DNA of 64,000 nucleotides, taken from Planctomycetota bacterium (lineage in GTDB: Bacteria > Planctomycetota > J058). Location of the stretch: positions 15,825 through 79,824 of the forward strand of contig RFHU01000219.1 of NCBI GenBank assembly GCA_003695705.1, in the 5' to 3' direction. The position numbers and the translations under genes are program-made. The notes under the pieces are model-generated. The model was not told the origin of the DNA and did not search any database. It saw only the letters and a list, made by a program, of their open reading frames with translations. Of the stretch, positions 1 through 64,000 are shown piece by piece (the first letter of the stretch is position 1; the number at the start of each line of letters is the position of its first letter).

Positions 1-173
1 GCGCCGCCGCCGCGGATGCCGAGGCGGCGCGGATCACCGCCCCGACCTTGGTCGTGATCGGCCGCGTGGTCGGACTCCGCGGCCGCGGCCTGCGCTGGTG
101 GAACGACCGCGACGCACGGGAATGCGCCGAGGAGCCAACCCGCGTCGACGTGCTCGCGGAGGCCCGCGCATGA
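1..173 (+). CDS. cobA: Uroporphyrinogen-III C-methyltransferase (SUMT, CobA/CysG C-terminal type); 3' end only, 5' end lies outside the window
   Basis: The frame ending at TGA 171-173 translates ...ITAPTLVVIGRVVGLRGRGLRWWNDRDARE. This matches the conserved C-terminus of SUMTs (PTLVVIG.VV.L). The stop overlaps the next start as ATGA. Confidence 0.55.
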   Translation, partial: AAAADAEAARITAPTLVVIGRVVGLRGRGLRWWNDRDARECAEEPTRVDVLAEARA

Positions 174-817
174 ACCGCAAGTATCCCGTCATGCTCGACC
201 TCCGGGGGCGTGCTTGCGTCGTCGTCGGCGGCGGAGCGGTCGCCCTGCGCAAGGTGGAGGGCTTGCTGGAGTGCACCGAATCGGTCCGGGTCGTCTCCCC
301 CAGCATCCACCCGGGGCTTGCCGCCCTCGTCCAAGCGGGCCGCGTCGAATACCTTGCGCGCGCCTACGCCCCCGGCGATCTCCGGGGCGTCTTTCTCGTC
401 GTGGCCGCCACGGACGACCCGGACACGAACGAGGCCGTGTGGCAGGAGGCCGAAGCGCTCGGAGTGCTCGTCAACACCGTGGACGACCCTCCGCGCTGCA
501 GTTTCTACGTCCCTGCCGTGGTCCGTCGCGGCGCGCTGACCCTCGCGATCTCCACCGACGGGAAGAACTGCGCTCTCGCGGCTGCACTCCGTAGAGAACT
601 CGAGGAGCGGTTCGGGCCCGAATACGGCCCGCTCCTCGATCTCCTTGGCGAGTTGCGCGACCGCATTCGCCGCGAGGAGCGCGACCCGTCCCGTCGCAAG
701 GCCTTGGCGGAGCGACTCGCCACGGCCGGACTGGATCGCCTCGTCGCTTGCGAGGGCCTGCCCGCCGCCCGTCGTCGCGCCGAAGAACTCGTCGCCCAAC
801 GAGGAGCCACCGCGTGA
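170..817 (+). CDS. Precorrin-2 dehydrogenase / sirohydrochlorin ferrochelatase, SirC/Met8/CysG N-terminal-domain-like (NAD-binding)
   Basis: ATG at 170 begins MNRKYPVMLDLRGRACVVVGGGAVALRKVEGLL. This is a Rossmann GxGxxA/G motif at the very N-terminus, as in the CysG N-domain/SirC. The 98..817 track ORF is trimmed to this in-frame ATG, which overlaps the upstream stop. Confidence 0.7.
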   Translation: MNRKYPVMLDLRGRACVVVGGGAVALRKVEGLLECTESVRVVSPSIHPGLAALVQAGRVEYLARAYAPGDLRGVFLVVAATDDPDTNEAVWQEAEALGVLVNTVDDPPRCSFYVPAVVRRGALTLAISTDGKNCALAAALRRELEERFGPEYGPLLDLLGELRDRIRREERDPSRRKALAERLATAGLDRLVACEGLPAARRRAEELVAQRGATA

Positions 818-2289
818 ACTCCCCCCTCCAAGCTTCTGCCGTGCCCCGTCAATGGACCCTTGACTCCACTGATGCTCCTCCCCCGGACTCCGTACGCCAC
901 GGCGAGACCGGCTTCGCCCGTGCCTGGTTGGGGCTGGCCGTCGGCAGCCTCCTCTTTGCCGGTGTCCTGGCCCTGCTCTTGGTCGTGGCCCGGACGCCGC
1001 CCTTCGTGTACTGGGTCCGCGATCCCCTGTTCTTCAAGCGCTGTCTCGTCGTCCACGTCGACCTGGCCCTGGTGGTCTGGTTCTACGCCTTTCTGGCCGC
1101 GCTGCATCAACGGATTCCCGCCCACGCGCCCAGGAGGGTCCCCGCAGCGGCAGGCTTCGCACTCTCCTTGGCCGGCATCGGTGCGCTGGTCGCTGCCGTC
1201 GGCATCGAGGGGGTGGAGCCGGTCCTGAGCAACTACGTCCCCGTTCTGGACCATCCTCTGTTCCTCTGCGGACTGGCGGCCTTCGGCGCCGGAGTGGCCC
1301 TGAGCTTCTTCGACGGACGCTTGCTCCCTTGGCGCGAAGCCGAGGGCACCGACCTCGACCTGCCCCCCGCCGCGCGACCCGGGCTGCGCGCCGCGGCGAT
1401 CGCCTTCCTCCTCGCGCTCGCGACCTTCGTCGGCGGCGCCCTGGGGACGCCGAGCGGACTTCCCGCGCTTCCGCGCTACGAGCTTGCGATGTGGGGGGGC
1501 GGCCACGTCCTGCAGTTCGCCAGCAGCGCTGCCATGGTCGGCGCCTGGCTCCACCTCGTCGAGCGCGCGAGCGGCGTCGCGCCCGTGGGAAGGCGTCTGA
1601 GCGCTGTCCTCTTCGCGCTCCTCGTCGCGCCCCTTCTCGGCGCACCCCTCCTCACCCTCGCCGGCAGCGACGCGACCGTTGCCCGCGACGGGTTCACTCA
1701 GCTCATGCGCTGGGGGATCTTCCCCGTGGTCAGCGTGTTCCTGCTCCTCTGCCTGCGCGCGCTCTGGCGCGGCGGCGGCGCGCGCACCGCGGCCGGCGTC
1801 GGCTTTCTGACCAGCGCCGGGCTGTGCGTGCTCGGCTACTCCCTCGGCGCGCTGATCCGCGAGCCGAACACCATGGTCCCCGCCCACTACCACGCGTCCA
1901 TCGGTGCGGTGACGGCTTCCTTCATGGCCGTCGCCTACTTACACCTCGAGCCCCTCGGACTCCGTCTCCCCGCCGGTCGCTTGGGCCGCTGGGCACACTG
2001 GCAACCCGCTCTGTTCGGGGTGGGCCAGACGGTCTTCGCCGTCGGCTTCGGGGCGGCTGGCCTGGCCGGCGCCGCCCGCAAGGCCTACGGGCCCGAGCAG
2101 AGCATTCGATCCCTGCAGGAGTGGATCGGCCTCACGGTCATGGGCGCGGGCGGCTTGGTCGCTGCCGCCGGCGGGATCCTCTTCCTCACCATCATGGCGG
2201 CGGCCTTCTGGCCCCGCCTCAGGGGCGCGCTGCCCGGGAGGTCTGCATGTCGGACGAAGTTGAGCGCAAACACCCTCTTCAGCGGCTAA
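814..2289 (+). CDS. Polytopic membrane protein (~490 aa) distantly related to heme-copper oxidase subunit I; function unknown
   Basis: GTG at 814 overlaps the upstream TGA (GTGA). There are at least 12 hydrophobic spans. Two segments resemble COX1 helix VI (MWGGGHVLQFASSAAM vs FFGHPEVYILILP) and helix X (PAHYHASIGAVTASFMAVAY vs AHFHYVLSMGAVFAI). No adjacent HH pair typical of helix VII is seen. Confidence 0.55.
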   Translation: MNSPLQASAVPRQWTLDSTDAPPPDSVRHGETGFARAWLGLAVGSLLFAGVLALLLVVARTPPFVYWVRDPLFFKRCLVVHVDLALVVWFYAFLAALHQRIPAHAPRRVPAAAGFALSLAGIGALVAAVGIEGVEPVLSNYVPVLDHPLFLCGLAAFGAGVALSFFDGRLLPWREAEGTDLDLPPAARPGLRAAAIAFLLALATFVGGALGTPSGLPALPRYELAMWGGGHVLQFASSAAMVGAWLHLVERASGVAPVGRRLSAVLFALLVAPLLGAPLLTLAGSDATVARDGFTQLMRWGIFPVVSVFLLLCLRALWRGGGARTAAGVGFLTSAGLCVLGYSLGALIREPNTMVPAHYHASIGAVTASFMAVAYLHLEPLGLRLPAGRLGRWAHWQPALFGVGQTVFAVGFGAAGLAGAARKAYGPEQSIRSLQEWIGLTVMGAGGLVAAAGGILFLTIMAAAFWPRLRGALPGRSACRTKLSANTLFSG

Positions 2290-2399
2290 TGGACAACACC
2301 TGGCTGCTCCTCGCGCTGGGGCTCTTGGTGCCGATCCTCTCCTACACGGCGTGGGGCTGGATCGAACTCCTCACCCTCCCCGACGCGAAGCTGCCTTGA
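2289..2399 (+). CDS. Small single-TM membrane peptide (36 aa), possibly a small oxidase subunit
   Basis: The ATG overlaps the upstream TAA (TAATG). The product is MDNTWLLLALGLLVPILSYTAWGWIELLTLPDAKLP, a single hydrophobic helix. It is tightly packed between two oxidase genes. Confidence 0.4.
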   Translation: MDNTWLLLALGLLVPILSYTAWGWIELLTLPDAKLP

Positions 2400-2412
2400 G
2401 GACGGAGGACGC

Positions 2413-2946
2413 ATGAGCATTTCCCCGCCCCCCCCGGGCTGGTTCAAGGCCCCCACCGGTGGCGAACGCACCTGGGTTGGCATCGCCCTTCTGTGGTGCC
2501 TGCTGATGTTCTTGATGATGCCCTACTGGCACTTCCGCGGCAAACAGAACAGCACCGGCGAGGCCTACCGCGTCGCTCCCGCGGACTTCGCCGCACGGGT
2601 CGAGCGCTTCGTCGAGAGCAACAAGGTCGCCGAAGACCCGCAGAGCAAGAAGCCCATCGTCGAGCCGGCACCCGGTGGAGATGCCTACCTGCAGGCTCGG
2701 ATGTGGGACTGGTACCCCGTGCTCCGCCTGAAGAAGGGCCAGGAATACCGCCTGCACATCTCGTCGCTCGACCTCCAGCACGGCTTCTCTCTCCAGCCCA
2801 TGAACATGAACTTCCAAGTCCTTCCTGGCTACGACCACGTCCTCACCATCACGCCCACACGGACGGGCGACTACCGGGTCGTGTGCAACGAATTCTGCGG
2901 GATCGGACACCACACCATGGTCGGAAAGATCGAAGTGAGGGACTGA
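2413..2946 (+). CDS. Heme-copper oxidase subunit II-like cupredoxin with a complete CuA site
   Basis: GGAGGA lies 6 nt upstream of the ATG. There is an N-terminal TM helix. The CuA ligand pattern is DLQH....CNEFCGIGHHTM (H, C-x-E-x-C-G-x2-H-x2-M), as in CoxB/NosZ-type CuA. Confidence 0.85.
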   Translation: MSISPPPPGWFKAPTGGERTWVGIALLWCLLMFLMMPYWHFRGKQNSTGEAYRVAPADFAARVERFVESNKVAEDPQSKKPIVEPAPGGDAYLQARMWDWYPVLRLKKGQEYRLHISSLDLQHGFSLQPMNMNFQVLPGYDHVLTITPTRTGDYRVVCNEFCGIGHHTMVGKIEVRD

Positions 2947-4484
2947 TGAGCAGCGTCGGCAACTTCCTCCCCAACCAGTCCCGGACTTGCGACACGACCG
3001 GGCTCCCCGTGTGCCTTACGGCCCAGTTCTTCATCAAGGCCCACGCTGTGTGCGCGGTGGTCTTCCTCCTCGTCGGCGCGATCGGCGCCATCCTCCTGGC
3101 GCTGACCCGCTGGCCCGCGGTGCAACTCCTCGGGCCGACCTGGTACTACCGCACGGTCACCCTCCACGGGATCAACATGCTCATCTTCTGGATCCTGTTC
3201 TTCGAGGTGGCCGTCCTCTACTTCTGCTGCACGAGCCTGCTCAACTCGCGCCTGTTCAGCAGAGGCGTAGCGTGGCTCGGCTTCGTCCTCATGGTCGTCG
3301 GCGCGCTGATGACCGACGTGGCCATCTTCCAGGGCCGCTCCGACGTCATGATGACCTCCTACGTCCCCCTCAAGGCCTCGCCCTGGTTCTACCTCGGCTT
3401 GATCCTGGTGGCGGTCGGCACGCTGATCGGGGTGGTGAACTACTTCCTCACCCTCTACATCGCGAAGCGCGACGGGACCTACGATGGTTCGCTGCCGCTG
3501 GTGGTCTTCGGCGCCACGGCGGCCGCCATCATCGCCGTGGTTGCCATCCTCCACGGCGCCGTCGCGCTCATTCCGACCTGGGCCTGGAGCATGGGCTGGC
3601 TCTCCGAGCCCCCGGATGCGGCCTGGTATCGGCTGATCTGGTGGGGCCTGGGCCACGTATCCCAGCAAGTGAACGTGTGCGCCATGGTCTCGGTGTGGTA
3701 CTTCCTCGCCACCCTGACCACGGGCGCCAAACCGCTCAACCAAGCCGTCTGCCGCACCGCCTTCGTCTTCTACGTGTTGTTCATCAACCTGGCGTCGGCC
3801 CATCACCTGCTGGTGGACCCCGGCGTGGGCGCCACTTGGAAGATCTGGAACACCTCCTACGCCATGTATCTGGCCGTGCTCGCCTCCATGATCCACGGCT
3901 TCACCGTCCCGGCCTCGGTGGAATCCGCCATGCGCGCCAAGGGCTATACCAAGGGGCTCTTCGGCTGGCTCTTCGCGTGCCCCTGGAAGAACCCCGGCTT
4001 CTCGGCCTTCTTCCTCTCCTTGGTCATCTTCGGCTTCATGGGCGGCATCACCGGCGTGACGCTAGGGACCCAGCAGATCAACATCATTGCCCACAACACA
4101 CTGCGGATCCCGGGTCACTTCCACGCCACCGTCGTCGGCGGTACCACGCTCGCCTTCATGGGCCTAACCTACTACGTGGTGCCCCTGATCTTCCGGCGCG
4201 AGTACTACGCGCGTCCGCTGGCCCGCATCCAGCCCTACTTGTTCGGCAGTGGGATCGCGATCATGGCCCTCGCCATGTCCTTCGCCGGCAGCTACGGCGT
4301 GCCGCGGCGGGTGTGGGACGCAGACGCCGGCGCCAACCTGTCGGCCGGCGCCAACCTGATGCTCGCCGGGGTGGGTCTTGGCGGCACGCTCGCCTTCATC
4401 GGGCTCTTGACCTTCATTCTGCTCACCGTCGCGGCGGTGTTCTTCGGCAAGAAGAACGAAGGCCGCCCCATGACCGCCTGGTAA
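2946..4484 (+). CDS. Heme-copper oxidase superfamily catalytic subunit I (512 aa) with an atypical active site; candidate NO reductase / unconventional oxidase
   Basis: The ATG overlaps the subunit II stop (TGATG). Metal ligands are present at helix II (LHGINMLIFWILFFE), helix VI (WWGLGHVSQQVNV), helix VII (SAHHLLVDPG) and helix X (GHFHATVVGG). In the helix VI motif the Tyr expected 4 residues after His is Gln. That pattern is NOR-like, not A/B-type oxidase-like. Confidence 0.85.
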   Translation: MSSVGNFLPNQSRTCDTTGLPVCLTAQFFIKAHAVCAVVFLLVGAIGAILLALTRWPAVQLLGPTWYYRTVTLHGINMLIFWILFFEVAVLYFCCTSLLNSRLFSRGVAWLGFVLMVVGALMTDVAIFQGRSDVMMTSYVPLKASPWFYLGLILVAVGTLIGVVNYFLTLYIAKRDGTYDGSLPLVVFGATAAAIIAVVAILHGAVALIPTWAWSMGWLSEPPDAAWYRLIWWGLGHVSQQVNVCAMVSVWYFLATLTTGAKPLNQAVCRTAFVFYVLFINLASAHHLLVDPGVGATWKIWNTSYAMYLAVLASMIHGFTVPASVESAMRAKGYTKGLFGWLFACPWKNPGFSAFFLSLVIFGFMGGITGVTLGTQQINIIAHNTLRIPGHFHATVVGGTTLAFMGLTYYVVPLIFRREYYARPLARIQPYLFGSGIAIMALAMSFAGSYGVPRRVWDADAGANLSAGANLMLAGVGLGGTLAFIGLLTFILLTVAAVFFGKKNEGRPMTAW

Positions 4485-4495
4485 GGAGGCCCCTC

Positions 4496-4756
4496 GTGAC
4501 CGAACCGACGCCCGAACCGAGCGCCAGCCAACCCGAAGGAGCGGGTCCGACGGAGGAAACGACCCGTCCGGCGTCCGAGGGCAAGGGCCAGCACCCCGAG
4601 GAGGTGCTCTCCGCCGCCGCGGCGCTGCAGCAGGAGGGGGCCGACAGCCACCACACCCCCGGAACGGTGGCTCTGACTTTCATCTTCCTCCTCTGCTTTG
4701 CCGTCTACTACTTCGCCAACTGGAAGGCCCTGGCGGACGTGTGGCACGTTCGATGA
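4496..4756 (+). CDS. Small membrane protein (86 aa) with a C-terminal TM helix, possible accessory oxidase subunit
   Basis: AAGGAGG lies 7 nt upstream of a GTG at 4496. The N-terminal half is hydrophilic and acidic. The C-terminal helix is TFIFLLCFAVYYFANWKALADVW. Its stop overlaps the Sco start (ATGA). Confidence 0.45.
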   Translation: MTEPTPEPSASQPEGAGPTEETTRPASEGKGQHPEEVLSAAAALQQEGADSHHTPGTVALTFIFLLCFAVYYFANWKALADVWHVR

Positions 4757-5736
4757 CCGCCGGCAAGAAGTCCCCTGCTCCCCCCAGCGCGCGGTTTGCC
4801 GCCTGGACCCTGGAGACGCTGCGGGGCTGGCGTTTCCCGAGCTTCATGATCTTCACGCTGAGCTTCGCTCAGCTCGTCCTCCTTGCCCTGCTCTTCGTTC
4901 CCCCGGCGGAGACCGGGCTGGGGGCCTTCGCCGAAAGCTTCAAGACCTGGTGCTTCGGCTACGACCCCGCGACGGGAGAGGTGGAGCCCGGCTACGTGAT
5001 CATGCTGCTCGCAAATCCGTTCCTCCTCGACTTGGTCATCCTCGGGGTGTGGTGGATCCCGCTGCGCGAGGTCCTCCGCGAGCGTCCGCGCGCGCTGCTG
5101 CGTAGCGCGGGCGCCGCGGCCCTGGTCACCGCTCTCTTCGCCGGAGCCTTGGCGAGCTTCGCCGAGGAGCGCCCCCGGGGCCCGCTCCCCTTTCCCGCCG
5201 AGGAGCTGCGCATCGCGCTCACCCCGCCCGACTTCGAGCTTACCGACCAGGAAGGCGCTCCCGTCTCCTTGCACGCCCTGCGGGGACGCGTCGTCCTGGT
5301 CACGGCGGTCTACGCGACCTGCGGTTTCACCTGCCCCATGATCATGGGCCAGAGCAAGCGCGCCCTCGCCGAGCTCACCCCCGAGGAGCGCGAGGAGATC
5401 ACGGTGGTGGGGATCACCCTCGATCCGGCCCACGACACTCCGGAAGTCCTCGCCCGCATGGCGGAGGGGCAGGGGGTTGCGGCGCCGCTCTACCGGCTGG
5501 TTACGGGACCTCCCCCCGAAGTCGAGCGCGTGCTCGACCGCTTCGGGGTCGAGCGACATCGGAACCCGGAGACGGGGATCATCGACCACGCCAACCTGTT
5601 TCTTCTCATCGATCGGCGCGGGCGCATCGCCTACCGCCTGTCCCTCGGCGACCAGCAAGAGCGCTGGCTCGCCACTGCGCTGCGCCTGCTCGTGCGCGAG
5701 CCCTCCCCCACGGCGGAGGGTCGCGCCTTGGAGTGA
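4753..5736 (+). CDS. sco: SCO1/SenC-family thioredoxin-like copper chaperone (CuA assembly) with an extended multi-TM N-terminus
   Basis: The CGFTCP (CxxxC) motif and the downstream His (DHANLFLL) are typical of Sco proteins. There are about 3 N-terminal TM helices. It is translationally coupled on both sides. Confidence 0.8.
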   Translation: MTAGKKSPAPPSARFAAWTLETLRGWRFPSFMIFTLSFAQLVLLALLFVPPAETGLGAFAESFKTWCFGYDPATGEVEPGYVIMLLANPFLLDLVILGVWWIPLREVLRERPRALLRSAGAAALVTALFAGALASFAEERPRGPLPFPAEELRIALTPPDFELTDQEGAPVSLHALRGRVVLVTAVYATCGFTCPMIMGQSKRALAELTPEEREEITVVGITLDPAHDTPEVLARMAEGQGVAAPLYRLVTGPPPEVERVLDRFGVERHRNPETGIIDHANLFLLIDRRGRIAYRLSLGDQQERWLATALRLLVREPSPTAEGRALE

Positions 5737-7829
5737 GCGTCGTGCAACGCCCCGCCGCTTCCGCCGCTCCGCGCAGCGCGCAACCTCCGCTGCGCGGAGA
5801 TGCCGTCCTGCGGCGGCTGGACCGCGCGCTCTTGCGCGTGGTCCACGCCGCGGGACGGCTGGTGCCCGAGGGGCTGAATCCCCTCGAGCAAGCCGGCGGC
5901 GTGGCCAACGTATGCCTGGTGGTGGCCATCCTCAGCGGGGCCCTCCTCCTCTTCTGGTATTCCTCCAGCGTCCACCTGGCCTACGCCTCGCTGGAGAAGG
6001 CCGGAGCGTCCTGGCTGGGGGGGCTGACTCGTTCTCTCCACCGCTATAGCTCGGACGGCTGCGTCTTCTTCGTCCTCATCCACGCAGCTCGCTTGACCTT
6101 GGCGCGCCGGATTGCCGGGCCCCGCTGGCTGGCCTGGGTCACCGGCTGGCTGCTCTTCGTCCTTCTCGTCCTCGTCGGCTGGCTCGGCTACTGGCTGGTG
6201 TGGGACCAACGCGCCCACCGCGTGGCCCTGGGGACCGCGGATCTTCTCGACGCCTTGCCCATCTTCTCCGAGCCCCTCGCCCGCTCCTTCCTCAGCGATG
6301 ACGGTGTGAACTCCCTCCTCTTCTTCGTCGTCTTCTTCCTGCACATGCTCCTCCCCGCGGGCATGGGCATAGCCCTGTGGTTGCACGTCGCCCGCCTCTC
6401 TCGGTCGCGCTTCTTCCCCGGGCGCACGCTCACGCTCTGGATCCTCGGGACCCTGTGCGCCGTCTCGTTCCTGTTTCCGGCCACCAGCGCGCCGCCGGCG
6501 CGCATGGCCGCGCTTCCACAGCGCTTCACCATGGACTGGTGGTACCTGTTTCCCCTCCTCCTCACCGACCGACTCTCCGGAGGCGCGCTCTGGGCCCTGC
6601 ATCTCATTGGCGGCCTCGCCCTCTTCAGCGCCCCCTGGTGGCTGCGCCGCGGCGGCTCGGCAGGCACCCTCCGGACCGCCACGACCGAAGCGAGTCGCTG
6701 CAACGCCTGCGAAACCTGTTTTCACGACTGTCCCTACCTGGCCATCCGCATGGTCCCGCGCAGCGACGGGAGCACTCGCTACGCCACCCAGTCGGAAGTG
6801 GACCCCTCGCGCTGCGTGGGCTGCGGCATTTGCTCGGGCTCCTGCGACTCGGCGGGGGTCGGCCTCCTCGACTGGCTCCCCCCCAAGGCCGAGCGCCGTC
6901 GGCTCGAAGGCTGGCTCGAGGCCCATACGGGGGACCCTCCCCCGGTGGTCTTCCTCTGCGCCGAAGGAGCTAGCGCAGAGTGGCGAGTGGACTCGCTCAA
7001 CGGTCGCTGCGACGCCTTGCCGGGTTGCTACGTCCTCAGCGTTCCCTGCCTTGGCTGGGTGAACGGCTACCTGGTGGACCGTGCTTTGGATCGCGGTGCG
7101 GCCGCCGTGGTCCTTGCAGGCTGCGGTCCCGAGGGCTGTGCCTACCGCGAAGGCTTCGCGCACACCGCCGAGCGCATGCGGGGGCGGCGCAAGCCCGTGA
7201 GCAAGCGCGGCGAAGCCGGCGACTCCCGCATCCACCTGCTCGCGCACGGGCCCGGCGAAGGCGCGGCGCTCCGGGCCGCCGTCGATGCCATTCGGCGCGG
7301 AGAGGCCCCCCGGGCCCGGGCGCCCGTTGGCGCGCGCGCCTGGGCGGGGGGCGCTGTCCTCGCCGCATTGCTCGGGGGGTTCGCCTGGCTGGGGAGCGAC
7401 CTCCCTTACTCGGCTCCGCCGAGTCCGGAAGCGGAGTTGGTCGTGTCCTTCAAGCTGCTCGGACGCCTGCAGGGCGGCATGCGCCGGCTCTCCACCGAGG
7501 AGCTCGAGGCCCTGCCCGTCCATATGCGTCCCAAGGACGGTCGGGTGCCCACGGACCGGCGCCACGCCGACGTGCGCCTGCGGGTCCGCGTGGACGGCCG
7601 CCTGCTGCGCGAGGAGCGCTACGCCCCCGGCGGCCTGTGGGGCGACAAGAACAGCGTAGCCCTCGAGACCATCCCGCTCGCTTCTGGGCGGCACCGGGTC
7701 GAGGTGGAGCTGAGCGACGACCCGGCCGCGAACGAATGGCCGTACCGCTACGAAGCCGAGCTGGAATTCCCGCGCGGGGAGCGGCGCGTGGTGCTTTTCG
7801 ACCGCGAGCACGGCTTCCGCTGTCCCTGA
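5733..7829 (+). CDS. Fusion protein: di-heme cytochrome b-like membrane domain + 2x[4Fe-4S] ferredoxin + MvhD/FlpD-like domain + C-terminal TM/beta-rich domain
   Basis: The N-terminus (about 300 aa) has 5-6 TM helices carrying His residues (VVHAAG, FVLIHAARL, FFLHMLLPAGM, LWLHVARL). It is followed by CNACETCFHDCP and CVGCGICSGSCD ferredoxin motifs. Next comes VVFLCAEGA...CLGWVNGYLVDRALDRGAAAVVLAGCGPEGCAYREG, which resembles the methyl-viologen-reducing hydrogenase delta subunit. The GTG overlaps the Sco stop (GTGA). Confidence 0.7.
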   Translation: MSVVQRPAASAAPRSAQPPLRGDAVLRRLDRALLRVVHAAGRLVPEGLNPLEQAGGVANVCLVVAILSGALLLFWYSSSVHLAYASLEKAGASWLGGLTRSLHRYSSDGCVFFVLIHAARLTLARRIAGPRWLAWVTGWLLFVLLVLVGWLGYWLVWDQRAHRVALGTADLLDALPIFSEPLARSFLSDDGVNSLLFFVVFFLHMLLPAGMGIALWLHVARLSRSRFFPGRTLTLWILGTLCAVSFLFPATSAPPARMAALPQRFTMDWWYLFPLLLTDRLSGGALWALHLIGGLALFSAPWWLRRGGSAGTLRTATTEASRCNACETCFHDCPYLAIRMVPRSDGSTRYATQSEVDPSRCVGCGICSGSCDSAGVGLLDWLPPKAERRRLEGWLEAHTGDPPPVVFLCAEGASAEWRVDSLNGRCDALPGCYVLSVPCLGWVNGYLVDRALDRGAAAVVLAGCGPEGCAYREGFAHTAERMRGRRKPVSKRGEAGDSRIHLLAHGPGEGAALRAAVDAIRRGEAPRARAPVGARAWAGGAVLAALLGGFAWLGSDLPYSAPPSPEAELVVSFKLLGRLQGGMRRLSTEELEALPVHMRPKDGRVPTDRRHADVRLRVRVDGRLLREERYAPGGLWGDKNSVALETIPLASGRHRVEVELSDDPAANEWPYRYEAELEFPRGERRVVLFDREHGFRCP

Positions 7830-7853
7830 GGGCCACGGAGCGAAGGAGGAGAC

Positions 7854-9005
7854 ATGGCCGCGACGAAGCAACCGGCAGGCCCCGAGGAGCGGCTCCCCGT
7901 GTCCACAGGCCCGATCCCAGCAGCTGGGCGTTCGGGCGACGGGTCTGCCGCAGACGTCCGACGGGCCCGGAGCACCGGCCTGGCCTCCGCGGACGCCCGG
8001 GGGTGCGAGCCCGAGAGGCTGGCCTCGGCGTGCGGGATCTCCCCCCGCGGCGTCGCCACGGCCGCGCTCGTCCCTCCCTTCGCTCAGGGAGCGAGGGCCG
8101 TGGAGTCACCGGCCCTCCTCGAGGCCGCGCGTCGATCATCCCTCGCCGGCGCGGCCGCCTGGCTGGTCGATCTCGTAGACCTGGTCAAGGCGCGGTTGAA
8201 CTGCCTCGTCCTCGTGACCATCGCCGTGGGCTACCAAGTCGGCCGAGACCTCGTCTTCGACCGTTCCCTCTTCGCGTGGACCCTGCTGGGAGCCTTCCTT
8301 GGCGCCTGCGGCGCCTGCGCGCTCAACCAGTGGTGGGAGGCGGAGCACGATCGCTGCATGCGGCGTACGGCCCGGCGACCCCTCGCCGCCGGGCGCCTTT
8401 CGAGGGATGCGGCCTTGGGGCTCGGCTTGGCCCTCCTGGGCGCCGGGACCGTGGTCCTGCGCACCTGCCATTCCCTCGCGGCCACCCTGAACCTAGCCAT
8501 TGCTGCGGGCTATCTGCTCCTCTATACGCCCCTCAAGCGCCGGAGCGCCTGGTTCCTGCTCCCGGGCGCCGCGGCCGGCGCCGCCCCGCCCCTCATCGGC
8601 TGGTCGGCGGCGCAGGGGAGCCTGGGTGCGGGCGCGTGGGCGCTCTTCGCGGTGGTCTTCTCCTGGCAGTTCCCGCACTTTTGCGCCATCGACTGGTTGC
8701 ATCGAGATGACTACCGCCGCGCGGGCCACCGCACGCCGGTCGTCGTCGACCCCACGGGTCGCCTCGGCTGCGCCCTGACCCTCGCTGGCGCGCTGGGCTT
8801 TTTCGCCTCGTGCCTCGCGCCGGTCGGCCTCGGCCTCGGCGGAACCTACTACGCCGCGGTGGCCGTGCCCCTAGGCCTCGCCTACCTCGCCCTGAGCCTG
8901 CGCTTCGCCTTCGCGCCGAGCGTCGCCTCCGCGCGCGGGCTCTTCTTCGGCAGCCTGTGCGTCCTGCCCCTCGTCCTCGGCGCGCTGGTGCTGGTTCCGG
9001 CTTAA
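7854..9005 (+). CDS. ctaB: Protoheme IX farnesyltransferase (heme O synthase), UbiA family
   Basis: GGAGGAG precedes the ATG. The motifs ALNQWWE..D..M.RT..RPL and a YxxxK-like UbiA signature are present across multiple TM helices. An N-terminal extension of about 90 aa may indicate a later true start. Confidence 0.85.
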   Translation: MAATKQPAGPEERLPVSTGPIPAAGRSGDGSAADVRRARSTGLASADARGCEPERLASACGISPRGVATAALVPPFAQGARAVESPALLEAARRSSLAGAAAWLVDLVDLVKARLNCLVLVTIAVGYQVGRDLVFDRSLFAWTLLGAFLGACGACALNQWWEAEHDRCMRRTARRPLAAGRLSRDAALGLGLALLGAGTVVLRTCHSLAATLNLAIAAGYLLLYTPLKRRSAWFLLPGAAAGAAPPLIGWSAAQGSLGAGAWALFAVVFSWQFPHFCAIDWLHRDDYRRAGHRTPVVVDPTGRLGCALTLAGALGFFASCLAPVGLGLGGTYYAAVAVPLGLAYLALSLRFAFAPSVASARGLFFGSLCVLPLVLGALVLVPA

Positions 9006-9027
9006 GCGGCGTGCTCGGATCGTCTTC

Positions 9028-10233
9028 GTGACCGTGCCGCCCCCCAGCACCGCGCTCGCCTCTGCGCCGACCTGGCGGCGCGAACCCTACCGCCTGCTCT
9101 TTCCCCTCGGCGTCCTCCTCGCCTGGTGGGGCGTAGGGCATTGGCTGCTCGTCGGCCTGTTCGGCATCGGCTCCTGGAGCGGCGTCTTCCACTCCATCGC
9201 GCAGATTCAGGGCTTCCTCATGGCCTTCGCCTGCGGCTTCCTCTACACAGCGGTCCCCCGCCGCACCCAGACCTGGCCGCCCGCCCCCTGGGAAATGGCG
9301 GTCGCCCTCGCCGCACCGCCCGCCACCACCGCCTGCGCCGCGCTTGGCGCCTTGGCCCTTGCCCAGGCCTGCTGGGGCGTGCTGATGCTTACCCTGCTCG
9401 CCTTCTGCCTGCGTCGTTTCCTCGCTCGCAACGCGGGCCGCAGACCTCCCGACTGCTTCCTCTGGGTTCCCCTCTCCTTCGTCCTCGCGCTGGCGGGGGC
9501 GGGGGCCATTGGAGCGCAGCGCGGACTCGGCCCCGAGTGGTTCTGGCTCCACGACCTGGGACAGAAGTGGATCCTCCAAGGGCTCTTCGTGGGGCTCATC
9601 GTCGGCCTGGGCGGAATGGTCCTTCCCCTCCTCACCCGCGGCGAGGCGCCGCCCGACGCCAGTTCCGGCGTCGGGAGCCGCCTACGGCGTACGGGGCACT
9701 TCGCCTCCTGGCTTGGGCTGGCCGGCAGCTTCGTGCTCGAAACCCGCGGCGCGCCGGCGATCGGCTACGCGGTCCGAGCGGGCTTGACCCTTGCGCTCCT
9801 CCTCGGAGTTGCACGCCTCCACCGACCGCCTTGCCTCCCCGGCTTGCATCGCCGCCTGATCTGGGCCTCCGCCTGGTGCCTCCCGCTGGGCTACGCGTTC
9901 GCTGCGCTCGACCCGGGCCGTGCCCAGGCGGGCCTGCACGTGGTCTTCATCGGAGGCTTCGCCGCCCTCGCCCTCGGGGTGGGGCTCCACGTCACCTTGG
10001 CCCACGGCGGCTACCAGGGGCTGGTCCGCAAGAGCCCCTGGCAGGTGGGCGCCCTGGGCGCGCTCCTCGCCTCGGCCACCGCGGCCCGAGCGGCCCTGGT
10101 CTTCCGTCCCGACGCGCTGAGACCGCTGCTGGTCGCGGCGGCCGCCTCCTTCCTGCTCGCCACCCTCGCCTGGTTCCACCTGCTCTTGCCGCGCACCTGG
10201 CGTCCGGCTCCCCCCGACGAGGCGAACCCGTGA
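9028..10233 (+). CDS. NnrS-like polytopic heme/copper membrane protein (NO-stress associated); family assignment tentative
   Basis: It is about 400 aa with about 12 TM helices and several conserved-looking His residues (GHWLL, FHSIAQIQGF, HVVFIGGF, LAHGGY). Size, topology and the nitrogen-oxide gene context fit NnrS. Confidence 0.45.
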   Translation: MTVPPPSTALASAPTWRREPYRLLFPLGVLLAWWGVGHWLLVGLFGIGSWSGVFHSIAQIQGFLMAFACGFLYTAVPRRTQTWPPAPWEMAVALAAPPATTACAALGALALAQACWGVLMLTLLAFCLRRFLARNAGRRPPDCFLWVPLSFVLALAGAGAIGAQRGLGPEWFWLHDLGQKWILQGLFVGLIVGLGGMVLPLLTRGEAPPDASSGVGSRLRRTGHFASWLGLAGSFVLETRGAPAIGYAVRAGLTLALLLGVARLHRPPCLPGLHRRLIWASAWCLPLGYAFAALDPGRAQAGLHVVFIGGFAALALGVGLHVTLAHGGYQGLVRKSPWQVGALGALLASATAARAALVFRPDALRPLLVAAAASFLLATLAWFHLLLPRTWRPAPPDEANP

Positions 10234-10661
10234 CCGAGATCCTCCCCCACGCGAACGCACTCCTGAACGCGCTCGTGGCGGTCTTGCTCCTCTGGGGACG
10301 CCGTGCGATCCGCCGCGGGGACCGCCGGCTCCACCCCCGCTTGATGCTCTCTGCCCTCGGCGTCGGCCTGCTCTTCCTCGCCGGCTACGGCCTGCAGGTC
10401 TCCCTCTCCGGGCACCGACGCTTTCCGGGCGACGACTGGGTGCGTGTCCTGTTCTTGGCGATCCTGGGCACGCACACCGCGCTGGCCGTGCTGACCGTTC
10501 CCCTCGTCGGCGGCGCCCTGGGCCTGGCCCTGCGAGGGCGCCTCGTCGCGCACCGCCGCCTGGCGCGCCTCGCCTGGGGGGTCTGGCTCTTCGTCGCCCT
10601 CTCGGGGATCGTCATTTACTGGCTGAACAACCACCTTCGCCCGCCGGGAGGTGCCGGGTGA
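10230..10661 (+). CDS. DUF420-family small membrane protein (oxidase-associated)
   Basis: It is 143 aa with 4 TM helices. The GTG overlaps the upstream TGA. Size and topology match the DUF420 proteins commonly encoded beside caa3-type oxidase genes. Confidence 0.45.
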   Translation: MTEILPHANALLNALVAVLLLWGRRAIRRGDRRLHPRLMLSALGVGLLFLAGYGLQVSLSGHRRFPGDDWVRVLFLAILGTHTALAVLTVPLVGGALGLALRGRLVAHRRLARLAWGVWLFVALSGIVIYWLNNHLRPPGGAG

Positions 10662-11089
10662 GCAACGGGCTCTTTCCTCAGACCGTCGAATACGCGCTGC
10701 GTCTCATGGCCCATCTCGCCGTTGCGGGGCGCAACGGTTCGCTGCCCTCCCAGGACCTGGCCGAGGCGACCGACATTCCCCTCGCCTACGTGTCCAAGGT
10801 GCTCCGCAAGCTCGTCGTGGCCGGACTCCTCGAGTCCCAGCGCGGTCACGGCGGCGGCTTCCGGCTGGCGAAGAGTCCCTCGCGGATCAGTTTCGCGGCC
10901 ATCATGGAGGCCGTGGGCTACGAACCCGAGCCGCGCGCCTGCGCCTTCGGGCAAGAGCGCTGCGACTCCGAGAATCCCTGCCTGCTCCATCCCGCCTACG
11001 CGGCCCTCAAGGAGCGCTTCGCCGATTGGGCGCGAAACACGACGCTCACCGACGTTCGGCGGGGGACCAGCGGACGGTACATTCTTTGA
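10658..11089 (+). CDS. Rrf2-family transcriptional regulator with three Cys, NsrR/IscR-like (probable NO- or Fe-S-sensing)
   Basis: There is an N-terminal wHTH (VEYALRLMAHLA...SQDLAEATDIPLAYVSKVLRKL). The Cys triad CAFGQERCDSENPC is typical of cluster-binding Rrf2 regulators. The GTG overlaps the upstream stop (GTGA). Confidence 0.8.
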   Translation: MSNGLFPQTVEYALRLMAHLAVAGRNGSLPSQDLAEATDIPLAYVSKVLRKLVVAGLLESQRGHGGGFRLAKSPSRISFAAIMEAVGYEPEPRACAFGQERCDSENPCLLHPAYAALKERFADWARNTTLTDVRRGTSGRYIL

Positions 11090-11289
11090 TTCCCGCCCCT
11101 CGCCAAGGGGGATCCTCGAGGCCCGCTTCGCTCTGAGGACCGCGGCCGCAGGCCTTGTCTCAGGGGCGGCGTAGCCTGGGTCACAGGCATGGGATTCCTC
11201 CCGTTGTTCGTCCCGATCATGGGACCCGTAGGTCCATTGACTCGCCGGGCGACCGCCGGTCGCGCTGCGGGCTGAGGAGGTCGTCGTTC

Positions 11290-12831
11290 GTGAACCATCG
11301 CAATTCCCTGATCCTGTGCAGTGCCTTGGGCCTGGGTCTCGCCGCCGCGGTCCCGGCCAGGGCGCAAGAAGGCTCCGAAGTCGACGCCCTGCGCGCGCGG
11401 CTCGCCGAGCTGGAGAAGCGCCTCGAAGCGGTCGAGGGCACCGCAAAGGACCCGAGCGCGGTCGGCGCCCCGGAAGGGAGCGCAGCACCCGAGGCCTCCA
11501 CGGAGCCGGCGGCGCCCGCCGAGAAGGAGGCGCCGGCGAAGAAGGGGAAGAAGGGCACTTTCTCCTTCGACCTCCCCGGAGGCCTCCGGCTCCGCCTTTG
11601 GGGTCAAGCCCGCTGGCGGGGAGAGTACCGCGGCGACACCTACGTCCAGCCCAAGACCAACAGCACGACGGATTTCGTCGGACAGCGCACTCGGCTTGGC
11701 CTCGACTTCGACTTGAACAAGCATCTCGGCGTGCGGGTGGCGCTCCAGGACGTTCGCCGTTGGGGTGACGTGGGCGACGGCCTCACCGGGCCCCGCCTGG
11801 CCACCGACCGCGCAGAGATTCACCTCTACGAGGGGTACGGCGAGCTGCGCCGCCCCTGGGACCTCCCCCTGACCCTCCGCGTCGGCCGCATGCGCGTTCC
11901 GCAGCTCGGCGACCAGCGGCTGATCTCGAACCTGGACTGGCATCTCGTGTCTCGTTCGTGGGACGGCGTGCAGGCCACCTTCGAGCCCGAGGGGTGGTGG
12001 ATCATGGCCTTCGCGCACAACGTGCGCGAGCCCACCGGTCTGGTGGCCGGGACCGACGAGAACGATGACCTCTGGTTCAGCGGCCTCTACGTATCCAACC
12101 GCATGGTCGAAGACCTCCAGGTGGACCTGTTCCTCTACTGGCGCTGGCTGGGCGACAACAAGCTGGGGGCCATCGTCACCGACCACAAGGGTGACCGCGG
12201 CGTGCGCACGGACTACACCTTTGGGGCGCGGGTCAAGGGGAAGGCCGGCCCCCTGGGCTACGGCGGCCTGATTGCCTACCAGTACGGCGACCAGGCCGGC
12301 GACATCGTCGCCGCGTGGGCGGGCGCCGTGACGCTCTCCTTCGTCCAGCCTCTCGGCGGCGGGATGAAGTTCAAGGTCCTCGCCGAATACGCCTACGCCA
12401 GCGGAGATCCCGACCCCACCGACAGCCGCGTACAGACCTTCGACCCCTTGCTCCCCTTCGCCCACTACTACCACGGGCACCAGGACTTGTTCGCCTGGCG
12501 CAACCTGCACGCGGTGGCCCTCAAGGCGGTGTTCTGGCCTCTGAAGTGGTTGAGCCTTCATGCCGACACGCACTTCTTCTTCCTCGATCGGCGCGACGAC
12601 CGCTGGTACGGCGTCGGCTTCACCCGCACCGACGGAGCAGGCGCCGCCCGGCACTGGGATTCGGGGTACGTGGGGGCGGAGACCGACCTCTACGTCAAGT
12701 TCAAGGTGCTCGAGCACATTTCCGTGTGGGGAGGCTACTCGCACTTCTTCGAAGGCGCTTACGTTCGCGCCACCGGCTCCAAGTCGAGCGACCAGGACTG
12801 GGCCTTCCTGATGGTTACCTTGGACTTCTGA
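11290..12831 (+). CDS. Alginate-export (AlgE-like) family outer-membrane beta-barrel protein
   Basis: GGAGG precedes a GTG. The signal peptide is LILCSALGLGLAAAVPARAQ. A coiled-coil/Ala-Pro-rich linker is followed by beta-barrel-like alternating segments. The protein ends in the C-terminal Phe (TLDF) typical of OMPs. Confidence 0.65.
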   Translation: MNHRNSLILCSALGLGLAAAVPARAQEGSEVDALRARLAELEKRLEAVEGTAKDPSAVGAPEGSAAPEASTEPAAPAEKEAPAKKGKKGTFSFDLPGGLRLRLWGQARWRGEYRGDTYVQPKTNSTTDFVGQRTRLGLDFDLNKHLGVRVALQDVRRWGDVGDGLTGPRLATDRAEIHLYEGYGELRRPWDLPLTLRVGRMRVPQLGDQRLISNLDWHLVSRSWDGVQATFEPEGWWIMAFAHNVREPTGLVAGTDENDDLWFSGLYVSNRMVEDLQVDLFLYWRWLGDNKLGAIVTDHKGDRGVRTDYTFGARVKGKAGPLGYGGLIAYQYGDQAGDIVAAWAGAVTLSFVQPLGGGMKFKVLAEYAYASGDPDPTDSRVQTFDPLLPFAHYYHGHQDLFAWRNLHAVALKAVFWPLKWLSLHADTHFFFLDRRDDRWYGVGFTRTDGAGAARHWDSGYVGAETDLYVKFKVLEHISVWGGYSHFFEGAYVRATGSKSSDQDWAFLMVTLDF

Positions 12832-12851
12832 GCGCTTCCGGGCGCTCTGGG

Positions 12852-12878
12852 ACCGCTGCAGGCGACCGGCGGAGGTCC
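12852..12878. terminator. Perfect hairpin GCGACCGGCGG-aggtcc-CCGCCGGTCGC between convergent genes (bidirectional terminator candidate)
   Basis: This is an 11-bp perfect inverted repeat with a 6-nt loop. It lies 21 nt after the OMP stop and 120 nt after the glpD stop. No U-tract is present. Confidence 0.45.
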
Positions 12879-12997
12879 CGCCGGTCGCCCGCCGGCTCCA
12901 GGCTCGGGCCTGGCCCCGATCGAGCCGCGGGCGCAGCAGCAGCCGTCGCCCCGGGGAGGGCGGCAGGCAGCGCCGCCGCAGCGGACGGGCCACGCGA

Positions 12998-14707
12998 TCA
13001 GGCGTCGGCGGGCATGCGCTTCATGCGGGAGGTCGGCGGCACCATTCGCCGGCCCTTGTAGCGCCGGGAGAGGGCGACGAGCTGCCGGTAACGACGCACC
13101 TCGAGCTGCTCGCGCTCGCGGTCCCAGCCGAGGACCTCTCCCAGGACGCGCGCCGCTTCTTCGGCCACCGCCACGCCCTGGTCGCGTGCCTTGAGGAAGA
13201 CCTGGGTGCGGCGCCGGAGGACGTCGTCGAGGCGCTCAGCTCGCTCTCGGAGCGCGCCGAACACGACCTCGTCGACCAGGTAGGGAAGATCGGGAACCAG
13301 CCTCCCCGGACGGACGCCGGCTTCCTTCCCCGCGGCCAGAACCTCGGGTGCCCGGAGTCCGTAGCTGCGCACGAGGTGCCGCGCGACGTCGTCCTCCAGC
13401 GCGTATTCGCGCGCCAACTCGCGCGCGCGGGCGTCGATGTCGGCCAGGGCCGCGGGGTCGCTCGCGCCGATGAGGGGAACCTCTCGCGTCCGGCAGGGGT
13501 CGAGCTTGGCCTTGGCGCCGAGCTTGCCCAGCACGCGGTCCACGGCCTGCTCCGCCATCAGCCGGTAGGTGGTGAGCTTGCCGCCGACGATGGCCAGCAG
13601 GCCCGGGTCGATGTTCAGCAAGGCGTGCTCGCGAGAGACGTCGGACGCTCGGTCGCTTTCCGGATCTTGCATGAGGGGCCGGAGGCCCGCCCATGTGGCG
13701 ATGATGTCGTCCGCACCGGCGCACAGCGACGGGAAGTAGTGGTTCGCCGTTTCCAGCAGGTAGGCAACGTCTTCGGCGCTGGCCTCCACTCGGTCGGGAG
13801 GTTCGTCGTCGTCGGTGTCGGTGGTCCCAACGATGGTCCGCTCGTCCCAGGGGATCGCGAACAGGACGCGGCCATCGCGCACCGACGTGAGCACCACCGC
13901 GTGACGCAGGGGGAGTTGCTTGGCGTCGAGGACGATGTGGGCTCCCTTGGTGGGGCGCAGGCAGGGCGGCCTGCCGCGCTCGGCCAAGATGCGGTCGGTC
14001 CACGGGCCTGCGGCCACCACCGTTACCCGTGCCCGCACCGGGAAGAGTTCGCTCGTCCCGTCGCCGAGCGATGCGGCGAGGGCGTCGCGTACGCGAAGCC
14101 CTCGGGTGATGCCAATCGAGTCGGTCTCGATGCCCACGGCCTCCACGTAGGTGGCGACCACGGCGCCGTGGTGTTCCGCGTCCAGGGCGGTCTCGAGGGT
14201 CAGCCGCGCGTCGTTGGTCCGGCAGTCGTAGTAGCGCGCGGACCCGCGGAGCCCTCGGGCGAGCAAGGCCGGCTCCGCCCGGTGCGTTTTCCGCGGGCTA
14301 AGCAGCTCGTGCCGCCGGTAGTTGCGGAACGCCGCCAGGGCGTCGTAGAGCCACATGCCGCAGGTGAGCTGCAGCATGCCCACGCGCGCTCCCTTGTAGA
14401 CGGGAAAGAGGAAGGGCAGAGGCTCGGCGAGGTGCGGCGCATTGCGCGTGAGCAGCCAGCGCTCCCGCGTTCCCTCGAACACGAGTCCGAACTCGAGGTG
14501 CTCGAGGTAGCGCAGGCCCCCGTGGATCAGCTTGGAGGACGCAGAGCTGGTGCCGCGTGCCAGATCGCCCTTCTCCACCAGCGCGACGCTGAGTCCCCGC
14601 AGCGCCGCGTCGCGAGCGATGCCGGCGCCGGTGATGCCGCCTCCGAGGACGAGCAGGTCGAAGGTGTGATCCTTGAGCCGGGAGAGGATCCGCGCCCGGT
14701 CGCTCAT
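12998..14707 (-). CDS. glpD: FAD-dependent glycerol-3-phosphate dehydrogenase
   Basis: The N-terminal dinucleotide motif is DLLVLGGGITGAGIARDAALRG. The protein is 569 aa with GlpD-like conserved blocks. Confidence 0.85.
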   Translation of the reverse strand: MSDRARILSRLKDHTFDLLVLGGGITGAGIARDAALRGLSVALVEKGDLARGTSSASSKLIHGGLRYLEHLEFGLVFEGTRERWLLTRNAPHLAEPLPFLFPVYKGARVGMLQLTCGMWLYDALAAFRNYRRHELLSPRKTHRAEPALLARGLRGSARYYDCRTNDARLTLETALDAEHHGAVVATYVEAVGIETDSIGITRGLRVRDALAASLGDGTSELFPVRARVTVVAAGPWTDRILAERGRPPCLRPTKGAHIVLDAKQLPLRHAVVLTSVRDGRVLFAIPWDERTIVGTTDTDDDEPPDRVEASAEDVAYLLETANHYFPSLCAGADDIIATWAGLRPLMQDPESDRASDVSREHALLNIDPGLLAIVGGKLTTYRLMAEQAVDRVLGKLGAKAKLDPCRTREVPLIGASDPAALADIDARARELAREYALEDDVARHLVRSYGLRAPEVLAAGKEAGVRPGRLVPDLPYLVDEVVFGALRERAERLDDVLRRRTQVFLKARDQGVAVAEEAARVLGEVLGWDREREQLEVRRYRQLVALSRRYKGRRMVPPTSRMKRMPADA

Positions 14708-14723
14708 GCGGAGATCCTATCCT

Positions 14724-16682
14724 TCAGCGCAGCTCGGACACAGGGCGGGTGCCGCGAGCGGAGAGGAGGAAATCGACCAGTCGGCCCAATTCCTCGTCGG
14801 AGCAAGCCACCTCGCTCAGCGCGGGCATGCGGGCCGGCCAGGAGCCGCCGGCGAGGGACGCCTCCGGCCGCGGAGCGCGGAGGAAGCGCGCCAGCGCCTC
14901 ACCGGCCTCCTCGGTCGAGCCGTAGCGCGTCAAGTAGCGCTCGCCCACCCCAACGAGCGACGGACCGTTGCCGCGCCCGTCATCGCGGTGGCAGGCGAAG
15001 CACCCTAGGCGCCCCCGCGCCAGTTCCCAGCCCCGTGCCGCGCGGGGGGGCAGAGGCGGCGGATCCGGTGGATGCCGCTCGGGTCCCAGGGGAACCGCGC
15101 GGGTCACGCGGAGCCGAGCGCCGCCGCCCAGCGCCAGTCGGTCGCGCGCGGCGCTCAAGGCGACGATGGCCAGGGCCGGGGCGAGGCCCGGTGCGTCTTC
15201 GTGCATCAGGGGGGATCGACTCCGAAAGATGCCCCCGCTGCGCCCGAAGAGGTCGCCCAGGGCGCGCACGAGGGAGGCGGCCCAGCGGTCGACCCCACCC
15301 CTCGCTCCCAGAACCTCCCATACGCCCGCGCGGTGGAAGGCCTCGGCCCAGGCAGCCAGGTAGTAGAAGTAGAGGCCCTCGCGCCAGCCCGAACCTTCGG
15401 GGAAGCCGGGTACGTCCGCGAAGGAGATGCGAGCCGCGAGCCAGCGCAGAGCGGCCCGGACGCGGGGGTCCTCGGGCAACGCCGCATCCTTTCGCGTGCG
15501 CCGGTCCACTCCCCGGACGGCGAGGAGTCCGAGGAGCCCGTCGGCGGTGGCGGTGCCGTAGGAACGACCGACGAGCAAGTCCTGCCCCAGCTCGCTGGCG
15601 CCCGCCTTGCCGGAGCGAGGTGTGAAGCAGAAGCCCCCGTCGCGGAGAGAGCGCTCGGTCGCCCGCAAGGGGTCGCCTGGCGCGGTGATGAAGGAGAAGT
15701 TCTGCAGCTCGTCGAGGAACAGGGCCGCGCGTCCCCAGGCTGGGTGCTCCGCGGGAAGCTCCGCAGCCGCCAGGCCGAGCAGAGCGAAGCGAGCGGTGGA
15801 CACGTCGGCCCGCAGGGGTGCGCCGTCTCCGTCGTAGTAGGGCCAGCCTCCGTAGCGCGGGTCGATGGGATCGTAACCGCCTTCTTCCTGCACCTGAGCC
15901 CTCGTGAGCCAGCGGCCGAGGCCGGCGAGGATCCGCGCGTTGCCGCTGGGCAGTTCGGCGAGGGCGCAGGCATAGAGCGCGCTGGCGTAGACACGGTGCG
16001 GCACGAGCTGGCTCGGGTCTTCCAGACCGCCGTCGGGACCGAGGTGCCTTTCGAGGACGAGCAAGGTCGAGTGGAGCTCCTCGCGCCCGATCTCGTCGAG
16101 GTCTTCGCGTGCGCGCGCGAGTGCGTAGGCCGCGAGCGCCGTCACCGCGACCGAAGGGCGATCCGGGTTCTGGTAGTGGGGCCAGAGCCCGTCCGGGCGC
16201 CTCGCGTCGATGAGCTGTTCGGCGGCCTTGCGGATCAGGTCCCGCGCGAAGGCCTGCTCGTAGCCCGCGCCGTCCTCGAAGCGCACCACGACGGTTTCGA
16301 CCGCGCCACCCTCGCGGCGGACCTCGAGGGTCAACACCTCGCCGTCTTGCAGAGCGGCCAAGCGCGCGAGCAGGGGGCGCGGGTCACGGATGGGGTTCCC
16401 CTCCACGCGGACGATGGCATCGCCTGGGCGAAGCCCCGCCCGCTCTCCGGAGCCCCCAGGGAGGACGGCCACCACGCGCACCCCCTCCCCTTCCCCAGGC
16501 TGGACCTGAATCCCCAGGCTGCGCCGAGGGGGCGGGGCGCGTTCGGGGAGAGGCGCCGCGGGTCGGCTGGCCGGTCCCCCGCTTCCTCGCCAGGTCGCAG
16601 GCGGGGTTCTCCACAGCCACACCGCGAGCCCCGCGGCGAGCGCGACCGCGAGCAGCGCCGCGACGGGCCCGGCGGACTTCAC
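14724..16682 (-). CDS. Membrane-anchored PDZ domain + alpha/alpha-toroid (prenyltransferase / terpene-cyclase-like) repeats + C-terminal mono-heme cytochrome c
   Basis: The 1058-aa track ORF is split. The GTG at 16682 overlaps the upstream TGA. An N-terminal hydrophobic anchor is followed by a PDZ-like block (GIQVQP...GLRPGDAIVRVEG). Q-x-x-D/G-G-W type repeats follow (RRPDGLWPHYQNPD, GPDGGLEDPSQ, GGWPYYDGDGAP, RDGGFCFTPRSG). The C-terminus carries CFACHRDDG (CxxCH). Confidence 0.65.
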   Translation of the reverse strand: MKSAGPVAALLAVALAAGLAVWLWRTPPATWRGSGGPASRPAAPLPERAPPPRRSLGIQVQPGEGEGVRVVAVLPGGSGERAGLRPGDAIVRVEGNPIRDPRPLLARLAALQDGEVLTLEVRREGGAVETVVVRFEDGAGYEQAFARDLIRKAAEQLIDARRPDGLWPHYQNPDRPSVAVTALAAYALARAREDLDEIGREELHSTLLVLERHLGPDGGLEDPSQLVPHRVYASALYACALAELPSGNARILAGLGRWLTRAQVQEEGGYDPIDPRYGGWPYYDGDGAPLRADVSTARFALLGLAAAELPAEHPAWGRAALFLDELQNFSFITAPGDPLRATERSLRDGGFCFTPRSGKAGASELGQDLLVGRSYGTATADGLLGLLAVRGVDRRTRKDAALPEDPRVRAALRWLAARISFADVPGFPEGSGWREGLYFYYLAAWAEAFHRAGVWEVLGARGGVDRWAASLVRALGDLFGRSGGIFRSRSPLMHEDAPGLAPALAIVALSAARDRLALGGGARLRVTRAVPLGPERHPPDPPPLPPRAARGWELARGRLGCFACHRDDGRGNGPSLVGVGERYLTRYGSTEEAGEALARFLRAPRPEASLAGGSWPARMPALSEVACSDEELGRLVDFLLSARGTRPVSELR

Positions 16683-17926
16683 GGTCGCTCCCAGCGCAGG
16701 CTGCGTTCGATGGCCTGCGCCTGCTCTCCGTAGGGGGAGCCGGGGGCGCGGAGCACCAGGAGCGAGATCACGCGCCGCCCACCCGGAGGAAAGAGGAAGC
16801 GCTGCACTGCCTGGACCGAGCGACCGGACACTCGGGCGCGGAATTCGAGGCGGAGGCCGCGGTCGGGCGTGCGCTCGCTGGAGAGGCGCTTGTAGCCTTG
16901 CCAGGTCTCCCAGGCCGACACTTCGACGGCTCGGGCCAGGGCGTCCGGGTCTTCGAGATCGGGGCGCTCTTCGGCGCGGAGCCGGACCTCGAGGCCGTCG
17001 GTCGCGAAGCCCAGGCGCTCGCCGGGGTCGGTGGTCGGATGCAGGCGCGCACCGGCGGGCACCAGCACCGAGACCCCCAGCAGGCTGCGAAAGCGTTGCC
17101 CAGGCTCGGGCCGGCTCTCGGGCTGCGCGAGGGGGCCCGCGCGCCAGTCCGTGAGGCTCCCCAGCTCGGGGAGGAGGCTCCGCAGTTCCTCGGCGACGGC
17201 TTCGACTTCCGCCGCGGGACCGGGCGCGGCGGCGTTCGGGTCGAAGGCGGTCGCCCAGACCTCGGCACGGGCGCGGAGGAGCGGGACGAGGCGCAAGAGG
17301 AGCTCGGCGATCCGGGGCCGCGGCGGGAGGAGCAGGCGGCGCTGGTAGGTGGCGAGGTCCATGCGCGCCATGCGCAGGACGGCCTCCCAGCCAGGAAGGA
17401 AGCGTTCGTCGAAGCGTTCGCGCATCTCGCCTCGCCGAGCGGGAGTCCGCTCGGCCACGGCCCGATGCCAGCGACCGCGCCGCTCGAGAGCCGCGGCCAG
17501 ATCGCGGAAGCGACGTGCGGCGACCAGGTACCAGCGGTGCATGCGCTGCGCGGCTGCGCGCGCTTCTTCGGGGTTCCCCAGGGCGAACTCGACTCGCTCG
17601 AGCGGCTCTTCGGTGCCGGGCGCGGTCACTTCGAGGACGTAGCGTCCGGGCAAGAGGAGTCGCGCGGTCCGCAGCAACACCTCGCCTCGTCCGTCCGCGG
17701 TGAGAGCGAAGGGGGTTTCCAGCGCGGTCCGCTCTCCGCGCCGCAGGCGCGCGCGCAGCTCGCGACCCGAGAAGTCGGGCAGGCGCGCTTCGCTGCGCAG
17801 GGTCGCCAGGCCGTGCGTTCGCTCCACCCGCGGCGGCTCCAGCGGCGCGGCCCGAGCCTCGGTTTCGGCCGTTGCGGCGAGAGCCGCCGGGATCAGACAA
17901 AGCAGGGCGCGCCGAGGTCCCCTCAC
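16679..17926 (-). CDS. Secreted hypothetical protein (about 415 aa), co-transcribed with the PDZ-toroid-cytochrome c gene
   Basis: GTG start. The signal peptide is RRALLCLIPAALAATAETEA. No recognisable domain was found. It is translationally coupled to the downstream gene. Confidence 0.45.
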   Translation of the reverse strand: MRGPRRALLCLIPAALAATAETEARAAPLEPPRVERTHGLATLRSEARLPDFSGRELRARLRRGERTALETPFALTADGRGEVLLRTARLLLPGRYVLEVTAPGTEEPLERVEFALGNPEEARAAAQRMHRWYLVAARRFRDLAAALERRGRWHRAVAERTPARRGEMRERFDERFLPGWEAVLRMARMDLATYQRRLLLPPRPRIAELLLRLVPLLRARAEVWATAFDPNAAAPGPAAEVEAVAEELRSLLPELGSLTDWRAGPLAQPESRPEPGQRFRSLLGVSVLVPAGARLHPTTDPGERLGFATDGLEVRLRAEERPDLEDPDALARAVEVSAWETWQGYKRLSSERTPDRGLRLEFRARVSGRSVQAVQRFLFPPGGRRVISLLVLRAPGSPYGEQAQAIERSLRWERP

Positions 17927-18157
17927 TTCCCTCACGCTACTCCGCGCCTCGCTCACGGTCCATACGCCCGGCACGCGGTGCACGCGGCGCGTGTCCTCGC
18001 GACGCCCGCCCACCGGCTCGTCCCCTGCGCGCAGAGGGCCCCCTCGCGGGCGCCGACGGACGGCTTGCCCGGCCGCGCGGTCGGCAGTCGGCCCTTCGCC
18101 CGGATCGTGTCGGCTCGGGGGGGCAGGCGCCGGACGGGGCGGGGCACCACCGCCGCT

Positions 18158-19123
18158 TCAGGCGTCGTCGGCAGGGCCCGGGCGCCAACCGTCCTCGGTC
18201 CACACACCCTCCTCCAGCGCGTCTTCGACCCGGTCCTGCTCTGCGAGCTCGCGGCGGAGACGACGGGTCACGACGACGTGCCGCGCGAAGGCCACGAGCG
18301 CCAACAGCGCCATGACGCTCCACACGTCGAGGCTGAAGAGCAAGGTCCGGAAGGTGCTGTGCTCGGCCTTCAGCTCTTCGACCCACTCCATCTCCGCCTC
18401 GAGCGCGTCGCGCCCGAGCACGACGCGGAAGGCCGCGTTGGTATCGGCGCTGCGGGCGAGCGCGTCGACGAGGTCGGCGAGCGCCGCCCGCTCGCCGAGC
18501 CAGCACACGAAGGCCATGCTCTGGGTGTAGGCTCGCCCCGAGGCCTGACCGTGATCTGGGAACCGCGCGGCCAGCTCTCCAAAGGGCTTCAGCTCCCCGA
18601 AGCGCGCCCAGCCCGTGAGCGCAGACGCTTCCTCGCCGGTGGGGGTGCGCCCTGCAGCCCATTCGGCGAGTCCTTCGTTGAGCCAACGCTCCAGGCGCCG
18701 TCCGCGCCGACGCTCGACCTCGCCCAAGACGAGGTGGGCGAGTTCGTGGCCAAGGGTCCGCTCGAGGCCCGCGTCGGTTCCTTCGCGCAAGCCGCTGCGG
18801 CGAATGACGACGAGGTCTCGCGCGGGGAAAGCCATGGCCAGCACGTAGGGCGCCGGTGGTGTGCCGGCGATCCCCTCCACCCGGCGGGCGAACTCCCGAT
18901 CGTTGGGCGCCAGGACGACGTGCGGTCGCGCAGGCAGCCCTCGCCCAAGGCGGCTCTCCACCGAGGCGCGTGCGCGGCCGAGAATGCGCACCACCCGCGC
19001 CGCCACTCCAGCGTCGCTGGGGAGGTGCTCCACCACGACGCCGGGAGATGCGCGAAGCACGTAGCCCTCCTCCTGTCCTGCAACTGCGGCCGGAAGGAGC
19101 AGGGCGAGCGTCAGCACCTCGAC
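18158..19123 (-). CDS. Putative zinc metalloprotease-like protein (HExxH...E) with a C-terminal TM helix
   Basis: It has a signal peptide and the motif GHELAHLV plus a downstream NEGLAEW (zincin-like). The C-terminal hydrophobic helix is WSVMALLALVAFA. The start is placed at the GTG after the actin-like gene. Confidence 0.45.
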   Translation of the reverse strand, partial: VEVLTLALLLPAAVAGQEEGYVLRASPGVVVEHLPSDAGVAARVVRILGRARASVESRLGRGLPARPHVVLAPNDREFARRVEGIAGTPPAPYVLAMAFPARDLVVIRRSGLREGTDAGLERTLGHELAHLVLGEVERRRGRRLERWLNEGLAEWAAGRTPTGEEASALTGWARFGELKPFGELAARFPDHGQASGRAYTQSMAFVCWLGERAALADLVDALARSADTNAAFRVVLGRDALEAEMEWVEELKAEHSTFRTLLFSLDVWSVMALLALVAFARHVVVTRRLRRELAEQDRVEDALEEGVWTEDGWRPGPADDA

Positions 19124-19187
19124 ACAAGAACGCCGCCGGCGTGCAGGGCGACGGCGGCGTTCGGGGACTCGGCGCAACGGGCGCAGG

Positions 19188-20252
19188 CTACTCGGGGTTG
19201 TCGGCGTCGGCGGCTGCGGCCACCAGCGCCCCGCGCGCGCAGGATGTGAGTGGGTCGTCGGCGCGACGAATCTCCTTGATGGGGATGGGGAACTGCATCC
19301 TGCTGAACTCGTCGCGGACGACGTCGATGAACCCACCGATCTTGCTGGTCCCGCCGGCGAAGACGATGTCGACCGGATCGGGGAACTGCGGCATGTCCTC
19401 GGAGGTCTCGAAGCGGTTCTTGATCTCGGTGAGGGTGTAGCGGATCAGTTCGCGGTAGTAGAGGTCGATGGCCTGCTCCTCGCGGGTCCGAGGGTTGCGC
19501 AGATCCACTCCCTTCTCCTTGAGGGCCGTCGCGCGGGAAGCCTTGATCCCGAGGACCTTGGCCACGTTGCGGTCGATCCAGTCGCCGCCGCGCGCGGTGG
19601 AAAAGGAGAGGGCCGGCAGGGTCTTGTAGGCCACGCACACGTTGAACATGCCGCCGCCGCAGGAGATGCCGATGCCCGTGAAGTCGTCCTCGTCCAGTTC
19701 GGCGAAGACGATGCAGTGGCCTTCGAGGATGTCCTTGGGGTTGTAGCCCAGCTTGCGCAAGAGGTCGTTGAAGATGCCCTTGTGGTAGACGACGTTCATT
19801 TCGAAGTCGATGGGGTCGGCGGGCACCGAGTAGTAGACGACCTCGTTGGGCACGGCCGGGGGGCCGAGGAGGCGGTCGACGAGCAGCTTCTCGATGGGCA
19901 GCGCGTCGGCCTCCTTGGGGGAGAGCATGCCGTCGGACATGGGGCGACGGGTCTCTCGGTTGTAGATGTTCGCCAGATCGAAGGCCGGGTCGCCGACGAC
20001 GATCATCTTGTTGTTGAGGATGACGTACTGCACGTCCATCTTCGTGAGCATGTTGCGCGTGAAGTCGTTCTGCTCGATGTCGATGAACGCGTTGCGCTGC
20101 ACCTTGATGATTACGTTGCCGTCGTAGTCCTGGACGGCCGCCAGCAGGTTGGCGGTCCCCACGTCCAGCCCCTTCCCCGGGCGCAAGCGAGGCTGGGAAG
20201 TCGATCGCGGGGCAGAGCCGGTCCCGAAATCGATGCTGGGCTTGTCGGTCAT
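19188..20252 (-). CDS. Divergent actin-fold (ASKHA) ATPase, MreB-like motifs
   Basis: The ATG at 20252 has GGAGGA 10 nt upstream; the track TTG is at 20270. The motifs are phosphate-1 LDVGTANLLAAV, phosphate-2 GISCGGGMFNVCV and adenosine IVFAGGTSKIGGF. Composition is I/N/K/F/Y-rich, atypical for the window. Confidence 0.6.
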   Translation of the reverse strand: MTDKPSIDFGTGSAPRSTSQPRLRPGKGLDVGTANLLAAVQDYDGNVIIKVQRNAFIDIEQNDFTRNMLTKMDVQYVILNNKMIVVGDPAFDLANIYNRETRRPMSDGMLSPKEADALPIEKLLVDRLLGPPAVPNEVVYYSVPADPIDFEMNVVYHKGIFNDLLRKLGYNPKDILEGHCIVFAELDEDDFTGIGISCGGGMFNVCVAYKTLPALSFSTARGGDWIDRNVAKVLGIKASRATALKEKGVDLRNPRTREEQAIDLYYRELIRYTLTEIKNRFETSEDMPQFPDPVDIVFAGGTSKIGGFIDVVRDEFSRMQFPIPIKEIRRADDPLTSCARGALVAAAADADNPE

Positions 20253-20543
20253 TGAGCGTTCGTCCTCCAAGAACCGGGGACCCTTCCCCTGGCGAGCACC
20301 GAGCTTACCGGAAGTTCGCCCCGTGTCTACCGGGGCTGGGTCATCGCGCGCCGCGCCCGGTCGGCGCGGTCGACTTCGCAGCGGAGACGCCTTTGCCGGG
20401 TCGTTTCGTCCGGTGCTTGCGCGTCCGATGGCACGCGACTCGTTCGCGCGCTCGGGCGGAGCTCTTGCGCTTCGCCGACCGCGACCCGGGCGCCGAGTTC
20501 GCGTGCGCCCGCCGACCGCATCGCCGGCGCTGCCCGCGGTCGC

Positions 20544-21641
20544 CTACTGCTTGCGCAGGTTGCGGAGCTTGGCCAGCTTCCCGGAGACGCTGGCGGCCTT
20601 CTGCTCCTTGACCTTGACGTCGGCCATGTTCGTTTCGAGCGTCCCCGCCTCTTCGAGCATGGTGCTGAAGAGCGCAGAGGCTTGCTCGGCGGTAAGGTCC
20701 ATGCCTTCGCCGCCCTTGCCGGCCGTCGCCTTGCGAACCGCGTCGCTGATGTTCTGCTGCAGCTTGGCGAACTGCTTGGAGAGGTCGGGCGCTTCCGCGG
20801 TTCCCGCGCCGGCGCGCCGCGCCTCCACGAGGGAGTTTGCAATCCCCGCCAGCATTTCCTGCATGCGGGCCTGGTTCTGCTCGAATTCCATGCGCATGCG
20901 CTGCATTTCGGCTTGGGTGTTCGGGTCGATCCCACCACCCCCCTTGCCTGCGTTGGCGCGCGCCTCCTCGAGTTCACGGCGGAGACGCTCGTTCTCCTCT
21001 TCGAGGGCGCGCACCTGCCCCTTGGCTCGGCTCAGCGCGGCGTTGTCCTCTTCGAGCTGCCGGATCTGCTTGCGGTAGCGCTCGACGTCGTTCTCGAGGT
21101 CTTCGAGCTGCACTGCGTAGCGCTTGCGGACCGCCTCGTATTCCTCTCGGGACACGCCGCCCTCGGCTTTGGAGAGCCGCTCGCGCAAGTCGGCGATCTG
21201 GGCCTCGTAGTTCTGGGCCGCGACGCGCTGCCCCTCGAGGCTCTTCTCCATGAGGGCTTGCTTGTCGCGCTGGAAGGCCTGCTTCTCCGCCTCGAGCTTC
21301 TGCTTCTCGGCCGCGAGCTGCGCATTTACTTCCTGGAGTTTGGCTTGCAGGTTTTGGTGCGCCTGTTGGATCTTCTTGTGCTCCGCCATCTGGCGGTCGA
21401 AGTCCGCGCGGGCCTCCTGGAGGATGCGCTGCCGCTCCTGCTCGCTCATGCCCCCGCGAGGGGTCTTCGCGAGGACGTTTTGGACGGCCTTCATGATGAG
21501 CTGGTTGATGTCGCCAGCTCGGAGGACCTTGACCTGCCGGAAGCCCTTCTTCTCGAGGTCTCGGAGGCTGACCTTGGAAGTGCTCTTCTCGATGACCTTG
21601 CGGACGTCGAGGACTTCCTGCTTGAGGTCCTGTTCCTGCAT
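20544..21641 (-). CDS. Long coiled-coil protein (366 aa, Q/E/K/R-rich heptads)
   Basis: ATG start. There is a short globular N-terminus (VKVLRAGDINQLIMKAVQNVL) followed by a continuous predicted coiled coil. It lies directly upstream of, and on the same strand as, the actin-like gene. Confidence 0.6.
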   Translation of the reverse strand: MQEQDLKQEVLDVRKVIEKSTSKVSLRDLEKKGFRQVKVLRAGDINQLIMKAVQNVLAKTPRGGMSEQERQRILQEARADFDRQMAEHKKIQQAHQNLQAKLQEVNAQLAAEKQKLEAEKQAFQRDKQALMEKSLEGQRVAAQNYEAQIADLRERLSKAEGGVSREEYEAVRKRYAVQLEDLENDVERYRKQIRQLEEDNAALSRAKGQVRALEEENERLRRELEEARANAGKGGGGIDPNTQAEMQRMRMEFEQNQARMQEMLAGIANSLVEARRAGAGTAEAPDLSKQFAKLQQNISDAVRKATAGKGGEGMDLTAEQASALFSTMLEEAGTLETNMADVKVKEQKAASVSGKLAKLRNLRKQ

Positions 21642-21743
21642 TGTCGTCCTTGGGCGTAAGCCTAAGAGACGGTACACCTTCGTGTACGGCGGGTCAACCG
21701 GGAAATGGCCTCTGCCCGGCCCCGTCGCGGACGTGGGCTCCGT

Positions 21744-23396
21744 TCAGCGTCGGCGGCTCCGCCGCGCGGAGCCCGCGTCCGCGACCTGGTGCTGCCGTGC
21801 GCCCCCGGGCTTCGCCGCGAGGCCCTTTCCGTGGGCGCGCCGGTAGCGATAGTAGATTTCCAGGGTCAGGACGTTCATGGCCGTAGCGTAGACCCGCCCG
21901 CCGCTCTTGCACCACTCGCCCACCGGGTCCCAGGACCCTCGTTCGCAGCCCCGCTCGCGCTGATGCGGTTCGATGGCCTGGCGCATGGCTGCGTTCCACG
22001 ACGCCCACTTGCGGTCGTCTCCGAAGTGGAACATGGCGTAGGTGCCGTAGTACCAATAGTAGAAGTTGACCGTCCGCTCCCCCCAGGCCGGCGGTCGCTG
22101 GGCGAGGAGGCGGACGCCCCGCCGCAGCCGGTCCTCGGCGGGGCGTTGTCCCGCGAACAAGCGGCAGAGAACCCCGACCGCGGTCAGGGTCGGCTGCTCC
22201 TCGAAGCGCCCTTCGTTCCCGCCGAGGACCGAGGAGCCCCCTCCGGGCGTCATGTAGCCGACGGCTCCGTCGCTGGAGGTCGCCCGGTCGATCCAGGCCA
22301 GCGCGCCCGCAAAGGCCTCGTCGGGGACCTCGAGGCCGGCCACGCGCGCCGCCTTGAGGGCCAGGACCATCCAGCCCGTGACCGACGTGTCGTTGCGCCC
22401 GTCGCGGACGCCGTAGCGCCAGCCGAGGCCCGGATTCCGTGCGGCGAGGACGAAGGCCACCGCCCGCTCGGCCGGGCGCCAAAGGCTGGGGAGGCGTGTG
22501 AGGCCGTAGGCCTCGGCGAGCGCCATGGTCGCAGTGGCCTGCTGGTAGGCCCCCGCGTGACCGCCCTCCACGAAGCCCACCGAGCCGTCCGCACGCTGCT
22601 GGCGGCGCAGCCAGCGCATGCCCCGGCGCACCACGCGCTTGAAGGGACCGAAGCGCGGAGTGTTGCCCTGGCCCATGAAGGCGAGCAGCGCGAGGCTTGT
22701 GAGCCCTACGTCGACGTTGGGCGCACCGAGGTTGTCGCCGGGGCCGGCGCACGTGGGACCCCGCGAGCAGTTCGCCGTCCACCCGTCCGAGTCCCAGCGC
22801 CCGTCGGGGCTCTGGTGGGCCGCCAGCCAGCGCAGGCCCTCTTCGGTCCGCCGGACCGTCTCGGGCGAGCCGCCGAAGCGACTCGCCCGGCCCATGCCGT
22901 CGCGTCGTCCGTAGCGCCCGGCGGACTCGCCCGGGCCCACACCGAAGGTGTCGACGAAAGCGTGCGCGTCGAGGCGCTTGTTCGAGGCGTGGTCCGGCTC
23001 GCCCTTGGGAGGCTCGGGGGTGGGCGGCTCGTCGAGCAGGTCCACCACGGGTTCGTCGGCCTCGGGGACAGGAACTTCGATGTGCGTCTCCTCTGCGAGC
23101 TTGGCGTCGTCTCGCGGCTGCGGACGAGGGCGGGGCGGCTTGATGGCCAAGGTGCGCACTTCCTCGCGGGCCGGAACGGCGATCGCGATGGTCATGAGTA
23201 CCAAGAGGAGTCCACCGTGTGCGACCAACGAGACTCCGTAGGAGGTGCCGAACACGGCGAGGACCCGCTGCCGCAAGCCCGCGCGAGGTTCTTCGCCCCA
23301 CGCCCCGTCCTTCTCGCCGCCGGGGTCGTCTTCGTAGTAGTCGTCCGCCCGGCCCCCGAATGGTTCGCCGGCTCGGGATCGGTTTCGTCCGCTCAT
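21744..23396 (-). CDS. Membrane-anchored alpha/alpha-toroid (prenyltransferase / squalene-cyclase-like) repeat protein, paralog A
   Basis: ATG at 23396. The acidic cytoplasmic tail is ADDYYEDDPGGE. One TM helix (LLLVLMTIAIAV) and a Pro-rich linker follow. Repeats include HQSPDGRWDSDGW, RQQRADGSVGF, NPGLGWRYGVRDGRNDTSVTGWMVLAL and NFYYWYYGTYAMF. It is a clear paralog of 23875..25443. Confidence 0.7.
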   Translation of the reverse strand: MSGRNRSRAGEPFGGRADDYYEDDPGGEKDGAWGEEPRAGLRQRVLAVFGTSYGVSLVAHGGLLLVLMTIAIAVPAREEVRTLAIKPPRPRPQPRDDAKLAEETHIEVPVPEADEPVVDLLDEPPTPEPPKGEPDHASNKRLDAHAFVDTFGVGPGESAGRYGRRDGMGRASRFGGSPETVRRTEEGLRWLAAHQSPDGRWDSDGWTANCSRGPTCAGPGDNLGAPNVDVGLTSLALLAFMGQGNTPRFGPFKRVVRRGMRWLRRQQRADGSVGFVEGGHAGAYQQATATMALAEAYGLTRLPSLWRPAERAVAFVLAARNPGLGWRYGVRDGRNDTSVTGWMVLALKAARVAGLEVPDEAFAGALAWIDRATSSDGAVGYMTPGGGSSVLGGNEGRFEEQPTLTAVGVLCRLFAGQRPAEDRLRRGVRLLAQRPPAWGERTVNFYYWYYGTYAMFHFGDDRKWASWNAAMRQAIEPHQRERGCERGSWDPVGEWCKSGGRVYATAMNVLTLEIYYRYRRAHGKGLAAKPGGARQHQVADAGSARRSRRR

Positions 23397-23412
23397 TCGG
23401 GCCTCCGGGGAG

Positions 23413-23484
23413 CGCAATTGCGATTTCGTCACGCGCTTCAGCTTCTCTACCGAGGAGGCCCTTGTTGAGTTCCTGGCAATTGCC
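23413..23484. promoter_or_regulatory. Two perfect 10-bp palindromes sharing the core GCAATTGC (CGCAATTGCG at 23413-23422, GGCAATTGCC at 23475-23484), 62 bp apart, in the 5' region of paralog A
   Basis: Read directly from the sequence. They lie 17 to 88 bp upstream of the ATG at 23396. Candidate operator pair. Confidence 0.4.
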
Positions 23485-23817
23485 GAAACGGCCAGAGCCG
23501 GGGTGGGTCCTGCGCAACCTCTTCGGCTGCAGTGCCTTCTGCGCGGAGGGCGCTGTGGCGGGGGCGCCGCGACTCCGTTCGGTCGGGGGGCCGGGCGGTC
23601 AGACCTCGCGGCGAAGCCGCCCGGCCCCGCCAGCGGTCCGTTGCGGAGGGCAGCGATCCCTGCGGTCGCGGGGTTGCAGAAGTGCCTCGCCCCTCGTTCG
23701 GGCTTCTTGGCCGCCGCGCCGGATCGGTCCCGGTACCGAGCGACGCAGCGGCCGGGCAGGGCTGGGCGGGGGCTTGGTTGCGCCCCTGGGCAGGTGCGGG
23801 CCTTCCCTACGAGAGAC

Positions 23818-23850
23818 GCCCGAGCCCCCGCCTTGGGGCGGGGCTCGGGC
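23818..23850 (-). terminator. GC-rich hairpin GCCCGAGCCCCCGCC-ttgg-GGCGGGGCTCGGGC after paralog B (intrinsic-terminator candidate, no U-tract)
   Basis: It is a 14-bp stem with one bulge and a 4-nt loop. It begins 25 nt downstream of the paralog B stop on the minus strand. Confidence 0.4.
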
Positions 23851-23874
23851 GTTCTCCCTCCGGCTCCCAGCGCC

Positions 23875-25443
23875 TCAGTGGGCCTGAGCGCGCTCGTAGC
23901 GGTAGTAGATCTCCAGGGTGAGCGCGTTGATGGCGGTGGCGTAGACCCGTCCGCCGGCAAGGCACCACTCGCCCACCGGATCCCACGAGCCGTCCTCGCA
24001 GCCTCCCATGCGCTGGTTGGGCAAGAGGGCTTCCTGCATGGACTTGTTCCAGGCCTTCCACTTCTCCCCGCCCACCTGGAACATGGCGTAGGTGCCGTAG
24101 TACCAGTAGTAGAAGTTGACCGTCCGGTAGTTGGTCCCCTTCCAGGTCGGCGGGTTCTCGCTGAGGATGCGGGCGCCCTTGCGGATCCCGTCCTCGGAGC
24201 GTCGCTCCCCCGTGAAGATCCGACAGATGACCGAGACGCCGGTCATGCACTGGCTCGGATCGTACTTGCCGTCGTTTTGCGGAAGGAAGGCCGATCCGCC
24301 CCCGGGGGTTTCGTAGCCGACCTCGCCGCTGGCGGCGGTGGCGCGCGCGAACCAGTTGCGCGCCCCCTCGAAGGCCTTGTCGGGGACCTTGATGCCCGCG
24401 GTCTTCCCGGCCTTGAGCGCGAGGACCATCCACCCGGTCACCGAGGTGTCGTTGCGTCCGGAGCGGACGCCGTACTTCCAGCCGAGGCCGGGGTTTTGCG
24501 CCTCGACGCAGAATTTGATCGCCTTTTCTGCGTAGCGCTTGAGGGTGAAGTCGCGGGAGACCGCGTAGGCTTCGCAGATGGCCATGGTGGCGATGGCGTG
24601 GTTGTAGATGGTCTCGCCGTGGTCGAAGCCGATGGACCCGTCGGCCTTCTGCTGGCGCTTGAGCCACTTCAGCCCGCGGCTCACGGTGCGCTTGAAGGTG
24701 CCGAAGCGGTGGGTGTGCCCATTGCCCAGGAAGGCCAGCAGCGCCATGCCCGAGAGGCCCACGTCGTAGCGGGCGTCACCAAGGTTCGTCCCCGGGCCCG
24801 AGCAGGTGGGTCCGCGGGAGCAATTGGCCGTCCACCCGTCCGCGTCCCAGCGTCCGTCGGGGCTCTGGTGGAACTTGAGCCAGCGGAGCGCCGCGGTCAC
24901 CGCGCTCTCCGTGCCTTCGCTGCCGCCCTCGCGCGCCAGCGACCCCTTGCCCCAGCGCTGGCCGTAGGCGCCGGCGGCCCCGCCGCCCACGCCGTAGGCA
25001 TCCACCACCGAGGTGGAATCCAGGTTCTTGTTCGAGAGGTTGCTGAGGTCGGTGCCCTTGGGGACGTCCTTGGTGACCTCCACCTCCTCCTCGAGGACGA
25101 TGATCGGCTTTTCGACCACCTCCTCGGCCTGGATCTTGGGGGTCTTGTGCATGTCCCGCTTGAGCTTCTCGTCGTATTCCTGGGGCTTGACCTCGCGCTT
25201 GGCGATGACCACCGCCTCCTTCTCGGGCTCCGGGACGGCGATGATGATGGTCATCAGGATGAGGAGCAGCCCGATGTGGACGGCCGCCGAGATGCCGTAG
25301 GCCGAACAGGCCACGGCGATCAGCCGGTTGCGGAGCTGCTCCTTGGTCTGGATGTCGAACTCGTCCTCGTCCTGGAATTCGCCATCGTCTTCGTAGTATT
25401 CGTCGTCGTAGCCCACGGGCGCCTCCCGCTGCGTCGCTGGCAA
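23875..25443 (-). CDS. Membrane-anchored alpha/alpha-toroid (prenyltransferase / squalene-cyclase-like) repeat protein, paralog B
   Basis: Probable TTG start at 25443. The acidic tail is YDDEYYEDDGEFQDEDEF. One TM helix is present. The repeat blocks are the same as in paralog A (HQSPDGRWDADGW, RQQKADGSIGF, NFYYWYYGTYAMF). The composition is K-rich and lower in GC than the rest of the window. Confidence 0.7.
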   Translation of the reverse strand: MPATQREAPVGYDDEYYEDDGEFQDEDEFDIQTKEQLRNRLIAVACSAYGISAAVHIGLLLILMTIIIAVPEPEKEAVVIAKREVKPQEYDEKLKRDMHKTPKIQAEEVVEKPIIVLEEEVEVTKDVPKGTDLSNLSNKNLDSTSVVDAYGVGGGAAGAYGQRWGKGSLAREGGSEGTESAVTAALRWLKFHQSPDGRWDADGWTANCSRGPTCSGPGTNLGDARYDVGLSGMALLAFLGNGHTHRFGTFKRTVSRGLKWLKRQQKADGSIGFDHGETIYNHAIATMAICEAYAVSRDFTLKRYAEKAIKFCVEAQNPGLGWKYGVRSGRNDTSVTGWMVLALKAGKTAGIKVPDKAFEGARNWFARATAASGEVGYETPGGGSAFLPQNDGKYDPSQCMTGVSVICRIFTGERRSEDGIRKGARILSENPPTWKGTNYRTVNFYYWYYGTYAMFQVGGEKWKAWNKSMQEALLPNQRMGGCEDGSWDPVGEWCLAGGRVYATAINALTLEIYYRYERAQAH

Positions 25444-25494
25444 TTCGTCGACCCGGCCTCCGTCGCGGCCTTCGCCAACGCGCTGCTCCGTAGG

Positions 25495-25522
25495 AGGATA
25501 GATGTTCTTGCGAAAATGTCAA
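25495..25522 (-). promoter_or_regulatory. Sigma70-like promoter TTGACA-N16-TATCCT for paralog B, in a local AT-rich patch
   Basis: On the minus strand the -35 TTGACA is at 25517-25522 and the -10 TATCCT at 25495-25500, with a 16-nt spacer. This lies about 50 nt upstream of the TTG start. Surrounding DNA is otherwise very GC-rich. Confidence 0.4.
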
Positions 25523-25660
25523 GCTCCTGCCGGTGGGCCGCGGGGGCATTCGGTGGGGTTGTGACACAAGCGGTACAGTGCCACTGGGAGGGGACTGCGG
25601 CGGGCCTCGCTTGCGCTTTTCGCAACGAGACGCACCCCGGTCGTCCGAGCGCGGGTTCGC

Positions 25661-26674
25661 TCAACGGAGGAAGATCTGCACGTGGGCGCGCCGACGCTGC
25701 TCGGCGATCCAGGCGTCGAGGCGTTGTCGCCAGATGCCTTCCTTGAGTTCGGCTTCGATGGCCTCTTGGACTTCGGCGAGGGGCAAGAGGCCGGGCGGTC
25801 GGCGGGAGAGGACCTTGACGACGTGCAGCGAGCCCCGTGGGCTCTCGAGCACCTCGCTGACCTCGCCCACGCCGAGTTGCCGCACCGCCCGAGGGAGTGG
25901 CGGGACGAGGACGTCTTCGAGGCGCGTGTCGGTGTCGTAGCGTTCGTCCTCGTCCCAGTGCACCCCCATGGAGGTCTGCTCGGCGAGCGCGCGGAAGTCT
26001 TCGCCCGCCAGCGCGCGGCGACGCAGGTCTTCGGCCACCTTGCGCGCGTCCCACGCGTGCAGGGCTTTGGCGAGCCCGGGCGGGTCGCTCCGGTAGGCCT
26101 GGGAGGGGTCTGGGTAGAGCACGATCTGGCGCAGCCGGAGCTCACCCTTGGTGCGGAAGCGCTCCGGGTGGGCGCGGTAGTAGCGGCGAACCTCGGTGGG
26201 GGTGACGAAGATGTCGCGGCTGATGCTCTTGACGAGCAGCTTGCCGACCAAGATGTTCGCCTTCTGGCGCTCGACGAAGTAGTCGAAGGGAACGCCCAGC
26301 GTCGCTAGGTCCGCGCGCAGCCCTTCCACCCCTCGCGCGTCCCGCGCCCTCCGCTCGAGCTCCCACTGCAAGCGGGCCTCGTCGTTCTTGGTGAACTCGA
26401 TCTTCTCCTGCTTCGCACGCGCGAGGAGGACCTGCTGGCGGACGAGTTGTTCGAGCTCGTCGGCGAGGATGGCCCGCCGCTGGGCTTCGGTCTGCGCGCG
26501 CCGGTAGTCCGAGCGGAGCTGACAGGAAAGCTCCAGGGCGTGCCGCGTGATGGGTTCGCCTTCCACCACGGCGGCGATGCCGTCGGGATACTCGCGCGGC
26601 GACTCCTGGGCGAAGGCGCCCGCGGCGAGCAGGCCCACGCCGGCGAGCAGCAAAGGGCGGAGCGGAACGCTCAT
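25661..26674 (-). CDS. SurA/PrsA-family periplasmic chaperone / parvulin-type peptidyl-prolyl isomerase
   Basis: The signal peptide is LLLAGVGLLAAGAFAQE. A SurA_N-like helical domain is followed by a parvulin-like block (GELRLRQIVLY...DFRALAEQTS). Confidence 0.65.
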   Translation of the reverse strand: MSVPLRPLLLAGVGLLAAGAFAQESPREYPDGIAAVVEGEPITRHALELSCQLRSDYRRAQTEAQRRAILADELEQLVRQQVLLARAKQEKIEFTKNDEARLQWELERRARDARGVEGLRADLATLGVPFDYFVERQKANILVGKLLVKSISRDIFVTPTEVRRYYRAHPERFRTKGELRLRQIVLYPDPSQAYRSDPPGLAKALHAWDARKVAEDLRRRALAGEDFRALAEQTSMGVHWDEDERYDTDTRLEDVLVPPLPRAVRQLGVGEVSEVLESPRGSLHVVKVLSRRPPGLLPLAEVQEAIEAELKEGIWRQRLDAWIAEQRRRAHVQIFLR

Positions 26675-26823
26675 GCCGAAAAGCTAACTCCTCGGAGGGC
26701 TGTGGGAAACCGAGACCCGCGGCTCGACGCACCCGATCGCCCCAGGCGTCCACGAGGATTCCACAACCAGTTGAAAGCAAAGGAGCTGGAAGCGCGTCGG
26801 CCTGCTGGACTAGGATCTCGCGC

Positions 26824-29800
26824 ATGAGCCTGAAGCCGAGCGATTTCGTCCACCTCCACGTGCACTCCGACTACAGCCTCCTCGACGGCATGGCCAAGGT
26901 GAGCCGCCTGGCCTCGCGGGCGAAGGAGTGCGGCCAGACCGCGCTGGCCCTGACCGATCACGGGACGGTCTCGGGGGCGATGGCCTTCTACAAGGAGTGC
27001 AAGAAGAACGAGATCAAGCCGATCCTGGGTTGCGAGATCTACCTCTCGCGCGGGCCGATGCGCGAGCGGCGCAAGGGCTACAACCACCTCACGGTCCTCG
27101 CCAAGAACCAGCGCGGCTGGGAGAACCTGCGTAGGATCAGTTCGCTGGCCAACCTTGAGGGCTTCTACTATCGCCCGCGCGTGGACTTCGAGACCCTCGC
27201 CGCGAACAGCGAAGGCCTGGTGGTCCTCTCGGGCTGCCTCAAGGGTCCGGTCCCGGTGCTCCTGCAGCAGGACAAGTTCGAGGAGGCGCGCGCCGAGGCC
27301 GGCCGCTTCCGCGAGGTCTTCGGCGAAGACTTCTACCTCGAGGTGCAGCCCAACTCGCTCGCCGAGCAGGCCGTCGTCAACGACGGCTGCCTGCGGATCA
27401 TGAACGACCTGAGCATTCGGGCGGTCGCGACCTGCGACCTGCACTACATCGATCCCGCCGATGCTCCGGCGCAGGAAGTCCGCATTTGCATCAAGTCGGG
27501 GAAGACCCTCTCCGACAAGAACCGGCTGAAGATGAAGGACGACTTCTTCTTCCGCAGTTCCGAGCAGATGATCGACGCCTTCCGCCACTGCCCCGACGTC
27601 ATCACGGCCAGTCGAGACATCGCGGCTTGCGTCGAGGACTACGACCTGCTCCCCGGCAACCGCAACGAATACTACCTGCCGCGCTTCCAGACCCCCGACG
27701 GCAGCGACCCCGAGGCCTACTTCGACCGCATGTGCGAGCAGGGACTGCGCGAACGCTACGGAGAGCCCACCGCGGCCCAGCGCGAACGCCTCGAATACGA
27801 GAAGGGGGTCATCCGCAAACTCGGCTTCACCACCTACTTCCTCATCGTGGCCGACTTCATCGCGTGGGCGCGGGCCAACGGCTGCCCGGTCGGTCCCGGT
27901 CGCGGCTCCGCTGCGGGCTCGATCGTCGCCTACTGCCTGCGGATCACCGACATCGATCCGCTCCGCTACGACCTCCTCTTCGAGCGCTTCCTCAACCCCT
28001 CGCGTGTTTCCATGCCCGACATCGACGTCGACTTCTGCGAAGCCAACCGCGGGAGGGTCATCGAGTACGTGCGCAAGAAGTACGGCGAGGAGAACGTTTG
28101 TCAGATCGTCACCTTCGGGACCCTCAAGCCGAAGGCCGTGGTCAAGGACGTCGGCCGCGTGCTCGAAATCCCCTACGGGACCGTAGACAAGATCAGCAAG
28201 CTCATCCCCGAGGGGCCCAAGCTCAAGTCCCTCGAGCAAGCCTTTGCGGAGAGTCCGGAACTCGCCGCCCTCCGCGACGACCCCGCCTACCGAAAGCTCT
28301 TCGACTACGCCCTCCGGCTCGAGGGGATCAACCGCCACGAAGGAAAGCATGCCGCCGGCGTAGTGATCTCGGACATCGATCTCCTCGAGCGCATTCCCCT
28401 CACTCAGGTCAAGGGCGACAAGACCACGCAGTTCACCATGACCGAGGTCGAAGAGGCCGGCCTCCTCAAGATGGACTTCCTCGGGCTCCGAACCCTGACC
28501 CTCATCGAGGAGGCCCTTCGCCTGCTGCGCAAACGAGGCGTCGAGCTCGACATGAGCTCTCTGCCCCTCGACGACGCCGAGACCTTCGCCATGCTCTCCC
28601 GCGGCGACTCGCGCGGGGTGTTCCAGCTCGAGTCGAGCGGTTTTCGCAAACTGCTCAAGAAGGCCAAGCCCGATCGCTTCGAAGACATCATCGCCCTCAT
28701 CGCCCTCTATCGTCCGGGCCCACTCGGCTCCGGAATGGACGAGCAGTACATCAACCGCAAGCACGGGCGCGAACCCGTGACCTACCTGACCGATCTGCTC
28801 GCGCCGATCCTCGACGAGACCTACGGCTGCATCCTCTACCAAGAGCAGGTGATGCGGATCGCCAACCAGATCGCGGGGTTGTCGATGAGCGACGCCGACA
28901 ACCTGCGCAAGGCGATGGGCAAGAAGAAGATCGACCTGATGAACAAGTACAAGCCCATGTTCATCGAGGGCTTCGTGGCCAAGGGCGTGGACGCGAAGAT
29001 TGCGGAAGAGGTGTGGAGCCAGATCGCTTTCTTCGCCGAATACGGATTCAACAAGTCCCACTCGGCGGCCTACGGGCTGGTCACCTACCAGACGGCCTAC
29101 CTCAAGGCGCACCACCCGGCCGAATTCATGGCCGCCACCCTGACTTCCTGGATCAGCGACACCGACAAGATCCTCGAATACGCCGCCGAGATCGAGCGCA
29201 TGGGCCTCACCCTGCGTCCGCCCAACATCAACGAGAGCGACGTGACCTTCGACGTGCGCGACGGTGAGATCGTCTACGGTCTGGGCGCGATCAAGGGTCT
29301 CGGAGAAGGCGCTGCGCGCGCGATCGTAGAGACCCGCGAGAGCTTGGAGGGCAAGGCCTTTCGCTCCCTGTTCCACTTTGCCGAGGAGGTCGACTCCAAG
29401 GTCCTCAACCGCACGGCCTGCGAGGCCCTCATCAAGGCCGGCGCCTTCGACGCGCTTGGCTTCCGCCGCAGTCAGCTCGCTGCGGCTCTCGAGACGGCCT
29501 TGCAGATGGGGGTCCAGGCACAAAAGGACAAGCTCTCCAATCAAGTAAGCCTGTTCGCCGACCTCTCCGCACAGAACGAGGACCTCGACGGCATCGAGCG
29601 CGACCTGCTCCCAGACATTCCCGAGTGGCGCGACGCCGACCTCCTCAGCTACGAGAAGGAGGCGCTGGGCTTCTACCTGACCCGGCACCCCCTCGACGCC
29701 CACCGAGAGGCCCTCGCGCGCTTCGCCTCCCACGAGATCGGCAAACTGAGCGAGGAGAAGAACAAGGGTGAGGTCACCGTAGGGGGGTTGGTGGCCGCTG

Positions 29801-30282
29801 TGCGGCACCACCTGACCAAGAAGGGTCAGCAGATGGCCTTCGTCACCCTGGAGGACTTCACCGGCGCGTGCGACGCGGTGGTCTTCCCCAGCGTCTACGC
29901 CGAGGTCCGCGAACTCCTCGTTCCCGAGTCCGTCGTGTTCGTGCAGGGGAAGGTAGATACGGAACGCGAGCCCCCATCGGTTCTGGTGGACAAGGTCCTC
30001 CCCCTCGAGCGTGCTGAGGGCAACCTGCGGGTGTCGGTCTCCGCGGAGTTGATCGTGGAGGAGACCACGGAGGCCATGATTCGCGAGCTGCGCGAGGTCC
30101 TGCTCCGAAACCGTGGCGCCGACACCTTCTACTACACCTTCACCCGCGCGCGTGACCAGGCCCGCACGCCTCTGTTCCGGGTCGGTTCGCATCTCCGCGT
30201 AGCCGGAACCGAGCGCCTGCGCGAAGAGTTGCTCGCGGTCCTCGGGCCCTCGGCGCGGGTGCGCATCGGCGCTCGCCTCTGA
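26824..30282 (+). CDS. dnaE: DNA polymerase III alpha subunit
   Basis: The N-terminal PHP domain begins VHLHVHSDYSLLDG. The protein is 1152 aa with conserved polymerase core blocks. Confidence 0.95.
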   Translation: MSLKPSDFVHLHVHSDYSLLDGMAKVSRLASRAKECGQTALALTDHGTVSGAMAFYKECKKNEIKPILGCEIYLSRGPMRERRKGYNHLTVLAKNQRGWENLRRISSLANLEGFYYRPRVDFETLAANSEGLVVLSGCLKGPVPVLLQQDKFEEARAEAGRFREVFGEDFYLEVQPNSLAEQAVVNDGCLRIMNDLSIRAVATCDLHYIDPADAPAQEVRICIKSGKTLSDKNRLKMKDDFFFRSSEQMIDAFRHCPDVITASRDIAACVEDYDLLPGNRNEYYLPRFQTPDGSDPEAYFDRMCEQGLRERYGEPTAAQRERLEYEKGVIRKLGFTTYFLIVADFIAWARANGCPVGPGRGSAAGSIVAYCLRITDIDPLRYDLLFERFLNPSRVSMPDIDVDFCEANRGRVIEYVRKKYGEENVCQIVTFGTLKPKAVVKDVGRVLEIPYGTVDKISKLIPEGPKLKSLEQAFAESPELAALRDDPAYRKLFDYALRLEGINRHEGKHAAGVVISDIDLLERIPLTQVKGDKTTQFTMTEVEEAGLLKMDFLGLRTLTLIEEALRLLRKRGVELDMSSLPLDDAETFAMLSRGDSRGVFQLESSGFRKLLKKAKPDRFEDIIALIALYRPGPLGSGMDEQYINRKHGREPVTYLTDLLAPILDETYGCILYQEQVMRIANQIAGLSMSDADNLRKAMGKKKIDLMNKYKPMFIEGFVAKGVDAKIAEEVWSQIAFFAEYGFNKSHSAAYGLVTYQTAYLKAHHPAEFMAATLTSWISDTDKILEYAAEIERMGLTLRPPNINESDVTFDVRDGEIVYGLGAIKGLGEGAARAIVETRESLEGKAFRSLFHFAEEVDSKVLNRTACEALIKAGAFDALGFRRSQLAAALETALQMGVQAQKDKLSNQVSLFADLSAQNEDLDGIERDLLPDIPEWRDADLLSYEKEALGFYLTRHPLDAHREALARFASHEIGKLSEEKNKGEVTVGGLVAAVRHHLTKKGQQMAFVTLEDFTGACDAVVFPSVYAEVRELLVPESVVFVQGKVDTEREPPSVLVDKVLPLERAEGNLRVSVSAELIVEETTEAMIRELREVLLRNRGADTFYYTFTRARDQARTPLFRVGSHLRVAGTERLREELLAVLGPSARVRIGARL

Positions 30283-30468
30283 GGGCGCTCTGTCGTTCTT
30301 GCGTGGCGGGCGGCTCGATTCCGTTCTCGGAGGCGACGGGTACGGCGCGTTGCTCCCCGAGGAGGTGGCTGCGGTGGAGGGGCGGCGGGCGCAGCGTTCC
30401 GCCGGCCCCGGAGGCAGGCGATCGAAGGTGCACGGGGGGGGCGAAGCCGACGGGAGCGCAGCGGCGGC

Positions 30469-31572
30469 TCAGGTCCAGAGGACACCGCGCTTCACCGGCG
30501 GCGTTGGCCGCTTGGGAGGCGGTGGGTCGCGCTCGAGGCGTTCGAGTACCGCCCGGACGACCAGCGGCCAGGCGATGGTGGCATCCGCCGGAACCTCCGC
30601 GGTCAAGCCGCCTTCTTCGGCGGGGACGAACTTTCCCCAGGAGACGCCCTCGCGGTAGGTGCAGCCCGACAGGCCACCCCAGTGCACGGGTTCGGGGCAG
30701 ATTCGCACTCCGTAGTGGAAGCGCCGTGCGGCGGGCGTGGCAACGAGTCCGCGCGCGTGCAGGAGTTCGACCATGGGGCCGATCTCCTGGGCCCAGTTGC
30801 GCGGGACGCCTCCGCCGATGGTGAAGACGCCCAGCTTGTGGGCGGCGCAACCGAGCGCCATGTAGTACTCGAGGTCGAGGTAGGGGTCGAAGGGGTGCGG
30901 CGGAAAGCCATCCCGCCGACGCTCCCGGTTGTAGAGGGCGAGGTCGAGCCCGAGCTCCGAGTCGGTGAAGGCCGGTGCAAACACGGGGACCTTCTTCTGG
31001 TAGGCGCTCTGCAGGATCCCCCGGCCCGGGCGATGTTCGAGGAGCCAGGCGCCGATGAGTTCGTGGATTCGGCTGGAGCAGAGGACCTCGCCCGGGTCGA
31101 CCTCGGCGAGCACCGCGCGCAAGATCGCCTCGCAGTCGTCGAGGTTGGCTTCCAACTCGAGGGTGTCGTAGACCCGGTTGTAGCCGTCGCGGTAGTTGTC
31201 CAGGTCGCTGCGGCGTGGGTCGTGCTTGAAATGCAGGTTCCCGGCGCCCTCGATCAGGCCGTGAGCTACTAGGGCCCCGGTGGAGACGATCACTTGCACC
31301 ATGCCACGGTCGATCATTTCGCTGATGACCAGACCCATTTTGGCGATGGTCATTGCCCCCGAGAGGGTCAAGACGACGGTGCAGTCCGGATCGCGGACCA
31401 TGGCCTCGAGCACGTCCGCCGCCTCGCCGGTCTTGCGACCGCCGAACGAGGTGCGCGCCATGGCCCGCACGAGCGCGTCCACCGACTCGCAAGCGGCCAC
31501 GTCGAGCGGCTGAAGGGGTTCGAGCCCGTCCTGGTGCCCGTCGTGGTATCTCCCCTGCTCGCGGACTTCCAT
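30469..31572 (-). CDS. Deoxyhypusine synthase-like (homospermidine-synthase-like) protein
   Basis: It is 367 aa with DHS-family blocks (VVLTLSGAMTIAKMGLV, VIVSTGALVAHGLIE, FTIGGGVPRNW). The start was trimmed from the 490-aa track ORF to the ATG at 31572. Confidence 0.7.
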   Translation of the reverse strand: MEVREQGRYHDGHQDGLEPLQPLDVAACESVDALVRAMARTSFGGRKTGEAADVLEAMVRDPDCTVVLTLSGAMTIAKMGLVISEMIDRGMVQVIVSTGALVAHGLIEGAGNLHFKHDPRRSDLDNYRDGYNRVYDTLELEANLDDCEAILRAVLAEVDPGEVLCSSRIHELIGAWLLEHRPGRGILQSAYQKKVPVFAPAFTDSELGLDLALYNRERRRDGFPPHPFDPYLDLEYYMALGCAAHKLGVFTIGGGVPRNWAQEIGPMVELLHARGLVATPAARRFHYGVRICPEPVHWGGLSGCTYREGVSWGKFVPAEEGGLTAEVPADATIAWPLVVRAVLERLERDPPPPKRPTPPVKRGVLWT

Positions 31573-31780
31573 GGGACCCAACCATAAGCCTCCACCCGAG
31601 AATGGCCAGCCCGCCCGAAGGAGCCTTCCCCGCCCTGGCGGACACGGAATGAGGCTCGCCGAGGCGTCCGGAGAACCGTAGACTGCGCCCCGCCGGTCGG
31701 GGTCTTCACGCTCCGACCGCTGCGTTCTCTTCCCTTCTCCTTCGCTCCCTCCATGCGCTGCCGCGCAGTTCGAACTTCTC

Positions 31781-32911
31781 GTGGACACCACCCCTCCAGC
31801 GTCTCCCACCCCTTCCTCCGCCCGCGAGCACACCGGAGCACGCAAGCGTCGCTGGAAACTCCGGCTTGCGGCCCTGCTCCTCGGTTGCGGACTGGCCTTC
31901 CTCGGTGGCGAGGTCACCGTGCGACTTGCCTTCGGCAGCATCGAGCCGCGCAGGCACTTCGAGCCCGGCGCCTACCGCGCCGACCCCGAGCTGGGCTGGG
32001 CGCTGCGGGCGAACTACCGCGGTCGCTGGAAGGAGAAGCTCTACGCGGTCCCGGTGGTGACCGACGAACACGGTTTCCGCATGCCCCCGGGGGCTTTCGA
32101 GCGCTATCGGACCGCGCCCCGCCGCGTCCTCGTGCTCGGAGACTCCATCACCTTCGGGCAAGGGGTCCGCGCGGAGGAAACCTATCCCACCCGCCTCGAG
32201 GCCTTGCTGCGCGCACAGGGCGTCGAGGCGAGCGTCCTCAACGCCGGCGTCCCCGGCTACGACACCGGGCAGGAGCGCCGTGTCCTCGAACGCTTGCTGG
32301 AGCAGGCCGCCCCCCACGCGGTCGTGCTCGGGTGGTACGCGAACGACGTCACGGTGGCGTCTCAAGACGTTCGCGAGCGGATCCGGGTGATCGACGGCCA
32401 CCTCGTCGACGACGAGGCTGCCTACCGGGTTTGGCGGCGCAAGATCGAGCACTCCTACCCGTGGGACAAGAGCGCCCTCATCCGTTGGACGAACGTCAAG
32501 CTCCGCAACTGGAGTTGGCGGCGCAAGACCTTGCGGAAGCGCGCGCGGCAGACTCGGGAGGCGCGCGTGATCGAGGAAAACCTCGCCGCCTGCCTCGAGG
32601 AGCTTGGACGCATCCGCGACGCGTGCCGTGCCCACGGCGCGCAACTCGTCGTCGCGCTCTTCGTACCCCTCGAACTCGTCACGGAGCCCGACATGCCGGC
32701 CCGCTTGTGGGAACGCGTGCGCGCCTTTTGCGAAGCAGAGCGGATCCCCGTGGTGGACCTGCGCGCGCCGTTCCAAGACGCAGCCCGCGCGAGCGGCGGG
32801 GCGGAGCGGCTCTACGTCTACGCAGACCGCTGCCACCCGAGCGCCGTGGGCCACCTGGCTGCGGCCGAGGCCCTGCTCCCCCTCGTGCGCGAAGCGCTGG
32901 CGACCCGCTGA
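31781..32911 (+). CDS. SGNH/GDSL-family hydrolase with an N-terminal membrane anchor
   Basis: GTG start. The TM helix is LAALLLGCGLAFLGG. The GDS-type block VLVLGDSITFG and a C-terminal DxxH-like motif (DRCHPSAVGH) are present. Confidence 0.6.
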   Translation: MDTTPPASPTPSSAREHTGARKRRWKLRLAALLLGCGLAFLGGEVTVRLAFGSIEPRRHFEPGAYRADPELGWALRANYRGRWKEKLYAVPVVTDEHGFRMPPGAFERYRTAPRRVLVLGDSITFGQGVRAEETYPTRLEALLRAQGVEASVLNAGVPGYDTGQERRVLERLLEQAAPHAVVLGWYANDVTVASQDVRERIRVIDGHLVDDEAAYRVWRRKIEHSYPWDKSALIRWTNVKLRNWSWRRKTLRKRARQTREARVIEENLAACLEELGRIRDACRAHGAQLVVALFVPLELVTEPDMPARLWERVRAFCEAERIPVVDLRAPFQDAARASGGAERLYVYADRCHPSAVGHLAAAEALLPLVREALATR

Positions 32912-32977
32912 GGCAAGTCGAGCCCCGCCTCGCCGCCCGCGCGAGGCGGAAGGGCGCCAGGTCTTGCGCGGAGTCGT

Positions 32978-34150
32978 TCAGCTGGGAAGGGGCGGGGGCG
33001 CTCCGCCCGGCAGCGGCGGAGGAGCAGCGGGCGGAGCGAACAAGGCAGCCAGCTCGGGGACGTCCTTGGCGGGAGTCCAGTTGGGCATGCCCGCACGCCA
33101 CACCAGGGTTTCCGGCCGCAGCCGTCCTTGGCCGAGGAGGCCCCGCAGGGCGTTGAGATCGAAGGGGCCTTGCTGCGCGCCGCCGATGGCCGCGTGGAAG
33201 GTCGTCGAGGCGGGCAAGGGCGGCGGAGCCACGGCGGTCGGAGCCGGTCCCGGCGGGGCGCCGTAGCCCGGTGCGGGTTGCGCGAACGCGGGTTGCATGG
33301 CCCCGGCCATCATTTGGGGCATCATCATGCCCATGCCCATGCCGAGGCCCGCGCCCATGACGCCGCCCGGCTGGCCGGGGTTCTTGGCGGCGTCTCCCAA
33401 GGCATTGGCGGCCATCATCTGCATGTAGCCGGCGCCGCCGGGGCCAATGCCCAGCGCGCCCATGGAAGAGCGCGCGTTGATGGCCTTCTTGACCTCTTCG
33501 GGGAGGCTGATGGACGAGACGATGAAGTCGTAGAGCTCGATGCCGTATTTCGAGAGGTCGTCGGCGCTGCGGGCCTTGAGCGCGACGCCGAGCTCGTCTC
33601 GCTTTGCCTGCAAGTCGAGGACGCTCTTGTCTGCCATGTACTCGGAGAGCAGGTCCGCGAAGCGTCCAACGAGGACGTCCTTGAACCAGCGCCCGATTTC
33701 GTCGGCGTCCTTGCGGTCTTCGCCGACCACCACGGTCTGCAGGAAGACCCCGGGGTTGGTAATGCGCACCGAATACTTGCCGAAGGCGCGCACGTTGACG
33801 TAGCCGAACTCCTTGTCGCGGAGGAGGATCGCTTCTTTGGTCCCCCACTTCAGGTCGCGGAAGGGCTTGAGGCTGACGAAGTAGACCGCCGACTGGAAGG
33901 GCGCGTCCTGATAGAGGAGGTTGAAGGCCCGCGAGAGGATGGGCACGTTTTCGGTGGTCAGCGTGTGGCTGCCCGCCCGCATCGTGTCCATGGCCTTGCC
34001 GTTGTGGTAGAAGACCGCCGCTTGGCCCTCCTGGACGATGACCCGGGCGCCGAGTTTGATCCTCCCCATGCCCTGCTCGGGGACGCGCTGGACCATGGTC
34101 CGACCGCCGCTGCGGTCTTCCCACTTGATGACTTCGAGGCGTTCGCTCAT
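32978..34150 (-). CDS. SPFH (band-7)-domain protein with a Gly/Met/Pro-rich linker and a C-terminal DUF4339/GYF-like domain
   Basis: An SPFH-like N-terminal 250 aa is followed by a low-complexity linker (GAGLGMGMGMMMPQMMAGAM). The C-terminus is FDLNALRGLLGQGRLRPETLVWRAGMPNWTPAKDVPEL. Confidence 0.65.
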   Translation of the reverse strand: MSERLEVIKWEDRSGGRTMVQRVPEQGMGRIKLGARVIVQEGQAAVFYHNGKAMDTMRAGSHTLTTENVPILSRAFNLLYQDAPFQSAVYFVSLKPFRDLKWGTKEAILLRDKEFGYVNVRAFGKYSVRITNPGVFLQTVVVGEDRKDADEIGRWFKDVLVGRFADLLSEYMADKSVLDLQAKRDELGVALKARSADDLSKYGIELYDFIVSSISLPEEVKKAINARSSMGALGIGPGGAGYMQMMAANALGDAAKNPGQPGGVMGAGLGMGMGMMMPQMMAGAMQPAFAQPAPGYGAPPGPAPTAVAPPPLPASTTFHAAIGGAQQGPFDLNALRGLLGQGRLRPETLVWRAGMPNWTPAKDVPELAALFAPPAAPPPLPGGAPPPLPS

Positions 34151-34153
34151 CGA

Positions 34154-34666
34154 TCAGGCACCCTTCTCGAGGATCTCTTCGCGCTTTGCGAAGTAATCGT
34201 CGATCTCGTTCACCAGCTTGGTGGCTTCCTTGACGATCTGCAGCGCGGTCGCCTTGTCGACGCTGCCGAGCTGGGAGATCTTCTTCTCCACCTCGCTCAC
34301 GCCGTCCGCAAGGCTCAGGTCGAACTTGTAGACCCGCTCCAGGGTTTCTTCGGTGACCTTGACGGCGTCGAAGAGGCCGGCCCAACCCCGATCGGCCGAG
34401 CGGATCTTCTGGGCGACGCCATCGAGGCGGTTGAGGAGCTTTTCGAAGGGGGTGATCCCGTCGATGTCTCCGCCGGCCACCAACTCTTCCAGGGCCTCCT
34501 TGACCTTCCCCTTCTGGGCGAAGAGCTTGTCCGCGCAGAAGTCGCGCTGGAGCTTGTCGGTGTCGCGGCGCAGCTCGCGCTCCATGTATCCCTTGAACCC
34601 TGGGATCTTGGCGACGAGACGCTCGAACAAGTTCCGCTGACCGACGGCTTTGTCGTGTAGATCCAT
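34154..34666 (-). CDS. Hypothetical helical protein (171 aa) encoded 3 nt upstream of the SPFH gene
   Basis: AAGGAGG lies 7 nt before the ATG at 34666. The product is acidic and K/E-rich and predicted helical. It forms an operon with the SPFH gene. Confidence 0.5.
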   Translation of the reverse strand: MDLHDKAVGQRNLFERLVAKIPGFKGYMERELRRDTDKLQRDFCADKLFAQKGKVKEALEELVAGGDIDGITPFEKLLNRLDGVAQKIRSADRGWAGLFDAVKVTEETLERVYKFDLSLADGVSEVEKKISQLGSVDKATALQIVKEATKLVNEIDDYFAKREEILEKGA

Positions 34667-34859
34667 TCGCGTCCCTCCTTGCGGCGCAGCGTCCTCGCTC
34701 ACTCTACGCGAAGGCTGCGGCCCGGGCCGTTCCACTTTTCGACGGCGTTCGGAACGCGAATGATACGCAGGCACGATGCCCGGGACAAGCCGGGTGCCTC
34801 TGCGACGGGTCCTTTCCCCGGTGCCGAGCACGGTCCGGAGCGGCCGCTACAATCGCCCT

Positions 34860-36173
34860 ATGACCTTGGCGGCGGGCGGAGAGGCCGAACGGACGCGTCG
34901 CTCTCCTCCCTTGTGGGAGGGCCGCCCCGATGACGTCTCGCCCTGCGTGGAGTTGGCGCGCACCTCGCTCGAGTGCGCGGGCCGCCTCTACCTCCACGGG
35001 GCGGGGCCTCTGAGGCACCTGGCGTCCTATGCCATCGAGCGGCTTCGCCAAGCCGACGGGCAGCCGCCGATCGCCGCCCGGCCACTCCTCCCCTTCGCAT
35101 GGCCCTCGGCGGATGTCTCCGAAGCCGCCGCTGCCTTCGCCCAACCTGGAGACACGATCCTCTTCCTGGCCGCGGAGAACCACGAAGGGCTTGAACAGGC
35201 CATCCGCCTTGCCCGCTCCCGGCGAGCCCGGGCGGTCTCCTTCTTGGGGCCGAGGGCCGCGGAGTTGGCTGGGGGCTGCGACGGCGCACTCGTCCTCGTT
35301 GGCGACGGGCCGGCGGCGGTCGCCGAAGCATGCCTCTCGGCGCTGCACGCCTTCGTTGCGGGCCTGCTGGCTCGCCCTGTCGATGCTCTCCCGGGCTCGG
35401 GCGAGCCAAGAGACGGCGTTCCCGGCCAGGAGTCCGCGGCCCCGGCCGGCGTCGGACCCGCCCTGCTGTCCCTCGCGCCCTCCAGCGATTCGCGCGGCCC
35501 GCAGCCTTTTGGCGACGAAGCCGAAGGGTATTCCCCCGCGCCCCCCACCAACCCCCGCGGGGTCGGCCGTCGCCGCGCTGGCGCGGCCCCTGGTGGGCAG
35601 TTTCGCCTCCGCTGCCCCTCCTGCGGAGAAGTCGTCCTCGTCGAGGAGCGACACGTCGGCCGCAAGGGGCAGTGCCCTGAGTGCGAGTGCAAGTTCCGCA
35701 TCCCCGCGCCGCCGCCCGGCGGCTCGGAACCCCTCGAGGTTGGCTTCGATGCCATCGAATCCGAGGCGCCCGTGCACCTCGCGCCGACCCGTAGGGTTCG
35801 CAACAGGACCCGGCGTGAGCGCCGCCGTTCGAGCCGCTTTCGGGTCAAAGACGCGCTCGTCCGCTTCGGACGGGAGGGATATCCGGACGAGAGCAGCTAC
35901 TTCCCCCCCTACCTGCTGGAGGACCTCTCCCTCACCGGACTCCGTTTCGTGGGAAGGTGCTCCGGCCTGGAGATCGGAGACGTGCGCTACTTCGCGGTGG
36001 ACTTCCCAGCCTTTCCCTCGCCGGTCCGGTTCAAGGGAGAAGTCCGGCGCCTGATTCCCGTCTCCGAAGGACAGGCTGCGGGCGTTCGCTTCCTCGAATA
36101 CGTCGGCGACGCCGAGGCCAAGATCCGGCGCCTCCTCGAGGAGGATCGGTTGCGGAACGTCCGCCGGCGCTGA
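34860..36173 (+). CDS. SIS-like domain + zinc-ribbon + C-terminal PilZ-like domain protein
   Basis: The N-terminus resembles the GmhA/SIS fold (DTILFLAAENHEGLEQAIRLARSRRARAVSF). The zinc ribbon is CPSCGEVVL...CPECEC. The C-terminus carries RRERRRSSRFRV (RxxxR) and DLSLTGLRF (D-x-S-x-G-G-like), consistent with PilZ. Confidence 0.5.
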   Translation: MTLAAGGEAERTRRSPPLWEGRPDDVSPCVELARTSLECAGRLYLHGAGPLRHLASYAIERLRQADGQPPIAARPLLPFAWPSADVSEAAAAFAQPGDTILFLAAENHEGLEQAIRLARSRRARAVSFLGPRAAELAGGCDGALVLVGDGPAAVAEACLSALHAFVAGLLARPVDALPGSGEPRDGVPGQESAAPAGVGPALLSLAPSSDSRGPQPFGDEAEGYSPAPPTNPRGVGRRRAGAAPGGQFRLRCPSCGEVVLVEERHVGRKGQCPECECKFRIPAPPPGGSEPLEVGFDAIESEAPVHLAPTRRVRNRTRRERRRSSRFRVKDALVRFGREGYPDESSYFPPYLLEDLSLTGLRFVGRCSGLEIGDVRYFAVDFPAFPSPVRFKGEVRRLIPVSEGQAAGVRFLEYVGDAEAKIRRLLEEDRLRNVRRR

Positions 36174-36344
36174 ATTCCTTGCGGAGTGGGCTCTGACGCT
36201 GTGGGGTTCTCCCGCTCACCCCGGGCGGTTCCAGGGGTCGGCCTGAAGAAGCGGGCGTTCTGCGCGTCTCCACGCGAAGGGTGCCTCCGACCCCAGGCCG
36301 CCCTGGTCTATACTGCACCCGCGCGCCGTCGCCAAGGAGTTGCG

Positions 36345-37277
36345 ATGACCCCCCTCGTCCGAGTCCTCCCCGCGCTCGCCCTCCTCTTTCTGTCGACCGG
36401 GATCGCTTCCGCAGAGGACGATGGCTCTTCCCTCGACTCCGCGGCGGAGCCGGCCATCGGGTTCTCGGGCTTCCTCGGGCTCGCTGGGTTCCAGAAGATG
36501 GTGGATGCGCGCATTCCGCAGGGCCTGTTCACCGTCCGTGGCGGTGCTCGCTACGACTTCTTCCTCCGCCAATTGGACGTCGACGGGACCAGCAACGCAG
36601 CCGACGTCGATGTCGAACGGCACGAGGTGAGCCTCTACGCCGGTGGCACCGTTCTGGGACTCGTCGAGGCCGCTCTGCGCATGCCCTACGTCGAGGAGAA
36701 GATCGACTACGACTACCTCCTTGGCCCGGACAGCGACACGAACAACAGCGGTTGGGGCGACGCCGACTTCTCGGGAAAGATCACGTTGTCCATCGGCCCC
36801 TTCGACGTCGCAGTCTACGCGACCGGCGCCCTCCCGACCGCCGAACCCGACCTCGAGGACGTCTTGGACTACGAGTGGGGCGCCGCCGCCACCTTCTCCA
36901 CCCTCAACGAGCACCTGAGCGTGCACGGAAACGTCGGCGGCCTCCACGAGGACGGCGGGCTCTCGGCCCTCGTCTATCGCGTGGGCGGCGCCTTCGTCGC
37001 CTGGGCGGACAACACCGCCGTCGTGCGCCTCTACGCATACGCAGACGGCGTGGAGTGGGAGGGGAGCGCGGGGACGGACTTCAAGATCGACTTCGGCGTT
37101 CAGGCCCTGGTGCTCGACATCATCACCCTCGAGGTGGGGTCCTCCGTGCGGCTCATCGACGCGGACAAACTCGACGACGACGTCGCCGACGAACTGGCCC
37201 TTCGCAGCGTCGTGAGCGATCACTTCGACGACGAGGGGAGTTGGTCCATCACCGCGGCCGCTGGATTCCTCTTCTAG
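36345..37277 (+). CDS. Putative outer-membrane beta-barrel protein (acidic, 310 aa)
   Basis: AAGGAG precedes the ATG. The signal peptide is ALALLFLSTGIASAEDD. Alternating beta-strand patterns are present. It ends with the C-terminal Phe (AAGFLF). Confidence 0.5.
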   Translation: MTPLVRVLPALALLFLSTGIASAEDDGSSLDSAAEPAIGFSGFLGLAGFQKMVDARIPQGLFTVRGGARYDFFLRQLDVDGTSNAADVDVERHEVSLYAGGTVLGLVEAALRMPYVEEKIDYDYLLGPDSDTNNSGWGDADFSGKITLSIGPFDVAVYATGALPTAEPDLEDVLDYEWGAAATFSTLNEHLSVHGNVGGLHEDGGLSALVYRVGGAFVAWADNTAVVRLYAYADGVEWEGSAGTDFKIDFGVQALVLDIITLEVGSSVRLIDADKLDDDVADELALRSVVSDHFDDEGSWSITAAAGFLF

Positions 37278-37336
37278 CAATCGGGTCGCACCATCTCGGC
37301 GGGGAGGCGGCTCGGCGGGGAGGCGGCGGCCTTCTT

Positions 37337-38146
37337 TCAGGAGCGGGGCTCTCGCTTCGCTGAGGACGGTCGTGGGGGGAACCCAGGCGGAGGCGTGAGC
37401 CCGGCGGGTCGCTTCAGGCCGTCGACGACCGTTTGCTCGCCGCTGACCTCCAGTCCCCGTCGGAAGGTGCAAGCCAGAGGGCCAATCGCGATGGAGTCGC
37501 CGTCGCGAAGCCATGTCCGGTCGCGCACGGGTTCTCCGCGGACGAGGAGGGGGCGATCCGGATGCAGGTTCACGAGCTGAAAGCCGCCATAGCCCCGGAC
37601 GATGATGGCGATCTTGGGCGGCACCCCTTCGAGTACCCAATCCGCCTCCGGAGCGGAGCCGAACTGGAAGACGTCTCGAGTCAGCGGCACGCTCGTCGAT
37701 TGCTCCTCGCTGAGGAGGTGGGCCTTTTCGGGTGCGCGCGCCTCGCGTTCGTCTGGGCTGAGGAGGCTCTGGGAGCGCACGGAGACCGCCGTGCCCGCGA
37801 CGGCGAACGCGTCCTCGGTCTCGCCCCTGCGGTCGAGGTGCGGGGAGAAGGCACCGCTCCGAGTTGCGGAAGCCTCCGGTGTGAGCCGCACCTGGAATTG
37901 GCCGAGTCCGAGCACGTCCCCGGCGCCCAGCAGGGCCGCGTCGACACGCGCTCCGTTGACGTAGGTCCCGTTCTGGCTTCCTTGATCCTCGACCCGCCAC
38001 AGACCGCTGCGCTCGTCGTGGAGCAAACGGGCGTGGAAGCGCGAGACGCTTCGGTTGTCGATCTGGATCTCGTTGTCGGGGTGTCGCCCGATGCGGACTT
38101 CGTCGCCCTCCACGTCGAAGCGGCTGATCACCCGCCCCTTGAGCAT
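37337..38146 (-). CDS. Tandem FHA-domain protein
   Basis: The N-terminal FHA block is VRIGRHPDNEIQIDNRSVSRFHARL...NGTYVNG. The second block is FQLVNLHPDRPLLVRGEPV...DGDSIAIGP. Confidence 0.7.
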   Translation of the reverse strand: MLKGRVISRFDVEGDEVRIGRHPDNEIQIDNRSVSRFHARLLHDERSGLWRVEDQGSQNGTYVNGARVDAALLGAGDVLGLGQFQVRLTPEASATRSGAFSPHLDRRGETEDAFAVAGTAVSVRSQSLLSPDEREARAPEKAHLLSEEQSTSVPLTRDVFQFGSAPEADWVLEGVPPKIAIIVRGYGGFQLVNLHPDRPLLVRGEPVRDRTWLRDGDSIAIGPLACTFRRGLEVSGEQTVVDGLKRPAGLTPPPGFPPRPSSAKREPRS

Positions 38147-38175
38147 CACCACGAAGTGCGCCACGTCCTTGGAGT

Positions 38176-38595
38176 CTACTCCCGCCCTCCCTCCTCTGCA
38201 TCCGTTCGCTCCGGTCCCCTCGCTGGTGCAGGCTCCGCGGGGCCTGGCGGAACGAACGGCATGCCTGGGGGGACGAAGGGCAAAGCCACCAGCGCGCCGA
38301 CACCTGCGCCGAGGAGGATGGACGGTGCGGTCGCGGCGGAGAGGTAGAACTCCCCCCCGTCCTCCTGTGGATAGAGCAGTGCGCTCAGGGGCCAAGCAAC
38401 CAAGGTGAACGGGAGCGCCGCCGCGTAGCCGAGCGCAAATCCTGCCATGTAGGGGATCTGCGCGATCGGATTGGGCAGGAAGAAGGCGGTCGTGGCGGAA
38501 TAGGCATGGTTGGCCAAGACCCCCACTCCGCGACACCCGGGCGTAAGCCCGGCCAGGAGCACGAGCCCCGCCCAACAGGCCCGGCGCCTCCTCAA
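38176..38595 (-). CDS. Hypothetical small lipoprotein/membrane protein
   Basis: The signal peptide with a Cys at LLAGLTPGC is a lipobox-like motif, but not classical. The protein is hydrophobic and Pro-rich. Confidence 0.3.
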   Translation of the reverse strand: MRRRRACWAGLVLLAGLTPGCRGVGVLANHAYSATTAFFLPNPIAQIPYMAGFALGYAAALPFTLVAWPLSALLYPQEDGGEFYLSAATAPSILLGAGVGALVALPFVPPGMPFVPPGPAEPAPARGPERTDAEEGGRE

Positions 38596-38601
38596 GTCCG
38601 G

Positions 38602-39315
38602 CTACTCCCCGGAGCCCTCGAGTTGGTCCAGCAACTTCTCGACTTCGGCCGCGGGCTCGTAGCCTCGGTCCAGGGCCTCCTCGAGGTCCTCCTGGGCTTC
38701 CTCCTTCTTCCCCAGCAAGACCAGGATTCGCCCCCGAAGGAAGTAGGCCTGGGCGTCGCCTTCGGGTGAGAGGTCGACGGCGACGTCCGCGTATTCAAGG
38801 GCTTCCTCGAGCTCGCCGGAGCGCTGCGCGGCCTGGGCCTTCTGCAGCGCCTGGGGGAAGGTCAGATCCAGCTTGTCCAGGCCCAGCTCCTTTCGGTAGC
38901 GAGCGATCTTCGCCCGCAACTGCGAGTTCGGGGTCTCCTTGTTGGCCTCCTCCGCCACCTCGAGCGCCTTTTCGAAGCTCCCCTCCCCTTCGAGGAAATC
39001 GAGGCGCTCCCAGACGTAGTCGGGCACCTCCTCGTCGGGCGGAGGCTGTCGGACACCGCTCGTCGGGGGCGAGGAATCACCGGCGGAGGACTCTGGACCC
39101 TGGTCCCCGCCGCCGAACTTGTAGGCGGCAAACCCGCCTCCTGCGGCGAGGATCACAAGCAGGATGAGCGGCCCAAGCAGCCCCCCCTCGCTCTGTTGCG
39201 GCGCAGTGCGCACGACCTTGAATCCGTCGAGTTCCTTGCGTTCGGGCAGGCTCCCCGGACCTTCGGACGCTCCTCCCGACTGGGAACCGTGAGCGGGACT
39301 CCTGTCGTCGACCAT
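38602..39315 (-). CDS. Membrane-anchored TPR-repeat protein
   Basis: One TM helix (LLGPLILLVILAAGGGFAA) is followed by TPR-like helices (ALEYADVAVDLSPEGDAQAYFLRGRILVLLGKKEEAQEDLEEAL). Confidence 0.5.
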   Translation of the reverse strand: MVDDRSPAHGSQSGGASEGPGSLPERKELDGFKVVRTAPQQSEGGLLGPLILLVILAAGGGFAAYKFGGGDQGPESSAGDSSPPTSGVRQPPPDEEVPDYVWERLDFLEGEGSFEKALEVAEEANKETPNSQLRAKIARYRKELGLDKLDLTFPQALQKAQAAQRSGELEEALEYADVAVDLSPEGDAQAYFLRGRILVLLGKKEEAQEDLEEALDRGYEPAAEVEKLLDQLEGSGE

Positions 39316-39354
39316 GCACTGAATCCTTCTAGAACTCCGTCCGCGTCTAGGACC

Positions 39355-40329
39355 CTATCCGCGGGCGACCCCGAACCAGCGGGCGAATTCTTCCTTTCCC
39401 CAGGGAAAGGGTCGATCCTCCATCGAAAGCTTATCCGCAGGGACGACTTCGGTCTCGTGGATGCGGACGTGGATCGTCCGATGCATGCGGTTCCCGTAGG
39501 AAAGGAAATAATAGGACAAGGACAAAGGCTGCGGAGACCCCGCCTCCAAGAGGCGGAGGGCGTCGTAGGCGTGCACCAGCGGTCGCCCCTCGGCGTCGAC
39601 GCCGACGAGCTGAACCTCCGTCGGATGGATCACCAAGGGCAAGTCGCTCGGCCGGTGCGCGACCCGAGTTCGCACGGTGTGTTCCACGACGCGGGCCCCG
39701 CCGCCCATGTGGCGGTAGTCGCTCGTGCGGAACTCCGTGAGGACGATGCGTGGTCGCCCTGCGCCGCAGCGACCTGGGAGGTGGATCGCCGCGCCTTCCC
39801 CCGAGCGCCGCCAACCCGCGTCGTCGTCTTCGAGGTCTACCCGCAGCCGGGACGGGTCGGGGAGAGCTGCTCCCGAGGGGGGGAGGTCCAGGTTTCGAAG
39901 TTGCGAGCGGTAGCTCACCGTGAGGAGCGCAGCGGAATCCGCGGCGAGGGCCAGCGCGGGCGCGGGGAGGCGTTCGACCTTCTCTGCGCGCAGCGCGTCG
40001 GCCGCGCCCGGATCTTCGAGGAAGGTCGAGCGGGTGAACGTGGGGTAGTTGACCGTTTCGTCGCCCGAGAAGTAGGCGGCACGGATCGCCTCGTGCAGGA
40101 GTCCTTCTTCGAAGGGCGTCGCGACGACTTCGACCCCAAGCACCTCGCGCAGGAGGCGCAGGGCTTGGCGGTTGACCCGAGGCAGGCAGGCCACGGTGAG
40201 GACATCGCCCAGCCGCCGAAGGGGGAGGATCCCGAAGCCGGCCGCGACCACCGGAGGGACTTGCTCGACGAGTTCGCGGTCTCGAACCGCCGCCTGCAAG
40301 ATCGAGCGGCGTCGCGCCTGCCCGCTCAC
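39355..40329 (-). CDS. T2SSE_N (GspE N-terminal / MshEN-like) domain protein with a possible PilZ-like C-terminal region
   Basis: The GTG overlaps the waaF-like stop (GTGA). The N-terminal block is ILPLRRLGDVLTVACLPRVNRQALRLLREVLGVEVVATPFEEGLLHEAIRAAY. The C-terminus has RxxxR...D-x-x-x-G-G-G-like residues. Confidence 0.45.
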   Translation of the reverse strand: MSGQARRRSILQAAVRDRELVEQVPPVVAAGFGILPLRRLGDVLTVACLPRVNRQALRLLREVLGVEVVATPFEEGLLHEAIRAAYFSGDETVNYPTFTRSTFLEDPGAADALRAEKVERLPAPALALAADSAALLTVSYRSQLRNLDLPPSGAALPDPSRLRVDLEDDDAGWRRSGEGAAIHLPGRCGAGRPRIVLTEFRTSDYRHMGGGARVVEHTVRTRVAHRPSDLPLVIHPTEVQLVGVDAEGRPLVHAYDALRLLEAGSPQPLSLSYYFLSYGNRMHRTIHVRIHETEVVPADKLSMEDRPFPWGKEEFARWFGVARG

Positions 40330-41393
40330 GGAGCAGCGCTCCCCACGGGCCGCGCGGCGGCGCGGCACAGCGAGTTCCCCGCCGCGAGCACGCGCTCGGG
40401 GGTGAGGGCGCGCATGCAGCGGAAGTCGAGCGGGCAGACCTTGAGATGGCAAGGCCAGCAGTCCGTCCGCTCGCAGAGGAGGCGCAGCCAGGGGTGGTCC
40501 ACCGCGGTGTAGCCGGGATGCGTGGGGCCGATCAACACGAGCACGGGGATGCCCGCCGCCACTCCGAAGTGGCGTGGTCCCGAGTCGGTGGTCACCAAGA
40601 GGGCGCACCGTGCGAGGACGGCCACGAGTTCGGTAAGCCCCACCACTTCGTCCGCTCCAGGAACGGGCTCGCCGGCGGCTTCGCAGACCGCCGCCGCCAG
40701 TTCCTGCTCGTCGGGGCCGCGCAGCAAGAGAGGCTGGAGGCCTTCGCGTCGGAGGCGACGGACCAGTTGCCCCGCGTAGCGGGGCAGCCAGCGCTTGGTT
40801 TCCCAGCTCCCGCCGACGTTTAGCGCCCAGACGGGGCGGTTTCCCGCGAGCCCGTGCCGGAGGAAGAAGGCTTCCGCCCAGGCCGCGGCTTCGGCGGAGA
40901 CGCGGAGGCGCGGGAGGCGCGGCACGTTTGCGACCTCGGCGCCCAGGGCCTCGAGCAGGCCCAGGTAGTAGTCGACCATGGGGACAGGCCGCAGGAGCCC
41001 TTCCCGGCGCACCCGCAGGGGTCGGGTGAGCAGGGCGGCTCGCCCGTTGAGGGCGTAGCCCACCCGCTCGGTCGCGCCGCTGGCCCAGGCGCACAGGGCC
41101 GAGGAGAGGCTGTTGGGAAGCAACAAGGCCAGATCGAAGGGCCCGCACGCACGGTGGAGTCGCCGCCCCTCGAGCCAGGGCCAGAAGGGTCCCCCGCGAC
41201 GGCGTACGGGCTCCGCCCGGTCGTAGAGACCTTCGCCGGCGAGGATCCCAAGGGGGGCGCCTTTGCCGTGCGCCAGGATCTCGGCGTTCGCGGCCAGGCG
41301 GCGCAGGGCGCCGAGCATGGGCGTCGCCAGAACGGTGTCGCCCACCCAATTTGGCAGGCGGACGTAGACTCGCTCAAGCCGGCCCCAGTCCAC
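40326..41393 (-). CDS. ADP-heptose:LPS heptosyltransferase (glycosyltransferase family 9)
   Basis: The N-terminal motif is RLPNWVGDTVLATPML. The blocks TTDSGPRHFGVAAGIPVLVLIGPT are typical of WaaF/WaaC/WaaQ. Confidence 0.8.
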   Translation of the reverse strand: MDWGRLERVYVRLPNWVGDTVLATPMLGALRRLAANAEILAHGKGAPLGILAGEGLYDRAEPVRRRGGPFWPWLEGRRLHRACGPFDLALLLPNSLSSALCAWASGATERVGYALNGRAALLTRPLRVRREGLLRPVPMVDYYLGLLEALGAEVANVPRLPRLRVSAEAAAWAEAFFLRHGLAGNRPVWALNVGGSWETKRWLPRYAGQLVRRLRREGLQPLLLRGPDEQELAAAVCEAAGEPVPGADEVVGLTELVAVLARCALLVTTDSGPRHFGVAAGIPVLVLIGPTHPGYTAVDHPWLRLLCERTDCWPCHLKVCPLDFRCMRALTPERVLAAGNSLCRAAARPVGSAAP

Positions 41394-41516
41394 CCAGCCG
41401 TTGTAAGCTCTTCGTGTCTCGGTGTCTAGGACGCTAGCGACACAGGGGGCACGGAGCTTGCGAGGGGGCGAGCCCCCGCGGGCCCGGCCCGCCCAACTGG
41501 CAGGAGGAAGCGGTAC

Positions 41517-43139
41517 ATGGTCGCCAAGCGCATCGCCTTCGATCAGGAAGCCCGCGACGCCATTCGGCGCGGGGTCTCCCAACTCGCCCGCGTCGTGAAG
41601 GTCACCCTGGGCCCGCGTGGACGTAACGTCATGCTGGAGCGAGGCTTTGGAGGACCTGTCGTCACCAAGGACGGCGTGACCGTGGCCAAGGAGATCGAGT
41701 TCGCCGACTCCTGGGAGAACATGGGAGCGCAAATGGTCAAGGAAGTCGCTTCCCGCACCGCCGACGGAGCAGGCGACGGAACCACGACCGCCACGGTCCT
41801 GGCCGAGGCGATCTTCGAGCAAGGCCTCAAGGTCCTGCAGGCCGGGGTCCAGCCCGTCCCCATGCGCCGCGGCATGGAGAAGGCGGCCCAGGCGGTCGTC
41901 TCGCGCCTCAAGGAAATGAGCCGTGAGGTCAAGGGCAGCGATGAGATCGCCCAAGTCGGGGCCATCGCCGCCAACAACGACGCCGCCGTCGGCCGGGTCC
42001 TCGCCGAGGCGATGGACAAGGTCGGGAAGGACGGGGTGATCACCGTCGACGAAGGGCAGAGCCTCGAGACCGAGGTGGAGTTCCTCGAGGGCATGGCCTT
42101 CGAGCGCGGCTACCTCTCGCCCTACTTCGTTACCGACCCCGAGTCCATGGTCTGCGAGCTCGAGCGGCCCTTGCTGCTCCTCTACGACGGGAAGGTTTCC
42201 GCTGCCAAGGACCTGATTCCCTCCCTCGAGCTGGCGGCCAACCAGCAGCGGCCGCTGCTCGTGCTCTGCGAAGACGTGGAGGGGGAGGCCCTCGCCCTGC
42301 TGGTGGTGAACAAGCTGCGCGGCTCCCTCAAGGTGTGCGCGGTCAAGTCCCCCGGCTTCGGCGACAACCGCAAGCGCATGCTCGAGGACATCGCCATCCT
42401 CACCGGCGGGCAGGTGGTCTCCAAAGACACCGGGCTTACGCTGGAAGGCATGACCCTCGACGTCCTCGGCTCGGCCGACAAGGCGATCGTCGACAAGAAC
42501 GACACCAAGCTCATCGGCGGAGACGGGGACAAGGCGCTCGTGCAGGCACGCCTCGAGCAGCTCCGCAAGCAACACGAGGCCGAGACCAGCTCCTACGACA
42601 AGGAGAAGCTGCAAGAGCGCATCGCCAAGCTCGCCGGCGGCGTGGCGCGGGTCCTCGTGGGCGCAGCGACGGAGAAGGAGCTCAAGGAGAAGAAGGACCG
42701 CATCGAAGACGCCATCGGAGCGACGCGCGCCGCCGCCGAGGAGGGCGTGGTCCCCGGAGGTGGCGTCGCGTTGCTCCGCGCGTCCCTCGCCATCGACGAA
42801 CTCGACCTCGAGGACGACGAAGCCGTGGGAGCGCAGATCATCCGGCGCGCCCTGCAGGCGCCCCTGGCACAGATCGCAGCGAACGCCGGGGAGAGCCCTG
42901 CGGTGGTCCTCCAGCGCGTTCTCGGCGACTCCTCGCCCAGCTACGGCTTCAACGCCCAGACCCTCGAGTTCGGCGACCTCTACGCGGCGGGAGTACTCGA
43001 CCCAACCAAGGTGTCGCGCACCGCGTTCGAGAACGCCCTCAGCGTGGCCTCGCTGCTCCTCACCACGGATTGCCTGGTGGGCGAGGAGGAGCAGAAGAAG
43101 AGCAAGGACCACGACGAGGACTACGACGAATTCGACTGA
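41517..43139 (+). CDS. groEL: Chaperonin GroEL (Cpn60) with an atypical acidic C-terminus
   Basis: Canonical GroEL blocks are present throughout ([38 protein letters not shown]). It ends ...[14 protein letters not shown] instead of the GGM repeats. No groES lies upstream. Confidence 0.95.
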
Positions 43140-43261
43140 GACGACGTCGGCGGATCGCGGTCGCCGCCCGCCGCGCTGAGTTTGCGGTCGAGACGCGCAA
43201 CGCGAGCGAACGCGCCCGCAGGGCGCGACGCTCGCATTCCGTGCCGGAGTCGGAGGCCGAC

Positions 43262-43286
43262 GGGGCCGCTGCTTCGCAGCGGCCCC
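43262..43286 (+). terminator. Hairpin GGGGCCGCTG-cttcg-CAGCGGCCCC downstream of groEL
   Basis: This is a perfect 10-bp stem with a 5-nt loop, 123 nt after the groEL stop. No U-tract is present. Confidence 0.4.
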
Positions 43287-43536
43287 GGACCGTGAGTGCG
43301 TTCAGGAGCGGGTCCGGGTCCCTGCCCCGGGAAAGTCGAACCCCCCGCCCAGCGCGGCGCTTCGGACTCCGAGAGGGACGGCCCGGCGAGGCAGGGCGAC
43401 GCGTACGCCGGTCCGACGAGTTCCTCTCGCGACACAGGGACCGCGCCGCGGTGGGGGCAAGCGGCTGCCGTCCGACGCCCGGACCGCCACGGCCCCGCCA
43501 GGAGCCGCTCCGCGGGCCTCCGACCGGAGGCCGGCC

Positions 43537-43815
43537 TCAGGGCAGGATCAGCTTCGGCTCCGCGGCGGGTCGGAAGAAGACCGCGTTGCGTCCCACCTGC
43601 CCGACCAGGACCGCTCCCAGCGTCTCGGCCAGTTCGTCGAGGTCGACGGACACGTAGCGACCGAGGCGGACCTTCACCAACTCCTCGCGCGAGAGGGCCT
43701 CTTCGAGTTCCTTGCGAAAGCCATCCCCTGCGCCGGCCTTCCCTAGCTTCAGGCGCGGCTCCAGCGAATGGGCGCGGGAGCGCAGGAAGGCCCGCTGCTT
43801 GTTCGTCAGCACCAT
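43537..43815 (-). CDS. yhbY: YhbY/CRS1 (CRM-domain) RNA-binding protein
   Basis: The product MVLTNKQRAFLRSRAHSLEPRLKLGKAG...GRNAVFFRP matches the YhbY family (92 aa). The start was trimmed from the 177-aa track ORF. Confidence 0.65.
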   Translation of the reverse strand: MVLTNKQRAFLRSRAHSLEPRLKLGKAGAGDGFRKELEEALSREELVKVRLGRYVSVDLDELAETLGAVLVGQVGRNAVFFRPAAEPKLILP

Positions 43816-43873
43816 GCTCCACGGATACCACACGCGGGCGCCGGGGCGGGCCGTGAGGGGTAGATTGAGGCTG

Positions 43874-45079
43874 GTGAAGGACATCGAGGACGAGACCCCC
43901 ACCGCGGAGTTCGACGCCCCACTCCCGCCACATGCAGCGCTCGAGCGAGCGAGGGGTCCGTTTCCCTGCGATCCGGAAGCCGACACGGTCCCCATTCCTC
44001 CTCCCACCGCAGGGCCCCTGACCACCGAGGCCTTTTCCGCCGTCCTCCCCGTCCCTGGGCGGGAGACCACCCTTCGCGGGGGGGCGTCCGCCGACGAGGC
44101 TACGCGCGAGTTCGGAAGCCTCCTCCCCCTGCCTGCGCGCGTCCCCCGACGCCGTCCGCCCCGGCCCCTCGAACCGGGGCAGGCCGTAGGCGATTTCGTC
44201 CTCGAACGCCCGCTGTCAGCGGACGAAGCCTGGGAGGTCTTCGCGGCCCGCCACCCGCGTTACGGCGCGTGCAGGCTCTCCGTCGCTACGCCGCGCGCCA
44301 CGGCCCACCTGCAGAGCGCTCTCCTCGACGCGCGCCTGAGGACCGCACTCGAGCACCCTGCTTTGCCGCGGGTGCTCGGTCTGGGTGCGCTGCCGCGCCC
44401 ATGGATCGCCGAACCCCTCTGCGAAGGGCGCAGCCTCGCGGACCGTCTCCGTCGGGGGCCTCCGCTCGCGCGGGAGGACCTCGCCGAGTGGGTCGCCAGG
44501 GCGGCCCTCGCCCTCGACCACGCCCACCAGCGCCGGGTGGTTCACGGGGACTTGCGACCCGAGGACCTCCTCGAGGGGAGCATCGTGGTGACCGGCTTTG
44601 GGCGCGGCGCCGTCTTCGACGGCGAAGGTCGACGCTTGCTCTTCCCGTCCGGTCCGTCGGCGGGGGACGCTCGCTACGCACCGCCCGAGCGCTGCCGGGG
44701 CGGCAGGCAGACCCCGCGCGGAGACATCTACGCGCTCGGGGCACTGCTCTACGAAGGCGTGACCGGCCGCGCTCCCTTCCGCGGGCGACCTCCGGAGGTC
44801 CTCCGCGGGGTCTTGGACCGGCAGGCCGTGCGGCCCGCCCTGCCGGCGGACGGACTGGAGGGACGCCTCCTCGCCGTTGCTCTGCGCGCGCTGTCCAAGA
44901 ACCCGAGCCAGCGGCACGCGACGGCGGCGCTCTTCGCGGAGGAGATCCGCGCCGCCGTTCGAGGGGCTCGGGACGGCGAAGAGCCGCAGAGGGCTCGAGC
45001 GCACTGGCCGGTGCTCCTCCTCCTTTGCCTGGCGACCGCCGCAACCGCCGCGGCGGGGGTGTGGCTGAGCCTGCCCTGA
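43874..45079 (+). CDS. Ser/Thr protein-kinase-like protein, predicted pseudokinase, with a C-terminal TM helix; start uncertain
   Basis: The kinase fold is recognisable (HGDLRPEDLL, APE-like YAPPE, DIYALGALLYEGVTGRAPF). The DFG position reads GFG and no clear VAIK Lys is seen. An alternative in-frame ATG at 43814 would overlap the divergent yhbY start. Confidence 0.5.
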   Translation: MKDIEDETPTAEFDAPLPPHAALERARGPFPCDPEADTVPIPPPTAGPLTTEAFSAVLPVPGRETTLRGGASADEATREFGSLLPLPARVPRRRPPRPLEPGQAVGDFVLERPLSADEAWEVFAARHPRYGACRLSVATPRATAHLQSALLDARLRTALEHPALPRVLGLGALPRPWIAEPLCEGRSLADRLRRGPPLAREDLAEWVARAALALDHAHQRRVVHGDLRPEDLLEGSIVVTGFGRGAVFDGEGRRLLFPSGPSAGDARYAPPERCRGGRQTPRGDIYALGALLYEGVTGRAPFRGRPPEVLRGVLDRQAVRPALPADGLEGRLLAVALRALSKNPSQRHATAALFAEEIRAAVRGARDGEEPQRARAHWPVLLLLCLATAATAAAGVWLSLP

Positions 45080-45207
45080 TTCGCACGGGTTCTGGGTCTT
45101 GCACCACCCCGCACGGCCCCGACGGCGGGCGCCGGGGAGGACGCACGCTCGGCGCGGCGCGGCGCGATGCCCATCGCTCGGTTCGAGCGCTCGGCGAGCG
45201 AGCGCGA

Positions 45208-46854
45208 TCAAGCGCCCGGGGGAGGGATCTGCCAAATCCCCGAGTCCGCGCTGCTGCCGCCCATTTCGCTGATTTCACGCTCGCACACCGAGCGGAGATC
45301 CTTGGAGGGGATCTTCAGTCCCTGGGTCATGACCATGAGCCCGGCGGGGTCGAGGCTGCGCAAGGTGCGCAGCAAGCTGCGCAGTTCGCGGCACGCTTCC
45401 GCGGTCGCGCCCCTGCCGCGCAGGGTCTGGGCCAGGTCGTAGCGCGCGGACACGAAGTCCGGCTCCAGGTAGAGAGCCCGGCGCAGGCTGGCCTCGGCGC
45501 GCTCGAACTCGCCCTGGCGTAGGTGCAGGCCCCCGAGGAGGGCGTGCGCTTTGTAGGAGAGCGGCTCCACCTCGGTGGCGACGGTCAATTCCTCGAGGGC
45601 CGCCGCGGCGTCGCCCCGCTCCAGATAGACCTCCGCCAGGAGCACGCGCGGCTTCGCCCAGCGCGGCGCTTGCGCGCACGCGCTGCGCAGGGCGCGCGCT
45701 GCGCCTTCGAGGTCGCCGACCTGGCGCGCCCGCTCGGCCTTGAGGACCTGCTCCCGGGGCAGGCGCACCCCTCCCCAGCGATGGGTCTCCGAACTGAGGG
45801 TCTTTTGGGAAAGCAACGCTCGGGAGAGCCTGCGGGTCGCGGGACCCGAGGTGGGGACACCGCCGCCTCGGCGAGCAGGGGCGTTTGGGGCGCTGGAGTT
45901 CGACTTCCTGGGGAGGAGCGCGCGCGACACCTTCTTGGTTTCTTCCTCGGGACTCAGGCCGTCGGCGGGGGAGGGGACCCGCGGCGCCGGCGGGGGAACC
46001 GCGCTGCGAAGCGGCCGGAGGCGCGGGTCCGCTCGGCGGCGGTAATAGAAGGTGTCTCCCCAGAACACGACTTCGAAGGCGTCGTGCAGGCCGGTGATGA
46101 CCTCCGCGTGGCCGAGGAAGAGGGCGCCACCAGGGGCCAGCACGCGGGCAAAGCGCTGCACGATTTCTTGGGCCTGCTCCGCCTCGAAGTAGATGAACAC
46201 GTTGCGGCAGAAGAGGACGTCCCACTGCCCTACCGCAGAGCGGGGCAGTGGATCGTGGACGAGGTTGTGTTCGGAGAACTCCACCATTTCCCGCACCTCC
46301 TCGCATACCCGTCCCCGTCCTCCTTCGTTTCGTACGAAGCGCCGGTACTCGGGAGGGATGCCCACTAGGTTGGCCTCCGGATAGGAGGCTTCTCGAGCCG
46401 TGGCGAGGGCCTCGCGGACGATGTCCGTAGCGAGGACGTAGCACGGTCGCCCGCTCCGCTCGAAGGTTGCCCGGCAGACCATGGCCATGGTGTAGGGTTC
46501 TTCGCCGGTGGCGCACCCGGCGCTCCAAAGCGCGAGGGGGGCGTCGCGCGGCCGCTCCCGGTCCAGTCGCGGGAGGACCTCGTCCGCCAGCGCCTGGTAG
46601 CTGTTCGGATTGCGGAAGAAGCTGGTCTTGCGAACCGTCAGCAGACTGAAGATGTCCTCGAGTTCGGTGCGTCCCAGACGATCCGACTCCAGGTAGTGCA
46701 GGTAGCTGCGCACGCTCGAAAAGCCGCGCCCTTCGAGGCGTGCGAAGAAGCGTGGGGCGAGGAAGCGCCAGCGTCCTTCGGGGATCGCGAAGCCCGTCCT
46801 GCGCTGGAGGAAGTCTCGGAACAGCCGCTCCTCGTCCTCCGTGGGCCGGTTCAC
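45208..46854 (-). CDS. cheR: Chemotaxis protein methyltransferase CheR with C-terminal TPR repeats (FrzF-like architecture)
   Basis: The GTG overlaps the cheB stop (GTGA). CheR blocks are TSFFRNP and LALWSAGCATGEEPYTMAM. The C-terminus has 3-4 TPR-like repeats. Confidence 0.8.
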   Translation of the reverse strand: MNRPTEDEERLFRDFLQRRTGFAIPEGRWRFLAPRFFARLEGRGFSSVRSYLHYLESDRLGRTELEDIFSLLTVRKTSFFRNPNSYQALADEVLPRLDRERPRDAPLALWSAGCATGEEPYTMAMVCRATFERSGRPCYVLATDIVREALATAREASYPEANLVGIPPEYRRFVRNEGGRGRVCEEVREMVEFSEHNLVHDPLPRSAVGQWDVLFCRNVFIYFEAEQAQEIVQRFARVLAPGGALFLGHAEVITGLHDAFEVVFWGDTFYYRRRADPRLRPLRSAVPPPAPRVPSPADGLSPEEETKKVSRALLPRKSNSSAPNAPARRGGGVPTSGPATRRLSRALLSQKTLSSETHRWGGVRLPREQVLKAERARQVGDLEGAARALRSACAQAPRWAKPRVLLAEVYLERGDAAAALEELTVATEVEPLSYKAHALLGGLHLRQGEFERAEASLRRALYLEPDFVSARYDLAQTLRGRGATAEACRELRSLLRTLRSLDPAGLMVMTQGLKIPSKDLRSVCEREISEMGGSSADSGIWQIPPPGA

Positions 46855-47903
46855 GCGCCGACCATTTCGCTGAGGGCCGCCGCGATGTCTCCGAGTGGCA
46901 AGACGCGTGCTGCGCCACCACGCCGAGCGGCTTCGCGCGGCATGCCGTAGATCACGGAGCTCCCTTCGTCCTGCGCGATGGTTCGCCCCCCGGCCTGGCG
47001 GAGCGCGCACAGACCGGCAGCGCCGTCGTCCCCCATGCCGGTGAGCACCACCCCAATGCCTCGCGCTCCGTAATGCTGCGCGAGGCTGGAGAGGAGGCGG
47101 TCCCCGCTCGGGCAGTGACCTCCGCGGGGCACCGGGGCGGTGTAGAGGTGGAGGCAGCGCCGTTCGGTGAGTTCCGCGTAGCGACCGGGAGGGCACAGAT
47201 AGGCCGCCCCTTCGAAGAGCTCTTGGTCGTCGCCGGCCAAGGTCACGGGCAGCGGGCAGTGCTCGTCCAGCCAGCGGACGAGACCTTCCGCAAAGGCGTC
47301 GTCGAGGTGCTGGACGACGACCACGGCAGCCCGGAAGCCTGCGGGCAAGTTGCCGAGCACTTCTTGAAGTGCGCGGGGGCCTCCCGTGGAAGCGACGATC
47401 CCCACGACGCGACGCGCACGTCGGAAATAGGCCGTGGACCTCCTCCGCCGGCTGCGGTCGGCGAGGCGGTTCAGCCCCGTGCCCGGGTGGGCGATGACCG
47501 GCACACCGGCGAGCAACACCAACCGTCGGACGAGTTCTTCCCCGGCCTCTCCTTCCAGCCGTCCGAGGTCGGGCTTGGGGATGAGGTCCAGTGCGCCCGC
47601 GGCGAGGGCCTCCATGCCGAGGCCCACCTCCGAGTCCAGGTTGTCGGCTGCGCTCATGAGGAGGATCGGGGTGGGGCGTCGCTCCATGATCCGGCGCGTC
47701 GCCTCCAAACCGTCCATGCGCGGCATGCGCAGGTCCATGAGGACCACGTCGGGCGCGAGGTCCTCGACGAGCCGCACGGCTTCCTCGCCGTCGGAGGCCT
47801 GCCCCACCACCACGAGTTCCGGACGCCCACCCAAGCAGCGGGCGAACAGCTGGCGCTGGGTCTGGCTGTCCTCCGCAACGAGGACGCGCTTGCGTGCGCT
47901 CAT
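46851..47903 (-). CDS. cheB: Chemotaxis response regulator protein-glutamate methylesterase CheB (REC + methylesterase)
   Basis: The REC domain is RVLVAEDSQ...DVVLMDLRMPRMDG. The methylesterase blocks are IVASTGGPRAL and GMGDDGAAG. The ATG overlaps the cheA stop (ATGA). Confidence 0.85.
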   Translation of the reverse strand: MSARKRVLVAEDSQTQRQLFARCLGGRPELVVVGQASDGEEAVRLVEDLAPDVVLMDLRMPRMDGLEATRRIMERRPTPILLMSAADNLDSEVGLGMEALAAGALDLIPKPDLGRLEGEAGEELVRRLVLLAGVPVIAHPGTGLNRLADRSRRRRSTAYFRRARRVVGIVASTGGPRALQEVLGNLPAGFRAAVVVVQHLDDAFAEGLVRWLDEHCPLPVTLAGDDQELFEGAAYLCPPGRYAELTERRCLHLYTAPVPRGGHCPSGDRLLSSLAQHYGARGIGVVLTGMGDDGAAGLCALRQAGGRTIAQDEGSSVIYGMPREAARRGGAARVLPLGDIAAALSEMVGA

Positions 47904-50173
47904 AGCATCCGCTCGATCACGCTGCGGAAGGACTCCTGGTTGAACTCCGCCTTGGTGATGTAGGCGTCCGCGCCGGCCCGGAGACCCGCGTGCCGGTCCT
48001 GCTCGGCGCCCCGGTTGGAGAAGATGATGACCGGGAGATCGCGCAGGCGCTCGTCGCGGCGAATTCGTCGCACCAAGGCCAGCCCGTCGAGGCGTGGCAT
48101 CTCCACGTCGGTCACGACCAGTTGCGGGCGAATCCGCTCCAGCAGGCTCCAGGCCTCGACGCCGTCGACGGCCGTCACCGGATCGAATCCGAGCGAAGCA
48201 ACGGTCCGCGCGACGAGCTGCCGCGAAACGATGCTGTCGTCCACGATCAGAATGCTTCGCGACCCTTCCAGGAGCTTCTCCTTCTCTCTGCCGGTCGGGT
48301 CCGGGCCGCGCATGCCGACGAAGAGCTGCGGGACGTGGAGTTGCAGGGCCACCTCTCCGTCGGGCATGAGCACCGCGCCTGCGATCCACGGCAAGCGCTC
48401 CAGTGGCCACCCCAAGGGCTTGACGACGACCGACCGCTCCTCGATCACCTCGTCGACCACCAGGGCCAACCGCTCCCCTGCGTGGCGCACCACGACGACC
48501 TGCAGGAAGTCTGGCGGAGGGAGCTTTGCTTGTCCAAGGACGGTCGCGAGTTCCGCGAGGGGTATGCTCGTCCGCCCGCGCACCAGGGCAGGCTTTCCGG
48601 CGAAGCGAGCAACACCTTCCCGAGGGGAACGCAGTGACTCTTCAACGGCCTCCGTCGGGATGGCGAACAGCTGTCCCCCCGAGCGCAGGAGGGTCACCCG
48701 CGACACGAGCAGCGTCAGGGGCAGACGAAGCAGCACGCAGGTGCCCTGCCCCGTTTCGCTCGTCACGCGCACCTCGCCCTTCAGTTCCTCGACGGCGGAG
48801 CGGATGGCGTTCATGCCTACCCCGCGTCCGGAGATTTGCGTGGCGACATCGCGTGTGGTCAGTCCGGCGGCGAAGACGAGCTGCAGAGCGGACTCGTCGT
48901 CGAGCGCTGCCGCTTCGGCTTCTTCGATGATCCCGCGTTGCACGGCCGTTTCTCGCATGCGTCGTGGATCGATGCCGGCTCCGTCGTCCTCGATGCGGAT
49001 GACGACCCGGTTCCCCTCCTGTCCCGCGCTGACGGTCAGCTGCCCCTCCGGTGGCTTCCCGGCGGCGACGCGCTGCTCGGGACTCTCGATTCCGTGGTCG
49101 ATCGCGTTCCGCAGCACGTGCGACAGAGGGGACTTGAGGCTGTCGAGGATCCCGCGGTCGAGTTCCGTTTCTTCCCCCCGGAGGCGGACCCTGACCCGCT
49201 TGCCGAGCCTGCGAGCCAGCTCGCGCGCCTCGCGCGGGATTCGGTCGAAGAGGTAGGAGGCGGGTCGCAGCCGAACGTCCACCGCCAAGCGCTCGAGCGC
49301 CTTGGTGGATGTGTGGATGTCCAACAAGTCGGCCCGGTAGTCTTGGACGGCCCTCCCCAAGGCGCTCAAGATCAGGCCGGGGTCCGCTCCCTCCTCCAGG
49401 CTGCGGCTGATCTCACGCAGCCGGAAGGCATGCGCGTGGAGGCGCTGGCGCGAGAGCGCCAACTCGCTGACGATGCCGTCCAGGTCGGCCAGACGCGATG
49501 CGCGAACGCGCACCGTCTCGTCCTCCGGGCGCGCTCCGCGCACGGCGCCGACGGGTGCATGCTCGGGGAGGGCAACCCCGTCTCCCCCGTCCCTTGGCTC
49601 CGTCCCCATTTCCGTCGGAGGGACCTGCGCAGCGCTCCTCGTCTCCTCCGGGCCCCCCTCGCCCGTCTTCGGGGCCTCCGGGCCTTCCGGCGCTCTTCCA
49701 GACTCCGTGGCGCCGCTGCGCGTTGCGGAGTCCGACGAGGCCTTCGCCGACGGCGCGTCCTCCTTCCCCGAGAGCGCGGCTTCGCGGAGGGCCGCGAGGG
49801 TCTGTGCAACCCGCACCCTCAGAGTTTCGTCGCCAACGTCCTCCCCATCGCTCGCCGCGCGTTCCACCAGCGCGGCGAGGCGGTCGGTGGCCTCCACGAG
49901 AAGTTCGAGTTCGAGTTCGCGACGCCCTCGCTGGACCCGGGCCAGGCTCTCGATGTCGTGGACGAGGGCGGCGAGCTCCTGGAAACCGAGCAGCCGGGCC
50001 GATCCCTTGATCGTGTGCAGCTCGCGGTCGACTTCGTCCAGGCGTTCGCTTTGCTCCGCCTCGGGAAGGCCTCCGGCCAGGTCTTGGAGAGCGCGCGAAA
50101 CGGCGACGAGCCGCTCCAGAGACTCTTCCTGGAAGATTTCGAGGAACTCTTGGAACTCCTCGTCGCGCTCCAT
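47900..50173 (-). CDS. cheA: Hybrid histidine kinase CheA with a C-terminal CheY-like receiver
   Basis: The HPt domain is at the N-terminus (LHTIKGSARLLG). The HATPase_c and CheW-like domains follow. The C-terminal receiver is ILIVDDSIV...VTDVEMPRLDG...KAEF. Confidence 0.85.
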   Translation of the reverse strand: MERDEEFQEFLEIFQEESLERLVAVSRALQDLAGGLPEAEQSERLDEVDRELHTIKGSARLLGFQELAALVHDIESLARVQRGRRELELELLVEATDRLAALVERAASDGEDVGDETLRVRVAQTLAALREAALSGKEDAPSAKASSDSATRSGATESGRAPEGPEAPKTGEGGPEETRSAAQVPPTEMGTEPRDGGDGVALPEHAPVGAVRGARPEDETVRVRASRLADLDGIVSELALSRQRLHAHAFRLREISRSLEEGADPGLILSALGRAVQDYRADLLDIHTSTKALERLAVDVRLRPASYLFDRIPREARELARRLGKRVRVRLRGEETELDRGILDSLKSPLSHVLRNAIDHGIESPEQRVAAGKPPEGQLTVSAGQEGNRVVIRIEDDGAGIDPRRMRETAVQRGIIEEAEAAALDDESALQLVFAAGLTTRDVATQISGRGVGMNAIRSAVEELKGEVRVTSETGQGTCVLLRLPLTLLVSRVTLLRSGGQLFAIPTEAVEESLRSPREGVARFAGKPALVRGRTSIPLAELATVLGQAKLPPPDFLQVVVVRHAGERLALVVDEVIEERSVVVKPLGWPLERLPWIAGAVLMPDGEVALQLHVPQLFVGMRGPDPTGREKEKLLEGSRSILIVDDSIVSRQLVARTVASLGFDPVTAVDGVEAWSLLERIRPQLVVTDVEMPRLDGLALVRRIRRDERLRDLPVIIFSNRGAEQDRHAGLRAGADAYITKAEFNQESFRSVIERML

Positions 50174-50175
50174 CC

Positions 50176-50544
50176 TCAGCCCTCGTAACCCGCCGCCAAC
50201 GCGAGCGCGCGTGGATCCAGCAAGAAGCCGAGGCCATCGGCCAGTTCGACGACCCCTCGAAGCGAGGTCCGCTCCGCCAGCGGGCGGAGCAAGGACGGAA
50301 TCGGATGCACCCGCCGCACTTCGCCGTGCACGAGCTCGCGGACGCGATCGACGAGCAGTCGGTAGACGGCGTACTTTCCGAGTACGAGCAACGACTCGCC
50401 CTCGCCGCTGGCTTTCTCTCCGAGCCACACCCGCAAATCAATGGGTCCGAGAATGGCGTCGTGCTCGACGCGGCTCTGTCCCTCCACGCTCAACAGCGTG
50501 CGCAGGTCGAACACCACCCTGTATCGCCCCACCTCGACGCGCAT
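50176..50544 (-). CDS. cheW: CheW-like coupling protein (start ambiguous; alternative GTG at 50586)
   Basis: CheW-like blocks are YRVVFDLRTLLSVEG and LRGVVELADGLGFLLD. Confidence 0.65.
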   Translation of the reverse strand: MRVEVGRYRVVFDLRTLLSVEGQSRVEHDAILGPIDLRVWLGEKASGEGESLLVLGKYAVYRLLVDRVRELVHGEVRRVHPIPSLLRPLAERTSLRGVVELADGLGFLLDPRALALAAGYEG

Positions 50545-50572
50545 CAGCGCGACCTCGCGACCGGGCGCCGCC

Positions 50573-51115
50573 TCACCCGCACTCACGCACCAACAACTCC
50601 TCGAGCCGCGCGAAGAGGCGAGGCACGTCGAGGACTCCCACGAGCGTGCCCTCGCGCTCGATGGCACGCGCGTAGATCCCCCCGTGGCGCTCGGCGGGCA
50701 CGAAGGTCTCTCCCGCTGAGACGCGCTCGAAATCGGGCAAGGAGTCGCTCAACACCGCGACGTCGCGCCTTCCTTCGCCGAGCACCAGTAGGCTCCGCGC
50801 CTCCCTGGTCGACGCTTCGCCGTCTCCCTCCTCGAGGAGCGCGGGGAGATCGATGATGCACACCACCCCGCCCCTCAGGCTGGCGATCCCCCGCACCCAA
50901 CTCGGCGCACGCGGGACCGGCGTCACCGGAGGCACCCGCTCCGTTCGGACGACGTTTTCGATGGGGACAGCGAAGGGCTTGCCTCCGCAGAGGAAGCGGA
51001 TGATCTGGAACTCCGCGCCCCGCACCGCCGCACCCGCATCCGCCGCGCGGGCCTCCTCGCCCTCGCGAAGGAGCTCGTCGAGGGGCGCGTCCGTCCGTTC
51101 GTCGTCCGCGGTCAC
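50573..51115 (-). CDS. cheW: CheW-like coupling protein (second copy)
   Basis: CheW-like blocks are FQIIRFLCGGKPFAVPIENV and IASLRGGVVCIIDLPALL. Confidence 0.7.
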   Translation of the reverse strand: MTADDERTDAPLDELLREGEEARAADAGAAVRGAEFQIIRFLCGGKPFAVPIENVVRTERVPPVTPVPRAPSWVRGIASLRGGVVCIIDLPALLEEGDGEASTREARSLLVLGEGRRDVAVLSDSLPDFERVSAGETFVPAERHGGIYARAIEREGTLVGVLDVPRLFARLEELLVRECG

Positions 51116-51121
51116 GGCGGC

Positions 51122-52606
51122 CTACGCTCCCGACCGCTGGGTCGCTGCGTCGGTCTTGAAGGTCTCGAGGACACCCTTGAGGTCTTGCGCCAAGACGGCG
51201 AGTTCGCTCGACAGCTCGGTCACCTGCTTGGCTCCGCTGGCGACCTCCTCGGAGGCCCCCGCGACCTCGCGAACGGTCGCTGCGACCTGGGTGCTGGCGC
51301 TCCGCTGCTGGTTGGTGGCGAGCTCGATCTGTCGCGCCGCGTCGGTGGAGCGTTTCGTGACGCCGGTAATGGTCACCAGGCTCTCTTGAGCACGCCGTGC
51401 CAGCTCGCGACCGTGTTCGGCGCGCTTTACGCCCTCCTCGGAAGCGAGGACGGCTGCGTTGATCTCCGTCTGGATTTCGGCGATGAGCCCCTCGATGTTT
51501 GCGGTGGACTCCACGACGTGGTTCGCCAGGTTGCGCACCTCCTCGGCGACGACGGCGAAGCCGCGGCCCGCCTCTCCTGCGCGAGCCGCTTCGATGGCGG
51601 CGTTGAGCGCGAGGAACTTCGACTGCTCGGCGATGCCCGTGATCAGGTCGGCGACCTTTCCGATGGAGCGCGACTTCTCGCCAAGCTCGAGGAGGCGCTG
51701 CGCGCCCATTTGGGTGGCGACGACGATGTCGTCCATCCCTTCGCCCACGTCGACGACCGCCTGGTTCCCGACCTCCGCGCTCTTCAGCGCCTGTTCCGCG
51801 TGGCTGACCACGTTCTTGGCGATGTCGGCGATGTGTCCCGAGGAGGCGGCGAGCTCCTCCATGGTGGCCATGGTCTCGGTGATCGCCGCGGCCTGCTGCG
51901 TCGCCGAGGCAGCCTGGTCTCGAGATGCGTTCTGGAGATGGCGCGAGGAGGAGTCGATCTTGGTGTTGGCCGTATGGAGCTGGTCGAAGAGGAGGCGCAG
52001 CTTCTCGGTCATCCCGTAGAAGGCCGATCCGAGGTTCCCCGTGCGCAGCCGCGGATCGTCGGGGATCGACAGGTCGCCCTGAGCGATGCGGTTCACGCGC
52101 ACCGACAGGTCTCGGAGCATGTGGATCATCTGCCCGAAGGCTTCGGCCAGGTCGCCGCGTAGGTCCTGGTCGTCGAAGCAGGAATTCCACAGGTCGTCCG
52201 CCGCGATGGCCCGCGCCTGGCCAGCAAGGCTCTCTTGGCTGCTCAGCAGCTCGTTGAGCCCGATGAGCAGTTCGTGCACCTCGTTCCCTTGTCCCGCCAT
52301 CTCTTGCCCGAGGGTGAGGCGGTCCATGGCGGTGCGGGCCTTGGCCAGGTCGCCGTCGCGGGCCAGATCGCTGGCCAGGCTCGCGAGGCGGTTCACCGGC
52401 TCGACCACCGAGACCCGCACGATCCAGAGCACGGGCAGTAGGTTGAGGACGACCAGTACCGTCGCCGCCACGATCCACGAGGTGGTGCCGCTCAACCAGC
52501 CGCTCGAGCCGAGGGTCGTGAGCACGGACACGCTGAGCAGCAATCCGCTGAGCACGACGATCAAGATCTGCCCCTGGAGCCCCAGGGTCCTCCACCAGTG
52601 CTTCAA
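51122..52606 (-). CDS. Methyl-accepting chemotaxis protein (two TM helices, no large periplasmic domain, HAMP + MA signalling domain)
   Basis: GGAGGAG precedes a TTG start. The MCP signalling-domain block is [32 protein letters not shown]. The start coordinate follows the track frame. Confidence 0.8.
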
Positions 52607-52608
52607 GC

Positions 52609-53355
52609 CTACTCCTCCGCCGGGTGGTGGCCGCCGGGGTCCACCTTCACCTGCAAGCTCGCGAGCATCCGCTGGATGCGGGTCTCGATGCGGTTCACGC
52701 CGATCACGTTCTCCAAGACGACCGACCGGTTGCTCCCGTGGGGGTGGAGTACGATCCTCCCAGCACCGCCCAGGGGGAGGAAGAGGGAATACTCGAACAG
52801 GTCGGTGATCTCCTTGGTCAGGCGCAGGTTCGGCGCGGGGAAGCGTTCGAGATCGCCCAGGAGTCCGCGGTGGTGAAGGATCTCGTTGTGCGAGATCTCC
52901 CAGTAGTCGAAGAAGCCTGCGCACCACACGCCACAGAGGACGAGGCCGAGCGCGGCCGCGAGGAGGAAGTAGAAGTGCGGGTGGGCTCGCAGTTGGATGG
53001 TCGCCAGCGCCTGTCGGAAGGGTGCCACGAACCCGAATCGCTCGTCGAGGAGGACGACCGAAACCGAGATGAAGGCGAAGAAGAGGACAAGCGCGACGAA
53101 TTCCCCCCGGGTGAAGTCGAATCCGAGACCCACGAGGTTGATGGCGAAGCACCACCAGAAGATGCGCCCTGGGGTGAGGCTCACCTCTTCGAGGCTCGCG
53201 CCCGCCTGCATGCTCGCCAGAGTCCAGAAACCGGCCAACAGGGCGACCAGGAAGGTCGGGTAGAGAAAGACGACCTTCGGGCGCGAACGAATGAGCACGC
53301 TTCGACATTCTGCCGCAGGGAGTCGAGAAGCCGCAGGCGAGGAATCGCTGGGCAT
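52609..53355 (-). CDS. Hypothetical polytopic membrane protein at the head of the che cluster
   Basis: It is about 249 aa with 4-5 hydrophobic helices. No family was recognised. The start was trimmed to an internal ATG. Confidence 0.35.
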
Positions 53356-53357
53356 CC

Positions 53358-54878
53358 TCAGCGCTCCGCCGGTAGGGTCCCGCGGTCCAGGGGCAGATGC
53401 ACCTTGAAGCAGGTGCCCGCTCCAACCTCGCTCTCGCACTCGATGCGTCCACCGAGTTCTTCGATGACCCGGCGGGTGATGTAGAGGCCGAGGCCCGTGC
53501 CGTGCCCCTTGGTGGTGAAGAAGGGCTTCCAAATGCGTTCGAGCCGCGCCGCAGGAATGCCCGGCCCCTCATCGGTCACCGCGATGACCACGTAGTCGCC
53601 CTCGGTGCCGGTGGACACCCGGAGCCGGCGCCGTTCGGGCTCTACTTCCATCAAGGCATGCACGGCGTTCACGATGAGGTTGATCAGTCCCTGCTGGAGC
53701 TTCGCCGGTTCGATGCGCACCTGCGGCTGGCTGGGGTCGAGGGCTAGGTCGAGTTCCACCTTGTCGGTTCCGAGATGCTTCCCCATGAGGCCAATGGTCT
53801 TCTCGATGAGGCGATTGACGCTCTCGCGCACGCGGTGCGACGTAGGCCCCTGTCGGGAATACTGGAGCATGTTGTTGGCGATGGTCTGGGCGCTGATCCC
53901 GGCGTCGAGGACCATGTCGAAGATCATGCGGATCTCGGCGCCGAGCTCCCGCAGTTGGTCCCTCGCCGGCCCCGGCGGCGCGTCGTCGGCGGCCTTCTCC
54001 GCCGTCTCGGCGAGTTCGAGGCCCATTTCCGCGCAGCCGGTGACGCTGGTGAGGGTGTTGTTGATCTCGTGCGCGATGGAAGCCAGGAGGCTCCCCAGCG
54101 TGGCGAGGCGCTCCTGGTGAACGAGCTGCCGCTCGAGCAGCCGCTCCGTGGATCGGTCCGCGACCACGGCCACGGCGCCGGCTGCCTTCCCGTCGGCCCC
54201 CCTCAAGACCGAAGCCGACACGTCGAGGACGACCCGCTGCTCCTCGGCCTCGTAGGCGATGGTGTCCGCCTGGGTCTCTCCGGAACTGAGCGTCTCCACC
54301 AACAAGGCCAGCAGCTTGGGGGCCGCGCTTCCGTCGAGTCTTCCCGCGACGTCCGATTCGCCGAGGATTTGCGCTGCCACGGGGTTTCGGAGCCGAATGC
54401 GTCCCTCGTGGTCGATGACCACGATGCCCTGGCGAACGCTGTCGATGACGTCGGCGTAGAACTTGCTCAGGCGCTGGTTCTCCCGCAGGACTTCGACGCG
54501 TTCGGCCTCGACCCGCGCCCTCGCCGCCGCGCGGGCCAGGAGGTCCTCGAGGACCTCGGCCATGTCGCGGGACAGCTCACCGCCCGTGCTCAGGGCGACG
54601 TAACCGAGCGCTCCCCGGGCGAAGGCTCGGCCGGCCGCCAAGGCGGTCGCGTCCTCCCCGTAGGCGATGAGCGGCAGTTGGGGCGAGCGGCGCCGGACTT
54701 CCTCCAGCAGGGGTGGGTCCGCGGCGAGGGGGCAGAGCACGGCGTCGACCCGGCGCGCCCGGACCCACTCCCACGCCGCCGGCGCTGGCTCGATGCGCAC
54801 CTCATGGCCCAGGTCCGCGAGGAGGCGGTCGAGCCCGCTCGCCGCCCCGTCCTCTCCCTCGATTCGGAGCAGCTTCAC
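53358..54878 (-). CDS. Sensor histidine kinase with an N-terminal receiver-like domain, PAS-like region, HisKA and HATPase_c
   Basis: GTG start. The H-box is [12 protein letters not shown]. The G-box is [22 protein letters not shown]-like block is [12 protein letters not shown]. Confidence 0.7.
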
Positions 54879-54946
54879 CGCAGCTACGCTACCCCCGAAG
54901 CACCTGCGGTGCCAGGGGTGCCTTCCGTCACGGTCCCGTGGCGGGT

Positions 54947-56410
54947 ATGGTCGTGCTTGCGGAAGGCTCCGTGAGCGCACGCATTGCCCTGGTCGAAGAC
55001 AGCGAAGTCGTTCGGCGGTTCGCCTTGCGGCTCTTGCGCAGCAAGGGCTTCGAGGTGAGCGAGCATCCGGATGGCGCGCACGCCCTCGAACACGTCCTCG
55101 CCGATCCCCCCGACCTGGTGATCTCGGACATTCAGATGCCGCGGCTGGATGGCCTCGAACTCACTCGGAAGCTGCGGGAGACCTTCGACAAGCGGCGTCT
55201 GCCCATCATTCTGGTCTCGGTGCTCAGCGAGGAGGAGGACATCGTTTCAGGCTTCGAGGCCGGTGCCAACGACTACCTCGTCAAGCCCTACCGCACGAGC
55301 GAACTCCTGGCGAAGATCTCCATCCTCCTGCGCGAGCGGGACTTCCTACGCAAGGCCGACGAGCCGGCGCCCCCTCCCCCCACCGCACGCACCGCGCGCA
55401 GCGAAGGCGACGAAGGCCTCGCTGATGACGACACCCGCCCCCAGATCAAGGCCGCGGCCAGCCCGCGCTACTTCTTCGACAAGTACGTGGTCACCCGCGA
55501 ATTCGGTCGCGGGGGCATGGGGACGGTCTACAAGGCCATCCGCCGGGAAGACGACTTGCCGGTCGCCTTGAAGATCCTCGCCCCACGGCTCTCCGAGAAC
55601 CGGACTGCCATCGCTCGGTTCCTGCGCGAGTGCCGTGTGCTCGCGGGCCTCCACTCGGAGCACGTGGTGCGCGTCCTCGATCACGGCTACGACGCCGGCC
55701 GCTACTTCCTCGTCATGGAGGCGGTCGAGGGCGACTCCCTCGACCGCATCGTTCTCCGCGACGGGCCCCTGGGCCAGGTGGAGGCGGCAGAAGTCTTCGC
55801 CCAAGTCGCTCGCGCGCTGCAGGACCTCAGCGACCAGGGCCTCGTTCACCGCGACGTCAAGCCGGCGAACATCATTCGTCGCCACGAGGACGGCAAGGTG
55901 AAACTCGTCGATTTCGGTCTCGCCAAACGGGTCAACGAGGCGAGCAGCCTCACCGACACCGGATACGCCCTGGGGACCTCCTACTACGTGGCGCCCGAGG
56001 TGATCGAGGGCGCAAAGGCCGACGAACGCAGCGACCTGTTCGCCGTCGGGGTGAGCCTCTTCGAGGTCGTGACGGGCCGCCGCCCCTTCTCGGGTGTCGT
56101 TCCCTACCAGATCTTCAAGCGCATCGTTTCGGGCCCTACTCCTGATCCCACCGAATTCCGCGCGGACCTCAGCCCCGGCCTCGTAGCCGTCATCAACCGC
56201 CTGCTCGCCCGTGACCTCTCGGAACGCTACGCCTGCGGCGCCGAGGTCGAGCAAGACCTGCGCGCCTGGCTCGAGAGCGAGGAGGCCAAGGCCCTTCGCG
56301 AGAACCAGGAGGAACCGACTCGCGCCTTCGGCCGACCCGCCGATCCCGGCGTCTCGACCGAGGAGGCGGGTGCCGAAGCCGCCGCGGGGTTCGACGAAGC
56401 GGAGCCCTGA
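54947..56410 (+). CDS. Response-regulator receiver fused to an active-looking Ser/Thr protein kinase
   Basis: The REC domain is IALVEDS...LVISDIQMPRLDG...LVKP. The kinase has the Gly-loop GRGGMGTVYKA, VALKIL, HRDVKPANI, DFGLAK and APE. It is transcribed divergently from the histidine kinase. Confidence 0.8.
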   Translation: MVVLAEGSVSARIALVEDSEVVRRFALRLLRSKGFEVSEHPDGAHALEHVLADPPDLVISDIQMPRLDGLELTRKLRETFDKRRLPIILVSVLSEEEDIVSGFEAGANDYLVKPYRTSELLAKISILLRERDFLRKADEPAPPPPTARTARSEGDEGLADDDTRPQIKAAASPRYFFDKYVVTREFGRGGMGTVYKAIRREDDLPVALKILAPRLSENRTAIARFLRECRVLAGLHSEHVVRVLDHGYDAGRYFLVMEAVEGDSLDRIVLRDGPLGQVEAAEVFAQVARALQDLSDQGLVHRDVKPANIIRRHEDGKVKLVDFGLAKRVNEASSLTDTGYALGTSYYVAPEVIEGAKADERSDLFAVGVSLFEVVTGRRPFSGVVPYQIFKRIVSGPTPDPTEFRADLSPGLVAVINRLLARDLSERYACGAEVEQDLRAWLESEEAKALRENQEEPTRAFGRPADPGVSTEEAGAEAAAGFDEAEP

Positions 56411-56662
56411 GTTCTCGGCGCGGCGCCTGCCCGGAAGGGCGGAGGTCGGGCCCGAACTCCGTGGCGAAGCCGCTGCGAGGCACGAGGGGACCCCGCAACC
56501 TTCCGGCCGGGCGGCGACGGCCGCCGTCGGTGTTCTCCACAGCAGAACTCCGGCCGCCGAGGCGGCAGGAAGTCCGTGGCGTCCCCTTCCGCGACCATCC
56601 AAGTCGGGGCGCCGGGTTTCGCGGCCCAGGCGGGGCAGCACGGTCCAGCGCGACCCGGGGGC

Positions 56663-57685
56663 CTACCGAGCCGCAGGTTCCTCTTCTTCCTCGGGCGGTG
56701 GGACGAAGTTCGGAGCGCCGTCCTCGAGGAACACTCCGATGCGACGGATTTTCTCGTAGCGCTGTTCCAGGAGTCGCTCGGTGGGCAGGCGGCACACCTC
56801 CTCGAGTTGCCGCGCGAGCGCCTCCTCGACGAGGCGGCAGGCTGCGCCGATGGAAGTCTGCGCGCCGCCCGGAGGTTCGGCCACGATCTCGTCGATGATC
56901 CGGAAGCGCAGCAGATCCTTGGCGGTGAGCTTGAGGATGGCGGCAGCCCGCGGCGCATGGTCCGCAGACTTCCAGAGGATCGAGGAGCAACCTTCGGGAG
57001 AAATGACCGAGTAGTAGGCGTTCTCCATCATCAACAAGCGGTCGCCGACGCCGATTCCCAGAGCGCCACCACTCCCGCCTTCGCCGATCACGAGGCACAC
57101 GATGGGAGTCCGCAGGCGCGACATCTCGAGAATGTTGCGGGCGATGGCCTGCGCCTGTCCCCTCTCCTCGGCCCCGACTCCGGGGTAGGCCCCCGGAGTG
57201 TCGATGAACGTGAGGATCGGAATGCGGTATTTCTCGGCCAGGCGCATCTTCGCGAGGGCCTTCCGATAGCCCTCGGGATGTGCGCTCCCGAAGTTGCAGC
57301 GGATGCGCTCCTTGGTGTTCTTCCCCTTGCGGTGGCCCACGAGCAACACCGAGCGCCCCTGGAACTTGGCCAGCCCCGTGTAGATGGCGTGGTCGTCACC
57401 GAAGGCCATGTCGCCATGCAATTCGAGGGGCTCTTCGAACAGGTTCGCGAGGTAGTCCGAGAACAGAGGCCGCCCGGGGTGTCGAGCGAGTTGGATCCGT
57501 TCCCAGGCGCTGAGGTTCGCCACGACCTCCTTCTGGAGTTCGATGCACCGCGCCTTCAACTGGTCGATTTGCCCGGAGAGGTCGATCTCGGTGGAGGCCG
57601 CGAAGCTCTCCAGTTCCTCGATCTTCCGCTGCAGTTCGACGATGGGCCCTTCGAAGCTGAGTTCTCCTGAAGTCGTCTCCGCCAA
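56663..57685 (-). CDS. accA: Acetyl-CoA carboxylase carboxyltransferase alpha subunit
   Basis: AccA blocks are LVGHRKGKNTKERIRCNFG, IDTPGAYPG and IGEGGSGGALGIGV. Confidence 0.9.
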   Translation of the reverse strand: MAETTSGELSFEGPIVELQRKIEELESFAASTEIDLSGQIDQLKARCIELQKEVVANLSAWERIQLARHPGRPLFSDYLANLFEEPLELHGDMAFGDDHAIYTGLAKFQGRSVLLVGHRKGKNTKERIRCNFGSAHPEGYRKALAKMRLAEKYRIPILTFIDTPGAYPGVGAEERGQAQAIARNILEMSRLRTPIVCLVIGEGGSGGALGIGVGDRLLMMENAYYSVISPEGCSSILWKSADHAPRAAAILKLTAKDLLRFRIIDEIVAEPPGGAQTSIGAACRLVEEALARQLEEVCRLPTERLLEQRYEKIRRIGVFLEDGAPNFVPPPEEEEEPAAR

Positions 57686-57808
57686 GGCTCTACTCCTGCC
57701 GGCGGATCCTACCTTTGCCTCAGAGGGGGCACCAGAGCCAAACCCACCCCGGGGGGAATCGAGGGAGGTCGGGCGACGGAGGGTCGGGGGGGCCCGGAGG
57801 CCTCCAGC

Positions 57809-60800
57809 TCAACGCTGCTCTGGTCCGGGGAGGGCCTCGGCTTCGGACGAGGCGACGGCCGCGGCGCGCTCCTCCGTCCAGCCTGGATCGAGGATTCCCT
57901 TGACGACCAGCTCGTCGATGGCCACCTCGGAGGCGAACGGGCTGAAGCCGATCGCCCCGGGAGCGTCCCAGCCCGCAGTCGGTTCGACGGCGTAGATCGT
58001 GCGGCTGCCGATCTTGAAGCGCACCTTGCCCTTGCTGGTCCGCTGGAGGACGAAGCGTGTTCGCCGCGGCTTGAGCTGCGGCTTCGCTTCCGCAGCCAAC
58101 ACGCCGCGCATGCGAGGACTCGGAGCGAGGCCGTCGAGGGGCAGGAAGACGTTGGCCGGTAGGTCCACGACGTAGCCTCCCTTCTTCCGTGCCGCAGCGT
58201 CGATCTTGATTTCCTTCATGGTCCCGTAACGGAAGCCGCCTCCCGCCAGGTGCCCGCGCCATCCGGGGCCGCTGCCGATGAGGAGGTTGACGTTGGCGGC
58301 GCCCCCTGCGCGGGGCGTGGCCCGCAGGTCCAGCTTGATCTCCCCTCCCGCGAAGCGCGCCACGTGGAGGACCTTGCCGCTCACGATCAACTCCCCGTCC
58401 CGCACCTCGCGGCGCGAGCGGGGCGCCACTTGCAGGTCGAGGACGAAGTCCTCCGCCTGCTCGGGCGCAGCGAAGTCGTATTCGAGGGTCACTCTCCCCT
58501 TTCGATCGAAGGAGACCTGGCCCCGGAACAAGCTCCCAGGGGTTTCGCGGAGCTGCTGCGCGCGCGCCTCGCGGTAGCGCACCTTCAGTTCCTCGAAGCG
58601 CCGCCGATAGGCATCGGCGCGGCGCACCGCCCTGGGGGGAGCCTTGAGTTCCGCAACGACCTCTGCGGGCGGTCGGCCGGGCGCCAGCGCACGATCCAGC
58701 CACAGCCGGGCCCGCTCCTCGGCGAGACGGTCGGCCTCGGCTGCGACCCGCGCGGACAGTTCCGGATCCTGCCGTCCCGTGGCAGCCTCCCAAGCCTTCA
58801 GTGCGGCGCGCGCTGCCTGCGGTGCCCCGCGCGCGAGGAGGAGGAGGGCGTTGGCGCGGCCCTTGCCGGCGGGCAACCCGAGCCGGACCAACCAGTCGGC
58901 GCGGGCTTCGGCGAGCGGGACGCGGCGGACGCCCCCACCATCGAGTTCGAAGTCGCCGACCCACTCCTTCTCGTCGACCGAGATCCAGTGGCCTCGCAGG
59001 GCCTGCCCGTCCGCCAAGGGGAACTCGGTGGGGCCGGCCCGGGGGAGGGCTCGCAGCGCAGCGGCGTACGCGCGGCGCGCCTCTTCGAACGAGGCGAGAT
59101 CGGCGAGGTCCCGCTCCAGGAGTTCCCGGGCGGGCGCCGAGGCCGGATCCCCGAGGGCGTCCTCGAGGAGCCGTCGAGCGGCGTCGGGGTGCCCCTCCCG
59201 CAGCGTCTGGAAGGCGCGGTCGCGCGCACGCGCTCGCAGCGCGCGTGCGTTCGCTCGCGCGCGCTCGACCAGGCGCTTGCGGGCGCGCTCGGCGAGCGGA
59301 CCTTCCGGGAGCACCTCCGCGAGCTGCTCCAGTTCGGCATACGCGGCTTCCTCGCCCGCGTCCACGCGCGCAAGGGCAGTCTTCAGCCGCGCGTCCGCCT
59401 GCTCGGTGACCGAGGCGCGCAGCCGGGCCAAGCGCGCTGCCAACTGCGGAACGTGTCGAGGTTTCCACCGCGCTGCGAAGGCGTTCACCTCCTCCAGGGC
59501 GGCGCGGTAGTCGCCTGCGTCCAGTTGGCGCAGCACCTCCTGCGCGAGCCTCCCGAGGGCGCTCGTCGCGGCCTCCTGCAGCGACTCTGCGAGGGCGTCC
59601 ATTTCGGCCTCGGCCTGCCGAGCAACGGGGGAGGCCGGGAAGCGGGAGACGACGCGAGCGAACCGATCCCGAGCCCCCCAGGGGTCGTCGGGGTGCCGGT
59701 CTTGGTATTCGCGTGCGCTGCGGAACAGTGCGCGGGCCTCCTTCAGCTCCGGATCCCCCTCGTCGCCTCCCGCGACGGGCTGAGGCTCGACGTCCAGGTC
59801 GGCGCCCCCCGTACCCTGAGGGGGAGCGGGCACGCGGTCCGGAGCAGTTCCTCCTCCCACGGCGGGCGCCGGCTCCCCCGCCGTGCTCGACGCGATCGCA
59901 CCCGCTCCCTCCGCCCCTTCGCCGGACCTGCCGGTCTCGGAAACGGCCCCCTCCCCGCCTCCGAAGAGCGCCAGGAGCACCCCGCCGCCCACGCCGAGGC
60001 ACGCGGCAGCAAGGCCGGCGAGGCCTGCGACGCTTGCGCGCGACCTGCGCGTGCGCTGGGCAACCCCGTTTCCGCGCGCGTTGCGGGCCTGCAAGAGGCG
60101 CTCCTCGAAAGCCCGCACGCTTGGTAGGCGGCGTTCGCGATCCTTGACGACCATGGCCTCGATGAGCCGCCGATACGGTTCCGGAACCGCAGCCAGTTTG
60201 GCGTCAAGGTCCGGGAAGGGTTCGCGCACTTGCTTGGCCATGATCGCGCGGGCCGTCTCCCCGTCGTAGGGAGGTTCGCCGGTGAGCATGTGGTAGAGGG
60301 TGGTCCCGAGCGAATAGATGTCGCTGCGCGGGTCGATGTCGGTCCGGCCGAGGGCCTGCTCCGGAGAGCAGTAGTACGGCGTCCCTTCCGTCGTCGCCGA
60401 CTTTTCGCCCGTTCCCGCCTCCTGTGCGGGCTTGGCGAGGCCGAGGTCGCAGAGCTTTGCCCGCCCGTCGGCGGTGAGCATGATGTTCTCCGGCTTGACG
60501 TCCCGGTGGACGAGGCCGGCGGCGTGTGCGTGGGCGAGGCCCATGGCGACGTCCTCGGCGATCGCGAAGGCCCGCTCGTAGTCGAAGACTTCGCCGCGAT
60601 CGAGGCGGTCGGCGACCGACTCTCCGTCGACGAATTCCATGACGAAGTAGTGGAGGCCGCCCGCCTCCCCAGCGTCGATGGCAGAGACCACGTTTTCGTG
60701 ATTCAGCTTCGCGGCGGCCTTTGCCTCGGCGAGGAACTTCGCCACGAAGGCCTCGTCCTTCGAGAGGCGCCGGGAAAGGATCTTGACGGCCACCGGGCGA

Positions 60801-61087
60801 TCCATGGAGAGTTGCCGGGCGCGGTAGACGACCCCCATGCCCCCGCGGCCCGCCTCGCCCTCGATGCGGTAGCCGGGGATGACCTCGGGGTCGAGGCGCT
60901 CCTTCACGGCGTGCGCTTGCTCGAGGGTCAGCGCCCCGCTTTCGACGAGGAGCCGCTGCAGGCTCTTCCCCTCGGCTCCGGTTCCTCGGCGCGCGAGGGC
61001 TCGTTCGACCGCCCCCTCGGAGACGAAGCCATCTCGGACCGCGAAGAGCGCGAAGAGGGCGTCCTCGGCGTCTCGACTCAGCTCCAC
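57809..61087 (-). CDS. Membrane Ser/Thr protein kinase with a large extracytoplasmic C-terminal region (about 1092 aa)
   Basis: The kinase motifs are GRGGMGVVYRA, VAVKIL, HRDVKPENIM, DLGLAK and SPE. One TM helix is LAGLAAACLGVGGGVLLAL. The C-terminus is helical/TPR-like followed by a beta-rich domain. Confidence 0.8.
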   Translation of the reverse strand: MELSRDAEDALFALFAVRDGFVSEGAVERALARRGTGAEGKSLQRLLVESGALTLEQAHAVKERLDPEVIPGYRIEGEAGRGGMGVVYRARQLSMDRPVAVKILSRRLSKDEAFVAKFLAEAKAAAKLNHENVVSAIDAGEAGGLHYFVMEFVDGESVADRLDRGEVFDYERAFAIAEDVAMGLAHAHAAGLVHRDVKPENIMLTADGRAKLCDLGLAKPAQEAGTGEKSATTEGTPYYCSPEQALGRTDIDPRSDIYSLGTTLYHMLTGEPPYDGETARAIMAKQVREPFPDLDAKLAAVPEPYRRLIEAMVVKDRERRLPSVRAFEERLLQARNARGNGVAQRTRRSRASVAGLAGLAAACLGVGGGVLLALFGGGEGAVSETGRSGEGAEGAGAIASSTAGEPAPAVGGGTAPDRVPAPPQGTGGADLDVEPQPVAGGDEGDPELKEARALFRSAREYQDRHPDDPWGARDRFARVVSRFPASPVARQAEAEMDALAESLQEAATSALGRLAQEVLRQLDAGDYRAALEEVNAFAARWKPRHVPQLAARLARLRASVTEQADARLKTALARVDAGEEAAYAELEQLAEVLPEGPLAERARKRLVERARANARALRARARDRAFQTLREGHPDAARRLLEDALGDPASAPARELLERDLADLASFEEARRAYAAALRALPRAGPTEFPLADGQALRGHWISVDEKEWVGDFELDGGGVRRVPLAEARADWLVRLGLPAGKGRANALLLLARGAPQAARAALKAWEAATGRQDPELSARVAAEADRLAEERARLWLDRALAPGRPPAEVVAELKAPPRAVRRADAYRRRFEELKVRYREARAQQLRETPGSLFRGQVSFDRKGRVTLEYDFAAPEQAEDFVLDLQVAPRSRREVRDGELIVSGKVLHVARFAGGEIKLDLRATPRAGGAANVNLLIGSGPGWRGHLAGGGFRYGTMKEIKIDAAARKKGGYVVDLPANVFLPLDGLAPSPRMRGVLAAEAKPQLKPRRTRFVLQRTSKGKVRFKIGSRTIYAVEPTAGWDAPGAIGFSPFASEVAIDELVVKGILDPGWTEERAAAVASSEAEALPGPEQR

Positions 61088-61218
61088 GGCGCCAGTCTAC
61101 TCGCTGACCGCGACTCCGGGTCGCGGGACGTGGGGGGGTTGCCGCCGCCCGTGGCCTGGCCCGATGGCGAACGGGGCGACCCCTGTCTGCGAGCGCGGGG
61201 GAACTTCGCGCCGAACGC

Positions 61219-62718
61219 TCAGGCGGCGCGCCGAGCCCGCTCGCGCAGCGCCGCGGCCGCCACCTCTCGGTCGTCGAAGGGCAACGCGGTTCCTGCGACG
61301 ATCTGCTCGCGTTCGTGGCCTTTGCCTGCGATGAGCACCAGGTCGGAGGGACGGGCAGCGGCAATGGCGGCGCCGATGGCTTCCCGGCGGTCCGGGTGGA
61401 CGCGGGCCCGCTTCGGTGCGCGAAGCCCCGCGAGGATCTCGGCGATGATCGCCTCCGGCTCTTCGCTGCGCGGGTTGTCCGAGGTGACCACGCACAGGTC
61501 GGCGGCCGCCTCCGCCGCTGCTCCCATGAGGGGGCGCTTCCCGCGGTCTCGATCGCCGCCGCAGCCGAAGACCACGATCAGGCGTCCTCCCGCCGGAACG
61601 AGTGGCCGAAGGGTCTCCGCCACCCGCCCCAAGGCGTCCGGCGTGTGCGCGTAGTCCACCAGTACGGTGGGGCCTGCGGGGGCGGGGACCCGTTCCAGGC
61701 GACCAGGCACCCCCGGGGCCCGACGCAAGCCCGCAAGCACCTCCTCGCCGTCGCAGCCGAGTGCCCAAGCCGCGGTGGCCGCGGCGAGGGCGTTCTCCAC
61801 GTTGAACCGTCCCACCAGGGGGAGGCGGAGCCTGCGCCGTCGACTCCCGAGCCGCAGGTCGAGTTCCGTCCCCGACAGGTCCTCGGCCAGCACCCGCGCG
61901 GCGACGTCTGCCTTTGCCGGGAGTCGCGCCCCGCCCGGGTCGTAGCGGAGCACATGGGCGGTCGTGCGTGCCGCGAGCACCTCGCTGGCCGGGTCGCGGG
62001 CGTTGAGCACGGCCACGCCGTCGGCAGGAAGGAGTTCGAAAAGGCGCGCCTTGGCGTCCAGGTAGCGCTCCAGGCTGCCGTGGTAGTCGAGGTGGTCGCG
62101 GGTGAGGTTCGTGAACACGCCGCAGCGAAAGCGCACGCCCGCCACCCGTCGCTGGTCCAGCGCGTGCGACGAGACCTCCATGACCAGGTCCCGCTCTCCG
62201 GCGGACCGAGCGGCGGCAAGGGCCTCGTGGAGTTCGGGGGCGTCGGGGGTGGTCATGCGGGCCGGCCGTGGGCGTCCGCCCACGCGGTTGACGACCGTCC
62301 CCAGCAGCCCGCAGCGCTGCCCGGCGGACTCGAAGAGCGCGGCGAGGAGGAAGCTCGTCGTGGTCTTGCCGTTGGTGCCGGTGACGCCGGTTACCCGAAC
62401 CGCCGCGGACGGGCGCCCCCGCAGGCGGTCGCAGAGGTGTCCCAGCGCGCTTGCGGCGTCCTGGACCACCAGGCAGGGAACGCCGAGCCCCGCGAGGGGG
62501 CGCTCCGCCACCACGGCCACGGCCCCGCGCGCGACCGCTTCCGCAGCGTAGCGCGCGCCGTCGACTCTCGTCCCCCGGACGGCCACGAACACGTCTCCGG
62601 CCCGAACGCGCCGCGAGTCGCCGCAGACGCCTTGCACGGGCAGGCGAGGAACCCGTTGCGACGAGAGGCCGGCCATGAGTTCGGGGAGGTAGGGAGTCGC
62701 TCGATCCGCGCCGCTCAC
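61219..62718 (-). CDS. murE: UDP-N-acetylmuramoyl-L-alanyl-D-glutamate--2,6-diaminopimelate ligase
   Basis: The Mur ligase P-loop is GVTGTNGKTTTSFL. The DNPR motif (TSDNPRSE) is typical of MurE. Confidence 0.9.
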   Translation of the reverse strand: MSGADRATPYLPELMAGLSSQRVPRLPVQGVCGDSRRVRAGDVFVAVRGTRVDGARYAAEAVARGAVAVVAERPLAGLGVPCLVVQDAASALGHLCDRLRGRPSAAVRVTGVTGTNGKTTTSFLLAALFESAGQRCGLLGTVVNRVGGRPRPARMTTPDAPELHEALAAARSAGERDLVMEVSSHALDQRRVAGVRFRCGVFTNLTRDHLDYHGSLERYLDAKARLFELLPADGVAVLNARDPASEVLAARTTAHVLRYDPGGARLPAKADVAARVLAEDLSGTELDLRLGSRRRRLRLPLVGRFNVENALAAATAAWALGCDGEEVLAGLRRAPGVPGRLERVPAPAGPTVLVDYAHTPDALGRVAETLRPLVPAGGRLIVVFGCGGDRDRGKRPLMGAAAEAAADLCVVTSDNPRSEEPEAIIAEILAGLRAPKRARVHPDRREAIGAAIAAARPSDLVLIAGKGHEREQIVAGTALPFDDREVAAAALRERARRAA

Positions 62719-62904
62719 GCCCTCTCTTCGGCCGACGGGGCCGCGTTCTGCAGAGGGAGATCTCGGGCGCGCTCTTCCTCTGCGGCGACCCTGCCGTCGC
62801 GAGTTCGGGTTCGGCCGTGCGGAGGGGGCCGCGGAGTTCCCCGAGGTCGCGAAGGCGCTGCGGTCCGACCGGCCGAGCGAGCCCCTCCGGCCTCGCAGGG
62901 GTCT

Positions 62905-64000
62905 TCAGCTGCGGCGGCCCTCGTCGCGGTGGCGCATCGCGTTGAGGAGCGCGCGGGAGATGTTCAGGTCGCACTCCCGCGCCTCCAGCACCTCGCCGGG
63001 TGTAAATTCGAAGTCGCCGCTGGGCTGGCCGACGAGCGCCTCCACCGCGGCGGGCCCGCGAACGCGCCCGGCTTCGGCCCGCACGATGCGCCCCTGGGCG
63101 ATCACCATCCTCCCCCGCACCTTCTGCGTCGCCACGTTGAGCACGCCGGTCTTCTGGTTGAACTCGAGCATCTGCATGAACTCGATCAGCTCGCTTTCGC
63201 GGAAGGAGCCCAGGAAGGAACTCGTGGGCCGGCGCCCCTTCACCCGCCAGGTCTGTAGCAAGTCCGACTCCTCCTCGCGGCACTTGAGGAGGAACTCCAC
63301 GTTCGTGGAGTCGGCCGCGATGCCGGTCATTTCGGTCACGAGTTGCTCGATGGCTGCTTGCACGTCGGCAAGGTTCTGGAAGCGGTCGTCGGGGTTGCGC
63401 TGCATCATGCGCACGATGAGCGACACCACGTTGAGGGGAACCCCCAAGAGCTTGTCCAAGGGCGGACCGTTGGCGATGTCCTCGAAGAGGCCGCTCTCGG
63501 TCGTCGCCAGGAAGGGCGGTCGCCCGGCGAGGCAATGGTAGAGGGTGGCGCCCAGCCCGTAGATGTCCGCTCGGTAGTCGGCCAGCTTGGCGGTCTTGAG
63601 CTGCTCTGGGGCCATGTAGCCCAAGGTGCCCAAGGTCTCGCCGTCGGAGGTGATCCCGCTGGTGACCTCGAACAAGTTCTTGGCCAGGCCGAAGTCGATG
63701 AGCTTCGCCGTCCCGTCCGGGCAGATCATGATGTTGCTCGGCTTCACGTCGCGGTGGACGATGCCCTTCTCGTGGGCGTGGGCGAGGGCTTTGCTGATCT
63801 GGTAGGTGACGCGCAAGGCGTCCTTGACCGCCAGCCGACTCCCCGAGCGCTCGACCATCTGCAGGAGCGTTTCGCCCTCGATGAGCTCCATGACGATGTA
63901 GATCAGTTCCTCGCACTGCCGCACGTCGTAGATGGCGACCACGTTGGGATGCCGCAGGCGCGCCTGGGCCTTCGCCTCTTGCGCGAAGCGAGAGATCTTC
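62905..64000 (-). CDS. Ser/Thr protein kinase with a C-terminal DUF4388-like domain; N-terminus lies beyond the window end
   Basis: The kinase is read from subdomain V onward (HRDVKPSNIM, DFGLAK, GTLGYMAPE). The C-terminal block LIEFMQMLEFNQKTGVL matches DUF4388. The ORF is open at coordinate 64000. Confidence 0.75.
   Translation of the reverse strand, partial: KISRFAQEAKAQARLRHPNVVAIYDVRQCEELIYIVMELIEGETLLQMVERSGSRLAVKDALRVTYQISKALAHAHEKGIVHRDVKPSNIMICPDGTAKLIDFGLAKNLFEVTSGITSDGETLGTLGYMAPEQLKTAKLADYRADIYGLGATLYHCLAGRPPFLATTESGLFEDIANGPPLDKLLGVPLNVVSLIVRMMQRNPDDRFQNLADVQAAIEQLVTEMTGIAADSTNVEFLLKCREEESDLLQTWRVKGRRPTSSFLGSFRESELIEFMQMLEFNQKTGVLNVATQKVRGRMVIAQGRIVRAEAGRVRGPAAVEALVGQPSGDFEFTPGEVLEARECDLNISRALLNAMRHRDEGRRS

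Follow-up and report, generated by a model that had tools for sequence, protein, structure and literature searches.

The founding member of the volactin family, VolA (HVO_2015), forms dynamic filaments anchored at the membrane tip and has a role in cell shape in Haloferax volcanii, the only organism in which filaments and a shape role of this family are described (PMC10869688). In magnetotactic bacteria, MamK and Mad28 filaments are reported to work together with acidic or coiled-coil adaptors (MamJ and Mad proteins; PMC12748827). Saltatorellin, the second, MamK-like actin of the Saltatorellus group, forms filaments in E. coli (bioRxiv 10.1101/817700).

The locus analysed here lies in a 64,000-nucleotide stretch of DNA from a member of the Planctomycetota (hereafter called the window), and it codes for a protein of the same family as volactin, with the same nucleotide-binding motifs. 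A dedicated gene on the same strand precedes the actin gene in both domains of life. However, the window system belongs to a bacterium, its upstream partner is a soluble coiled-coil protein rather than a membrane protein with four transmembrane (TM) segments of the DUF7139 type, an HExxH membrane protein is added downstream, and the disk-shape morphogenesis of H. volcanii has no counterpart here. MamK is the nearest solved structure to the window protein both by sequence (E = 5e-5) and by Foldseek (E = 1e-12), and the filament-plus-adaptor logic of the MamK, MamJ and Mad28 systems is shared, but the adaptor family is unrelated. Membership of the MamK subfamily was rejected, with 23.1 bits to the NCBIfam MamK profile for a cut-off of 400 and magnetosome genes absent here. 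The idea that a single-pass membrane protein couples a cytoplasmic actin-like filament to an enzyme outside the cytoplasm is shared with MreB and RodZ; in our case, no mreC, mreD or rodZ genes are found among the neighbours of the locus, and the enzyme is a putative HExxH peptidase.

The crenactin/arcadin and ParM/ParR systems, which have no sequence relationship to that of the window, also comprise an actin homologue beside small or coiled-coil partners. A C-terminal peptide of the partner, ParR or arcadin-2, binds the actin filament, and we infer a similar property for a 32-residue C-terminal motif of the coiled-coil protein described below. ParM/ParR is a plasmid system with centromere-like repeats, whereas the window system is chromosomal, widespread in Planctomycetota and devoid of such repeats. 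The host of saltatorellin is a high-GC, Planctomycetota-related bacterium, and the window protein too looks 'MamK-like' to older tools. A comparison restricted to the termini of saltatorellin deduced from the published primers (MTDITTD... and ...YWEQLK) showed that only 'MTD' is shared with the window protein and that the C-termini differ.

Organization of the locus

The GC3 frame plot supports the presence of five co-oriented genes, all on the minus strand, in a neighbourhood of chromosomal housekeeping genes. The features of the locus are as follows.

18158..19117, minus strand: membrane-anchored HExxH metallopeptidase-like protein, 319 aa (Pfam Peptidase_MA_2, HExxH)
19128..19162, minus strand: GC-rich hairpin with UUCUUGUGU after it, in the gap between the actin and peptidase genes (arms, fold, terminator scan)
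19188..20252, minus strand: volactin-family actin-like ATPase (VolA-like), 354 aa (Pfam PF25216 Volactin)
20544..21641, minus strand: coiled-coil partner, 365 aa (N-domain synteny, heptads, model)
21724..21785, minus strand: long hairpin across the toroid B stop codon, upstream of the coiled-coil gene (arms, fold)
21744..23402, minus strand: toroid-repeat membrane protein B, 552 aa, paralogue of A (identity to A)
23811..23858, minus strand: hairpin immediately 3' of the toroid A stop codon, opening the 472-nt gap (sequence, fold)
23875..25443, minus strand: toroid-repeat membrane protein A, 522 aa (SQHop_cyclase_C, TM helix)
25495..25522, minus strand: sigma-70-like promoter match upstream of toroid A (consensus match only)

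The initial annotation had described five such genes separated by short gaps. The genes and their strand are as it proposed, but the gaps are short at two junctions only (~66 and ~70 nt); ~290 nt separate the coiled-coil gene from the actin gene, and 472 nt separate the toroid paralogues.

The genes for toroid A, the coiled-coil protein and the actin-like protein have a lowered GC content (0.64-0.67, compared with 0.70 for the window) and are K/N/I-rich, for which horizontal acquisition or different selective constraints had been put forward. The drop in GC is confined to codon positions 1 and 2, GC3 values of 0.87-0.93 are the same as those of the neighbours, and DnaE displays the same composition pattern. 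Because GC3 is native, we attribute this composition to constraint and not to horizontal transfer.

A full-length member of the volactin family

The actin-like protein matches the Pfam PF25216 Volactin profile with 286.3 bits (E = 4.8e-85, cut-off 35) over positions 3-321 of 321, corresponding to residues 33-352 of the 360-aa translation of the longest ORF, which begins with a TTG at 20270. The start codon is most likely the ATG at 20252, yielding a product of 354 aa. The protein is 39% identical over 336 aa (E = 5e-88) to a volactin-family protein of Haloarcula marismortui pHMA411, which itself scores 447 bits against PF25216. Five haloarchaeal plasmid matches were found at 38-39% identity, the relatives labelled Planctomycetota share 63-95% identity with the window protein, and relatives are encoded in 399 species genomes. 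The phosphate-1, phosphate-2 and adenosine motifs are intact, with DVGTAN, GISCGGGM and AGGTS invariant in 20 sequences, and they line up with the haloarchaeal motifs and with those printed for Hv-volactin. On the basis of its sequence, the actin-like protein is thus a full-length member of the volactin family.

The view that it resembles MreB without being a canonical MreB is borne out, as the Pfam MreB_Mbl profile gave no match at E ≤ 0.01, and the fold similarity is of a general kind (TM about 0.56, 16-20% identity). The match to Pfam FtsA/SHS2 is partial and, at 20.8 bits, below the cut-off of 31.8. Of note, some homologues carry the NCBI label 'cell division protein FtsA', which is not supported by this test.

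The coiled-coil partner

The protein encoded upstream of the actin gene, 365 residues long, represents a previously undescribed family. Its conserved N-terminal domain measures ~100 aa and is followed by ~170 aa of coiled coil containing Gly-rich linkers and by a 32-aa C-terminal motif, LETNMADVKVKEQKAASVSGKLAKLRNLRKQ, that is kept across the family. Residues 62 to 239 are devoid of Pro and show heptad-like periodicity, and a long helix is modelled from residues 67 to 129, in agreement with the coiled coil announced by the initial annotation. Searches of Pfam, PDB and fold databases yielded no match for the N-terminal domain, and a search for a DNA-binding domain in this protein found none.

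We compared 81 related loci, almost all of them with a Planctomycetota label. In 74, the actin gene is immediately preceded by a co-oriented gene for the N-terminal domain, and of the seven others, five offer too short an upstream stretch for a decision. In addition, the N-terminal domain and the actin are fused in frame in five natural proteins (P0125, P0143, P0149, P0181 and an ORF of locus L078), all of which lack the C-terminal motif. The pairing of the actin and coiled-coil genes pointed out by the initial annotation is thus conserved across a phylum.

The HExxH metallopeptidase-like protein

The gene downstream of the actin gene codes for the protein initially called HExxH protease-like, and indeed its product matches Pfam Peptidase_MA_2 (34.4 bits, cut-off 32.4) and harbours HELAH followed by ...NEGLA, i.e. 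the HExxH motif and the downstream Glu that, with the profile match, characterize the Peptidase MA clan. The HExxH motif is intact in 46 of 46 homologues, within the conserved pattern HELAHLVL...RWxxEGLA, and the sequence thus identifies a member of this clan and a putative peptidase. An ORF start at 19336 was rejected, as it would overlap the actin gene. The GTG at 19117 is the most likely start, giving a protein of 319 aa (homologues range from 315 to 323 aa) with a signal-peptide-like N-terminus, the Peptidase_MA_2 domain, a C-terminal TM helix and a short, basic-then-acidic tail. Since a basic stretch, mostly RRRR, comes after the TM helix in the homologues, the tail is predicted to be cytoplasmic.

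Conservation of the module and the DNA-related alternative

By gene order, three of the five genes, those for the actin, the coiled-coil protein and the HExxH protein, form a conserved module, the latter gene in one large clade. Of the 50 loci of this nearer clade that could be evaluated, 45 have an HExxH homologue next to the actin gene on its downstream side, inverted yet adjacent in two cases, and the gene can thus be counted as a conserved member, as had been claimed. The genes flanking the trio vary from locus to locus. Conservation of the gene order elsewhere, on which the initial annotation had made the module depend, therefore holds for the trio and not for the toroid pair.

More distant loci lack the peptidase gene, and in 17 of them the actin gene is followed by that of a second volactin paralogue. 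A conserved N-terminal extension is present in all 12 of these paralogues examined and matches Pfam HTH_ParB in six (best E = 1.5e-6, 28.7 bits, cut-off 22.6). This exchange of the peptidase for a ParB-HTH volactin paralogue points to DNA and away from the envelope.

The main alternative to an envelope-related role is DNA positioning or segregation, of the kind known from ParM/ParR, Alp7A/Alp7R or, in haloarchaea, salactin. In this case, the chromosome or nucleoid would be moved by the pushing or pulling of the actin filament, and the coiled-coil protein would serve as an adaptor that reaches DNA or a complex bound to it. Besides the HTH_ParB-containing paralogues, this alternative draws on the resemblance of the adaptor and actin gene pair to par loci and on the fact that salactin, another haloarchaeal actin, helps DNA partitioning (PMC10869688). 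However, the three module proteins of the window revealed no DNA-binding domain, and the N-terminal domain of the coiled-coil protein has no relationship to the ParB-HTH extension, to which hhalign aligns it with a probability of 0.1%. Centromere-like repeat arrays are absent around the genes, where only chance-level two-copy repeats were found, the third conserved gene in the nearer clade codes for an extracytoplasmic peptidase, and the locus sits among housekeeping genes of the chromosome. A ParMRC-type partition locus was rejected given the lack of a centromere-like array and of a DNA-binding domain in the coiled-coil protein, and we regard a DNA-related function as rather unlikely.

In the archaeal volactin loci, the upstream gene codes for a membrane protein of ~300 aa in all three cases examined, with a DUF7139 match in both of those scanned. 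The DUF7139 protein shows no homology to the N-terminal domain of the coiled-coil protein, which takes its place in the window, and a partner of the archaeal type was therefore rejected. Because the upstream partners differ, a function based on the partner cannot be transferred from archaea.

A filament-type actin homologue

The closest solved sequences and folds to the actin-like protein are those of the filament formers MamK, MreB and BeeR. Among the 20 best Foldseek matches of its model, 18 are to MamK or MreB and one more is to an Mbl-YtxH model; the model itself, with a pLDDT of 71, is of moderate confidence only. A non-polymerizing actin-fold ATPase, chaperone-like or EutJ-like, that controls the neighbouring peptidase could account for the presence of EutJ at rank 19 and of Hsp70 nucleotide-binding domains (NBDs) from rank 28, and for the FtsA name given by NCBI to some homologues. 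Against it stand the preponderance of filament formers among the best fold matches and the filaments of the founding volactin in vivo. Furthermore, the peptidase domain is predicted on the opposite side of the membrane, and the extreme conservation of the actin, which is 91% identical to its counterpart in the related locus L004 compared with 48-78% for the neighbouring genes, fits a polymer with many interfaces. We consider this alternative improbable. As Hsp70 appears only from rank 28 and sugar kinases are absent from the top 50, both identities were rejected, in line with what had been anticipated. The data support a filament-type actin homologue distinct from canonical MreB.

The toroid-repeat proteins and the limits of the module

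The two upstream genes code for paralogous single-pass membrane proteins with toroid repeats, as initially described. They are 54% identical over 517 aa, and both carry a single strong hydrophobic helix in their N-terminal part. Toroid A is predicted to comprise an acidic cytoplasmic N-terminus, which is kept in both paralogues, a TM helix (residues 51-69) and a periplasmic alpha/alpha-toroid domain. Both proteins are weakly similar to alpha/alpha-toroid repeats of the squalene-hopene-cyclase type (for A, 27.5 bits to SQHop_cyclase_C and E = 1e-5 to squalene-hopene cyclase in PDB). Nevertheless, they were rejected as squalene-hopene cyclases, with 25.6 and 27.5 bits to TIGR01507 for a cut-off of 431, only the repeat region being alike. 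With a GC content of 0.725 and a K/(K+R) ratio of 0.14, compared with 0.51 in A, the composition of toroid B has shifted in favour of R, A and G. The counterparts at locus L004 are 78% (A) and 53% (B) identical to the window proteins.

Both toroid genes and the actin gene have a stable GC-rich hairpin after their stop codon, with a z-score of -4.0 for toroid A, -4.5 for toroid B and -2.7 for the actin gene. The hairpin 3' of toroid A has a fold of -58.5 kcal/mol, and that across the end of toroid B has 26-nt arms that are 85% complementary and a fold of -66.9 kcal/mol. The hairpin after the actin gene, with 14-nt arms that are 93% complementary, was flagged by the terminator scan and looks like a terminator or attenuator. 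As it follows the actin gene and a 290-nt gap precedes that gene, the three genes of the trio may not be transcribed together. Upstream of toroid A, a promoter-like TTGACA, 16 nt, TATCCT is the single match between 16500 and 27000, where 0.4 is expected from shuffled sequences, and is a consensus match only.

A five-gene envelope scaffold operon, in which the toroid proteins would be functional partners of the filament, would agree with the co-orientation of all genes, the acidic N-termini of both paralogues and the recurrence of the gene order in the JGI contig of P0001 and in L004, and partly in L003. However, those three closest relatives, with actins at least 91% identical, are the only ones in which the toroid genes adjoin the trio. 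The toroid genes are absent beside the trio where the actin is at most 90% identical, including in L005, L006 and L009, whose contigs extend 3.3-8.5 kb further upstream. Because strong hairpins and long gaps follow them, the toroid genes look lineage-specific, and the promoter-like site precedes toroid A alone. The proposed five-gene module thus has to be reduced to the trio, a scaffold operon of all five genes being quite implausible, and the toroid proteins are probably lineage-specific neighbours outside the conserved module, with their own transcripts.

Proposed function of the three-gene system

On balance, we favour the hypothesis that the core of the locus is a three-gene, chromosomal, envelope-linked actin-filament system typical of Planctomycetota. 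We infer polymerization of the actin, binding by the two ends of the coiled-coil protein and contact with the peptidase tail. Specifically, the actin would polymerize with ATP to form cytoplasmic filaments, and the coiled-coil protein would be a rod-like adaptor. Its 32-residue motif would dock on the filament, as suggested by the absence of this motif from all five natural fusions, and its N-terminal domain would bind the target. The metallopeptidase would tie the system to the envelope, either as a positioned envelope-remodelling enzyme or as a membrane anchor. The likely role of such a system would be to organize the planctomycete envelope for cell shape, a growth zone or division.

Gene organisation of the locus

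The window has a GC content of 69.6%, and its raw ORF lists are full of spurious frames. We called genes using third-position GC plots together with translations, which yielded the following five minus-strand genes.

23875-25443, minus strand: toroid A, toroid-repeat membrane protein, 522 aa
21744-23402, minus strand: toroid B, paralog of toroid A, 552 aa
20544-21641, minus strand: coiled-coil protein, 365 aa
19188-20252, minus strand: actin-like protein, 354 aa
18158-19117, minus strand (likely start): HExxH protein, 319 aa

The initial annotation had correctly detected the HExxH gene but extended it to position 19336, which would make it overlap the actin gene. Its start is more likely the GTG codon at 19117, which is predicted to yield a signal-peptide-like N-terminus, MLTLALLLPAAVAG; the homologues are 315-323 residues long. 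The five genes had also been described as separated by short gaps, which holds for the toroid B/coiled-coil (~66 nt) and actin/peptidase (~70 nt) junctions but not for the coiled-coil/actin (~290 nt) and toroid A/toroid B (472 nt) junctions. Stable hairpins were found 3' of the stop codons of toroid A (z -4.0), toroid B (z -4.5) and the actin gene (z -2.7), and the sole sigma-70-like match is located upstream of toroid A. Given these uneven gaps, the hairpins and the lone promoter-like match, a single five-gene transcript should not be assumed. The gap between the toroid paralogs (23403-23874) is GC-rich and non-coding, has no Rfam match and harbours further inverted repeats, such as 23580-23598 with 23617-23635.

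The five genes are flanked by ordinary chromosomal genes, among them those for a SurA-like PPIase, DnaE, a glycerol-3-phosphate-oxidase-like DAO protein, GroEL, a Mur ligase and a Ser/Thr kinase. Neither Rfam families nor repeat arrays were found in the window, and the defence-system models gave no match except for one coiled-coil artefact. The window also encodes, at 32978-34153 (minus strand), a protein of the SPFH/Band-7 type whose C-terminal part is a GYF_2 domain; it is unrelated to the genes of interest.

A bacterial member of the Volactin family

The actin-like protein matches the Pfam Volactin signature (PF25216) with 286 bits across the whole model, while in the same analysis FtsA scored under its cut-off and MreB_Mbl was absent. 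Its only NCBIfam match is MamK, with 23 bits for a cut-off of 400, and the closest solved sequences are also those of MamK (E 5e-5). A Foldseek search with its AlphaFold model (pLDDT 71) placed MamK and MreB at the top, with BeeR giving the highest TM-score (0.65); the top 50 matches included no sugar kinase, and Hsp70 domains ranked below MamK and MreB. The protein had initially been viewed as MreB-like yet distinct from canonical MreB, with a possible classification as a sugar kinase or Hsp70-type domain left to be checked; our analyses bear out the former view and place the protein apart from both of these groups. Homologues encoded on haloarchaeal megaplasmids are 38-39% identical to it and score 437-466 bits against PF25216. 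Judging from the full-length match and from these haloarchaeal homologues, the protein is a member of the Volactin family. In Haloferax volcanii, the organism in which volactin was defined, it forms dynamic, cytoplasm-spanning filaments whose tips touch the membrane and promotes the change from rod to disk shape (PMC10869688).

The closest relatives of the actin-like protein are 63-95% identical to it and, where named, carry the label Planctomycetota; some of them are called 'volactin' or 'FtsA' at NCBI. Identity ranges from 55 to 95% across the related loci. A pattern scan with one genome per species identified a relative in 399 genomes, and a protein library clustered at 50% identity contained 452 clusters matching it below 1e-30. 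As to a possible identity with saltatorellin, the termini of the latter, as derived from primers, are absent from the proteins and loci collected here, and a metagenome scan with the saltatorellin forward primer gave 10 matches, none of them actin-like.

Outside the window, seven volactin-family proteins of ~470-750 aa that we read (P0138, P0167, P0170, P0173, P0175, P0184 and P0187) harbour intein-like insertions. These start with Cys, end with HN|C in six cases and with HN|S in P0173, and are distributed over three different sites in conserved ATPase motifs; segments resembling HNH or LAGLIDADG endonucleases are present in some of them. To our knowledge, inteins have not been reported in any actin-fold protein.

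The conserved unit comprises three genes

To analyse synteny, we used 81 loci, 80 of which came from the genome scan and one from a complete genome. Neighbours were scored with targeted HMMs instead of all-against-all ORF clustering, which was too noisy because of spurious high-GC ORFs. With the coiled-coil protein of the window as a tblastn query, 57 loci showed a homologue directly upstream of the actin gene, and an HMM built on the first 100 residues of that protein detected this partner in 74 of the 81. Of the seven loci missed, five cannot be judged because their upstream sequence is too short; L008 and L079 do have such sequence but gave no match. In the clade nearer to the window (L001-L056), 50 loci could be evaluated, and in 45 of them the peptidase gene is the adjacent downstream neighbour of the actin gene, including L001 and L024, where it lies on the opposite strand. 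The genes flanking this trio vary between lineages, and the toroid genes adjoin it only in loci with an actin identity of 91% or more, namely the contig of P0001 (a related protein), L003 and L004. Thus, of the cytoskeletal module of five genes proposed initially, three are retained. Just upstream of the coiled-coil gene, one subclade has a gene for a lipoprotein-like protein of ~235 aa (L001:8024-8731), which has homologues in L021, L022, L024 and L038 but no Pfam match, and no homologue in the window.

As first described, toroids A and B are paralogous (54% identity) single-pass proteins, with one strong hydrophobic helix each near the N-terminus and weak similarity to squalene-hopene-cyclase repeats. 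The genes for toroid A, the coiled-coil protein and the actin have GC contents of 0.64-0.67, and their products are rich in Lys, Asn and Ile, a feature for which the initial annotation had offered horizontal acquisition or different selective constraints as explanations. We rejected the former, as the drop in GC is confined to codon positions 1 and 2, GC3 (0.87-0.93) equals or exceeds that of neighbouring genes, and DnaE has the same pattern (GC 0.647, K/(K+R) 0.41). The composition looks like the result of strong protein-level constraint in a high-GC genome rather than a sign of foreign DNA, in line with the second explanation. Conservation relative to L004 agrees with this reading, with 91% identity for the actin and 78% for toroid A, and 48-54% for toroid B, the coiled-coil protein, the peptidase and the PPIase. 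Toroid B seems to have been drifting under GC pressure since the duplication: its K/(K+R) ratio is 0.14 versus 0.51 for toroid A, its GC content 0.725 versus 0.668, and its identity to the L004 counterpart 53%, well below that of toroid A.

The coiled-coil partner and the peptidase

The coiled-coil protein of the window is devoid of Pro between residues 62 and 239, with heptad-like spacing, and its model features one long helix (residues 67-129), consistent with its initial description as a long coiled-coil protein. The members of the family share an N-terminal domain (motif STSxVSLxDLxKKGFxxVKVL...LIxxAV) and a C-terminal motif (LESNxxxVxVKExKAxGVxxxLxKLKxL), both conserved, and between them a coiled coil whose length varies. 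Pfam analyses of 37 members returned generic coiled-coil noise at most, and two large protein searches yielded mostly short fragments, without names or Pfam domains. For the N-terminal domain, there was no Pfam match, a profile search gave no PDB match, and a Foldseek search with the model gave no fold match. We identified five in-frame fusions of this domain to the actin (P0125, P0143, P0149, P0181 and an ORF in L078), all of which lack the C-terminal motif, from which we infer that docking on the actin would normally be the task of this motif.

All 46 peptidase homologues have an intact HExxH motif, and in each of them a C-terminal TM helix precedes a tail that is first basic, then acidic.

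A second architecture in more distant loci

Loci whose actin is at most 61% identical lack the peptidase, and in 17 of these 25 loci the gene next after the actin encodes a second volactin paralog. We examined twelve long paralogs.

L059, L063, L067, L068, L072, L073, L075-L077, L079-L081: long volactin paralog, downstream of the first actin gene, e.g. L077:11085-13082

They range from ~460 to 930 aa, most being ~650 aa long, and combine a ParB-type HTH with a volactin domain and a disordered tail rich in Pro. The Pfam HTH_ParB signature was detected in the N-terminal extension of six of the twelve (best E 1.5e-6), a region that hhalign found unrelated to the N-terminal domain of the coiled-coil partner. 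All five C-terminal tails that we read are Pro-rich, four of them ending with D(I/F/L)PLIS. A ParB-like DNA-binding domain joined to an actin homologue is unusual.

These paralogs keep a DNA-related role in play, whereas in the window itself we found neither a DNA-binding domain nor a repeat array; positioning of DNA by the actin system is the main rival explanation and appears unlikely.

Comparison with haloarchaeal loci

In the haloarchaeal loci examined, volactin is directly preceded by a gene for a membrane protein with four TM helices and an acidic tail, in contrast with the coiled-coil protein of bacterial loci.

L082:4797-5696, L083:4992-5915, L084:4920-5828, same strand as volactin: four-TM protein, ~300 aa, haloarchaeal megaplasmids

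This protein carries an 'SWGGVE' motif, and the two copies scanned match DUF7139; it is unrelated to the bacterial coiled-coil partner. It is a candidate membrane anchor for the tips of volactin filaments. HVO_2016, the neighbour of volactin in H. volcanii, rises with volactin in published proteomics tables. The Halogeometricum locus also has rdfA and an SMC-like gene within 6 kb.

Discussion

The actin-like protein adds a new bacterial member to a known family, and its set of partners is a new variant. The literature that we searched, which left most subscription journals outside its scope, contained no description of volactin homologues in Planctomycetota or of the gene trio. The most likely mechanism, which we consider reasonably probable, is that an ATP-driven volactin-type filament would be served by a dedicated coiled-coil adaptor and tied to the envelope by the single-pass HExxH protein. 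Planctomycetota are not known to possess FtsZ, and the way in which they take shape, grow and divide has yet to be explained. That the trio might be their core cytoskeletal machine, driving or organising division, budding or envelope growth and sharing a common origin with the shape-determining volactin of haloarchaea by descent or ancient inter-domain transfer, is a bolder proposal, which we consider unlikely.

Even if the trio turned out to be a minor accessory, annotation would gain a name for one uncharacterised protein family and corrections of 'FtsA' and 'hypothetical protein' labels. With a conserved actin, a two-ended partner protein and a membrane-protein partner, the trio represents a concrete, testable candidate for roles in shape, growth or division. 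Through it, a bacterial system can be related, at 39% identity, to volactin, whose sole studied member is archaeal. This offers a way to compare one filament wired to different partners: in archaea it is paired with a membrane protein, in one bacterial clade with a coiled-coil adaptor and a peptidase, and in a further bacterial clade with a ParB-HTH fusion.
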